A DNA stretch of 60,157 nucleotides, the filler included, from Trichosphaerium sp. ATCC 40318 (taxonomy: Eukaryota; Protista; Tubulinea), in the NCBI GenBank assembly GCA_038496445.1. It is 3 parts of 3 records of this genome, joined end to end, with 100 filler letters (N's around TTAATTAATTAA, not from the genome) between each part and the next. Parts side by side here need not be neighbours in the genome. Positions count along the whole stretch, not along the records: positions 1 to 23,228 come from JALMLS010000227.1; 2 more parts are not named here. The stretch is one strand, 5' to 3'. Position 1 is the first letter of the stretch. Each line of letters starts with the position of its first letter. Positions 1 to 60,157 of the stretch are shown here, piece by piece. Below the pieces are notes generated by a model, which saw nothing but the letters and a program-made list of their open reading frames with translations, did not search any database and was not told the DNA's origin. Both the position numbers and the translations under genes were made by a program.

Positions 1-1638
1 TTTGTACATAGTCAACAAGTATTTAAGTGTTAATTAAAACGAATTCTACAACATGAAGGGAAAAAGGAAAGACAGTGTCTGTTTTGTTACTGCCTTTTTG
101 TGAATGGAACTTTTTTTTTTTCTCGATTTATTTGTTTTCAATAGATTTGACACGCACCACATTAAATTGGGATGTTCCATCCTCTCCTTAATAAGGTGTT
201 AATAAATAAAACTTATTATACATAATTTATCAAAAACCGCGCACTTGTAAGCGAGATAAATCCAAGAGAATGAGTGAATTCATGAAGCATTAAGGAACTT
301 TATTGAAAACCAGATTAGTACAAAAGGGATACTGAGTTTGTTTTGTTTCAAAACGTACTAGAAATCGAATTGATTACCAGCAGGAGTACCAGTCAACGTT
401 GGATCAAAGAAGTAGTCTAAAATACGTAAGTATTTCGGAAAAAACAAGGAAATAACTTGTAAAAGTGGTTGTCAAGGATTACTAGTATGTATGAGATTTT
501 TTGGCAAAAGCGAGATAAAACCAGGGTAACGAAACACGTGTATCAAAATTTGCGTTTGATATAAGCACATGTGGATATGGTTCGCTCCTGTACGAGTTTT
601 TCATTGTTACAGGAAACTTCTCAGTTTTTGAGAATTTAAAAAAGGGTCACGTGCTTTGGCCAAAATTAACAGTTGCAAAGATATCGGGGTTTGTTGGTAG
701 TGGATCTGTTCCTAGTACATAATGGCGCAAGGAGAATCTATAGGTAAATCTTAGGTAAACAAAGATCAATGGTAGTGTGATTTCGAAAAAGCAAAAATCG
801 ATAGAGCGTACGGATCATTGAAAGAGTTTGCCAAGTTAGAGAAGAATGTACCAGCAGTCGCTAGTGTTTGACCGCCCATAATGTTTTGTGAATCTCTAAA
901 AATCACTTCGAATTGGCGTTGCGCTAGCGAAACAAAAGGTCAGAAAAGGACAGTTCATAAGAAAGCAAAAGAGATACAAAATTTTTTGATCGAGGAAAAA
1001 GATCTATGAGTGTGATCGCGTACTCGACCCCGAAGGGAATTCAAGGGCATTTCCAATATAGCTAAGTACTGCTGCAACAACTGCTTGTGCCTAGAAAGAA
1101 AATAAATAAAAAAACACGAAATGTTTTTAATCGATTACTTGAGGTCCGACAACAGAGTCATCAAACCCAATAGTAGTAGCATTCAAGCAATCATAGTATA
1201 TTATAGTCCACTGTATAACTGGTGTAGAAACCTAAAGATAACTCAATAAAAACTAGGCCTTTTGGAAAAAACAGGTCTCCTAAATCACGTGGGTTTTTAT
1301 CACGTGATTTCTAACAACAATATGACCAGAAAGCTTAATTTTTAGTGGGTCTTTTAAATATAAAATACCCGTGCTTTGACGTACTACATCGATAAATCCG
1401 CCTCCTACGTTTCTGGATATATCATTTGCTTCCGCTGCGTCAAAAGAAGGGTAATTATCGCCGGCAATAGTACATCCTTCGTCGGTACATGCGTATATAG
1501 TCTCCTCAGTATCAGCCAATGCTTTGCGGTCATTAGAATAGGTACAAACACAAAATCAGTTGTAAAGGTAGTATGCTTGCCAACTTGAAAACAGAGCGCA
1601 GTAGTAAGCGCTAGTAGCAAAAAAACTCTAGAGGCCAT
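1..1638 (-). CDS. Secreted zincin-like metallopeptidase, multi-exon, 3' end runs off the window
   Basis: Signal-peptide-like start MASRVFLLLALTTALC; exons DYFFDPTLTGTPAGNQFDF (~355-418) and MLHEFTHSLGFISL (~250-290) give an HEXXH motif; GT-AG introns. Confidence 0.6.
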
Positions 1639-2285
1639 CTCAAGAGCTTTGTTTTAAGGGAATAAAGAATATGTAAGACAAGTTTTAATTTACAACGCTA
1701 AAACAATCCTTCCAGTTGGTTTTCTTACTAAAAAAGAAGAATGAGTTTGGCTTAATTTAAGATAATTTCGAGATTGTTCTACTTTATAACAGTCATGTCA
1801 CTCACTACCACTATTGTGACATAGACTCTTACACTTTTGACGCTCAACTGCAATTCTGCGATAACTCCGAAACCTGCGAAGCACAGAGTGCCTTTTGGGT
1901 CGTTGGATCATATTGACAGCTGTATGAGAACTCGAGATAACTATCACAATGAACTTACTGCAGTTTCATTGTATCGGACGTTATGCAGTTTTGTGGAAAT
2001 ATATGGCGGCAATGTAGTACATTTTGTACATTTTGAGTGGTAGAAGTTGCCACTGTGCTCGAGGTGTTTCTTGTTATCTGACAAGTCATGATCATGGACA
2101 AACATCCTAGCCACTAAAACTGCAACCTCACGTACTATATGTGCAGAGAAGCGTATCCACAACGCCTGGTGATGGGAAAGATTTGAACAAATCAGGTTGG
2201 ATCTATCCTGTTGGAATACTTCAGACAATAATGATTTGGTCTTGTTCAGTCACACAACTTTCACGCCGGCAGTGTCAAATTAGTC

Positions 2286-4257
2286 ATGAGCTCTGCAAAG
2301 AAGCGACGCGCTTCTCAAACGCCTAACACTACGTTTGAGAATGTCAGAGTGTATTTACTTGAGCATATCAGACAATCAACGTCTGTAAGTGTAGCATTCC
2401 AGGTACAAAGATAAACTAGCGTATGCACACGCATCACTAATCAGAAAAATGCAGAGTTACAACAACTTTTTATTCAACGCCTATTTTATGGCTAGTTCGC
2501 TACTAGGAGAACAATTAACGTATGTCGTTGCTCTTCCTTTCTTGTGTTGGCAGTACGATTCACGATTGGGTCGTGTTTTCTTATTTCTGCTGTGTATAGG
2601 TATCTAACGCCATGTTTTATGCGTCTAAATCATTTTTAGGGACGACTGTAGGCAGTTTCCTTAAAAATTTATTTGCGCTTCCAAGACCACCTTCACCGCC
2701 TGTATGATACTGTATTTATATCAAAACTGAGCAGAGTTACCATTTTTTCTGGTTTTTATACTCCATTTCTCTGATTAACGCTTAACGTCATTCTAGGTGA
2801 AGAAAAGTAGTTACACAGACCTCAAGGGTACACTTTAAGACTCGATTTTTTTCCCCGTTTATTAATTCGCACTTCAGACTTTGGATTTCCATCAAATCAC
2901 TCCTTGAACTCTCTTGCTCTCCCTCTGTTTCTGGCTATTTACCATTGGGATAACTACGATTTAAATAGGTACACACAAATAAGAAAACCACGTGGTACAA
3001 CCGCTTGGGAATGAGTAACAAAGGTTCCTTTAGTGACCAAAGTGTTGGTATTTTTATTTTTACCAACAACTTTTTTCCCGTTTTTACCCAACCTAACGTT
3101 TCACGTGATGAATTTAAAAGATTTTATTTATTTAAATTAGAAACTTGATTCATCTTGCATTGGTTGCATGGTGGAGTCTATCAATGATGGCGTCTCGTTT
3201 GTATCTAGGAGCACAGTACGTTCTTTTTTTTTTTCCTTAGCTTCTCTCGATTTGTTTGACGTTTTGGTAGTTCCCTTTTAGATGTTGTTGCAGGTGGAAT
3301 TGTAGGATTAGTGGTTTCTGTTGTTTGGGGATTTTGCTATGAAACTTTTGATACCTGGGCTTTAACTAACGAACAAGGTTCGTCCAAGAAGCAATTACTA
3401 AAACATCAAAGTTCAAATTCCGTTTTCCGTTTACCATCTACTAGCTCCAATTTATGTTGGTATCATTTCTCTATGTGTAATCGCAATACACCCAAGATCT
3501 AGAATCGGAGCACCAAGTTTCAAGTACACTGTTGCACTCATGGGACTGCTTCCAGGTAACAACTTTTCGAATCTATTTATTTAAATAACACGTTTTTCAA
3601 GGACTTGTTTTTGGAGCATGGTACGCACAGAGACATCTTATGGATGTTGAACAAAGGTATAAATTTATTATTTTGTACATAAAATATCTAATTAACATTA
3701 TTCAGGTATGACATTAAGGGGTGGTTTGCTGAAAATGCTCCTTGGTTGAAATTAACAGAAACAACAATTTTAATCATAAAGACTTTCCTTGGTACGCATA
3801 AGACATTTTACAAAAATGATGTATGCAGTGGCTTATGTTTATACTAAGGTATATTTGTACTGGAACTATTTAACTTGCTATCAAAGCAAGGGACAAGAAT
3901 GATAACAGGATTATTTTGTTCTATCCCAGTTCTTGGAAAAGGTTTAATGTACCTTGCTGATCTCACAGAGGTTTTTGCTGTTCCTCATGGAACACCACTT
4001 GATAATACTGATTACCCTCAATTCAAAGAAGCCATTGAAGATATGGAATATGTCCGTGAAGGTACGATAAACAAGCATGATCTTGTTTGAAAGAAAACTG
4101 AAAAGTTGTTTGCTAATGAGGTTCTTTAGGTATTCATTTACCTGATTGGGTTCGTGCTTTCACTATTGGTGCAAGTATTATGTTTTTTGTACCAGCGTAC
4201 TTTATATATTGCGGTTTGGATACAGGGATGTACGAAATCCTACGCTTAAAACAGTAG
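2286..4257 (+). CDS. PAP2-family lipid phosphate phosphatase (sphingosine-1-phosphate phosphatase-like), multi-exon
   Basis: Spliced exons give the three PAP2 motifs KNLFALPRP, DFGFPSNH and SRLYLGAH..DVVAG; several hydrophobic helices. Confidence 0.8.
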
Positions 4258-4463
4258 AAACAACAAATGCACACGTGGCAATCTTTTTCAAAAAAAAAAC
4301 CAAAATTAAAACAAAGTCAATCTTTTGAAAATGGAATTAAAAATAGTTTACGGATACTGTACAGCGTTAGTGTCTGAAAACCAAATACAAATAAAATAAT
4401 CAAGTGTTTCAAAAACTTGTATTGTGACTTTGCTTGCAATGTATCTCGAGATTAAACAAAAGA

Positions 4464-4536
4464 AGATCCTGCTCGGAATCGAACCGAGATCACCAGATTC
4501 AAAGCCTGGTATGCTAACCACTTACAACACAGGATC
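4464..4536 (-). tRNA. tRNA-Gln(UUG)
   Basis: Acceptor stem GATCCTG/CAGGATC, anticodon arm CCAGG-CTTTGAA-TCTGG, T-loop TTCGATT; T-run downstream. Confidence 0.93.
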
Positions 4537-4547
4537 GTGAGGAAGAT

Positions 4548-4619
4548 AGGAGACTCCGGGAATCGAACCCGGAACTCGAGAGCCACATTCTCATATGTTA
4601 CCATTGACACCAAGTCTCC
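4548..4619 (-). tRNA. tRNA-His(GUG)
   Basis: Acceptor stem GGAGACT/AGTCTCC, anticodon arm TGAGA-ATGTGGC-TCTCG, T-arm CCGGG-TTCGATT-CCCGG; discriminator T, genomic -1 base A. Confidence 0.92.
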
Positions 4620-5255
4620 TTCTGTTTATTTGTTCATCAGGTTCGAATAGACCGGTCTTAAAGAAAAACTAGCACAACTGCCAAAAAAGTGAACACAAAG
4701 TACGAATTCGGATCCAGGCAGAATAAGAAAGATCTTATTAACATTTGTTAATGGTTGTACCAATTGTGCGCTTTGTGACGGAGCTGTAGCTCTAAATATT
4801 TTAGCCTATTTTGAGTCGCTTTGCCATGCATTTCTTCTGTTACTGTACTCAACAATATTAATTTACCAAACTACAAATAAAATATTACATTCTGTTTCTA
4901 GAGAAGTAATAGTTAACTACTATTAACGGTCTACAATGATGTATTTTTTTTATTATAATCGATACCTAAACACTATTGCTTTTAGTGCTGTTAACGACTT
5001 GACTTTAGTTGAAGTCAAGCCGAACCGAGTGAAGTCATTGCTTTTTTTGAAATGTCAAGAACATTTCCTGCGATAGTTGTAGAATACTTTACAGCCTGAT
5101 CATGGCGTACTTGTTCTCCGGAAATGTATTTATGTCCTAACCCGTTACTTTAGTGAAGATTACGTTAGTTGGTAAGTAAAAGTTCAAAGAAAACCAGAAG
5201 TGCTTCACATATTTTCAAATAAAATTGACATAAAAAATTACAACATAAACCATAA

Positions 5256-8200
5256 ATGTATGGTCTTGTTTCAAAATCGGGTGAAAAGAGCCATCTATTG
5301 AGCGTTGATGTTGATGGTATTTTTACAGGCACGTTTGTATCTTCAAAAACGCTAGTAGTTTACTGTATCATGTAGACACTGTTGGTACCATCGCTGTAAC
5401 GCAAGTTTATCAAAATAAGGGCTCTAACCCAATAGAATGTGTCTACTCCTTCCCTAAGCATGCGGCTATGCCAATAACTGGCTTTTCAGTAACAATTGGA
5501 GACAAGATAATAAAAGGTAACTTAATACAAACGTTTTTCTTTCTTTTCATAAAAAACTGTTAACTTTTTTTTGAACAGGAAATATTTCTTCTAAAGAGGA
5601 AGGAAAGATTGAGTATGATATTGCTGTTGCAAAAGGTAAAGGTGGTTACTTACTAGAACAAGTTTCAGAGGACATTGTTAAAATGTCAGTTGGTACGGAA
5701 CTGGTGACTAGTCTTAAGAAAGTTTTGGAAAAATAACTTTTACGAAAAAAAATAGGCAATCTCAATCCTGGAGAAAAAGCGTCTGTCAGAATATCTCTTT
5801 TGTGTACAGCATCTTATGAACTTGGTAACACAATGCGAATTGGGGTTCCATTAACTTTTGGTCCTCGATACGGAAAGCGTAAGTGACAAAATGATTGAAA
5901 TTGTGAGGAGCTCATAATTTATTATTTGTTACAGCTGCTGACAACATTGGAACTGTGACTTATACAGACTCTTTCCAGTATGATTACAACGCAAAATTTA
6001 AGGTCACTATGCCTTGTGGCATCAAAAATGTCACATCACCATCACACGATGTCAAGGGTACCCTAATCAAAAAGTAAAAAATAGTCATGGTTTTTTTTTA
6101 GCTGTATTTGACTCAAAAGATACTATTGGCAATATTTCACTAAGTCCGAGTGATGGTAACAACTGGGCAGATATTATCATCCTTGTAGAAATGAATGATT
6201 CAAATGAACCTACTATTATTTGCGAGACAACACCAGATAAACACAGAGCAGTATGTATATCGCAAATGAAGTTGTTGTTGACACACTCCATCCAGGTTTA
6301 TGTTTCTTGTAAACCCAACTTCAAGACACCTAAAGATCTTGGCTTGTCACATGAGTTCATATTCCTTCTTGATAGAAGTGGTAGCATGGCAGGACATCGG
6401 TATACTTTTAAATTTACATATTTAATGAACTGACTGAGGTTGTAGAATGAGGATGGCAAAAGAAGCACTTCAAATTTTTCTTAGAAGCTTGCCTACAGAT
6501 TGTTCTTTTAACATCGTTGGTTTTGGGACTTCCCATAACACGCTCTTTGAAGAAAGCAGAGAATATAATGATGAATCTCTTCAAGAAGCTTCTAATCACG
6601 TCAAGTCACTTAAAGCCAACTTTGGTACACAAGTCGCACTTGGATTTTTTTCTCAATTTTTTGTAACAGGCGGAACGGAGATACTTGCTCCTTTGAAGGC
6701 TATAATGACAAAACATCCTAAGACTGGTCATGAAAGAGTTATATTCCTTCTTACTGATGGAGAAGTACACAATACAAAGTCTGTTTGCGACTTTGTATTA
6801 CAGCACGTGGCGCACACTCGAGTTTTCACAAGCACGTTGCCTTTTAGTGAGAGAAGATCAACTTTAACAAAAGCAATAGTCGGTGTTGGGAAAAGTGCTT
6901 CTACTGCTCTTGTGGATGGTGTAGCCAAGTCAGGTAATGGAATGCCTACTTACGTAAGCAATACGAAGAATATGAGCACCAAGATAATTCGCCAGGTAAC
7001 TACAATACATAGAACGAAATGCGAAACCAAAATAGTAACTTGAAAACATAGCTCAAAAGCGCGTGCACGTGTTTAACGGCCGTGTGGAAAAACCTCAAAG
7101 TCAACAGCTACCCCAACGAAGATATATCAATACCATATAGTCCAGGGGATACTATATCTGTACTAGGATTAGTAGAAAGCGACGAAGACTTAGAGTACAA
7201 ATAACTTTATTAGATTTATTTAACTAGTGTTTAGGCATGCATCTTTGGAGCTTTGTACAACTTCACTCCCAGCCCAAACGTATGAAATAAGCCTCAAAAA
7301 TGCATTACATACAAATGGGATGCACGTACATCAACGGAGTGTTCATGTTATGTTGCCTTTCAGAGAAAAAAGCGAAATAGTTGATAACAGTTTGAAATAC
7401 CAGATACTAACAAAATACACTTGCTTTGTGGCAGTTGGTCAAGAGAAGAAAACTGTCAATGGTCAAACTACACATGTTGATATCCCTCTACCACTTCTAT
7501 CCGCCCGTCCACAACAAAGAGCATCTAACTCCGCAGGAGTGTCTGTTTCTCGTGGCGGTAATCGCTTCCATGAAAGCAGTGTGGTAAATAGGAAGTTAGT
7601 TACCTTTATTTACTAATCAATTATTTCTAGTGTACCATTGGCGCATCTTTCCATTATAGTACTGTTAAGCTTGGAGATGGGAAAACTATGAGATCTCAGT
7701 TTTGGGTAAGGATAGGGGTGGCAGCAACCACTAAGCACGGTTTTCTAAATTTTTTTGTACTAGGATACAGCAGGCCAGGAGCGATTTCACTCACTAGCTC
7801 CAATGTATTATCGAGGAACAACGCTTGCAGTAATATGTTACGATGTTACAGATGAGGATTCGTTTATCAGAGTAGATCATTGGCTATCTGAAGTAACACG
7901 TGGTTCAAATGAACCTGCTGTAATCCTTGTTGGAAATAAAGTACGTTTATTTGACGTGACAACAAACAATACGCTCAATGGATTAAAATGACAATATAGG
8001 TTGACTTGAAGGATGATCGTGAAGTCAGTTATACACGTGCTTTGAACTATGCCAATAAAAACGATATTTCCTTTTTTGAAGTTTCGGCAAAAACAATGGA
8101 AGGATTAGATCAACTAGTGTCAATCATGTACCAAGGTACTAACATCACAGTACTTTCGGCTTTACCCTTTATATCTATGTTTACTTATGTGTCCATGCAG

Positions 8201-9083
8201 AGGCATACCTTGCTATTGATTCAGCCAACAAGGATATCAAAAGTACGTCATTCTTTTTTTGGAATTGTGATGAGCGTTTTTTTTTCAGTTGTTTATTTTT
8301 TTTGTAGTTGTATTAGTTGGAGAGCAAGGTGTCGGTAAAACCACTATTGAGCAGCAAATCTCTAGTTATCGTGTCGATTTGACAGAATTTTGTAAGAAAA
8401 ATCCTAAGCGGAGTCAACCAACAAACAAGCAACAGCCAAGCACAGAAAACAATCAACAAGAAAATAGCGGGTTTTTTGGATATATTGCATCCGCTTTTGG
8501 CTCTTTTTTTGGAGCAAGTCAATCAGTAGGGCAACCAAAAACAGCCTCAGATCCAACAAAACAACTTAAAAGATCATATAAAAAACCAACACGTCAACAT
8601 ACACAACAATCTGCAAGTACAGATACAAAAAAAATAAAAAAGAAAGAAGTAATCAATGTGATGGACTTGATCATGTTACAAAAGGCAGATGGTACTTGGG
8701 ATTTAACAGATACATTTGCTAAATGTATGTTGACTACCAAAGAAGCATTATTCAAAGCAATACCGCCTGAGGTACAAATAACAATGACATTAGATTTTCT
8801 CCAATCTTTTTTCTCAATGTACTTTTTAGATGTCATCAAAAGAAAGGCTTTGGGCAACATTGCTTGCTATCACATACCTCGAATCTATTGAGACTGAAAA
8901 AGAAGCTAGACAGTTAGTTATATCAAAGGCAAAGGTTCATATATCATTATATAGTAATTGTAGTATGCACGCTAGAACCTTTCTGAACTTATGACAAGCA
9001 AAACACTAGCATTAAAATTTCCTGAAATAAACCTCAAATTACGTTTCCATTTACTTGAGTATCACCTTCTACCATTGCAGTAA
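5256..9083 (+). CDS. VIT-vWA (VWA5A-like) protein with an inserted circularly permuted Rab-type GTPase domain; many exons, exact 3' end uncertain
   Basis: VIT: QVYQNKGSNPIECVYSFP; vWA MIDAS: EFIFLLDRSGSM, GGTEILAPL, FLLTDGEV; Rab motifs [29 protein letters not shown], EVSAK, then GEQGVGKT; VWA5A-like C-terminus LIMLQKADGTW and LWATLLA; introns across the Rab region keep the frame. Confidence 0.85.
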
Positions 9084-9399
9084 CTTCAATACCAAGTCTT
9101 GAAAGGGCACGTTGCGTGTTTATTAGACCCACATTTAAAAGTTACTGCAGCTTTGATAAACCCAATTTACAACGTAACCGTAAACACAAAAAACTAACAA
9201 GATTTTCTTCTACTTTTTCAGCGTGTCGGTAACGTACTGGTTGAGTGAAAGTAATGACTATATTGTTACATGTAGTGTTACATTCCTACATAGTTAAGAG
9301 GTACCATTTACCTTAATAGTATGGCCTCCAGCACAAGTTCCATTAAAAACAAAGAAATACGAAATTGCAAAAAAACAGTAGCTTCATTTGTATTCCTTC

Positions 9400-10627
9400 T
9401 TACATCCATTTAAGTTCAGCTACCAGCAATTTATGATCTGTAACCTTCTCTGCATCTATTTGAGTACATGTACTATTATCCCAGTCAATTCTCTTTGCTA
9501 TATCTTGACTTATCCAAATGTAATCAATGCGTGTACTATATCTGCATGTTTTAGCATCAATATCCTTCTTTTCAGGATTAAGACATTTCCAGCAATCCAC
9601 AAACCCTCTTCCTTTCATAAACTGTGTAACATCTGTTCTTGGAGGCTCCCAACCTTAATTAAACATCAGAAAACAAAAACAAAAGACGAAAAAAGTAGTA
9701 CAGGTAAAAAAAAACTAAAAAAAATGTCACTATGGTTTTCTTTTTACCAGCGAAACTCTTATTAAATAATGACCACAACGCCATATACTCACCAGACATA
9801 TTTCTTCTATCTACAATAGTATCTTCCCAAAACCTTTAAACAAAGAAAGATAATTGTCAGTTCTCTCAAAGATACTTATTATTTAAACAGTTTCAAGCAC
9901 AAAAAATGACTCGAATGTTATTGGACAGAGTTGTCACGTGATTGTCACATGTCATCAAAAAAAAAAAGTCAGCGTACTCATCTGTGTAATCTTCTCTTGT
10001 CAGGGCATTAAAATCTCCAAGTATTATAGCTGGACCTTTGACCATATCCAAGATTTTTTTGATTTGAATCAATCGAACATTTTCGTCTTTGTGACATAAA
10101 TGTGTCACAACAATGTCTCCAATTTCATGTTTAATTATCGTAGCATTACGCGTTTCCTTCCCAGGGACCTTTTGCGAGGAGTATTAACAAAGATAAGACG
10201 AATTTCAGTTAAAAAACAAGGATACAGCCTCCTGGTTCTTGTAATAAACGTACCTCTAGTTTAATGCTTTCCCACGCACTCCCGCTATCTCCTTTGATTA
10301 TAAAAGCGTTTCCAAGCGTAGGAGAGTCTCCTGGTCCAAAATATGGCTTATAGGCTTGGCCCAACGCCGCAGCTATGCTCAGTCAATACAATATAGATGT
10401 AGTAGTAGTTACAGAAGCTTTCTGGCGTTGGCATGTAAGTTTGTCGCGGATTCTTTACAACCTACACTAAATAAGTTAATATATCTCTCAGTTAAATCAC
10501 TGACCTCTTGTAAACCTATAATGTCGATATTTAACGGTTTTAGCTTTGCGACAAGTCCTTTCTCATTAATCTTCCATTCATCATCGCTCCACGCGTGTAC
10601 GTTCCACGAGGCAATACTTAACGTCAT
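9400..10627 (-). CDS. Endonuclease/exonuclease/phosphatase (EEP) family protein, multi-exon
   Basis: Motifs ASWNV, DIIGLQE, VTHL, GDFNA, RIDYIW, TDH. Confidence 0.85.
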
Positions 10628-10842
10628 TTCACTTGCTAAAAAGCGTTATTACCACTTCTGACTTTGACCGACAACGAGGAGAAAAGGAACATCAAGCAGT
10701 AAACAATCCCTCCAATAGACGCAACAGCGGTGTAAATTACAACCACAACACACAAAAAATAAGGGTTGCAAAGAAGACAACAAGAAAGCCCTCTAAAAGG
10801 CAAAGCGCGATCAAAAAATTGGAAGTTATAGTACACGTTTAT

Positions 10843-13240
10843 TCATGGATGATATACATTGATTATACGCACGATATCTTGTCTGCAAATAGGACAACTT
10901 TCACCTAAAAATAAAAAAATCAGAATAAAAAAACCCAAAACAAAAACAAAAAAGAAAAGCGCTCTTTGCTTACATCTAGCAGCACATTCTGTGCAACAAG
11001 CCATATGTCCACACTCCAAAAAAACAGTATCCCTCTCCAAGGATAAGCAAATAACACACCGCATATCCCTACGACGCTTTGAACGTGAGTGCTTCGAAGA
11101 AGATCCATTGTGTTCGTGATGATGACTATTTGATACAGGCGTTGTTGGTTGTTGTGTTAACACTGTAGCCTCTGGAGGAGTGCCATCAGGTGTTTGTGTA
11201 GTAGTTGACGCTGTTAGAGATACAATAGGTGTAGTAGCCGTCTGTGAATTAACTAATTCGCCAGAAGGAGAATTAGATCCAGAATTATGAATACTTGAAG
11301 CAAGAGGACTAGTTCCATTCGCATCAGGTGTTCCATAAGCAGCCGAATCAACTTCTCCTTCGCCACCAGCATCCTCACCATGTCCAGCAACAATATCACT
11401 ATTGTGTCCGTTATAGGAACTATCGTCTTCAGTAGAATAATCGTCCATATCTCTTGGTGTTTGATTTAATTCGAGAACCATATCATTAATGAATTTACTG
11501 CCGACTGGGTACTTTAACTTTGCCGTATGAGAGTTCGCAAATTGTAATAGGGACTCGTAGACTGTTGGTGGATTTTTTAATGTCATGCCTGTTGGTTCTA
11601 CGCTATATAGTAGGCAATGTTTTATTTGTTTATGTGTGTCAACAAATGTGACAGCAAAGGACCCAGGTTGCGTTTTAGAGAAACGTATAAGGAAAGTACC
11701 CTTTTAAAAGTATCAGTAAATAGTACATTCAAATATTAACAAGTTTCTGAATATATACAAAGAGCGCCAGAGAGGCAATTTTGAACGAAAACAAAAAACC
11801 CAAAAAAAATCAAAAAACTCAAAACGGTAATTTGAACGAGTTTTTTTCAGCTGAATAGCGCTCAACCGAGAAATGTGTGATATACAGTTTTTTCCTTAAG
11901 CTTTATACTATATACTAGGTATTTATTTATAACCACCAGAGTGTATCAAAGCGAGAAAAAAATAACATTTTCATTCTTTTCAGCAAAAAACGTTTCATAC
12001 CTCAACTTTTGTTTGTAGTAACAGATTGGCTTCAAGTGCAGGTACAAATCCAGCAAGTAATCTAGTGCGTTCTCAAGTAAGTACACCGTATCACAAACAA
12101 GATTCAAAAAAAGAAGGAAAAAAAAATATACAACGTACCCGCCTTGTAACGCCTTTACAAGCCGCTTTGATGACCCTAGAATTATTTTAAGCATTTTTAA
12201 AGCCATTTACAAATGAAAGTATGTCAAATCAACGCCTAAGTACCATCAAACGGGCCAAACCATTTCAAATATATACCAAACTCAAAGGCGCTTACATAGC
12301 CGTCTTTTGTAAAATCTAAAGGCATGGCGTCAAAAATAAGCAAAAAAATGAATACGACACAATCCCCTACCACGAAATAAAGCGCACCTAAGAAAAATTT
12401 GATTACTTTCTCGTATTTTGGGACGTCAGCGTCTTTATTCGGCTCTGCTTCAGTAAACTTTGCAAACCATTCATCCCAAGCTACGAATATCGCCTGTAAG
12501 ATTATATATTAGGCAAATAGAGTAAGTTTTAACAAAATAGTAACTGAATGATTGTTCTCATTGCTTCAAAAATAAACTAAAAGGCGTTTAAGCATTTTGA
12601 CGTGCAGTGAAGCGTTTTTTCTATTGTTTTAATGCAGATCTGTCCAATCGGTACAAAACGTACGTCCGCGTATGCCTTTGTCCAAAAATCTTTACCGTCA
12701 TCACATAGAATCAAATCTCTACCTTTTTTGGGTCCATTTGGTTTGTACAAAGCGACAAACTGGTCGGCTTGTTGCTTTAATACGAAGTCTTCTTGATAGA
12801 GTTGTATTTTAGTCTCTTTCCAGAAGTCTAATTCAAATTTCTGCTTCAGCGTGACCAGTATTGTTCGTATTCGAGTCATAGTGTCGACAATAATCTGTAC
12901 GGAGTGTTCGTGTGTGATGTGTTGGTAAGCCTTTTTACAGAAGGCTCCAATGGAGCTCTTGACAAAGTCTACTGTTGTTTTTAACTCTGCGAGTTCTGCG
13001 AATACATTAATAGGCTCATTGATGACCTGGAATCCTCGTGTATGCTCGATGATGTATAAAAGGTCCCCAGCGAGTTTTGTGCAGTGATGAACGAGCACCT
13101 GTTGTTTACCACCCACTCTATGTTTCTTTTTACCACGTTTCCGCGACAGAAACGACGGTAGGAACGGGCTCCGCCCACCACCGGGCCCTTCTGTCTTTTT
13201 GTCCTCCGTGGTGGATATACTGGGATGTTCTCCCTGTGAA
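10843..13240 (-). CDS. Cbl-like E3 ubiquitin ligase (helical region, EF-hand, SH2-like, RING); start exon not resolved
   Basis: EF-hand exon DFTKDGYVSAFEFGIYLKWFGPF resembles the Cbl TKB EF-hand; SH2-like GTFLIRFSKTQPGSFAVTF; C-terminal RING CVIC...CGHMACCTEC...CPICR. Confidence 0.75.
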
Positions 13241-13579
13241 AACAATTTCCGTGTTTGCTACAACCGTTAAAAAACGAGTAAAATGAACAAAAATCAGTCT
13301 TTTTTGGTAAAGAGCGATTGCTGAATGGTCTTTGATTTAATGCGCCGTTATGTGCACTTCACAACACAAGGTACTTCGATATAAGTACTATAAATGAAAG
13401 TTTTTCGGATTCTGATGCCCATAAACGGTGAATTAGCGTGTTCTTACTAGATTCAACAAAAATTGATTTTATCCATCAAAGTATTCATGCTAAAGCATTA
13501 TCGTGATATGGTTCAATGCATCACGCAAACAGAAAACACGTGAAGCTTCTTTGAGAAGATAAAAAAAAACATTTCTTTA

Positions 13580-15182
13580 AAATTACATGGAAGGAACTAT
13601 CTCCGCCATATTTCAACAAAATAGAGCTGATGTGCAAACTTGTAAGTTCCTACATATGAAAGTAAACCATTGACATAACTCGATGACCTTTAATGTACCT
13701 CTGTCGTGCTGTTTTTCGCCTTGTAGACATTCTAGACCAATCCCAGGTATAGTTAGCATCAACGACTTGTATCACAAAAGGGAAATACTGAAGTAATCCT
13801 CCAGCACCAAGCGCAGCTAGATTAGCTTTTGATACATTATACCTAAGCGTACGAAACGAGTTAGAACACTAGAACGCCTTAAAACAATTCTGCTTTTTTT
13901 TTCACTAACCAATCCTTTGTTTGTCTTATGCAAAGCGCCTCTCCTGCACGTGTTAAGAAATCAAGCTGATTCTGGTGTTGTTGCCAATATCCATTTGCTT
14001 TTGTGTTACTACATTCGAATCGCCAAGACTGCTCTGCAAAGATGCTTCGAAGAGCTTTTGAGATTGACTTGTCATACCTTGTTTTGGTTAGCACAAAAAA
14101 CTATTTAGAGCAACGTACTTTCTAGTGAAGTTCATACCGCCAGCCTCTATTATATCTTCCTGAGCACAGTCATTCCAGTCGTCTAGTACTTGAATACCAA
14201 GTCTCTGTGCAACAATTTCGCACTCACTCCGTTGGTTACTGATGCTGTTCCAGTGGTGTCTTGGTTTAACTCTAATAGTTAAAAACACGTGAGTAAAAAT
14301 AGTTAAGTTTTTTTTTGAGCCTACTTAAATCTTGAAGTATTCCATCTGTAGTTCGAATATACAACCTTTAAAGTTCCAACGACAGAGTTACCATGCCTGC
14401 GAATATGTTAAGCGTAAATTTAAAGGATTTGATATTACTTAAAGAGTATTTGGGTTCCACCTTTCTGCATTACGTCTTCGAGTACACACTTGTACCTTAA
14501 AATAAAGTCATCAAAAGGGTATAGCTGATCATTGAGGTTAATATTACCACCCATCAAGTGTCTTTATGTCAAGCTTCTCGCCAATCTGATCCATCTTTTC
14601 GCGACAGTTATTAACGTCATCCCAATGACCTCTAGGCGTGGCTCTATTGATATCTTTGAGAACTTTTTTTTTGGACAGTCATGAGAACTTTACGTAAACT
14701 CTTTTAGAACCCAGTTGTGCTTAGGATATACTTCTTTTAACGCAGAAGGTATTGACCAGTTATAACTGAGCAAAGTGTCAGATGGGACCTGTGAGATGAT
14801 CAAATTGCAAAACCACAAACCGGTTTAATACTGAACGTTCTTTAATATCGCGTATTTCATTCTGCGTCACGCTATACCAATCATCTAGGCATGTAATACG
14901 AAGTTTTTTAGCGATTGAATTTAATCCCTTTTTATGTGTTGCTTGTTGGCTCCAATAGCCCCAAGACCAATATCTATAGCGTCTTAGCTGAGTTTGCGGT
15001 AAAATTACGATAAATGAAGTTTGTAACCACACAATGTAGCTGTATTTGAGTGCATAATAATATACGTGCCCTTTCTTATTGCTTTTACGGCGTTTTAGCG
15101 ATCGTACTGGTAAGTTTTAGCATAATATTGTTTAGAACGAGTGTACGTACGCCGTATAGCCTTTGACGCTATTGCTGCCATC
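13580..15182 (-). CDS. Uncharacterised protein of ~70-aa GxW...DDWY tandem repeats, multi-exon
   Basis: Repeat units GYWSQQ..IAKKLRITCLDDWY, GHWDDV..IGEKLDIKTLDGW, HHWNSI..VAQRLGIQVLDDW, GYWQQH. Confidence 0.6.
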
Positions 15183-15269
15183 ACATGTCAAATATAATCA
15201 TAAATAATCATAACATTCCACAAAAGTCCGTTCAAATAATTCAAGTGCTTTACAGAGCTTGAACTAATC

Positions 15270-16969
15270 ATGTGTGGTGAATCTCCGTACCTTAAACGTT
15301 CTGCGGAACCTCAGGAGTACGTAAGAGCAAGTGACTGATTTAACCGATTCTATCTTTTTTTTTTCTTGTACAATTTCAGTTTGTTTTAGGACGCTTGTTG
15401 TGTTCGCTATTTATAATCTGAGTTTCTGATGTAGGAATCTAACAAACTAACTGTCATTTCGCTAAGCTGCCAGTTATTTAAAGTACAGTTTGACCACTCG
15501 TGACCTGTTAACCAAAATGTGCTATTTCCACCTTGACATTTTACATTATTATTAATATTACCCCAAACCGCAAAGAAATAAATGACACTTCCTAATACAA
15601 CACCCAAACATCAACGAAAAGTTAATACGCGCATTGATAATGAAAAGAAACGAAGAGAGGATGCCAAGAAAAATATAAACCAAACAATTACATCAAAAAT
15701 ATATTTCTTACAACCTACAGGCAGTATGTAATATTTTACTACATTTATAACGGATTTTAATTACTGACAAAAAAAAGAACCTCTAGAAGCTTCTGGAGAT
15801 AGTCAATCACATGCCCTTGGAGGAGATTTCGAAGGTTTAACGAAGAAAGAAAATAAAAAACTCAAGAGCGATTATGATCACGTGGTCTCTAATGAATTTG
15901 CTTCACACTTCGAAACCGCTATTAATCAATGTAAGGACAGCGTATCGGTACAGTCAAACAATCAAATATTGTTTAAAAACTTTTCATTTGACGTTCTGTT
16001 TAGACTTGCGAATGGGACAGTGAGAAACCAATACAAGTGCACGAAGATGTTGACTACAGTTTACACATTGAATCTTCTGATGTTGAGTTACAGCAAATAG
16101 AGTGCAGGTAACAGTTATTCAATGTCTCTGCTCATCTCTTGTAAAACAACATTTTCACTGCTTTTCTAGGTATAAAGTGGAGCTCATACGAATAAACTAC
16201 GTTCAAGAACGTCATATGAATCAGCTCATTCGGTTATTAAAAGCTCAGGTATTTGAACAACAAGCAAAATCATAACACAAGCTAAACCTTTTCAAAAAGT
16301 TGAAATTGCGTTTGGTTACTCAAAGCGAAGCTGAAAGGAAGGTGACGCGCCTAGCGTCAGAGTTTAATAGTGCAAAACAAGCTTTAAAGACATTTGTATG
16401 TGGTATAATATCAGAGAGACAGGTAAATATGACGAAATCACGTGGGGAGTTGATTAAAAAGACTTCTAAAATCAAACTAGTTTTTCACATCTGTTTTAGG
16501 AGAAGGCCAGACCGGCGAAAAGAAAACGTCAAACACTGTCAAAACATGCGACATCATTACTCGAAACGTGGTTCTTCAACCACTTAAATCATCCTTACCC
16601 TTCGGAACAAGAGAAAGCCGATCTTGCTAAAAGTTGTAACCTTACAACACAACAAATAAATGTACGTTCTATTACTACCTCTTTTCCGATACACAATGAA
16701 AAAAATCACCTTAAAAAATCACCTTAACAACAATCACTACTCAGATATGTTTTTATTTCTTTAACATGTGATATGTTTCAGTGTCACAAAAAGGAGAAAC
16801 AAACCCGAATAATGTCTTTTACATTTCTTTATTTTTTTAATTTTTCTTATAGAATTGGTTTGGTAATAAGCGCATTCGATACAAACGTAAGGTCGATGGA
16901 AATAAAACACAAAAGAAGGGTAAGAGCGCAAAGAGGAGAAAAATCCAAAAATCTACTCTTGGCATGTGA
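15270..16969 (+). CDS. TALE-class homeodomain transcription factor, PBX/PBC-like
   Basis: WFFNHLNHPYPSEQEK (PYP loop) spliced to NWFGNKRIRYK; upstream helical segment resembles the PBC-B domain; start position tentative. Confidence 0.85.
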
Positions 16970-17341
16970 CATTCGACCAAAATAGCTCAAAGTTCAACTA
17001 GAAAGAAAAATAAATAAAAATCCAGAAAACTACAAATCATCTGTCGAGAAGGAACTATAAATATTTGTACCTGTGCTTTTCGGATACTACATTTAATATT
17101 GTTTTGTAACATAAGTTCAAATTGGCTTAACATTACTTAAGGAAGGTGGTTTTTTATTGGGAAATGAGCACAATGTGTAAGACATTCTCCATTCGCCAAA
17201 GGTGCACAGGTACTGAAACTTTTCCACTTCAAGTCGCTTGTTATTAGGAGTTAGATCGCAAAGTTCTTTGATTGCGCTTATGTACTGTAGATCTCCATTC
17301 ACGATGGTGTTAATATCACTCATGTGGAAGCACCAGATAAT

Positions 17342-18890
17342 ATGTTTAGAGCAGTAGGAGAAAATCATCAACATTTACATGTTACTGTTCATGATGACGA
17401 CACTTTTTCTGGGTTCTTTATTGAACACGATGAGTGGGTTTCTTTTGATTCAGTTATTGCGTACGTTCATTTATCCTTTTGTGTCACGTGCCACAAGCAA
17501 TGACATCTTCATACAGACACGAGAGTTTCATGACGGCTACTCATAAGAGTAAAATTGGAAACGGAACTCACTTGCTTTTGTGGTAATCAGTTTTTGAGTT
17601 GCTGTTGTATTCACTTGATTGAAGGGAAGCTACATCACCGAACACGAAGCGAGCTTTTCCTAATGGTAACACACTCCCTGTTACACCACCGCCGGCGCCA
17701 TGTCCTTCGACAATACATGCTATCACAATAGTAAGTATGTGTATCATGTGTTGTATCTTAGTCATTCATTAGACGGTTGGTGTTAGTGTTGGATACTATC
17801 AGTTAGCTGGGAGCATCAACGATACCGTGGATAGAGTTTCAAGTGGTATGTAATAATAGCTTTAAATATCGCTTATTTTGTTAGCTTTCGTTGGTGCCAA
17901 CGTTTTCCTTGGCACAGATTTGGTACTGACACAGTTTACAAATATTGTGATTTGACGACTTGCAACTAACACAATCTATCAGAATTTGCGTTTGGTTATT
18001 GAAAACACGATAATATACACATCAACAGGTAGCGAAATATCAACTTTCTTGTAAGAAAACGCCAAACTTACTATAAATAGGTGGTCCACAATGGAACATG
18101 CTAAGGTCTCCTGAGTGTTCTTTTTCAAATTTTAACTGGCAAGACTCTATAAAACAATGTTGTGGCGTTACTGCAGGAGGCATACTATTTCATGGTTGTG
18201 ACGGTAGCCTTTCATCAGGAACAGGAGTACTTTGTGTATTGTCATTTGTGTGCAATTGTTCATTTTTTTTACATTCTTATAGGGTGCTAATCATAACGCC
18301 GTTTTTAAGTTCTTGAACGTTCTACAAACTAGAAGACTACTCGGTAAAGCTATTGGAAGAGGGTTTGGGGTAGGAACTAATGCTAATGGGATTATGGGAT
18401 CTCTCCAAACTTCGAGGTTTGTTTCTTTTTTTTTTTTCCCTCTTTTTTTGATTTTAATGATTCAATCAGTGATACAAGACACGATAGATTCTCAAAAGAA
18501 AGTCAAACAGATATATGCAATAACCTTGAAGATACACAATACAACTGCATTGGTCCTGAAACAATTTAAATAAAATAATAAACAATTTACATCTGGAAAC
18601 TGATTGTTCAAATGCTTACATGTTACACGTGTTATTATTCTAGCTAAATTTTGAAAAGATTGAGAAATTGATTAGAGCTATATCTCAATGTTGCCTTCAC
18701 TGATGAGAACAAATGGCAACAAGCAATAGATCAAGGTTTTACAAAATGTGGCTACAGTTCCAAAAACGAAAGTTGTTGGGTTCAAGGGAGAAGCAAATTG
18801 AAGTCAGTGTTTAAGATGTACACCATCAAAAAGGGTAATTATAACCTTATTTTACACAAAATTGTTTTTAGTTTACTAAACTTTTAGATG
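17342..18890 (+). CDS. Multi-exon protein, possibly a degenerate reprolysin (M12B)-like domain
   Basis: Chain of in-frame GT-AG exons; LLGKAIGRGFG...NGIMG lies where HELGHxxG...IM would be; boundaries uncertain. Confidence 0.35.
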
Positions 18891-21800
18891 ATGTAGCTTC
18901 AAGTTCAGTTGTCTTCTCCTAACACAAACATTAATTTTTTTGGATAGTAAAAACTTTCCAAAATCATGTTTCTAGAGATCTCCACGTACATCTTTTAATT
19001 CGTTTTTGGATGATGAAAGACCAGCAATACCTGAACCAACTTTTTTAGAAAACTTTTCAAACACAGAACCTTTCTACACATCAAAAGTTAATAAAAGAAA
19101 AAAACACGTGGACTAAATAAACTTACCCTGAACAGTAAGAAAATTACAACAATTGGCGGTACTTCTAGTATCAGTAGAGCCATAGTAACCAATTCTGGTG
19201 TTGGTGCTGTATAATTTATTGTAACTACTAACCATATTGCTTGTCCAGTAAGACAAAATATAAATACACAAGTCAACACAAACGACTAAAAAAAAGTTAG
19301 CAAGTTACAAAAAAAGTGAAAAAAGTAAGAATCTCACGTTGGCCACAGATTTTGTAGTATTCGCTGAATTTGCTTGTTCTTTACCCTGTAATGCTGCTGC
19401 CTTACCAAGTGAGTAAATCTAATAAAAATATTAGAACCTTAGCCTTGGGATTCCTCAAAGAAAGAAAAGCAAATAAAGTTGATAAAAATATCTTGGATAA
19501 AAGTCAGTACCAAATGTCCTCCATAAAATGCTGCTGCGAAAGATAGCCCAATGCAATCAAGGGCAAATGATACCCGATAAATAATAGAAACCTTTTGTAA
19601 TATCATAAGATACAATAATCGGAAAAAGAGAATACAACGTACAATGCCAGCTCTAGTAACACTATCTCGCTCTTCATTACAAGTTGTTGCTACGTCATCT
19701 TCAAGGAATATTACAAACAACGCAGTGCATAATACTGATCTATTAAAACGCGTTAGGAATGCCAATATAGAGTACAAAACCGACTACATACAAGGCGATA
19801 GCGGCTGCAAGAAAACCAAGGTAGAGTGGCTGCAATTTTTTAATGTTTGTTCCTGAGACTTGCATTGCAAAGTAATAGAATTCTGCCCTACACTCATTTG
19901 TAAGACAAGTAGCACTATAAACAAACAATATAACAGACAACATACCACCGAGTGATAATGAGGAATACAACGGCAAGAAGTAGTAAAGAGGGTAATACAC
20001 TAAAACACAAGGGTAAGATTTTTAATTTTGCGCAAAAAAAGTTATTTCAATCAAACCTTAGTATGCTGTCAAGCCATACGAATCGCTGTGTAACGCCCAC
20101 TGGTACTAGTAAAAAGAAGACGGCTCTATCTAAGCAATAGAAAACAGCTATTAGTAGGGCTACTCGCGGTAAAGACCAGAACTGTCCATTCTTTGTTGAT
20201 TCTTTATCCAACATGTGAATAATAAGAGCATACAGTATAAGCACTATATAATTGCGTCAACAAACCAAAGCAATGCAACAAAACTAGTCTTACCTCCAAG
20301 ACAGACATATATAAGTACACTAAGATACAGGAGTATAATAGCAGAAGCTCCAAAAGTCTCAAAATACGTTTTTGTTTGATAGTCTAAGGAGCAACAAATT
20401 AAAAACTTTCAAAAAAAAAGAAGATTGTTTTTGATAGAAGTGTGAAGTTAATGTACCATCTCTGAGACCCATAAGGAATGTTGGCGTATCTGTAGGGACA
20501 TAACATATTTCTACTCCATCTTTGAGTTCAAACACTTCATCGTCTAAGTAAGGTTAGCAACTCAGCTTAAGCTATTTAATCAAACTCATACTTATAATAA
20601 CAAACTCTTCAACTGAGTCCCTTAATTCTAATACAGCCAAGCCAACCAAAGTAACATCTTCCACTGTCAATTCCTTTAAGTAAAATTAAAACTTGTTTAC
20701 ATCAATGGAGTACGTACGGTACAGTAACATTAATACAAGTCAAGAAACCACTAGTAATATTTTCAGAACTTGTAACAGAATAGCCATCACTTATAAGTTC
20801 GCCAACAATGGCATTATGTATATTAACATAGAACCTTATAGAACCATCACCAACTTGGTTAGATTCCAGAGAAGCTTTAAACAATAAGAATAAAGGAAAA
20901 AGACCAAACAACTTACCTGGAAAAAATGGAGATATAACGACTTGTTCAAAAGAGCTTTCACGAACAACCTAAGTGCTATTAGACTCCAGAACGGCTGCTT
21001 GCGTATTATTGAATGTTCCTTACCCGAACGACTGCCTCAGTACAAGCAGTAGCAGTATAGTTTGATGTTACAACAAGCTTAGCATTTGTTGTAAACGAAA
21101 GATTTCTATTGGCTAGATTTGGACATATTTGAAATGAAGCCAAAGCATGCCCGTTATTGTTGTTAAATGTTTCTGAGTTGAAACAATCACTACCACCACT
21201 TTTGTTATCTCCACATAAACATGAAGTAGTCTGAAGAGCATCAAGTACACCTTATTCAAAGAGTTAAACTTAAACAAATTCTTGATTGTTTTTTTTCCTC
21301 ATCAATTCAAAGAACTCACCAGAAAATCTACATTGGAACTCTGATTTTATAAGTCTTTCTAAAATATTAGCTTGAATTTCTGGTATGATCTTGACAACTT
21401 CTGAATCAATAACGTCACCACTTAAGAACCCAGGTTAGACGTTTAAAGCAAAAAAAAAAAAACAAAAGATTTTCGGACACTTTTGTGTAGACAAGACGCA
21501 CTAGATAACATCTGCTGGTTCCCACGTAGGTGTAATAGTCGTTGAAGGAAGCCATGTATATTTATTCCTCCAAACCCCTGTACGCCACGTGTTCCTTTGT
21601 CCAAATACACCAGCACAGGCAGTACACTCAGTTTCGTTCTTTAGAGATAAGTGGGCGAACTGAGTAGGATACAAGGAGTCTATGCAGTAATGTCCTCTAT
21701 AGCATGTGTTAGAAATTTAACATTCCAAATATACATGTACCTTTCCAGGCATTCTTGCTGTGATGTAGCAGCATCATAGAAAGTACTAAACATCAGCATT

Positions 21801-23228
21801 GTTAGTATACATGTGGATGAACAAAATTGTATTACCCTCCGACTGCTTCGCAAGCTGACCTTGTCGCAATTGTCCTATCATTGCAACCACCCTGTATATA
21901 TTAGATTACAATAATATAGCCATATCGTACCAGTGGCGTCCAGTCTTGATACCAAAACAAATTAAGTTCTCTAAAAGTAGTTACGATTTTTGGTAAATTC
22001 TAAATCCACGTGTTATTACAGAATAGACTACGTATGTAACCGTACACAAATATTAAGTGTATCTGGAGTGAGGAGAGAGTCTCATTAAAAGGTAATACAC
22101 ATCCAACAGTTTCACCAAGGCACTCAGCTTTTAGAAAGAAAAGTCAGTCTATCTTTTGTATTAAGTTTAAGCTACTCGTAGCTTCACATTGTGCTTGAGT
22201 ACAGTTATCGCAAGGAATCGAGCATTCCATTTCAGTTTCACATTCAATCTTGACTTGAAGATTAACCAAAACGAAATGACATGAAGCTAATTCTATATTT
22301 TTGTCGATGCAAACAGGTACGCATTCCTGAGGTTTACCCAGACGCTTCCTTCCCTATAAGCACATTTAAAAGGTGTGTCCAATAACGAATAACAACATAC
22401 CACCAAGTGAGATCTCGGTTCAAACATTCTGATTCACTGACAAATTCAATAGTACAGAGTGAACTAGAAGTACTGTGATAGCTCGTTAGTAATTACATGT
22501 GCGCAATAGTAATAGCGTACAATACACCTCCTATATTATCGCAAGACTGTTGTGTTGTATAAGTCAAACAACGAGGTTGGCATACTATTGTTAGATCTTC
22601 GTTTTGATCGCAAGTGTCTGTAGGTAAACACGTGTCGATTGTGCTATTTTCTGGTTTGCGGCATTGTTGACCCCGAGGGAGCATTGGGTTCCAAGTTCCA
22701 TTCTTCTTACCGCAAGAATCTTGTCAAAGCTGTTAAACTCAACGAAAACGAGAACTAGTACCTTCATCGGCTGTTCCATAAAAGAAACAACCAGGGAATA
22801 TAACAATTTGCTCTGAAGCGTTTAGAAACGAACATAAAGGACCTATGGTGGCGTCTTCACAATACTCTAGATTGAAGAAGCATTAATGAGGATGAAGTAT
22901 TGATGTATACGTACGTTGATTACAAGTTTCGCTTTGCTCAAATCACATGGTTTCCAGTTACACGTCATTTTATTGTCACATTCTTCTTGTGTGATATTTT
23001 TACTACTTCCACCTTTTGCAAAATCACGTGGTTTAGCTCAAATGGGTAATAATAAAACGTAGAAATGACCAAGAAATAATGGTTGAAGTACCTCTACCAA
23101 CACAACGCTTGACTAAAATCTGTTTTATATTTTCTTCAAAGAACTCTTCTGGTCTGTTTTCAACTGGTGAAAGACTATTAGTATACATTTTTATCATGAC
23201 ATTATCGTACATCCTACTGCTTCTTCAG
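18870..23228 (-). CDS. Large Cys-rich ectodomain plus ~7-TM membrane protein (TOM1/THH1- or GPCR-like); 5' end lost in the gap
   Basis: Cys-rich exons at 21.5-23.0 kb; successive hydrophobic exons at 19.1-20.4 kb (e.g. VALLIAVFYCLDRAVFFLL, RWAEFYY, LLILEVPPIVVIFLLF). Confidence 0.6.
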
Positions 23229-23328
23229 NNNNNNNNNNNNNNNNNNNNNNNNNNNNNNNNNNNNNNNNNNNNTTAATTAATTAANNNNNNNNNNNNNNNN
23301 NNNNNNNNNNNNNNNNNNNNNNNNNNNN
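23229..23328. other. Assembly gap with TTAATTAATTAA linker
   Basis: N-run interrupted by a 12-mer that gives stops in all six frames. Confidence 0.97.
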
Positions 23329-23534
23329 TTAACTTCTGCTTGACGTTTCCGTTCTAATTCTAGGCTCTCATTTTCTTCCTTTAGAAGAGCGTTCTCTGAG
23401 CTTTGAAGAGTATTTTCTTCCTTAAGGAGTATATTCTCTGATCTCTGAAGATCATTCTCTTCCTTAAAGCGCACACTCTCCTCGCGTAGACGTTCATTCT
23501 CTTTTTTTTGGCGTGCATTTTTTTTGCTGTTCAA
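23329..23534 (-). CDS. Coiled-coil fragment with heptad (21/42-nt) repeats, truncated by the gap
   Basis: EENDLQRSENILLKEENTLQSSENALLKEEN. Confidence 0.45.
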
Positions 23535-23667
23535 GTGCTTCTTAAGAGCTGCTACCTCTCTTCCAAATAAATCACCCTGGCGTCTTGCTTTTGAGAAGCC
23601 AGTTTAAGAGAAGATATCGATTTCTGTGCTGCATTTAATTTGCCTTTGGCTATGGCGCGAAGAGAGT

Positions 23668-25275
23668 GTATCGAGAGTCTGCCAAGTCCTAAAGGCCATT
23701 AATATTGACGAGTAAAGCACGTAAATAAAAAAAAACTTTTGTTTGAGCAGCCCTTTATCTATGTGAATGCTAAGTGGGCTAAGACGGCTCCAAACTTGTT
23801 TAGAAAGCTAACTAAATAACTTTGGAGCCCTCGAATCCCACATCGTACACAAGCGTGTGCATTGTTAATGCTGCGAATCCACGCGTCACGAGATTTCTAA
23901 GGGGCCGTACATTCGATAAAATAAGCCTCACGCAACAAGAAAATTGCTTCACACTGCTAAGTGCACAAGCTGGCTCCAAACTCATTTAGAAGCTACGAAA
24001 ATAACTTTGAGCCCTCGAATACACATCGTCCCCTTCGCGCGCAATATTAAAGCAACGCGTGCCTTAGGAATCCGTACAGCACAATTTTAGTGGCAACGAG
24101 CGTCTAGCCCAGTTTTTTTCTTTCTTACGTGCCTTTAACTCTTGTACATTCGTTTTTAATACAAAGTCATCGTAACCGAGCACTTTTGGCAAGCCTTGAG
24201 CGATATCTGTTGTAGTAGTCATTTTCTATTAACGTTTTGAATTTGGCGCGCAAATAATTTAAAAGTCAACAAAGACGCCGAAACTAAATTATTACGAAAG
24301 TCAGTCTAAAATCACTAACTTTTCAACATACGGAGGTTTGGTGCCATTGATATCAAAGATGTCTACCATTGACTATCGAGTGTATGCCAAGTCCTAAAGC
24401 GCTATTAATATTGACGAGTAAAGCACGTAAATAAAAAAAAAAACTTTTGTCTGAGCAGCCATTTTATCTATGTGGATGCTAAGTGGCTAAGACGACTCCA
24501 CAGTCATTAGAGAATCTTAAACACTGTGAAGCCTTCGAATACCACATCGAACACTACGTGTGCATTGTTAATGCTGCGAATCCACGCGCACGTTATCTCC
24601 AAGCGTCCGTACATTCGATAAAGTAAGCCTCGCTCAACAGAAAACTTGCTTCGCGCTGCTAAGTACACAAAATTGCTTCAAACTTATTTAGAAGCTACGA
24701 AAATAACTTTGAAGCCCTCAGGTGCACATCGTCCCCGCCGTGCGCATTATTAAAGCAGCACGTGTATTAGGAATCCGTACAGCACAATTTTAGAGTGGCG
24801 ACGAGCACTTGGCCCATTTTTTTATACGTACCTCAGTTTACTTGTTGATCAAGCGAATACTTTTCCTTTTCTGGGTAACAAGTTAATACGTTACCAGTTA
24901 CGCGCACAGCCTTACCTTATACCTCCAGGCGGTGTGTATGATAAATATAACCCGTTCAGTCAAAAAGAAGGCGATAATAGCCCAAACTGCAAACAAACTC
25001 GCAAGGCATAATCTCTAGAGAACATACGTCGCCATAAGGCCTAAAGCGCCATTAACATTGGCGAATAAAGCACGTAATAAAAAATCGTTCGTTTGAGCTT
25101 TTATTTCTGCTGCGGATAGGATGGCTTTGAAGCTGTTCGAGAAACATTCGCAAACAACTTCAAAGCCCTCGAAGGCAACAACGTTCACGACGTGCGCATT
25201 ATAACGCCCTCGCGTAGTTTGGGTTTGTACAGCACAAATTATCTATTTCGCGCGTTGTTTTTTAAACGTACCTTT
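23668..25275. repeat. Three diverged tandem copies (~700-bp period) of a composite repeat
   Basis: GCCAAGTCCTAAAG..TTAATATTGACGAGTAAAGCACGTAAATAAAA at ~23680 and ~24386, degenerate at ~25031; internal subrepeat GAAGCTACGAAAATAACTTTGAGCCCTCGAA. Confidence 0.8.
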
Positions 25276-25584
25276 AATGCGTGTATTTGTAAACTTCATT
25301 GATCAAACGGTAGCAAGCGTAAACGCACATCTTTTCTTTTGAATTGCTTTTCTGGCGGGTAAAAAGTCAATAACCGTAAACATTATGGTCGGTCGTCCTG
25401 TCCTAGGCAACCAGGTTAACAGACGTACAAAACAAGATGTCTTGATTGTATTATCAGTTCTTTTGAAACACATTGTACACATGATGATAGAAACGAAACG
25501 GTGGTTGTACAAAGTTTGGGTTTAATAAATTACATTTTAGTTTTTCTTTACATTTTTTTTTCTCGTTTCTGTTACTTGTTGGAA

Positions 25585-26199
25585 CTAAAGTCTTTCCATG
25601 ATGGCATATTTGAAGTCACATAACTCAATATGTCTCTTACATCTAATAAAGGGATGCTTTAATAGCTCATCTAGCGTTGGAGGGTGTTCTTTATCGATGC
25701 ATCTTTCTACAAAGTCCAAAAGATCACAATCGGTTTTTGGGTTCATTTCTAACTCTTCAAATCTCGTTCGAACTGTTAAGTCCTCGAAAATTTTATCGAA
25801 TATATTAGTTCCTCTCGGTCCGTCTGAAACAATGTCGCATCCAACAACAAGCTGCATAGTTATACTACCAATATCGAAGAAGTCATCTGATTTCCTTCCC
25901 GTTAAATCTGTTGCCAGAGTATCCAAAGAAATATCAAAGTAGGAGGAGATAAAAATATTTTCTGCCTTTAGATTTAGGCCGGCAAAATCCTGTTTATGAA
26001 GTTCACCAAGTTTTTTAAGACATCCTCCAATAATGGTAGAATTTGTCGCTGTATCTAAGCAACCAAGTTTTTCCACGCCGTATTGTCCATCAATAGCAGT
26101 TTCGGTAGGTTCTTCTTGTCGTGGTCGAGTTTCTTTGTTTCTGAGCTTGTTAATCATCTTTCTTCCAAAGTTCGTTACGGATTTGATAATAGAAGGCAT
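25585..26199 (-). CDS. Intronless pseudokinase-like protein (kinase C-lobe only)
   Basis: LHKQDFAGLNLKAENI (degenerate HRDLKxxN), DFFDIG, LLDFVERCI..PTLDELLKHPFI; no Gly-loop, VAIK or DFG. Confidence 0.55.
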   Translation of the reverse strand: MPSIIKSVTNFGRKMINKLRNKETRPRQEEPTETAIDGQYGVEKLGCLDTATNSTIIGGCLKKLGELHKQDFAGLNLKAENIFISSYFDISLDTLATDLTGRKSDDFFDIGSITMQLVVGCDIVSDGPRGTNIFDKIFEDLTVRTRFEELEMNPKTDCDLLDFVERCIDKEHPPTLDELLKHPFIRCKRHIELCDFKYAIMERL

Positions 26200-27742
26200 A
26201 GTAGGTATATTGGATATGATGAGGAGTTGCTTCGTCCTTGTAGAAATGAGATTATGACCAAAATGTCCTAAAATTCAAACTGTACTATTGCAGTTTTTTG
26301 TAGAGACGAGAAAATAGTATCTATCGCTTTTTCTCGTTCCTTATGCGCGTATGGGTACATGTAGGATGAATAATACAACTTGTCATAAAAATATAACAGA
26401 AATAGCGCATACTATGAATAAACCCAATAAACATCGACCAGCGTGCGTATTTGGACCATTAAACATGTTTCTAGCAAGTTTAAAATTATTAACGAAAAAG
26501 TCAGTCCGAAAATGAGTATCCTCTGCGTCTTGGCTTGCATGACCGATCATCCATCTACACAACCCAAGAGATGACTTGCAGTTTATTTTGCAGCAATGAC
26601 GGTTCTCTATTCACAGCGCCAAGGCTCTATACGCTAACGAAATGTTACCTACAGTCTGTTAAACAAAGAAACTCTTTACTATGAAATGAAAACTCTGTAA
26701 CAACGTTACGAACCCGGTAAGTCGAATCTACTAATACAAATCGCCTAATTGAGCTCAACACGCCAAGATAAATCGCTAAAATGAGTAAAAAAGATGCGAA
26801 GCGACAAAATTGAGTACTGGACTATCTTGGTTTCTACGTACATTCTTTTTACCGACAAGAGGCGCGGTTGTAATACCTGTTCTAAGCACAATCCTTTCAA
26901 GCGCTATTACTCCATTTTATATGTCAATTTGTATGGCGATCAATTGAATATTGTTATTTCGTTCCAGTGAACACTCGTAATGAACCAGCGGCGTATACAA
27001 TTGCTTTTGAGTCGTCTGTGTTTGTAAAATTGGAACGCTGTTAAAACAGGTCCTAAATTGGTGCTATTTGCTTTGGTTCGCGTCGTACTCCTGCAGTAAT
27101 GTCTATGATGAGGTGTAGGACAAATGAACTTATTTAAAGTAGGAACGCTCTGAACATTGTTAATGAGCCATGTTGAACATAACTGAGTTGTTTTAGTACC
27201 GTTTTAGGGGTATGGAGCGATTTGATGTTTTCGTTCGGTGCTAGTTGGATACTGGTTTGATCGATTCGTGTCCTGTTGCGTTTTTACATTCTCCTGGGGT
27301 ATTTTAAACCAATACCTGATTATCCTCAAATTAGATAATGCGCAAAGCATACCACTGTACGTGGTAGTAAGTTGTAACGTACATGGTTACCAAGAAACTA
27401 GTTGATGCCGTTTGTTGTTAAAAACAGCTGGTATTCTATTTTTGGTTGCTACAAAGGCCATAACTGCGTGCGATAGCTGTTTGGCGTGTTTTGATCAACA
27501 ATGACCTAAATTTAAGATGGCTTAACATTTTGATCAAAACACGTAGGCTACACAAACGTGATCCTAGAAGTGTTACAAGCAACCTTGACGTGTTAATACG
27601 ATAATACTGCTATCCATAAATAAATTATACAGCACTCATTGTGAAGAACTCTACATTTGTCAGTCTGGTAAACACTTGATTTACTTGTTCTAGCTGTCTT
27701 TTTATTTCGTAATTTTTTCTTTTCGTTTTGAAATTTGTCTAT

Positions 27743-30008
27743 TTATGTCTGACCTTCTACTGCGCCAACATACCCGGCTTTTTTATGATTTATAATCCAT
27801 AATACTATCCCAACTATAATTATGAATGCAATTGCACTCAAAGAAACACCAAGGATTAGAGCAAGGTTCGTTTCTTGTTTTTCTTGTGTACATTTTGATC
27901 CAGAAAGAACAGCGAATAACGCATTGTTACGTTGCTCCCATCTTACACCAATATTAACGCAATCATCTCCATCCGTTGTAATCACTGTATTATTGAATGG
28001 GTCTATATTTTGGTCTGAGCACGTGTGTCGTATGACATCAAGAGTCACCTGAAACGAACAAGGTTTTAATTTTTTTTTTCTTTTTGAATTTAGCAAAAAA
28101 CTAACCTCCGATCCATTTAGTATCCTGTCTAGTTCGCTTGAATCCAAGGTTATATTGAGAGTACCTTTGGAAATATCCGCGCAACCTTGTACTATAACTG
28201 TGGCTTCTGTGGATAAAACTACAACACTCTCTGTAGTCAAAGACACGTCTCCTAGGTAAAAAATTACACGGTTTTTTTACAGATTTTTTGTGATGCTCAC
28301 CAACGATTGTAGTCTCAGTCAGAACGATAATAACGCCTGTATCTAATATAGGTACAATCCACGATCCATTCTCGCATCTTGCTGATTTTGCTGGTGGCGG
28401 ACATTGACAAGATGCATTACATTGATTTATCAGCCAAAGAGGAGTAAGAACTGTAACATTTTGGTAATTATCAGTAATATACACCCGGAAATTTTCCAAA
28501 TCTTGAGTGATACTTTGTGGGTGATACATATCGATTATTTGTGATGGTAAAGCTATAATGTAGTGTTAACATTTTTTGTTTGTGCATAAATAATCCGGGC
28601 ACGTGCTCACATTGGTGAGTTATAGGCGGTTCAAAAATAGCGACTTGATTGCCAAATGTTATTGAAATTATCAAGTTGCCGAGCAAATCAACTGCTGCTC
28701 CAAGAGGGGTATTGAATGTCATTGCAATACTTGTATCGTTTAACTCGAATAAGTATGTCCCTATCAGACTTGGTTTAGTTGAGACAAGACTTTATGATGT
28801 TGAATGTGGTGAATACCTGTGGACTCTTCGAAAACAAAAATATTGTGTCTTCTTGAAAGAAGATAAACTCTTCCGTTTTCTTCATCTAGTGCAATACCCT
28901 GTTTCGCATTTCATTAATAAGATTCCCTCTTACTATTACATTCGTCTTTACTAGTACCTGTGGATCTTCATTGGAAGAAAAGTCTTGAAGATAAGCTACT
29001 TCCAATCGAGGTGCTTTTTTTTCTTGTTAGCATATTTTTTTCTACGAATGTGATGCGGTATAACTTACTTCCTTCTATGTTTATCTTTAATCCTTGGGAT
29101 GCTTCAGAGTTTGCAACGTATATATGTGTAAATGCTTTGTTGAAAACAGTTTGTCGAGTTGCTACTAGATGGTAAGTGCGTTGCCAACACCTGATAATTT
29201 TTTGAAAAGAAAAACTTGCACCATCTAATGTAGCTCCATCTATGTCAGGTCCAAATGAACGTAATAGATTCAAGTTGTAGTCAACTACATACTAAAAGTA
29301 ATAAGCAACGGCTGTATGAGCTCAGGCGCGGTTAAGAGTTACCATAGTTGCGGAGTGAGAACAAAAAAGAAAGAATTAACAAACTCAAAATATTTTTTTT
29401 GATAATTGCATAAAAGACCACGTTCTTTTCAGCTATTTTGTAAGCTGATAAAGAATCCGCAGTGTACATTTCCCGCTGTTTTTTTATGTCCGATTTTATA
29501 AAATCTACCTCGTCGTAACACGTGGTATTTTTCGCAAAACTTTTCTCTTGTGAAAACGCACAAAAATACTTTTCTCTGCGTCAACAAAATATATGTGCTT
29601 CCGTTTACGATCTACAGCACAACCTTGAGGGTTTACTAGATTTTCACCAAGATACTCTGTTTGTTCTTGTACTAGCGTCCCTATTTGTAAAGAAACAAAC
29701 CAATTAGTTTTTTTGCTTATCAATAAATAAATAAACTATGATATTAATAACAGTCTTGTTGACGACATTCGTACAATTTTTAGTGTATAGTGATATCCTT
29801 TTTTCACGTGTTACCGCTAGTAAACCATTACCAAGATAATCTACTTCTTGTGGCCCTTCGTCAAGAACAGCTGTTTGTGTGACGTCGTATACTACAGGTA
29901 CCTCTATTAATTACATGGGAAGGGAAATAAAAAAGTATTACTTTTTGCAAAGGAAGGTGCGCAATAGAGCATAGAGAGTATTATACACGCTTCTAACGCC
30001 AATGGCAT
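27743..30008 (-). CDS. Type I membrane protein with an NHL/beta-propeller-like ectodomain, multi-exon
   Basis: Signal-like start MPLALEACIILSMLYC; NPQGCAVD and TPLGAAVD repeats; C-terminal TM LALILGVSLSAIAFIIIVGIVLWI. Confidence 0.6.
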
Positions 30009-30634
30009 CCAATAAAACCTCATTACAGCCTTTAACACTGAGGGCGCTTTGAATTCTATCTTTTGGATTGGTCAGCTTTTTTCACGTTGTAACAAATCGA
30101 AGAAAAGCACGTGTTGTGTATTGCAAAACACTTAATAAGTAGTTATATATTTGTGAGATAGCTGTATCTCTAGTAAACTTAACGTGACCTTGCTATGATC
30201 ACGTGCTGATAAAAATGGAGGTTGCATTTCAGCAGATCCGATTATTATAAAAAGCAATGATTTCTATGTTTCCTTTCTCAACTTATTTGTAACCAACGGA
30301 TCAACGCACACAACACCTTTTTCATCTATTAATTTTGGTGTACAAATGGCTAATTGCATGGGTGCTACAGCCTCCTTACACCTTCGGCAGAGTTAAAATT
30401 ATTGAGCCAAGGAAGCAAATGAAATTGTTCATCTTGCAAGGGTTCAGATTCTGAGATACAAAGGAGTAACGAGAAACAAAAAGGACAATAATACGTTGTC
30501 TGAACATTTGTTCATTGCAAACAGTAGTAACAATAGTGTTGTTTGGGCATAGTGTAGTCCTTTTATATTTTTTAGTAAACCGAATAAACATCTTTACTTA
30601 CTGAAACACGTTGCACCTTTTCTTATATTATATT

Positions 30635-30690
30635 TGGCGACACGAGCAGGATTTGAACCTGCGCGGGCAGAGCCCAATAGATTTCCAATC
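30635..30690 (-). pseudogene. 3' half of tRNA-Ser ending in CCA, anticodon GGA
   Basis: Minus strand reads GATTGGAAATCTATTGGGCTCTGCCCGCGCAGGTTCAAATCCTGCTCGTGTCGCCA: eukaryote-type Ser variable arm, T-arm, G73, CCA; 5' half absent. Confidence 0.85.
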
Positions 30691-30834
30691 AAAGTTTGGT
30701 ATTCAAGGTGCCCTGTACAAAGAAAGAAATAAAACCATATTTCAATCTTGTGGTCTAAATGAATTAAATGATCAATCTATATTCTTTGTACTCACAACTA
30801 CACCAAGCACCTCAGCCCTAAACATCAAAATATT

Positions 30835-31164
30835 ATGGCTGCTACTCCTGAATGTCGGATCAACTCAATTACTGAACTTGAAATTGCTATTATTGAACAC
30901 GCGTTAAGTACAAAAGGCCACTATGGATGGGTGCTATTTGGTCCTATCTTGCTAGTAAAACACGTATCTCACTTGATACGTATAGTACTACACGATCACA
31001 TTCTTATACAAGCGAGCTTCCCAGAACACAAAATACCTTTCGCTCTACTGAATAAAGTGTTCGTTATGATCACAACACAAGGTCCATTTCCAAAAGGACA
31101 GTACTTTCCTGTAAGTTCAAGAAACAATTACCAAGAGTATTTACGAAGACATGGAGTAAACTAA
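30835..31164 (+). CDS. Orphan 'GPFP' family member 1 (109 aa, intronless)
   Basis: Shares GWxLFG, LHD and MITTQGPFPKGQYFP with neighbouring paralogues. Confidence 0.75.
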   Translation: MAATPECRINSITELEIAIIEHALSTKGHYGWVLFGPILLVKHVSHLIRIVLHDHILIQASFPEHKIPFALLNKVFVMITTQGPFPKGQYFPVSSRNNYQEYLRRHGVN

Positions 31165-31804
31165 ATTTCTGTAACGATTACGAATCAATCAATAAATGTT
31201 TCATAGTTGATGTTGGTTTCTCTCGGAAGGTAACCGACACCTCAAAAGAGTAAAACAAACGGTTTCCACACTGATTGTGTAGCATGGCGCGACATTTCAT
31301 TGCAATACGCACCCCACGTTTGGTTGTGAACAAAATCTGTCATTAGGCTAGCTTGTTAATTAAAGGAACCTCGTCTACTTAAAAACAAGTACTTACCACT
31401 GTCCACGTGGGACTATTCGGTAGCCACGCAACTACAGTGTTTCTATACATTATATGAAGGGGTATCAAACAGCTAGAAAGAAACGGCATTCCGTGTAAAT
31501 CGTACAGGTTTTTTTGTACGTGATCGCTTATGCTGTACATTTGGCAGTTACTCTCATGAAGTAGTAACTTGCAAAAAATGTGATTGATTAGAACGCAAGC
31601 TGGAACCTCTCTTTTGATATCTTATACCCAGAGGCTGTTAGCGTCTTTTGAAACCTTGTTTTGTTCGCACACTAAACAAGGAGGGTAGTCTAGTCGGTTC
31701 ATTGTTGAAGAAACATGGTTGATTCAATTTAAAGTGGCGATACAAATAAACAATCGTTAATTTCAAGAGTACAAACAATAGCGAGTTGATGTTAAGAGTT
31801 ATAT

Positions 31805-32167
31805 TTATTTACATTTATGATATTTTGGTAGATTGATATTGAGAAGAGATTCCAAATACTGTGCATATTCTTTTCTTGCACTTTTTGGCAAGTACTTTGG
31901 TTTTGGAAAAGGTCCATGTGTCATGATCACTGTCAACGCATTGTTTATTGCTGATAGAGTAATGTCGAAAATGTAGTTGTCTTGTTCTTGTGTGAGGCGA
32001 TCATGTAGTGCGTAATATAGCAATTCAGCAATGTGTTCTGATGTGTCTGATCCCAACATTTTCCATCCCATGTGAGAATTGTCATTATCTTGAACTCGCT
32101 TTGTAACATCGATTACAACTTGTTTGAGTGAAGTTATCTTGTCGTATCTGTATGTTGTAGAAAACAT
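31805..32167 (-). CDS. Orphan 'GPFP' family member A (120 aa, intronless)
   Basis: Differs from 35393-35755 by 2 aa. Confidence 0.8.
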   Translation of the reverse strand: MFSTTYRYDKITSLKQVVIDVTKRVQDNDNSHMGWKMLGSDTSEHIAELLYYALHDRLTQEQDNYIFDITLSAINNALTVIMTHGPFPKPKYLPKSARKEYAQYLESLLNINLPKYHKCK

Positions 32168-32898
32168 GTTGGTTGATTATGTTTGTTTGTTTGTGTTGAG
32201 GATGAGGTGTGTTGTAGTTGTGACTATTAAAAATATGATGAAAACGAATGATTGATTTTTGTTCAATAAAAATCATAAAACTACAGATTGATTTCCACAC
32301 AGATTGATATTGATAGGTTGTCATTCAATCACCCTTTGTTGTATTTCAGGTGATACTGGAGCTTGAACAATTGGGTTGCTAACATTTGATTGAGTCAGCG
32401 GAAATACCAAGATTGATCGCAAACTTTGTTGACGTAGTTTCCGTATTGGATGTCCAACATACTGTGGTAGCGTAGGTGAATACAGTACCCGCGAATATAT
32501 TGTTGGATGTGTTCGAATGAAGTTAGAGATGTCTCAGAAGGTTTTTTGAGCGTAAGAGAAGGTGAGCTAGTGTTTATAAGGTGGTTTGTAGTGTATACGA
32601 TAAACAACGGTGCATAATTTCTGTTGCGAGTTTGGGCCACTTCTTACTCCTCAAAAAAGTACAGAATAGCTATTGAGCGAGTGTACAAACCCGTGCAAAC
32701 TTTTTCAATCTGCGTTTTCTTAATCAAGATATACAAGAATGGAATGGTACTATCTGTAAGCGTCAAGGTCTTCAACGTGACTTTAAACCCACTTTGTTCC
32801 AAAAAAAAGCAAAAAATAGAATGGAATGTTTGTCGAGAAACTAGTTTCCCTTGAGTGATAATTAACAGAAAGCAATGTTGATGTTAATTTAGTTTTAT

Positions 32899-33261
32899 TT
32901 ATTTGTATTTACGATATTTTGGTAACTTGACATTAAGAAGAGATTCCAAATACTTGACGTATTCTTTTCTTGCACTTTTTGGCAAGTACTTTGGTTTTGG
33001 AAAAGGTCCATGTGTCATGATCATTGCCAACACATTGTGTATTGCTGATCTCGGCATGTTAATAACATGTTTGTTTACATGTTGTATGAGGCGATCATGT
33101 AGAGCAAAATATAGTAGCTCAGCTATGTGCTCTGATGTATTCGATCCAAATAGACCCCATCCAATATGAGGATTGTCGTTATCGTTTACTCGTTGAGTGA
33201 TATCTCGCACAACTTGGTCGAAAGAAGTAAGGTTATTGTATTTGTATGACATTGAAAGCAT
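32899..33261 (-). CDS. Orphan 'GPFP' family member B (120 aa, intronless)
   Basis: Close paralogue of 34232-34594. Confidence 0.8.
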   Translation of the reverse strand: MLSMSYKYNNLTSFDQVVRDITQRVNDNDNPHIGWGLFGSNTSEHIAELLYFALHDRLIQHVNKHVINMPRSAIHNVLAMIMTHGPFPKPKYLPKSARKEYVKYLESLLNVKLPKYRKYK

Positions 33262-34231
33262 GTTGATTATGTTGTTTGTTTGTGTTGAGGATGAGGTGTG
33301 TTGTAGTTGTGACTATGAAAAATATGATGAAAACGAATGATTGATTTTTGTTCAATAAAAATCATAAAACTACAGATTGATTTCCGTACAGATTGATATC
33401 ATGATAATCTGTTTCTCAATCACCCTTTGTTCTATACAAATTGATTATGAAATGGCTTGAATTGGTTCTTGTGGACGCTCAAGGACCTTTGATCTACAGG
33501 TTAGTGGATGGAGATGTTTATAAGTGGTAAGCTTGCGATATTAAATAAATAGTGACTCAACGTTGCAGAGTAGTTCAATGGAAACGATTTACGGCCTTTC
33601 TACTTTTTGGGATTCAAGCACTAAACAGCTGTGGTCAAGCTTACCTTACTTGTGCGTATGTAATTGAGGGAAGAACTGTCTATCCACGTAAAGATTTATG
33701 CGGTAACAAAAACCATTCGTGATGACTATTCATTGTGTGCGTTAATAAAGGCCAGGTACTCCGTAAACGCGTTTGTTGTAGCGTAGGTAAATAGATGTAA
33801 CTGTATCTTTATTGCTATGTTGTTGGGCCTATTCAAGTATTGTAGATGTTTGCTTGCGCGTAGAAAAGGTGATTTACAAAGTTTACGATAAACAACACTC
33901 CAGAATTTCTGTTGTGAGTTTCGGCCACTTCTTACGCCTCAAACAACACAGAATTGTAATTGAACGAGTGTCAGAGCCGTACAAAGCTTGTTTTCAATCT
34001 TTCGTATCATGGAATTGTCTGAAAAGGCACGAAGTAACTCTACAGCATCAAGTACCCATAGATTGAATATTTCTGATTCCGAAATATGTACAGAAATCAA
34101 TCTGTATGGAAATCAATCTGTATTTTATGATTTTTATTGAACAAAAATCAATCATTCGATTTCATCATATTTTTCATAGTCACAACTACAACACACCTCA
34201 TCCTCAACACAAACAAACAAACACAATCTAC

Positions 34232-34594
34232 ATGCTTTCAATGTCGTACAAATACAACAACCTTACTTCTTTCAGCCAAGTTGTGCGAGATATCACTCAA
34301 CGAGTACAAAACAGCGAAAATCCTCATATTGGATGGGGTCTATTTGGATCGAATACATCAGAGCACATAGCTGAGCTACTATATTTTGCTTTACATGATC
34401 GCCTCATACCACATAAAAACAAGCGTGTTATTGACATGCCGAGATCAGCAATACACAATGCGTTGACAGTGATCATGACACATGGACCTTTTCCAAAACC
34501 AAAGTACTTGCCAAAAAGTGCAAGAAAAGAATACGTCAAGTATCTGGAATCTCTTCTTAATGTCAAGTTACCAAAATATCGTAAATACAAATAA
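34232..34594 (+). CDS. Orphan 'GPFP' family member B' (120 aa)
   Basis: ATG at 34232 chosen by alignment with B. Confidence 0.8.
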   Translation: MLSMSYKYNNLTSFSQVVRDITQRVQNSENPHIGWGLFGSNTSEHIAELLYFALHDRLIPHKNKRVIDMPRSAIHNALTVIMTHGPFPKPKYLPKSARKEYVKYLESLLNVKLPKYRKYK

Positions 34595-35392
34595 ATAAAA
34601 CTAAATTAACATCAACATTGCTTTCTGTTAAATATCACTCACGGAGCAAGTATTTACTCGACCTAGCACTATTTCATTTCTACAACCTTTTTTCTTGTTT
34701 GTTGGAGTATTTTGTTTGGAACAAACGCTTTTAAAGTGCATTAGAGACCTTGGCGCTAAAGCTATTACACGTTCAATTCTGAGTGCAACGAGACAGAAAA
34801 TAGATTAAAATTAAACTTTTGTACGGGGTTTAACACTCGTTAAACGGCACTTTTGTATTGTTTGAGGCGTAAGAAGTGGCCGAAACTCGCAACAGAAATT
34901 GTGTATGCTTGTTTCTTGTGTACCCTACGAACGACCTTGTAAACGCAGTCTACCACCTTTTATACTCACAAAAAGCTCATAAACATCGTCAACTTTATGC
35001 GAGGAAGCCACAAGGCACTAAAGCTATGGTTTAACTCTGCTTTGACAAGCGCTTACCAACAGCTGGCGAATACTGTTTCCAGATTGACAATTTTTCTCAC
35101 GTTTAAGTAAGTAACTCGATAACTGGAAGTCATTGTTTCCGCTAGCCGCTCAATTGATCAATCTTTGTATTTCCTGATTGCCCTCAAATGTCAGCAACCC
35201 AATTGTTCAAGCTCCAGTATCCCCAGAAATACAACAAAGGGTGATTGAATGACAACCTATCAATATCAATCTGTATGGAAATCAATCTGTAGTTTTATGA
35301 TTTTTATTGAACAAAAATCAATCATTCGTTTTCATCATATTTTTAATAGTCACAACTACAACACACCTCATCCTCAACACAAACAAACCAAC

Positions 35393-35755
35393 ATGTTTTC
35401 TACAACATACAGATACGACAAGATAACTTCACTCAAACAAGTTGTAATCGATGTTACAAAGCGAGTTCAAGACAACGACAATTCTCACATGGGATGGAAA
35501 ATGTTGGGATCAGACACATCAGAACACATTGCTGAACTTTTATATTACGCACTACATGATCGCCTCACACAAGAAGAGGACAACTATATTTTTGACATTA
35601 CTCTATCAGCAATAAACAATGCGTTGACAGTGATCATGACACATGGACCTTTTCCAAAACCAAAGTACTTGCCAAAAAGTGCAAGAAAAGAATATGCACA
35701 GTATTTAGAATCTCTTCTTAATGTCAACCTTCCAAAATATCATAAATGTAAATAA
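35393..35755 (+). CDS. Orphan 'GPFP' family member A' (120 aa)
   Basis: ATG at 35393 chosen by alignment with A. Confidence 0.8.
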   Translation: MFSTTYRYDKITSLKQVVIDVTKRVQDNDNSHMGWKMLGSDTSEHIAELLYYALHDRLTQEEDNYIFDITLSAINNALTVIMTHGPFPKPKYLPKSARKEYAQYLESLLNVNLPKYHKCK

Positions 35756-36273
35756 ATATAACCTGTTACCATCAACTTTGTTATTGTAGTTTTATTCTTA
35801 TTTTCTCGCTTGCCGGTTGATAAACGGGAGCAAGTAACGATAAGAACACACGTGTTTATGTAATCTAAAAAGAATTATTTGTACAGGAGCAGGAGGCCAG
35901 GACATTGTTGTGTATAAGTAACCATTCCAATTTGTTGGTGCGTTTAGCGCTTCATTTGGGGCTCAGTATCTGGACCTAGCGAGTGGTTCCTATCTGAGAG
36001 GCATTGCCGTCGGCAGCCATTGAGTTTGGCTAGAGAGATTAGTTGGTGGTAAAGTATGGGCCGTTGGAATAACTATGCTGTTGGTATTTTAGGCGTATTT
36101 GGTGGCACTAGTGTTGTGGGGCAGCGGTGGAAATGTGAATCAAACTTGTTACGAAGGGTAGTTCCAATTTAGGACGTGATCATAAACGGCAATGTTAAAA
36201 GAGAAAAGAGTCATGAACACACGGTTTATCTAACTTATGAAAGACTACTTTTATTTACAACAGTTTAGCCGTC

Positions 36274-36654
36274 TCATCGGTTCTTAATATTTTGTTTTTT
36301 TGCTCTTCTTTTGATTGATAGGCTTAACGCCGATTTTTCTTAGTTGTTTTTTGTACTTTTTTCTCATTTTCTTAGGTAGTATATCACTTGGAGGGAATGG
36401 ACCTCCTGCCATTAGTAGAGTATATACTTGGTTCAACTTCTCATCTTTCTTTGGTTTATTGCTTCCTTTGTTGATCGTTGATGTACCAAGAAATCAAGAA
36501 GGTCAAATGAAATTGTATTGTCAAGTTCGTCAATCATGTCATCAAGTTTTTCAACTGCAGGGTTTGATATATTATCTAGTAATTCATGTGGTAACTCTCC
36601 TAGTCCAATAGTAGATTCATCAAGTTCTTGTAGAGCCAATTCGAATAGAGACAT
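36274..36654 (-). CDS. Divergent 'GPFP' family member (needs a 38-nt intron or a frameshift)
   Basis: Second frame reads LNQVYTLLMAGGPFPPSDILPKKMRKKY; removing GTACAT...CCAAAG (38 nt) joins it to ORF 36433-36654; AATCAATCA motifs in its leader. Confidence 0.55.
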
Positions 36655-36901
36655 GTTGTTTAAGGTGTAGTGTTGTTAAAAATTATGATATTTTAGAAAA
36701 TGATTGATTGTGATTGATTTTACGTTTTCAATCTGAAATCCTGATGTAAAAAATGTTTCAATCACATCCTCTACTATACAAGCTTATAGATACTGACCTC
36801 ACCATCTCCGTTATACCACTTTTGCCTCTTTGTTGACAGAATTTCGCAATTTTGATTGAAATTTCTACACAGCACAATAGTAATTTGAGCCTTGTTCCTT
36901 G

Positions 36902-39530
36902 ATGGCGGCCACGCCACCAAACGAAATACGGGAACTTGCGCTACTCTCAGAACATTTTGGGGCACTTGTAAACAATAACGCCCAAAGCGATGTTACTTTT
37001 ATGGTTGGCGTCGAAGACGAAGAACCACAGCCAATATACGCGCATAGATTAATTCTAGCTTGTAGAAGGTACGATTTTCTGTAATTCGTATAATATACAC
37101 CGTAAACCTTCCCCCACTCGTTAAAAACCTTCAACAACGTCGTATTTCATAATTTTACATTGTTTGGGGTAAATACATTTCCTAAACCTCTAAATCTGCT
37201 TTGATTTATTAATACAGTAACAAGACGGCGTAAAAAAACGATTTCAGTAATCTTTTTCTGTAAACAAAAGTGTAAAATGGAACAAACTAACTTTTTTTTT
37301 CTTTGTTGTAGCCCAGTGCTTGCTTCGATGCTTCTTGGATCTCTTAAGGAAAGCCAAGAACGTGAAATACCAATAGGAAATATTAGACACGATATCTTCA
37401 AATTAATGATGCAGTACGTACACGTGGTTTTAAAAACAGCGTAAAAGAGAAAACACGAAACACGTGTTTCTGACAAACACAAAAACCGTTTCTTTTTTTT
37501 CAGAAATTCGGTTCGCATTCGGTTTCTTTACTCGCTTGAACGTTGGTATCTTCACCACGCCTGCGTCATATTTTATTATAGAGTATGGGACTATTTGTTT
37601 GTCTGTTATTATACGACAAAGCGAGAAATAACGTTCGAACTATTTTTTTTGAAACAAATTACTTCTTTACTGTTTCTTTTTGCTTACTGTTGGTGTTCAG
37701 GTATATTTACACAGGCGCCGTGAGCGTTACAGCAGAGACTGTTGTACCTCTCCTTGCCTCTGCCGATCAGTATCAATTGCTACAGCTGAAGAGCAAATGT
37801 TTTAATTACATGGAAAAGTTTTTAACAAAAAATACAGTTTGTACGTTATTACAAACAGCCATGATGTATGGTAACCATGGTACGCATATTAATAGTTTTT
37901 ATTTAAATTAAAATCAACGAAAATGAGCTTACACAATACAACAGACTTTGCTAGTAAGTGCAAAATGTTCATATCATGTCATACAAGAGATGTCATAAAC
38001 TCAGATGATTTCTTGACATTGTCACAACAGTCACTCCGTGAAATGTTAATGAGTACGCTTCTAAACATATTGTCAACAGTCTTTACATACCCTCTTACAT
38101 GATTGATTTGTTTATAGCGGATCAACTTGATGTAGAGGAGCTAGAACTTTACAAAGCGCTTTTGAGATGGGGTGAAAAAAATCTGGAAAAAAACAACAAC
38201 AGCACCAGCCTGAAGGAAACTCTTTTACCTCTTATTCCCTTTATAAGGTACCTTACATACTCAAAACATATTTAGTGAATGTTAGATAACTTCAAATGTC
38301 TTTTCATTAACGAAAACAAAGGTTTCCTCTTATTCTCCCAGATGACTTAATGAATATTGTTAAGCCAAGCGGAGTTGTTCCTCTTGAGGTTTATGTTCAA
38401 GTACGATTATAAATTCATTTGTCTATTTCTTTTACTGATAACCTTTTAAAAGGCTATAGAGTACCATTTATGCCCTGATAATGTTGACACGAGTGGTACA
38501 ATGTTCAAAGTGAGTTTTATTTTTTTTTACTTCATCAAAATTTTCGGGAGTTTTTTTTCAGCTTTTCCCACCATACTTGATCCTGTAACTCCAATATGCT
38601 ATTGGAAATGGGTGTATTGATATGTGTTACATCGATTTTCACACCATAGCTTATCGTAAATCATGTTATTAACTCGTTTTTTTCAAATAACAGCCAAGGG
38701 TACCTGCTCCTGTATTCACGTGGCAAGGAAACTCAAAAGAGTTTCAGTTTACTGAAGGAGGTACGCAGGCATATAAAACACTTTTTCACGTGCTTATGTG
38801 TTAACAGGGTTAAACGCAAAGCGTATTGGGTCTAACTACTGGACGAAAGTGTTTGGTTCTCATGGATTTTCTTCAGGAAAGGTAAAGTTCACCTTTCTGT
38901 TTGTTTGAGCTCACGCCAATACATGATTCTCTCTTTTTCTCTAATTGTCGTTTATCAAGGCTTTTTGGGAAGTTAAGATTGTAAATATCAATGGAAATGA
39001 TAAGAGTGGACTTATCATTGGTGTGACAAGTTGTAAAGAACGGTATGATGTTTGGATTATTTTTGTTCAATTTTTTTTCTTGATTTGAAGAAAAAACGGT
39101 ACCAACGTACTATCAAATAATATAAATACCCTGATACGAAATATACAATATTAGAATTATAAAATAGACACAAATTCTAAAATCAAATTCAGTCAGTGTG
39201 CCACAGGAGCAAAACTTTTTTTTCCTTTTCTGTGAAAAAAAATACTCGCTTACCAGCTTTTTGTTTAGATCGGCTTATTGTAAAGATCTTGGTATTGGTA
39301 TGGCTGGTCATTGTTATAGGCTTTCATCAGAATTAAAAGCAGTACCTATAGAAGTATCAACAGGGTTTAAAATAGGGATTCAACTTGATCTTGTTAAGCT
39401 TAAAGCTTCTTTTTTTGTTAATGGTATTGCTTTATCAATGCAAGGAGAGCTAGAGAAAGGACTGACATACTGGCCAGTAGTACATATGCATTATAAAGAT
39501 GATGCAATAGCATTGGTTGAAGTACAATGA
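36902..39530 (+). CDS. BTB/POZ-BACK-SPRY-like protein, multi-exon
   Basis: SDVTFMV..IYAHRLILACR, YIYTG..LLASADQYQL, BACK-like EELELYKALLRWG..IRFPL, C-terminal IGIQLDL..FFVNG..YWPVV. Confidence 0.85.
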
Positions 39531-40163
39531 AAATAACCACTTAAGTAACAAAGCGTGAAAACATTCAATGAAGGGATGAAAAAAAGATCATCATTCGAAA
39601 AGAAAAAGAAAAAAAAAAACTGATGTAATTTTCTAACAATGTATGTGTGTTGATAAAATACTTATAAAATATCTTTTAATATTATATTCTTACTTGTACT
39701 ATGTTGCTTTGTCACTTACTTTACTTGTTGATCAATTACTACAAGACTTAGTGTCAAGCGTTTGGTTGTACTACAAGATTGACAATATAAAGTCAGACAC
39801 GATAGATTAGCAATGATGAGTAGCAACCAATCAAAACTACTATGCCGTCCCTAAAGTCCTTTTTTTGTTGTAAAAATGCTATTTGTTTCCTTTCTCACAT
39901 AACAATACCTCAAAAGTCCTTATTTTAATGTAACCATGCTTGTTCTTTACAACTTGTGTAGAGATGGGCAAGCTATTAGATACAGTGAAAAAAAAACAAG
40001 AAAAAAAACACTATGAAAACAAATAGCTTCATTGTTTTATGCTCATTGCCACCTCTAGATTCACTGCCTCCAGTCAAGACAAATAGCAAAAAATTCTTTT
40101 CAGGGCATACTATTTATTCTTGTACAGATAATAGTAAAAAGTGAACAACGTAAGTTAAGTATC

Positions 40164-40953
40164 TTAGTAGGTTTCTTCAAACTTCAATTTACCAATCTCA
40201 TTCCATGTCATATACTTTCCTTTCAATCTATCATTAGAGTAATAACAAAGTCTTTGAAGTTGTCCATTATTATACCATTCCTTGTACTCTCCATTTTTCT
40301 TACCATTCAAATAATTACCATGTGCAATTAATACACCTTCTTCATTCCACTTTTTGAACTCTCCGTCTCTCTTGTCTTTGACATACTTACATTGTAAAAT
40401 CAATTTACCATTCTTGTTCCAAGTTTTGTAATCTCCTTCTTGCCTACCTTCTTTGTAATAAGATTCTTCGTTTAATATGCCATTACTATGCCAGTATTTA
40501 CACACTCCTTCTTTGTTATTATTTACATAATGACATCTCATACAGAGTCTTCCGTTGTCAACAGAGTAATGTTCAAGCTCTCCTTCAATCATTCCATTGA
40601 TAAAATTATACTTCTTTATCAGTTTGCCATTACTCCACTCTTTATACACACCTTCTACTTTACTGTGTACAAACGTAACTTGTTTTTCAACAACAACAGG
40701 TTCACTATATAATCCCCACCCGTTATTTCGTTTCCTGCGGCTCAGCCACTTTCCATGTTTCTTCATTTCATCATCGAACCTCGTTGTTATTGCTGAGTAT
40801 TTAGATAACAAAGGCCACTTAACATATACTTCATAGTCTAAATCCATGATATCTAGCTGTATTTCATGCGGGAGGCTTAGGAGAAATGTACTATTAACCG
40901 AAGGAAGGCAGTTTGGCTAAATACAAGTAGTAGTTAGCCAAGAATTACAGCAT
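40164..40953 (-). CDS. F-box-like plus MORN-variant (YwqK-type) repeat protein
   Basis: One 58-nt 5' intron gives MLTFLLSLPHEIQLDIM; repeats of GEYKEWYNNGQL type. Confidence 0.8.
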
Positions 40954-41419
40954 CTTTGCCTTTCCACTTTTTTTGTTCAAAAAATCCAGGTGAGCGTAGG
41001 AGAGAGAAATAAAATCTAATTTATAAAACGATGTATTAAAATACACTCTCGAGTCATATTTTGCAGAAAATCTTATGTCTTGACCGCATCGCATACCTTG
41101 AAGTTTGTTTTTGCCATTTCTGCAATTTTAAAGGGTACAGGAAAGATGAGTATGCGTGTAAGAGATGTGGCCTTAGTTGTAGGATAATAGATAATTCAAA
41201 GAATTTTATTTGAAATTTGGTTACGAGGTATACAGTCAAGCATGGTCACATGCTAAGAACTCATTCTCTTAGATCCAGAGAAGGTTGTTTTCGGTATGGC
41301 AGCTTTGGAGAGGATAGTTGGTATGTATGGCGTTTCAAGTAAGTTATTTGTTAGGATAAAATAGTCCATTTATCAAACAAGGGACGTACCGGCCCAAACG
41401 TGCCATCTTTTATGAGATA

Positions 41420-41737
41420 TTGTTCACAACCACGTTGGGTCTATTACTCCACAATACGACTATTGTTCTCAGACTGAGTGAGCTACCAAACGACATTATT
41501 GCGGCATTGGCAGGTGTACACACTATCAACCTATGTCGTTATAAGTCAATAACAGACAATGGCATTGCAGCATTGGCAGGTGTACATGAGATTGATTTAT
41601 CATCTACAAATGTAACACATGCAGGTTTAAAGGCAATTTCAGGTGTACACACCATCTGGTTGGAGTACCGCAGAAATGTAGAGCTACCAGTTATTAAAAC
41701 ATTGACAGGTGCACATAAAATACGTTTTCTTGGATAA
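41420..41737 (+). CDS. LRR fragment of 'LAGVHTxxL..ITD' type, possibly a pseudogene
   Basis: Four repeats: LAGVHTINL, LAGVHEIDL, ISGVHTIWL, LTGAHKI; no clear ATG start. Confidence 0.55.
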   Translation: MFTTTLGLLLHNTTIVLRLSELPNDIIAALAGVHTINLCRYKSITDNGIAALAGVHEIDLSSTNVTHAGLKAISGVHTIWLEYRRNVELPVIKTLTGAHKIRFLG

Positions 41738-42168
41738 ACTGTGATAAACAAGCTCAAAATCAAGACATTTATCGCTTTTATTGATAATTCTTCAACTCCA
41801 GCATGAACAGATGTACAACTGTTACCTTACCAAAGGTTGCTGAAATGGGGACCGGGATTGTATTTTATATATGTCAACACTGAAGGGAACAAAACTAGTT
41901 AGGTGTCTTTCCACGTGTACAAAAAATAAAATGATTTCCAAATTTCTCAACATTGTAATACACTGCATTTTGATTTACTAACTAGCTACTGGATTTTTAT
42001 CTATTGTAGTCACGTGTTTATTATTATTACGAAATTACACGAAATTTCTAGTCACGTCTTCTCAAACACGTAGCCAGACAACCGTTGATTTGCAGAGCAA
42101 TATATTTGGACAGAGTGTGGTTCTCGTTTTATAAACTAACTATAATTTCACTTTTCGAAAAGTTCTGT

Positions 42169-43032
42169 TTACATCACTGAACAAGATTGTACACGCTGGC
42201 CATTGTTATAGTTGGCTTCTTCGTTCAAAATACCATTTTCATCCCATGCTTTGAAATCTCCTTCACGTCTACCATTGATATAATGGCAATTCTTTGACAG
42301 TTGGCCAGTGAAATACCATTGCTTGTACTCCCCTTCAATTTTACCATTGACGAAAAAACAGTACTTCGATAGTTGGCCATTAGCATACCATATCCTGTGC
42401 TCTCCTTGTCGAGTCCCATTAACGTAACTTGTCTTCTCCCTTAACTGGCCATTTTTATGGTACCACATTTTTAACTCTCCATCAATTAATCCGTTGACAT
42501 AGTGCCATTGTCGTTTCAGTTTACCACTTTCATACCATACTTTGTAGTCTCCCACAAGTTTATCTTTTTTAAGATAATATTGCTCTTGTAATTGACCGTT
42601 TTTATACCATAGTTTAACTATTTGATCTTCATTGCTTCCATTGATGTAGTGCTGACGACTTGCAAGTTGACCGTGTTCTACTTGTTGGCCATCTATGTAC
42701 TGATATCTGTCATGTACCTGACCATTTTCATACCACGTGATAAAATCTCCATGTCGTTTACCATGTGACATACTCATTTGACAAACTAGCTGCATTTTGT
42801 TTTGCTGTTTGGTTCTAAATTTTTTCCACTTTCCATGTTGTTTCATCTTGTAATCATACCTTGATGTTGTTGCTGTGTACTTTGATAGACTTGGCCAAAT
42901 TAAATACACGTCACATGATAAATCAACAAAAATAAGCTGTATCTCAACAAGAAGGTCTAGCAATCTACATGTAGGTTGTAACGTGTCGGTAGTACATCTT
43001 CAAGAAAAACAAATTACATACCTCGTTTCCAT
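42169..43032 (-). CDS. F-box-like plus MORN-variant repeat protein ending in a CaaX-like CSVM
   Basis: 5' intron gives METRLLDLLVEIQL; WYxNGQL repeats; C-terminus QSCSVM. Confidence 0.8.
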
Positions 43033-43374
43033 AGTTTTCAAACACAGCTGGTTCCTCGCTGTTCTTTGTTGTTAATGCATTTCGCATGAACTCCACCTGT
43101 TACCTCTCCTTCTCCCTACGAAATGAATGGTTTTAGTGGATTATTAGGTACAGCTTGTACTTATTTTTATCAATTCACGTGGTTTGTGTATTTTGTTTTG
43201 AATGACGCCAAGCCTTGACACGCCTTGACTGTTTTACTGAGAAGCTGTCAAAAACAAAGTCAGTTCGATCCAATTGTTGAGTAGTAATAAATCCTGAAAG
43301 TAACAAGGTTCACAACAGATGGGTAGGTTCTTTCCCCAAAAAAATAACTGAACGAGAGGTGCAAGTCTTCTGTT

Positions 43375-43525
43375 TTATTTATTTTTTGAGATTGAAACAG
43401 TAAGGATTGTATCTGGTTGTATATTTACTATGGGCTGAACCAATACCTTTGTTCCTTGAAGCTTCCAAGTTGCAGTTCCTGGAGGTGTGATAACAACAGT
43501 GAAACCGTTGGGGTAGTGGTACTCT
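43375..43525 (-). CDS. Last exon of a gene cut by the gap; possibly a GH5 C-terminal domain
   Basis: EYHYPNGFTVVITPPG...LTVSISKNK*. Confidence 0.35.
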
Positions 43526-43540
43526 ACAAGACAAAAAAAT

Positions 43541-43640
43541 NNNNNNNNNNNNNNNNNNNNNNNNNNNNNNNNNNNNNNNNNNNNTTAATTAATTAANNNN
43601 NNNNNNNNNNNNNNNNNNNNNNNNNNNNNNNNNNNNNNNN
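43541..43640. other. Assembly gap with TTAATTAATTAA linker
   Basis: Same N-run and linker as at 23229. Confidence 0.97.
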
Positions 43641-44139
43641 TTTTTTCTTTGTAGGGTTCCTTATCCATTGTCGTGGGCTTCATAATTAATGAAAAATCGC
43701 GACAAAAGATGCAATTTAGCGCAAAGGAACTTACTGAAGAGCGTGAAATTGCCATGAAACTTGTAGAATCAGCTTAAAAAAAATATATTTAGAATGTCTT
43801 TGTATCTGAAATAAAGTAATCATAGTTTACAACTTTGTAGCTCAACGTCCAACCTATTTTGAGGTCAAACAAGCTCTCCTATCAAATGATCATATAGAAT
43901 TGGAAACATATCTGTCATATAACCTAAACCAGCACTAGTTGATACTTTGCGACTATGTATAAAAAAATGGTAAGAAATTAACTGAAAGTAAGGTTATCAA
44001 TCTTAGATTGATTGAAAAAGTACAATCATTAGTTTCAAATTCGCAAAGAAGACAGTAAAGATTACGCAAGCAATCAACAAGGAACGTCCTTTAAGTACAA
44101 AGGTATACATATATCCAATACTGTATCTCTTTCTTCTAA

Positions 44140-45868
44140 GGCTCAAATAGATGGATACGTCAATACAAGATTCAACAATCGATTGTTAAACCTTCCAATG
44201 GAGTTACAACTTGATATTATCGATCTAGATCCCGAAGTGCCCTTAAAATGGCCATTGCTTTCAAAACAAGCAAATAAGTGATCAATTAGATTTGATGATA
44301 ATTTGAAGAAACATGGAAAATGGAAGCAATTTAGAGTTGAGTATCAAGACTACCTGTATGAGTACTACATGCATCAGGACGAATATTACAGGCAGGATAT
44401 CACACCAGATAAAATCATACGTCAAGAACACTGGAGTCATGGTAAGATGAATGGTTCGTATAAAGAGTGGCACGACAATGGTGAACTATGGATACAATGC
44501 TCATGTCTCAATGGTAAACAACATGGCGAGTACAAACAATGGTTTGACAACGGCCATCTAGAACTACAATGTACGTATGTACATGGTAAAAAAGAAGGAG
44601 AGAGTAAGGAGTGGTTCGAAAATGGTCAATTGTGGATACAATGTTTGTGTGTTAAAGGTAAACTTGATGGAGAGTACAAGCAATGGTATGATAATGGCCG
44701 ATTAGATATGCAATGCACATACGTTGGTGGTCAACAAGAAACACAGAAAAGGCCCTCAATAGTACGTCTGTATGACCAGTGTACAGGGGACTACAAGACA
44801 TGGTATCCAAATGGACAATTAGAAATACACTGCAATTATTTCAACGGCAAAATAGATGGAGAAGTAAAATGGTGGCATGCGAACGGCCAATTAAGAGCAC
44901 ATGAATATTATACAAACGCACAATTAGATGGACATACCAAGAAATGGTATGAAAATGGTACTTTAAGTGAGCATAGTAGGTACGTGAATGGTGTTTGTGA
45001 AGGTGAACTCAAGTATTGGCATGAAAATGGTCAGTTGTCGCACCATTGGCATTATGACAACGGTAAACACGATGGAGAGCTCAACGAGTGGTTTGAAAAT
45101 AGCCAATTGAAGTTCAATGCAACTCACGTGAATGGCAAACAAGAAGGTTTGGAAAAGGCGTGGTTTGAGAATGGTCAATTGATGCATAAACTAAATTGGA
45201 TTCATGGAAGAGAAGAAGGAGAGGCGAAGGAGTGGTATGTAAACGGTCAATTGAAGACACAGCTCAACTATATAACTGGTAAACGAGATGGCGATGGGAC
45301 ATTTTGGTATGAAAACGGCCAATTAATGAAAGAGTGTTTTTATGTGAATGATGAAGAGGATGGAAAGCGTACTGAATGGTTTGACAATGGCCAATTAAAA
45401 TACGAGTGTAACTATGTCAATGGCGAGACCACATTCTGGCATGAAAACGGGCAATTGAGTGAGAAGGCTTACTTTGTCCATGGCGTAAGAGAAGGAGAAG
45501 TCAATACTTGGTATGACGGGAAATTGAGTTTGCAGTGCTACTTTGTAAACGGTAAAGAAGAAGGCAAGAGAATGGAATGGCATCATAACGGTCAATTGAG
45601 TTTAGAGTGTTTCAAGATCAATGGCAAAACAGAAGGAATTGTCAAAGAGTGGTATGACAATGCCTAATTGTGTGCAAAGTATTTTGTTGTCAACGATAAA
45701 AGAAAAGGAGAGTATAAGTCATGGTATGACAACGGGCAATTGGAGGAGCATTCCAAATATGTTAACGATAAACGTGAAGGAGAATACAAATGTTGGTTTC
45801 AAAATGGTGAGCTGAAAGAAGGGCGCAAACTTGTATTACAATACTGTACGTATAATCAGTGCTATTGA
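44140..45868 (+). pseudogene. F-box-like plus long MORN-variant array with two in-frame stops
   Basis: RLLNLPMELQLDII..WPLLSKQANK*SIRFD (TGA ~44279); DNA*LC (TAA 45665) at the conserved NGQL Gln; repeats continue in frame past both stops. Confidence 0.75.
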
Positions 45869-46377
45869 TTTGATTGTTTCACTTACATATTCGAGCGTCT
45901 AGTTAATAACATGTCTCCTTGAATACAAGACAAACAAATCCTAGTCATGTTAGAAGAGTATTGACTGCTTAAGTACTCCTGAGTTATGTATCAGTCAAAT
46001 GAAGTGACTATCATTCGGAAAGTAGAAAAGCAACTTAAAAGGATTTTTGTGAAAAGAGTATAACCCTTATTTAGAGGTCTTACTTTTCCGGTTAACCGTT
46101 TAGGGTTGAAACCCAGTTAACCTCTACTTCAACAACTATAATTCGGTGAAATATTGCTTAAAAGCGTTAGGCCTAAGGGCAAACTGTAGCAAAAATAGAC
46201 TCTATAAAAATAGTTTGTCATTTTCACTCAACTTGTAGATTGTTGGTTATAATAAAGCGTCGAAAGTAGTGAATGTAAAAAAACGCGTATGTTGGCTTAC
46301 AATGAAACCAACTACTTTTCCTGCAGTTACGCATAAAACATTTAACAGCTGAACTCAAAATACCCCAAAAAACAGTT

Positions 46378-47259
46378 TTATAGGCTAGCTGTTTTAAGTA
46401 TGGGTGGGTACACGGATGGTTTTGGAAGCAATATGGGCTCTTTTTGCCATGTTCCTCTGCTGATTTTCGCATTGATAGCATCTATTGCTCGTGTACAAGG
46501 GAAATTAATAGGCACAACACCTAATGTCATATGAATCTCTTGCAAGTCTCTCCTTGGTATCATTATATGTATGCCGCGTTCTGATAAGGTTTTTTCAACC
46601 TTCTCAGCAAGATATTCAATAAATGAACCTGTTTTTGTGCTTGCTGTGAGCACAACAGACATTGATCCATCAGCCATACTAAACACACATTTCATGCTAT
46701 CAAACTCAACGAACACGTCCGGCCAATACATCTCATCTATGATTTCTGATAGTATCTTAGAGCCCTCTTTGATTTCTGCACAACAAAAGTAATGCATTGT
46801 TACGTGTAACTCAATCTCTCCTCGTGGGTTTCTAACACTATTTGAAGTCTCTTTTCCATAATGCCGTAGTACTTTCAGTGCAAGCTCCATCTTGTCAACG
46901 AGCCACTGTGGATAGTTGACTTCTTTGTGCCAAAATACAAGGCCTATTCCTCTCTTCTCATTGCCTGTTTGACAAGAACAAGGGCACCCTGGACCTCCGT
47001 TCATTGGAAACAAAGCACCGAAAGCCACATCATCAAGTTCTTTGCTTCTTGTAGCCAATACGTGCTCACGTGCTTTGTGGTATTCCTCCGGGCAATATTT
47101 TTCGCCTCCACCTCTTCGTTGGATATTCGTTGGTGCAGTCGCTGAAGAAGGCTTCTCGGTATTTAAAACCATGAAGGTAAAGATAACAAGGCTAAAACAG
47201 CACACCACTACTTTTTGTGTCAACGACAATTTTAGATTACGCCAGTAACGTGTTATCAT
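46378..47259 (-). CDS. Intronless type II membrane protein with a 2H-phosphoesterase-like domain
   Basis: N-terminal TM VVVCCFSLVIFTFMVL; two HxT motifs, LHVTM and IHMTL, ~90 aa apart. Confidence 0.65.
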   Translation of the reverse strand: MITRYWRNLKLSLTQKVVVCCFSLVIFTFMVLNTEKPSSATAPTNIQRRGGGEKYCPEEYHKAREHVLATRSKELDDVAFGALFPMNGGPGCPCSCQTGNEKRGIGLVFWHKEVNYPQWLVDKMELALKVLRHYGKETSNSVRNPRGEIELHVTMHYFCCAEIKEGSKILSEIIDEMYWPDVFVEFDSMKCVFSMADGSMSVVLTASTKTGSFIEYLAEKVEKTLSERGIHIMIPRRDLQEIHMTLGVVPINFPCTRAIDAINAKISRGTWQKEPILLPKPSVYPPILKTASL

Positions 47260-47671
47260 CGTCTTAACCGTATTAACCTTCAAGTGCTACCGCTTTAAAG
47301 TTGTTACAAAGTGATGATAGCAGGACATTTTATATTGTCAATAATGGTCAAGCTAGAGCTCAGCAAGCTAACACGTGGATCGTCTATGTAATAGATATAT
47401 CGCACAGCAGCAACAGATGATTGGCTTATTCCACTTTGTGAAGTGAAGGTATCGATAATAGATGATTGTCAATATTACAGATAACGCGTAAACACTCAGA
47501 GAAAAGGGTGTTGTATCTAAATCTTGACTTGAGTACCAGCAACGAATAAAAATAAACCATCACATTTACAAGTTCAACGTCAATGGCTTTACTAAATTCT
47601 GTTTCGAGGAAAATGGAAGGAACTAGAGGTTCTATGTTGAGTAAATAATCTCTTTTTGTTCTTTTATTTTT

Positions 47672-49189
47672 CACCAAGCCATTTTAGCTTTATTTTGCCA
47701 ACAGATACCATTAGTGCCTATATCTTCAACAGGAGCGAGTGCAAGCCATACTGGTGTTTCAGCACCTTCGTCGGTACTAAGAGGAGCTTTTTGTCCAGCC
47801 ATTCGTGTGCGAACCCAACCTTTGGTGTAAAGTGAGAAGACTTACAAGTAGCGACTGAAAACAAGGTTTGAAGCCATTTCACATTAATGTAACAGAAATT
47901 ATAGACACTTATCACGTGCTTGTCAAAATTGATGAATGATTCAGAAGCTTTTTTTTCTTGTTTTTTTCTTGATTAAGAATAGAGTGCGTACCAGGGTGTA
48001 CTGCTGCAATGAACAGATTGTTTTCAGCAGCGTGATCTCGCAATAACATACGTGTATATACGTTGACCAAAACCTTGCTAACACAGTATGTGCTAGAAGG
48101 AAAATGCTCAAATTTGTTGTTGCGGATTTCTTCAAGAAAGCCTTCGTAAATCTCGGTCAGGTCTTTTTCTGTAACTTTTGGATTCATCAGCTTTTCTTCC
48201 ATAGATTTACTGTAACGATCTTCTATTCATTTGTTCAGAAAAAAGGTATAGAGAAGGTGCATGTTTCTTTCTTTTCTTTTTTGTTTCACGGAAACTTTAG
48301 CGTTCAACTGCTGTACGTACTCAATTGGGCTGCGCTTGATGATATGTTTATTATGCGTCCTTTATTGCTAAGAATAGATAACAAAGCATCAGTGATACGC
48401 TTTGATTAGAACAAATATTAGCATTTGAAAATAGTACATGTGTCAAAACAAGTGCAAAATTGAGTACCTTAGTTCCATAGTAATTTACGCCAACTGTTTG
48501 TTTTGCCATATCTACATCTATACCACTACCTTTTGCTGCATAACCTAAAAGAATAAGTTATTACTCCCTCGAAAAGTGACAGTGATTAGCTAAGGTTAGT
48601 ACGTACCAGCATTGTTGATAAGTACATCCAAGCCACCATGTTCTTTTTGTAGCCAGCTCTTAAATTTCTCTACGCTGTCATCCTTCGTTATATCCAGTTG
48701 ATGAGAAACAACATTCTCAACATTATGACGCTTCTAAACAAACAATGAGAAACCGAAAAACCCAATTAAAAAAAAAATTCTCAACATTTTCTTTCGGACA
48801 AAATGTGTCACTATTGACAACTTCTCTTTGAAGCAAGTTGTCATATCCTTATGTGGTTTTGTTGGAGTACGTCTACAGTATTGTAGACTTGCCTCAGCGC
48901 TTGCAAAAAAGACAATGAGGCTGCTTTTACCGCCAATTTCTCCGCCTTAACAAACTGACACCTGTGTTTTCATCGTACCTTTATATCCTTCACAGCATTC
49001 TCGCCTTCCTCAGGATTGCGCGCTGTAATTATTACAATGCCTTTTGTCTTTTGAGCAATTTGTGAAGCAATTGCTTCACCAATACCGCGATTGCCTTTTA
49101 CGTTCCATTAGTACGCGCTAGAGCGTATATTATGTGCGTAGCAAAATTATACCTCCAGTAACGACGTATCTTGTGCGTAGTGCTGCCAT
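47672..49189 (-). CDS. Carbonyl reductase 1-like SDR, multi-exon
   Basis: VVTGGNRGIG, LDVLINNAG, YCVSK, VHPGWVRTRMAG..EGAETPVWLA. Confidence 0.88.
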
Positions 49190-49905
49190 TTTGTTTGTAG
49201 TGCGTGTATTGGTAGTTTAATGGTGGTGAGACGGCTTTTGGTTAAGTCAGTGACGTATTCGTTGCTTGTGTCAAAAAAATTGACGTTCACAATACAATCG
49301 GCACGTGTTCCGAGGAAAGCATATATTTTTGGTTTTACTCAATGCCAATATCACAGCAAGTTAGCGTTGTATTTGGTTGTTTACGTAACTTTGAATAGAG
49401 TGATATTGATGCCGTGTACATAGACCATTGTCTAGAACTTTGGCTGTAGCTTATTATTTTCTTTTTGTTGGTAACAGAGGAAGCATATGTATGTGGCTTC
49501 TATAAACCACTGCCCCATAAAGCGTACTACCACAATCCCTACCCGATGGGATGGAGCAGTGGACGATAGGTGTCTTTTAGACAGTGACGAGCTGACCAGA
49601 AGAAAACTAACTATTTTTCTTCATGAAGAAAACTCACAACTTTCGATCGTAGCATGTAACCACTGCATATGTTTTTCCTACTCGTTTGAAGCTGCAATTT
49701 TTTTTGCAAGTTGCAATGGAGTACAGAGATAAATTTTTATTATTTCTTGAACGCTAAGAATTATTCAGTGATTATGTTTAACAACAATTAACAAGGAGGG
49801 AATAAAGTTCATAACACAATACCTTAAACCTCCTACATTCTGTTGTTTTTATGACCACTTTTAAAAGTCGTAGTAGTGCACGTCCACAACAGCGTTAACA
49901 ACAAT

Positions 49906-51780
49906 ATGTTGTCTTTTACAAATACTATTATACTGGCTTCTGTTGTCCTTGTTGGTACCTACCCCGTCTTTACTATAAATTCTCCATGTATCTTTAACCC
50001 AATTCAATAGCTCATGTTGCGATGGGTGCCAACAAATGGGACGATATTCAGGGGTTCAATGATGTCGCAGAAAACCTGAATCTCACTGAACACCTTGTTA
50101 TCCCTTTAGTAGCTGCTGGTGATATCGCTGGTCATGGACCTACAATATGTGTTGTTTCGTCAATTGAAAACAAAACCTTTGTAGGCGATCAACTTGCTAG
50201 TAAAAAACCTAGCGGCCTATTGGTGGTAGTAGGAACACAACAGAGTACGACTATTTTCCTCTTTGTTTAGTTTTGTTTACAAAACTATGTGCAAGGTTTT
50301 GCTTCTAAAACAGTGGCTGTGTTCCGACTCTACAATATGGAAAGAGCATATGGGGTTGTACATGGAAATAATGAGTTTTCTTTTGTTTCTTGCGATTTAC
50401 GGCTGGTCAAGCGTGGATACTCTCCTTTACCTTGCCGCATGAGGTTCATAAGTGCAAAAGCATCAGGAGTAAGTTGTGTAATTCTTTTGGTTTTAAGGTC
50501 TTCAGTCACTAATCACGTGATACCCATTTAATACTATCATTGATTTTAACATGTCACAGGTATTCGAGATATCAGAACCAATTGAATTTAGTGACTCAGC
50601 AGTGGTGGTACCTTTCAGCTTTGGGTTCACTTACGATTCATGTATGTTTTGAGTTTTAGCACTATTTCAAGTACTAATGGAGTGTAACTTAGCTTCAAAA
50701 ACGTATGTCATTGTGAACGACTATGTTAACTTGCGTGATGTTTTTCCAATATATGTTGATGCGGTGTCACGAAATGTTACCATTGACATTGGTAATGGCA
50801 CGAGTACGTTGTAATACAAAGCAAAAAATACTATTGTACACTCCTTAACTTTTTTTTGGTGCAGTTACTACTGAGCGAATATTTGGTGGTGATGCTTCTG
50901 TTGATGATAGTAGGTGCACTGTAGTTGCTTTTAAAACTTCTAAAGCAAGCGACAAGGGTGTTGTGAGAATGACAGTATTGAAGGGAAAAGAGACAGTACG
51001 AATTCTGCACTGATTTTTTTTTTGGAACAACCAGGTTTACACGCTGTTTACAACACGTGCTAGTTTCTTTATGAGTATGCTCTTGTAAATACATCATTCG
51101 TATCACAACCAATGAATCTCGCATATGATTCAGTTTCAGATCAGTTTGCATTAATATACGGGGAAGAAACAGACTTTGCTGACATTGAAATCAAAGTACT
51201 TCAATTCAAAGTCAAGTGTGAAGCAAATGTAAAGGTTACAGTGATTGGGACGAGGAATATATCGGCAAATTTTGTATCACGGGCTGTTTCATATTCAATC
51301 GTTGCATCGCCTTCAGCTGATAACGCTTTCATTGTAACTTACACTAATGGAACAAACACGTATATGTCAGCGTTATCATCAACAGCGTCACTTGTTGACA
51401 CTGTCCTCCCTAACAATACATTTGAAGATCCAAGGATGTCAAGAGTGGCATGGCTTCCAGGAAAATCGTGTGGTGTTGGAATTGTACGATCTGAGTTGTT
51501 TTAACGTAGATGTTATTTTAATACTGTTGCTTAGGTTGTAGCTCAGACTGAAAGAAGTATACCTAAAGGACAAAACACAACTACGTCCTTTATTTTTGTT
51601 GATGAATCGTTAAACATATTCACATGTTCATCACCTACTTCGGCACCTACAAATTCGCCAGCATTAGAACCACCAATCATGACAACTACACCACCAACAA
51701 GTATGATCCCTACAAGTGATGCTCGTCTGTTTGCAAATTGTTTTGTGCTCTTTATTGTTATTGTTACTTTATTGGTGTAA
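49906..51780 (+). CDS. Secreted or GPI-anchored surface protein, multi-exon
   Basis: Signal peptide MLSFTNTIILASVVLV; Pro/Thr-rich stalk; hydrophobic C-terminus FVLFIVIVTLLV*. Confidence 0.65.
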
Positions 51781-52593
51781 CGTAAACTACATATGTAGTA
51801 CTGCTTAATGTTATCATAGTAATAAACAAGCATTCTCAGATCACAAATTTTATTTTTTTTATAATCCATATCCTCCGAGTGAGTACGTTTGGTCGCCTAT
51901 CAATCGTAACAAAGCCATAGCAAAGCAGTGATATTGTCTTTAAAACAGAGTATATTTTTCTACATACTAAACTGCCATTTCACTTTGGTCTACAAAGCTT
52001 CTGTTAGAATTGCCGAGATTGATGAGCATGACTTAATCAAATACATTCACTGTCCAGGTTCAATCTCACCAACTCTAACGGGAAAACAGCTCCCACGTGA
52101 TGAGGATTCTGTATGTTCGTAATGTTTGGCAACGTAAGGTTAAGAGTGTTACATCACGTGATGTTCGCAGAGGACCATTTGTTTTTCCGACGGATAGTAA
52201 AAACATTATTTTCAAGTGATTAGAAAACTCCCAACGTTTTATCTAGGTGTCTAACAGCTTACTAAGGAATAGAAAGAACTTACGAACTAATAAGTATCGC
52301 GCTATACACGACACTATAAAACGGTTCACAAGCACGTGCTGATAAACACAAACCGTGATCAATAACTCTACAACCAACCACAGCAACGAATAAAGTCATA
52401 AATATTTTTGCAAGTTGCAATGCAGTGCACATTAAGATAAAGTGTCAATGTTTCCTGACCCGACTAATTATTCAGTGATTACATTTAACAACAAACACGC
52501 ACGAATAAATTTGATAACACAGTATCCTAAATCCTCCTATAACTGGTTTGCTCATACGAACTTTTGATCGTAGCAATACACATCCACACAAAT

Positions 52594-53930
52594 ATGTCTT
52601 GTACGAGTATTTTAACACTGGTTTCAATTGTACTCGCTGGTACCTACTCGCAAGTTTAATGTATACTCGGTATTGCTTCTGTTAACCCAAACTACTAGCT
52701 CATGTTGCAATGGGTTCCAACAAATGGGAGGATATTCAGGGGTTTACAGATGTCGCAGAAATCCTTGATTACACTGAACACCTTGATAGCCCTTTAGTAG
52801 CTGCTGGTGACATCGCTGGTCATGGTCCTACGGTGGTTATTGTGTCATCAATCGAAAACAAAACCTTCGTAGGGGATAACTTATCATTTGTGGATGATAC
52901 TGGCGTTTTGGTAGTCGTAGGAACACAACAGAGTACGACTTTTGCTGGTCTGTTTGAGTTAACTTTTAACAAAACTATAGGCATCGCTTCTAAAACAGCG
53001 ACAGTACTTCGCGTGTTTGGTATGGAAAGAGCATATGGTGTTGTACATGGAAATAATGAGTTTGCTTTTGTTTCTTGTGATAAACTACGGCTTGTCAAGC
53101 GTGGATTTCGCCCATTACCTTGCCGCATGAGGTTCATAAGTGCAAATGCATCAGGAGTAAGTTGTGTAATTCTTTTGGTTTTAAGGTCTTCAGGTCACTA
53201 ATCACGTGATACCCATTTAATACTATCATTGATTTTAACACATCACAGGTATTCGAGATATCAGAACCAATTGAATTTAGTGACTCAGCAGTGGTGGTAC
53301 CTTTCAGCTTTGGGTTCACTTATGATTCTTGTATGGTATTTTGATGTTCCACTTACTAACAGATTTGTAACCTAGCTTCGAAAACGTATGTCATTGTGAA
53401 CGACTATATTAACATAAGGGATGTATTTCCAATATATATTGATGCAAAATCACGGAATGTTACCATTGAGTTTGGTAATGGCACTTGTACGCGATAACCA
53501 ATCAACACTTATTCATTTTTACACCACCAGCTTTCTAACGTATTTTTTGGATTGCAGTTACTACTGAGAGCCTATTGGGTGGTGATGCTTCTGTTGACAA
53601 TAATGGATGTATTGTAGCTGCCTTTAGGAGCCATGATCCATCATCGAAAAGATCTAATGAAGACGGCATTTTGAGCATGACCGTAGTGAAGGGAAAAGAG
53701 ACTGTACGAACTCTTGTGGTTTATTTCTAAAACTCTTCATTCACATTTTTAAATCGCACGTGCTAGTTTTTTTATACGTACACTCTCATAAATACTTCGT
53801 TCGTTTTGCAAATTGCAATGGAGCTCGCCTATGACCCGGTATCAGAACAGTTTGCATTAATTTACGGAGAGAGAACAGATGTTGGAGCTATCGAAATCAA
53901 AGTACTTCAATTCAAAGTAAAGTGTGAAGT
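52594..53930 (+). pseudogene. 3'-truncated paralogue of 49906-51780
   Basis: Exon-by-exon similarity ends abruptly after KVLQFKVKCE (~53929). Confidence 0.6.
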
Positions 53931-54074
53931 AGCGATGTTCCAAACGAATAGAATACCGAATCTATGGCCAGAACGTAAAAAGTTGGAAATAGTCGACTAT
54001 ATTCCGATTCGGTTTTCAGAGAAGAGCGACTGTGATACTGAAAGTTGTTAGCTTTTTTTTTTAATCACCAAGTG

Positions 54075-54640
54075 TTTCATCCAAACCACTCTCATATGTT
54101 TTAAAATGCATAGTTCTATACATAGAGTGGTTGAAAGCCCTATATTGAGTGAGTTTAAGACATCTACACTTTAGCAGTAAAACTAAGTCACAGTAAGCCT
54201 AACTAACGCCCTTCCGTTATGAATGAATAATTTGAATATTCAAATACAGCCTATATTCACAAATATTCATGACTAAAAAAATTCATTCATTATTCATGCC
54301 CTTTTTGCTGCCGCTTACGCAGTAGAAAATTGATCGCGCAGCATTGGTTTACAGTTTGGCTGTTACAATTCTACTTACAATAAGAACTACAATAACACAT
54401 CACAGACAAGAGTACTGCACACATGAATACGTTGTGAGTGACGGTTTTACGATTTGCCGCCACGAAAATAAAGCATCATAAAACTGAAGTTGTTGGCTTT
54501 TTTTTCAGTCTCTATGTGCTTTTTTTTCATCCAAACTACTCGCATATGTTCTTTCAAGCATAGTTCTATACATAGAGTGGTTGAAAGCCATATATTGAGT
54601 GAGTTTAAGATATCTACATTTTAGCGGTAAAACTAAGTCA
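54075..54640. repeat. Pair of ~115-bp direct repeats (54075-54190 and 54525-54640)
   Basis: GCATAGTTCTATACATAGAGTGGTTGAAAGCC.TATATTGAGTGAGTTTAAGA shared. Confidence 0.8.
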
Positions 54641-54954
54641 TTGTAGCCCTACCCGACACTTTTGTTGTGTGAAATTGTGCCAGTGGTGACGTTTTTTTGA
54701 CAATTCGAGCCAATCTTGAGCCCGCCACGTGATCTATTTTTTTGCTGTCTCAAAACCACTTTTTAGTACTTTCCACGCGTAGAAATAGCCATCACTTGAG
54801 GTAAAACATATTTTAACACAATTTTGTAGTTTTATCTATTCACTTGCTCTATTAAAAAAAAGTCGCAGACGTGTTCGGATGTAAAAAAATGGGTTCAGGA
54901 CAGCAATAAGGATGTAATTTGTGCCGTTTTGTCTCACCACAAAAAAGCGAAAAG

Positions 54955-55560
54955 AATGCTCTATATCATTGATTTAGAAAGCGAAATAGATTACAAGTGG
55001 CCTTTGCTATCAAAATACACGCAACAACAACAAGATTTGATAGAGACTTGAAAAAGAATGCAAAGTGGATTCAGAAAGGACACCGTTTCAAAATCCTTGT
55101 TACTTGGAGTCATGGTCAAAAACATGGAGAGTACAAGAGTTGGTACCTTAATAGTGATCAAGTGTATGAGGAATACCGCATGTTAATGGTAAAATTGAAG
55201 GAGAGTACAAGGTATGGTCTTCTCGTGGTGACTTATACAAGAAGTGTCATTATGTTAGAGGTCTGCTTAGTGGAGAATACATAGAGTACGACAAAGGCTC
55301 ATTGAAAAAGCATTGTCATTTTTTAGATGGTAAGGTTGAAGGAGAGTACAAGAAGTGGTACAAGAAAGGACAGTTGCAGGTGCATTGCCATTTTGTGAGT
55401 GGTGTAAGGCACGGAAAGTGCAAAAAGTGGTATGACAATGGTCAGTTGCAGTTTACTGGTTCATATGATAATGGCAGAGTGGATGAGAATGTAAGTATTG
55501 GCGTAGTACTGGTCAGTTGACCAGAGCATGTACATATAGCAATCGGTAGACTGAGCAAAC
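54955..55560 (+). pseudogene. Frameshifted F-box/MORN-variant family copy
   Basis: IIDLESEIDYKWPLLSKY, TTRFDRDLKK..WSHGQKHGEYK and GEYKKWYKKGQL lie in different frames. Confidence 0.7.
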
Positions 55561-55669
55561 CCTTGCGTTACAGTGGACGACAAAGACTTTCCTCTTCAAA
55601 AAAGAGATGACAGTGCATAAAATTAAAACAAGTTTTGGTTATTTTTTCTCCATTTATTTTTTTGATTCA

Positions 55670-58600
55670 ACTTCACTAAGTTGCTCAGTGATAGATTCCT
55701 CTGATTCCCATTTACGATCCCTAAAAGAGGGAATTAATTCACCATAATCTCAACAGTAGTTGACCAGAAAAAACAGAGAAAATATCAAACTACAAAGATA
55801 AAAAAAAACGGTCGAAAAAGTGAATCTTTGCTTTACCTCTTTGATGCTCGCTTAGTTATAAGCTTTCTACTATCCTCTTCATTTGATGCTCTAGAACTTA
55901 CAATACTGCTCACTAATGATGAGCTTTTAAAATGTCTTCTTTTTTACTTCTGGAGCTCTTTGAAGAAAACAGTTTAGAGTTTTTGTTTAAAAGTGATTTC
56001 TTGTCTTACCCTCTTTGAAGACTGCAACGTAGTCTCTGAGTTTGTTAAGTTATCTGTATCCACGTTAAGATTAAGTGTATCTGCAGCTGTTCTCATTGGT
56101 GCTTTTACATTCGTTGTACGTGTTGAATGAGTTCGTTTTCTTCTTGAGCTGGTACTAATACCATTTTTCAAATCGTTTCCTTGTCTTGAAGCCAAAGATA
56201 TTTGTCGCACGTGTTTTGTTGTTTCTTAGATCCCAATGATAGTCTTTTTGATTTTTTAGCTATTTCAGCTGACTGCTTATCGACTTGTATGTTCATTGTT
56301 GCACTACAAATAAAATAAATAAAATAATGAAGACATCAAGTCAGTAAGTAAAAACACTCGTTCAACTTTACCCTGCGCTGTTTTTTGTTGGTGGCCAGTT
56401 TCGTTTTGGTGTTGGTGAAGTATTAATGGTGTCTAGATCTTCCACTGTAGCTCTTTTAACTCTAAAAAAAACGAAATAATTAGTCTCCAACGAATGGCAT
56501 AAGGACTTGACCGTTTGGTCTTCTTTTTGAAAGGTTTTTTAAATACGTACTTCGGGCTTTCTACTGTAGTTTCTAGTGTTGCGTTTGGGTCAAGAGTATC
56601 AGATCGTATGGTACTATGCGTATTCGATGCTATGCCTATATCCTCTACAGTACTTGTACCATTTGGAGAAAGTACTGAGCGGATACCAGAGTCAAATGTT
56701 CTGATAGGTGATATATCAGGGTTGCTTCCTGAGTTCTGAGTGACGATTTTTGAGGTATACGATAAGAATTTTGATATGAATAAAATACCAATAGTTGTAG
56801 CGGACCATATCATAATACCTATTAAGCGTGTCAGCGAAAAAAAAAATAGGAATAAAATAAGAAACAAAACTGGAAAAAACACAATCTGGCGTGTGCTAAC
56901 AACAGAACAAAGAAAATGAGCACACCCATAAATTTAAGTATTAATAATATCCTATCAAAGATATCTCAGGCGTTAATAGATACTTGGTGATGAGTAATCA
57001 CTGTGGTTTTGTAAAAGTAATCGAAATCAAAAAGTTTCATTTTCTTTTGAACGTACAAACAGCATAAGCGATAAATGTTGACACAAACTCATCTTGCCAT
57101 AATGCATATCAATACCCCCGATGTTATAATAAACATAATAATTGATACCAAAGTCTTAAACCAGGTCAAAAAGAACCAAGAATAAAAAAAAAGTACAAAA
57201 AATTAACATACAACATATCCAGGTATCTTGGCTCTCTTGCCCACAAATCTACAGACCTTGCATACCAGCTAAGTGCAGCATTGCACACAAGTATTAAACT
57301 CTACTTCAAGTTAGCTAGCTCATATGCTCAAAAAGAGTGACACATACCAAAGCAAAGGCAAGAATCGCAAACCACGTTGCCATTTTCGAATGATAACAAG
57401 AAAGTGAAACTAAAGGTTCTCCACTTCTCTCAACAATAAACTGCTTTGGAGAAAAATCATCTGCTGTAGACGCTACCAGTACCTTCATAACGTAAATTAA
57501 ATATAACCCACCACATTGACTTACAAGCAAGATTGGATAAAGCGTAGCTAAAGCAATAACACAAGCCAAAATTTGAGGAATTATTTTCTTTTGAACATCT
57601 TTGCTGTACAAGGCCACTATTAATCTGCCACCTACAGCCCTAATATCATTGTTAGATAAAAATAAAGGAATAGTATTACCCCATGCTCAAAGTAAAACCG
57701 CATACTGATAACCAAAGACGAAGGCTACAAGTGAACGTAGTAACTTCTAAATACCTACAAAATTACTTAGCTCAAATCTACTATGATTGTGTCACGTACC
57801 AGAAATATATTGATATTATTAAGAGAATTGTACCGTTGCAATAAGTGAGCAAAAATACTCCGGATTCGCCAAAGGATGTACGTAATCGTAAGAGAATGAC
57901 CTAATTGAAAAAAGAAACACATTTAGTAAAGTTTCGCCAATTGCTCAAATGTCTGTACCATGCAACAAACAGAAAGTATGCCAATTACCATATGGTAATA
58001 AATACTAACATCACTATTCCCTCCACTCTTTCTATTAAAGTATACTCTACAGTAGATTTCAGTGAACTATTAAGAAAGCTCAAGTGGTTTAAAAGTTCAC
58101 GTACCATCAAGGGTTCCATAACCAATATTATTCAAAGTAGTCGTGAGAGGATTGTTGATCCAGTAGAAGATGTTAACGTCCATTTACCGTCATATTGGGC
58201 AGCCTTCATCCAGGCACCGTTAGACCGGTCAAAGTGCCACATAAAAAGTCCGCTCCATTTTAAAGTCAGCAAACTGTAAAAATTCCTTTCACCGTTTGTA
58301 CCTTAATCTTCTACTGTCGTTTAAATTTACATGACATGACCACTTTTCCCTTCAATAGATACGCTATTTAAGGCAATTATTGGATCCTCACCAGCCTAAC
58401 TGTGTAAGCAAAAAAAAAAATACCAAAAGGAATCTTTTACTTGGTTTTTAAACATCTCATCTAGAAGCTGAATTGTATCATACAGATACCCATACTCGCC
58501 GTTTCTAAAAAACATTAAAATTGACAAAAGGGAATATCTTAAAAATATCGTACACATCGTCGAAGTTATCTGAGAAGTCACTAAAGTTTTTGGAAAGAAC

Positions 58601-60157
58601 TTCAGTACCAATAATAAGTACATTCTGTAAATCATCTTGGGTTAATTTATTTTCCGCTAAAATGACTGTCCTTTCATGCGTTATAAATAAATGAAGCTGT
58701 CAAAACCATCTAACCTATTATTGCTTCAGCTTGTTGACAATATACAACCCAAACATAGTGTTTAGAAGTGAGCTCCAAATCTCTAAAACAACAATCAAAA
58801 CTTTGGTAAATAATTTAAGAACAATTTTTATAGAAACACCCTTTACCGCACCTTGCTACTCTCAATATACTCAAAAATGCCTGTACATCGTCTGCGATTA
58901 CTACTCTTATACGTGACTGCGCTTTAATGGATATTTCAAGCGCTTCAATAACGTCAGAATCTCTGACTTCGTCAGTGTAAACTACATGCTTTATATTCTC
59001 TTTTATAATGCTTGGCTTGAATCAAAGCGTTCTATAGCCACTACCAGAGTGTTAATATAGTGCTTACAGCCAAAAAAACACAAAATACGTCTTTGTTCAA
59101 AAAACGTGACTAGCACGTGCCTTCGCCTGTATTGGGGTATTTAAAAGCAGTTATCACGAACGGTATTCTCCAACCCATAAAAGATGTAAAACTACCCAAA
59201 GAAGCCGCAGTATCAAATAAAGTAGGTGCTACATTGAAGTAGGAATGGTTTTGATATAATTCTATACTCTGTACAATACTCCAAGGTATCTATTGAGAAA
59301 AAGAAAAAAAATAAGTTAGGAATCCCAAAAGAAGATTTTATAAACTTGTAATGTCCCACTGCGTACTGTAAGTCTATTGAGTATTTGGACAATTGACGGC
59401 AACCCCTCTACTCTACTATGTACAATCAAGGCACTGCTGTCATTGGCAAAGTCTGAAATTACTCCCTGAGTACGTATGAGGTCATTTTCTAAAAGTATAT
59501 TAAAAAAGGACAAGGCGAATTGTTCGAAAGAAATATAGATGTAAACCGGGTAAGCTTGTATTTGTGCCAGTGTTTGTTATTTGTACCATCTATTTGCCAA
59601 CAAGATATGTTAGAGTTTAATTCAGCGTTCAAATTCGATACAATAGCGGCCCAGGGCGAAGAACCAGAGCAACTTGTTGCTACGACACTTATTGTTCCAA
59701 AATGCACGTGCGGTTGATATGTACAGTAGGAAATAAGCCGTAGCTATAAATATGGACGCCATATCACGTCGTGGTTGGGCTCTTTAATAGTATTGTGCCG
59801 CTTAAAATGTGCGTAAAGCAAAACACAATTAAGACGGGAAAAAAAATGGTAATAATAGATGACGACACATGTAAAGCGTGGATTTATGGTAGTTCCATAA
59901 AATCTGACGCTATCTACTCTTATAAAACTTGTGGAAAGGTAGAATTGCGAAACATTTATACTGAAACAAAGTAAGCGCTCGTACACTTGCTTTCAAGATG
60001 CAAAATGCAGAGTGTGTCAACCATAACTGTCAACCCAACTATTGCCATGACATACACAGAGGCCGCAAGACCAGGCGAAAAAGCATAAAGCTGCCTAGAA
60101 AGGCGTACTATGATCAAAGTACACCAAACGTTGAGAAAAGACCACTGAAGTTAATTA
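55670..60157 (-). CDS. Multi-exon multi-TM membrane protein with a Ser/Thr-rich tail; 58.3-60.1 kb may be its ectodomain or a separate gene
   Basis: Hydrophobic exons at 56.7-58.0 kb, polar tail exons at 55.7-56.7 kb, open exons bounded by GT-AG upstream. Confidence 0.45.

What the first reader, a model, noticed from the sequence alone, without database searches (positions are those of the whole stretch)
7550..8375. Circularly permuted Rab5-type GTPase (G2-G3-G4-G5-G1) embedded in a VIT-vWA protein
Seen: removing five GT-AG introns (7584-7630, 7706-7763, 7941-7999, 8136-8200, 8243-8307) gives one frame: GGNRFHESSVCTIGASF...[21 protein letters not shown]...VILVGNKVD...FFEVSAKTMEGLDQLVSIMYQEAYLAIDSANKDIKIVLVGEQGVGKTTIEQQISSY. 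There is no P-loop upstream of switch I. The missing beta1/P-loop/alpha1 piece (GEQGVGKT, 8319-8342) follows helix alpha5 through a short linker and ends about where the N-terminal part begins (cf. Rab5 [34 protein letters not shown]). All five G motifs, including the G3 Gln, are intact and each occurs once. Known: cpRAS and YlqF/YawG-type permuted GTPases have the order G4-G5-G1-G2-G3, so this cut point differs. Inference: an independent permutation, possibly undescribed, that tethers switch I directly to the host protein and could work as a built-in nucleotide switch.
Basis: partly seen in the sequence, partly recalled or inferred. Interest (0 to 1): 0.92.

Follow-up and report, generated by a model that had tools for sequence, protein, structure and literature searches.

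The report
Circularly permuted Rab-like domain, amoeba protein
An amoeba (Trichosphaerium) gene for a VIT-vWA scaffold protein carries, inside its linker, an expressed Rab5-like GTP-binding domain whose first segment (strand 1, P-loop, helix 1) has been moved to the end, a cut point that I found described for no natural GTPase.

Summary
All five GT-AG introns exist. The spliced frame is 100% identical, across the whole G domain, to an independent transcriptome peptide (MMETSP0405, Trichosphaerium sp. ATCC 40318). The motif order G2-G3-G4-G5-G1 is therefore present in both genome and mRNA.

- **Profile matches:** Pfam Ras covers profile positions 22-159. The missing positions 1-17/21 match once, weakly on their own, directly after helix 5.
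- **No other piece:** No other P-loop or Rab fragment occurs in the 23 kb window.
- **Structure:** AlphaFold2 predicts a complete six-strand, five-helix G domain, with the relocated segment confident as a strand plus a helix. This held even without alignment information for that segment.
- **Family:** The domain belongs to the Rab5/21/22 group on a very long branch. It keeps 35 of 40 highly conserved Rab5 columns.
- **Host:** It lies in the variable linker of a VWA5A-like VIT-vWA protein, between conserved host modules.

The cut point here (helix 1 / switch I) still differs from both cpRAS and the YlqF/YawG family. No second organism and no prior description were found. GTP binding and any switch role are inferred, not shown. 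I rate it a new variant of a known kind, of moderately high interest.

The parts
5256..8991 (+). Whole gene (about 960-970 aa, at least 14 exons): VIT - vWA - middle region - permuted Rab-like domain - low-complexity tail - conserved C-terminal domain. The start codon at 5256 is probable only. Exons upstream of 6705 are placed by homology, not by transcript.
   Evidence: tblastn of VIT-vWA homologues is collinear from 5372 to 7490. Exons from 6705 onward are fixed by the transcript peptide P0001. The stop is at 8989-8991.
5315..5733 (+). VIT domain (two exon pieces)
   Evidence: Pfam PF08487 VIT, E 1.4e-09 and 1.1e-05
6344..6995 (+). vWA domain with MIDAS-type DRSGS motif. Interrupted by introns, including the GC-AG intron 6832-6879.
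   Evidence: Pfam VWA_3, E 1.7e-19. 3182 homologues found. Intron boundaries.
7052..7553 (+). Host middle region (exons 7052-7194 and 7235-7583) up to the linker that leads into the G domain
   Evidence: P0001 mapping. P0008 residues 566-607 align to 7368-7490.
7554..7583 (+). New N-terminus of the G domain (GGNRFHESSV). It corresponds to the helix 1 / switch I junction of Rab5 and keeps the Phe at the position aligned with the conserved Phe/Tyr of Rab5 relatives. There is no intron between host and domain here.
   Evidence: Rab5 HMM positions 23 onward start at P0001 237. Alignment to Rab5 relatives.
7631..7705 (+). Exon with G2 / switch I Thr (CTIGASF), strand 2 and the start of strand 3
   Evidence: HMM positions 33-57.
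7764..7940 (+). Exon with G3 (DTAGQE, catalytic Gln kept), switch II, strand 4, helix 3, strand 5 and the start of G4 (GNK)
   Evidence: Pfam Ras positions 54-113, E 8.7e-19. Best solved-structure match is Rab5A, E 2.5e-17.
8000..8135 (+). Exon with the end of G4 (VD), helix 4, strand 6, G5 (SAK) and most of helix 5
   Evidence: Pfam Ras positions 114-154, E 1.9e-06
8201..8242 (+). 42-nt mini-exon: end of helix 5 plus a six- to seven-residue linker (DSANKD) to strand 1
   Evidence: Present in transcript peptide P0001 375-388. Linker block has pLDDT 79.
8308..8378 (+). Relocated strand 1 - P-loop (G1, GEQGVGKT, 8319-8342) - helix 1
   Evidence: Rab5 HMM positions 2-21. Roc profile 1-25, E 0.002. 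AlphaFold2 gives strand 161-167 and helix 174-182 at pLDDT about 94, or 84/78 without alignment rows for this part.
8379..8771 (+). Same exon continues without an intron into the host: low-complexity Q/S/K-rich tail and the start of the conserved C-terminal domain (QKADGTW motif)
8830..8991 (+). Last exon: rest of the conserved C-terminal domain of the VIT-vWA family and the stop codon. There is no C-terminal Cys prenylation motif.
   Evidence: The C-terminal 95 aa match the extreme C-termini of 44 of the 150 nearest family members (45 matched stretches, one protein hit twice; best E 1.9e-10)

Best explanation
The window comes from the amoebozoan Trichosphaerium sp. ATCC 40318 or a near-identical strain. 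It holds an expressed, multi-exon gene for a VWA5A-like VIT-vWA protein. A G domain of the Rab5/21/22 group sits in the variable linker between the conserved VIT-vWA-middle part and the conserved C-terminal domain. This domain is circularly permuted. It begins at the helix 1 / switch I junction, runs through G2, G3, G4, G5 and helix 5, and a six- to seven-residue linker then leads into strand 1, the P-loop (G1) and helix 1. After that the chain returns to the host. Shown: the order in DNA and in mRNA, that each piece occurs once, intact G motifs, and a confident predicted canonical fold. Inferred: the domain folds as a normal six-strand, five-helix GTPase and binds and probably hydrolyses GTP. 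Both host connections leave from the point where helix 1 meets switch I. Nucleotide-dependent movement of switch I could therefore change the relative position of the VIT-vWA module and the C-terminal domain, or expose a Rab5-type effector surface. That would make the domain an internal, non-prenylated nucleotide switch. The likeliest origin is a tandem Rab duplication followed by loss of the first copy's strand 1 to helix 1 and of everything after helix 1 in the second copy.
For: The splice pattern and order are identical in the genome and in an independent transcriptome peptide. The Ras profile is split into 22-159 followed by 1-17/21 with no overlap or gap. No other Rab or P-loop piece occurs in the window. 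The Pfam profile of RsgA, itself a permuted GTPase, aligns collinearly across G4-G5-G1 (P0001 302-411, 25.9 bits). AlphaFold2 gives pLDDT 85.6 and pTM 0.82 with six strands and five helices, and the G1 segment is a paired strand plus helix at pLDDT about 94. A control without any alignment rows over G1 gave the same topology (pLDDT 80.1, pTM 0.76). Foldseek returns Rab1/5/10/11 structures over about 135-140 collinear columns. 35 of 40 columns that are at least 90% conserved in Rab5 relatives are kept, and the other 5 are conservative changes, against 36 of 97 variable columns. The tree places it inside Rab5/21/22 with 90/91 support. Host modules on both sides are homologous to ordinary VIT-vWA proteins. 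Direct helix 5 to strand 1 joining is already known to occur naturally in cpRAS and YRG GTPases (PMC2430557). Natural tandem-Rab proteins, the presumed kind of precursor, exist.
Against: Only one organism shows it. None of the 149 other nearest VIT-vWA representatives has it. Neither did any of the 239 listed Rab-like hits that were fetched and checked for motif order or coverage, out of 829 and 7487 found, nor the viral or metagenome contigs. Conservation across species therefore cannot be shown. The branch is very long (2.02 changes per site), which could also mean relaxed constraint. The G1 piece is too short to be significant alone (E 0.12 for Ras). The structure is a prediction; coordinates could not be superposed non-sequentially, and AlphaFold2 may favour the known fold. 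No nucleotide binding, hydrolysis or partner data exist. There is no prenylation site, so it cannot act as a membrane-anchored Rab.
Confidence: 0.75

Rival explanations
1. Decaying relic. A tandem or inserted Rab copy was broken up, and the fragments are carried as a structural spacer or pseudo-GTPase with no nucleotide switching.
For: It is seen in a single lineage only. The branch is very long. The linker of this host family is variable and tolerant of insertions.
Against: All five G motifs, the catalytic Gln, the Phe aligned with the conserved switch I Phe/Tyr and the Phe/Trp/Tyr triad positions are intact. 35 of 40 conserved Rab5 columns are kept despite about 55% overall divergence. The two pieces tile the profile exactly, with nothing missing or duplicated. 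The predicted fold is confident. The gene is expressed.
Confidence: 0.15
2. It is a member of the published cpRAS family, which is also associated with a vWA domain.
For: cpRAS proteins combine a permuted small GTPase with a vWA domain and occur in Amoebozoa (PMC2430557).
Against: cpRAS is G3-G4-G5-G1-G2 (cut between strands 2 and 3), with G2 after G1. Here G2 precedes G3 and only strand 1 to helix 1 is moved. cpRAS is of RAS type with a TIE switch I motif, whereas this domain is of Rab5 type (TIGASF). cpRAS lies N-terminal to a Sec23/24-trunk vWA with a zinc finger. Here the domain lies C-terminal to VIT plus VWA_3.
Confidence: 0.03
3. Artefact: an assembly error, a chimeric transcript or a wrong gene model creates an apparent permutation.
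For: The genome is a draft of 710 scaffolds (PMC10521059). Transcriptome assemblers can produce chimeras.
Against: Two independent data sets agree residue for residue over the whole domain: the genomic window and the 2012 MMETSP transcriptome. All junctions are canonical GT-AG introns of 47-65 nt, shorter than the 75-bp genome mean. The G1 exon continues in frame into host sequence that is homologous to the C-terminus of the family.
Confidence: 0.03
4. The two parts do not complement within one chain. The C-terminal strand, P-loop and helix instead complete the G domain of a second molecule (domain-swapped dimer), or act as an unrelated P-loop.
For: The helix 5 to strand 1 linker is short, at six to seven residues. 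Permuted and split domains are prone to swapping (general knowledge).
Against: AlphaFold2 closes the fold within one chain with linker pLDDT of about 79. cpRAS and YRG families show that a direct helix 5 to strand 1 connection is viable in nature.
Confidence: 0.04

Closest known systems
cpRAS (Elias and Novotny 2008, PMC2430557)
   Same: A eukaryotic small GTPase of the Ras superfamily, circularly permuted, with helix 5 joined directly to strand 1. It is embedded in a large protein that also has a vWA domain and is present in Amoebozoa.
   Different: The cut point is between strands 2 and 3 (G3-G4-G5-G1-G2), against the helix 1 / switch I junction here (G2-G3-G4-G5-G1). cpRAS is of RAS type, this domain of Rab5/21/22 type. 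cpRAS is N-terminal to a Sec23/24-trunk vWA, whereas this domain is an insertion C-terminal to VIT plus VWA_3. cpRAS occurs in many lineages, this one so far in a single lineage.
YRG / YlqF / YawG / RsgA circularly permuted GTPases
   Same: A natural permutation in which G4-G5 precede G1. The RsgA Pfam profile aligns collinearly over G4-G5-G1 of this protein (25.9 bits, below the cut-off of 30).
   Different: The order is G4-G5-G1-G2-G3 (cut after G3). This is an ancient TRAFAC ribosome-assembly family found in all domains of life and is not part of the Ras superfamily.
Canonical Rab5 / Rab21 / Rab22
   Same: Best sequence and structure matches. Rab5-like versions of the Rab family motifs are present: IGASF, [19 protein letters not shown], YDVT. 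All G motifs are intact.
   Different: The order is permuted, there is no hypervariable tail and no C-terminal Cys prenylation motif, the domain is internal to a protein of about 965 aa, and the branch is very long.
VWA5A-like VIT-vWA proteins (also PARP4 and ITIH-type VIT-vWA modules)
   Same: The host is collinear with this family from the VIT domain to the C-terminal domain.
   Different: None of the other 149 nearest family representatives carries a GTPase domain in the linker.
Tandem multi-Rab proteins (e.g. P0151 Solemya velum, P0153 Pecten maximus)
   Same: The stretch from switch I of one Rab domain to helix 1 of the next is collinear with this domain. This is the arrangement from which a duplication-and-truncation permutation would start.
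   Different: Those proteins keep complete domains separated by linkers of 40-90 residues. Here only one domain's worth of sequence remains.

Membership tests
Ras-superfamily G domain | G1 (GxxxxGK[ST]), G2 Thr, G3 DxxG, G4 NKxD and G5 SAK all present | tested here: met
   GEQGVGKT, CTIGASF, DTAGQE, GNKVD and SAKT are each present once
Ras-superfamily G domain | Canonical order G1-G2-G3-G4-G5 | tested here: not met
   The order is G2-G3-G4-G5-G1. Pfam Ras positions 22-159 come first, then 1-17.
Rab family (Rab5/21/22 group) | Phylogenetic and similarity placement among endocytic Rabs | tested here: met
   The best solved-structure hits are Rab5A, 5C, 31 and 21. The tree puts it inside Rab5/21/22 with 90/91 support, but on a branch of 2.02 and unresolved within the group.
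Rab family (Rab5/21/22 group) | Rab family motifs in the switch and interswitch regions | tested here: met
   IGASF, [14 protein letters not shown], YYRGT and YDVT align to the Rab5 consensus. The motif definitions come from my own knowledge of Pereira-Leal and Seabra 2000.
Rab family (Rab5/21/22 group) | C-terminal Cys prenylation motif and hypervariable tail | tested here: not met
   The domain is internal, and the protein ends ...ARTFLNL with no CC, CXC or CAAX motif
cpRAS | Order G3-G4-G5-G1-G2 (cut between strands 2 and 3) | tested here: not met
   G2 and strand 2 lie upstream of G3. Only strand 1 to helix 1 is moved. Definition from PMC2430557.
cpRAS | RAS-family affinity (TIE switch I motif) | tested here: not met
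   Switch I is TIGASF, and the nearest relatives are Rab5/21/22
cpRAS | Architecture: cpRAS N-terminal to a Sec23/24-trunk vWA with a four-Cys zinc finger, or inside a COG2373/A2M-like protein | tested here: not met
   VIT plus VWA_3 lie upstream, and no Sec23/24 trunk hit was found
YRG / YlqF / RsgA cpGTPases | Order G4-G5-G1-G2-G3 and a Pfam family score above the cut-off | tested here: not met
   G2 and G3 precede G4. RsgA_GTPase scores 25.9 bits against a cut-off of 30.
VIT-vWA (VWA5A-like) host family | N-terminal VIT, vWA with MIDAS motif, conserved C-terminal domain | tested here: met
   VIT E 1.4e-09, VWA_3 E 1.7e-19 and DRSGS motif. The C-terminal domain matches 44 family members.
Functional GTPase | Binds and hydrolyses GTP | not testable with these tools
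   Only motif integrity and the predicted fold are available

The most novel reading that the evidence does not exclude
This is a third, independently evolved natural circular permutation of the P-loop GTPase fold, and the first in the Rab family. Its new termini sit exactly at the helix 1 / switch I junction, so both host connections leave from the nucleotide-sensing loop. GTP binding and hydrolysis would then mechanically reposition the VIT-vWA module relative to the C-terminal domain. That would be a natural 'inserted switch' design, comparable to engineered domain-insertion biosensors.
Probability: 0.35. Interest if true: 0.8.

Novelty: new variant of a known kind. Interest (0 to 1): 0.68.

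Why it matters
Only two natural permutations of the GTPase fold have been described. These are YRG (G4-G5-G1-G2-G3) and cpRAS (G3-G4-G5-G1-G2). An earlier survey had argued that just one was structurally possible, as cited in PMC2430557. A third cut point would widen the known tolerance of the fold, and this one separates the P-loop and helix 1 from switch I. It would also be a second counter-example to that argument. It gives a natural, expressed example of a Rab-type domain used as an internal module rather than a prenylated membrane switch. Finally, it offers a compact test case for how domain insertion plus permutation can couple a nucleotide switch to a scaffold protein. Its value is limited by the single-species occurrence and the lack of biochemical data.

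Tried and rejected
- **G1 exon plus tail search:** The search for homologous proteins returned no hits. The length filter excludes the 495-aa transcript peptide.
- **Transcript DNA:** The look-up of encoding contigs for P0001 found nothing on record, so the transcript nucleotide sequence could not be compared and no dN/dS was possible.
- **First alignment for structure prediction:** I gave Rab N-terminal pieces as separate rows. MAFFT placed strand 1 on strand 5 (VILVGNK), so that alignment was discarded. I replaced it with collinear ranges cut from natural tandem-Rab proteins (A3) and a control with no such rows (A4).
- **Motif-order script:** It flagged several proteins with an 'orphan' G1 after a Rab. 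HMM scanning showed these are ordinary tandem Rabs, so they were rejected as further permuted cases.
- **Viral contigs and metagenome contigs:** Only canonical, prenylated Rabs were found.
- **Literature:** Searches for this motif order, for permuted Rabs, and in the Trichosphaerium genome paper found nothing. The eLife paper that matched the search terms is unrelated.
- **Structure superposition:** A non-sequential superposition on Rab5 was not possible because model coordinates are not exposed.
- **Possible switch I remnant:** The residues after helix 1 (RVDLTEF) might be a remnant of a second copy's switch I start (compare GQFHEF). I judged this too short to count as evidence.
Full report
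**What is in the sequence**

The window has about 36% G+C and short introns. Pfam on the separate exon pieces gave:
- VIT (5315-5733) and VWA_3 (6438-7040).
- Ras PF00071 positions 54-113 for exon 7764-7940 (E 8.7e-19).
- Ras positions 114-154 for exon 8000-8134 (E 1.9e-06).

The G3-G4 exon is most similar to Rab5A among solved structures (E 2.5e-17; then Rab5C, Rab31, Rab21).

**Origin and expression**

I searched the 1.84-billion-protein representative library with the vWA exon. It returned P0001, 495 aa and 99% identical. P0001 is peptide CAMPEP_0168518256 of the MMETSP0405 transcriptome, taxid 498012, Trichosphaerium sp. ATCC 40318 (Amoebozoa, Discosea).

P0001 maps onto the window as nine consecutive exons:
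- The match is 493 of 495 residues. The two differences, I160V and E179D, lie outside the G domain.

The exon order, including the helix 5 - linker - P-loop junction, is therefore present in mRNA from an independent data set. The published Trichosphaerium draft genome has 37.7% G+C, a mean intron of 75 bp and 8.7 introns per gene. That fits the window broadly, although the nine mapped introns here (40-65 nt) are shorter than that mean. That paper does not mention Rab, GTPase or von Willebrand (PMC10521059).

**Is it really a permutation, and is it more than chance?**

- Pfam on P0001 gives Ras at 238-375, matching profile positions 22-159 of 162 (E 1.9e-41).
- The piece 388-404 matches Ras positions 1-17 (E 0.12 alone) and Roc positions 1-25 (E 0.002).
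- A Rab5 HMM built from 107 canonical relatives gives hmm 23-159 on residues 237-373 (164 bits) and hmm 2-21 on residues 387-406 (9.4 bits). The two hits tile the profile with nothing lost or repeated.
- In a six-frame scan of the whole window (1203 segments), the four best hits are the four G-domain exons and everything else scores 3.8 bits or less. There is no other P-loop or Rab piece in the window, upstream or elsewhere.
- The Pfam profile of RsgA, a known permuted GTPase, aligns collinearly across G4-G5-G1 (302-411, 25.9 bits, below its cut-off of 30).

The G1 segment alone is too short to be significant. The argument rests on three things: it is the exact complement of what is missing, it lies directly after helix 5, and the fold prediction accepts it.

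**Fold**

I ran AlphaFold2 on P0001 226-420. The alignment held 30 Rab5-like sequences trimmed to the G2-G5 part, plus nine collinear ranges cut from natural tandem-Rab proteins (A3). The result:
- pLDDT 85.6 and pTM 0.82.
- Six strands and five helices.
- The relocated segment is a DSSP strand (161-167) plus a helix (174-182), with pLDDT about 94.

A control alignment had no rows at all over the G1 segment (A4). It gave the same topology, with pLDDT 80.1, pTM 0.76 and 84/78 over the G1 blocks. Foldseek against the PDB returned Rab1, Rab5, Rab10 and Rab11 structures over about 135-140 collinear columns, with target TM-score about 0.70. That is what a permuted Rab should give with a sequential aligner. 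I could not do a non-sequential superposition because coordinates are not exposed.

**Family and constraint**

I re-ordered the domain, in a script only, and placed it in a tree with labelled Rabs. It falls inside the Rab5/21/22 clade with 90/91 support. It sits on a very long branch (2.02) and is unresolved within that clade. Among 40 alignment columns that are at least 90% conserved in 30 Rab5 relatives, it keeps 35, and the other five are conservative changes. Among 97 variable columns it matches the majority in 36. All G motifs, the G3 Gln and the Phe aligned with the conserved switch I Phe/Tyr are present. There is no prenylation motif: the domain is internal and the protein ends in ...ARTFLNL.

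**Host context**

The gene is collinear with VWA5A-like VIT-vWA proteins from about 5372 to 7490. Its last 95 residues match the extreme C-termini of 44 of the 150 nearest family members. The G domain is therefore an insertion into the family's variable linker. Neither host/domain junction coincides with an intron. One intron lies one residue before strand 1, and a 42-nt mini-exon encodes the end of helix 5 plus the linker.

**Distribution**

- Among the 150 nearest VIT-vWA representatives, only P0001 has the Rab part.
- Two searches of the 5.8-billion-protein set with the G-domain region found 829 and 7487 Rab-like proteins. Only the best 120 of each were listed and could be examined. No fragment or relative other than P0001 matched the full permuted region.
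- A motif-order script over the 269 proteins held at that point found 'G3 without upstream G1, plus G1 downstream' only in P0001.
- The flagged 'orphan G1' cases are ordinary tandem Rabs.
- Viral contigs and metagenome contigs yielded only canonical, prenylated Rabs.

These searches have limits, namely length windows, top-N lists and close relatives only. Absence elsewhere is therefore provisional.

**Comparison with what is known**

PMC2430557 defines cpRAS as follows:
- Order G3-G4-G5-G1-G2, cut between strands 2 and 3.
- RAS type, with a TIE switch I motif.
- N-terminal to a Sec23/24-trunk vWA domain, or inside an A2M-like protein.

The YRG family is G4-G5-G1-G2-G3. The conclusion that the present cut point (helix 1 / switch I) differs from both still holds. 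The domain fails three defining features of cpRAS and the defining order of YRG. I found no paper with this motif order or with a permuted Rab.

**Mechanism (inferred)**

The most likely reading is a folded, nucleotide-binding Rab-like module. Its two host connections both leave from the base of switch I. It could act as an internal switch or as a docking surface for Rab5-type regulators, without membrane anchoring of its own. The likeliest origin is duplication to a tandem pair followed by reciprocal truncation. Tandem Rabs exist in nature.

The main rival is a non-switching relic or spacer. The single-lineage occurrence and the long branch favour that view. The exact tiling, intact motifs and expression count against it.

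**Verdict**

It is a real, expressed, previously undescribed variant of a known kind (a circularly permuted GTPase domain). Function is untested, and it is known from one organism.

Noticed in passing
window 4464-4536 (-) and 4547-4620 (-): A tandem pair of tRNA genes, tRNA-Gln(TTG) and tRNA-His(GTG), lies 11 bp apart and about 640 bp upstream of the probable start of the VIT-vWA gene.
   Followed up: partly
window 6832-6879: A 48-nt GC-AG (non-GT) intron inside the vWA domain. It is required to reproduce the transcript peptide (FT|I|GVGKS). It is in frame and free of stops, so it reads through as coding in a naive ORF scan.
   Followed up: yes
window 10843-11586 (-): A 247-aa ORF with a C-terminal C3HC4 RING finger (PF13920, E 2.1e-11). 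The RING is interrupted by a hydrophobic F/L-rich stretch that looks like an unspliced in-frame intron.
   Followed up: partly
window 9400-10108 (-): Two short ORFs carry motifs reminiscent of endonuclease/exonuclease/phosphatase-fold enzymes (ILGDFNAL..., VTDHKLL...). Pfam gave no hit on the pieces, so this is unverified.
   Followed up: partly
window 12577-13245 (-): A 222-aa ORF with no Pfam match. It was not examined further.
   Followed up: no
P0151 (Solemya velum, 651 aa), P0152, P0153 (Pecten maximus), P0154, P0156: These are natural proteins made of two or three complete Rab domains in tandem, P0156 with an added F5/8 type C domain. They are the kind of arrangement from which a duplication-and-truncation permutation could arise.
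   Followed up: partly
P0001 302-411 (window about 7857-8375): The Pfam RsgA_GTPase profile, a circularly permuted family, aligns collinearly over G4-G5-G1 at 25.9 bits, below its cut-off. The same family is listed among the precomputed Pfam hits for this peptide in the public collection.
   Followed up: yes
window 8379-8400 (P0001 about 410-417): The residues just after the relocated helix 1 (RVDLTEF) loosely resemble the start of switch I in Rab5 (GQFHEF). They could be a remnant of a second Rab copy. AlphaFold2 makes a short helix here. The stretch is too short to test.
   Followed up: partly
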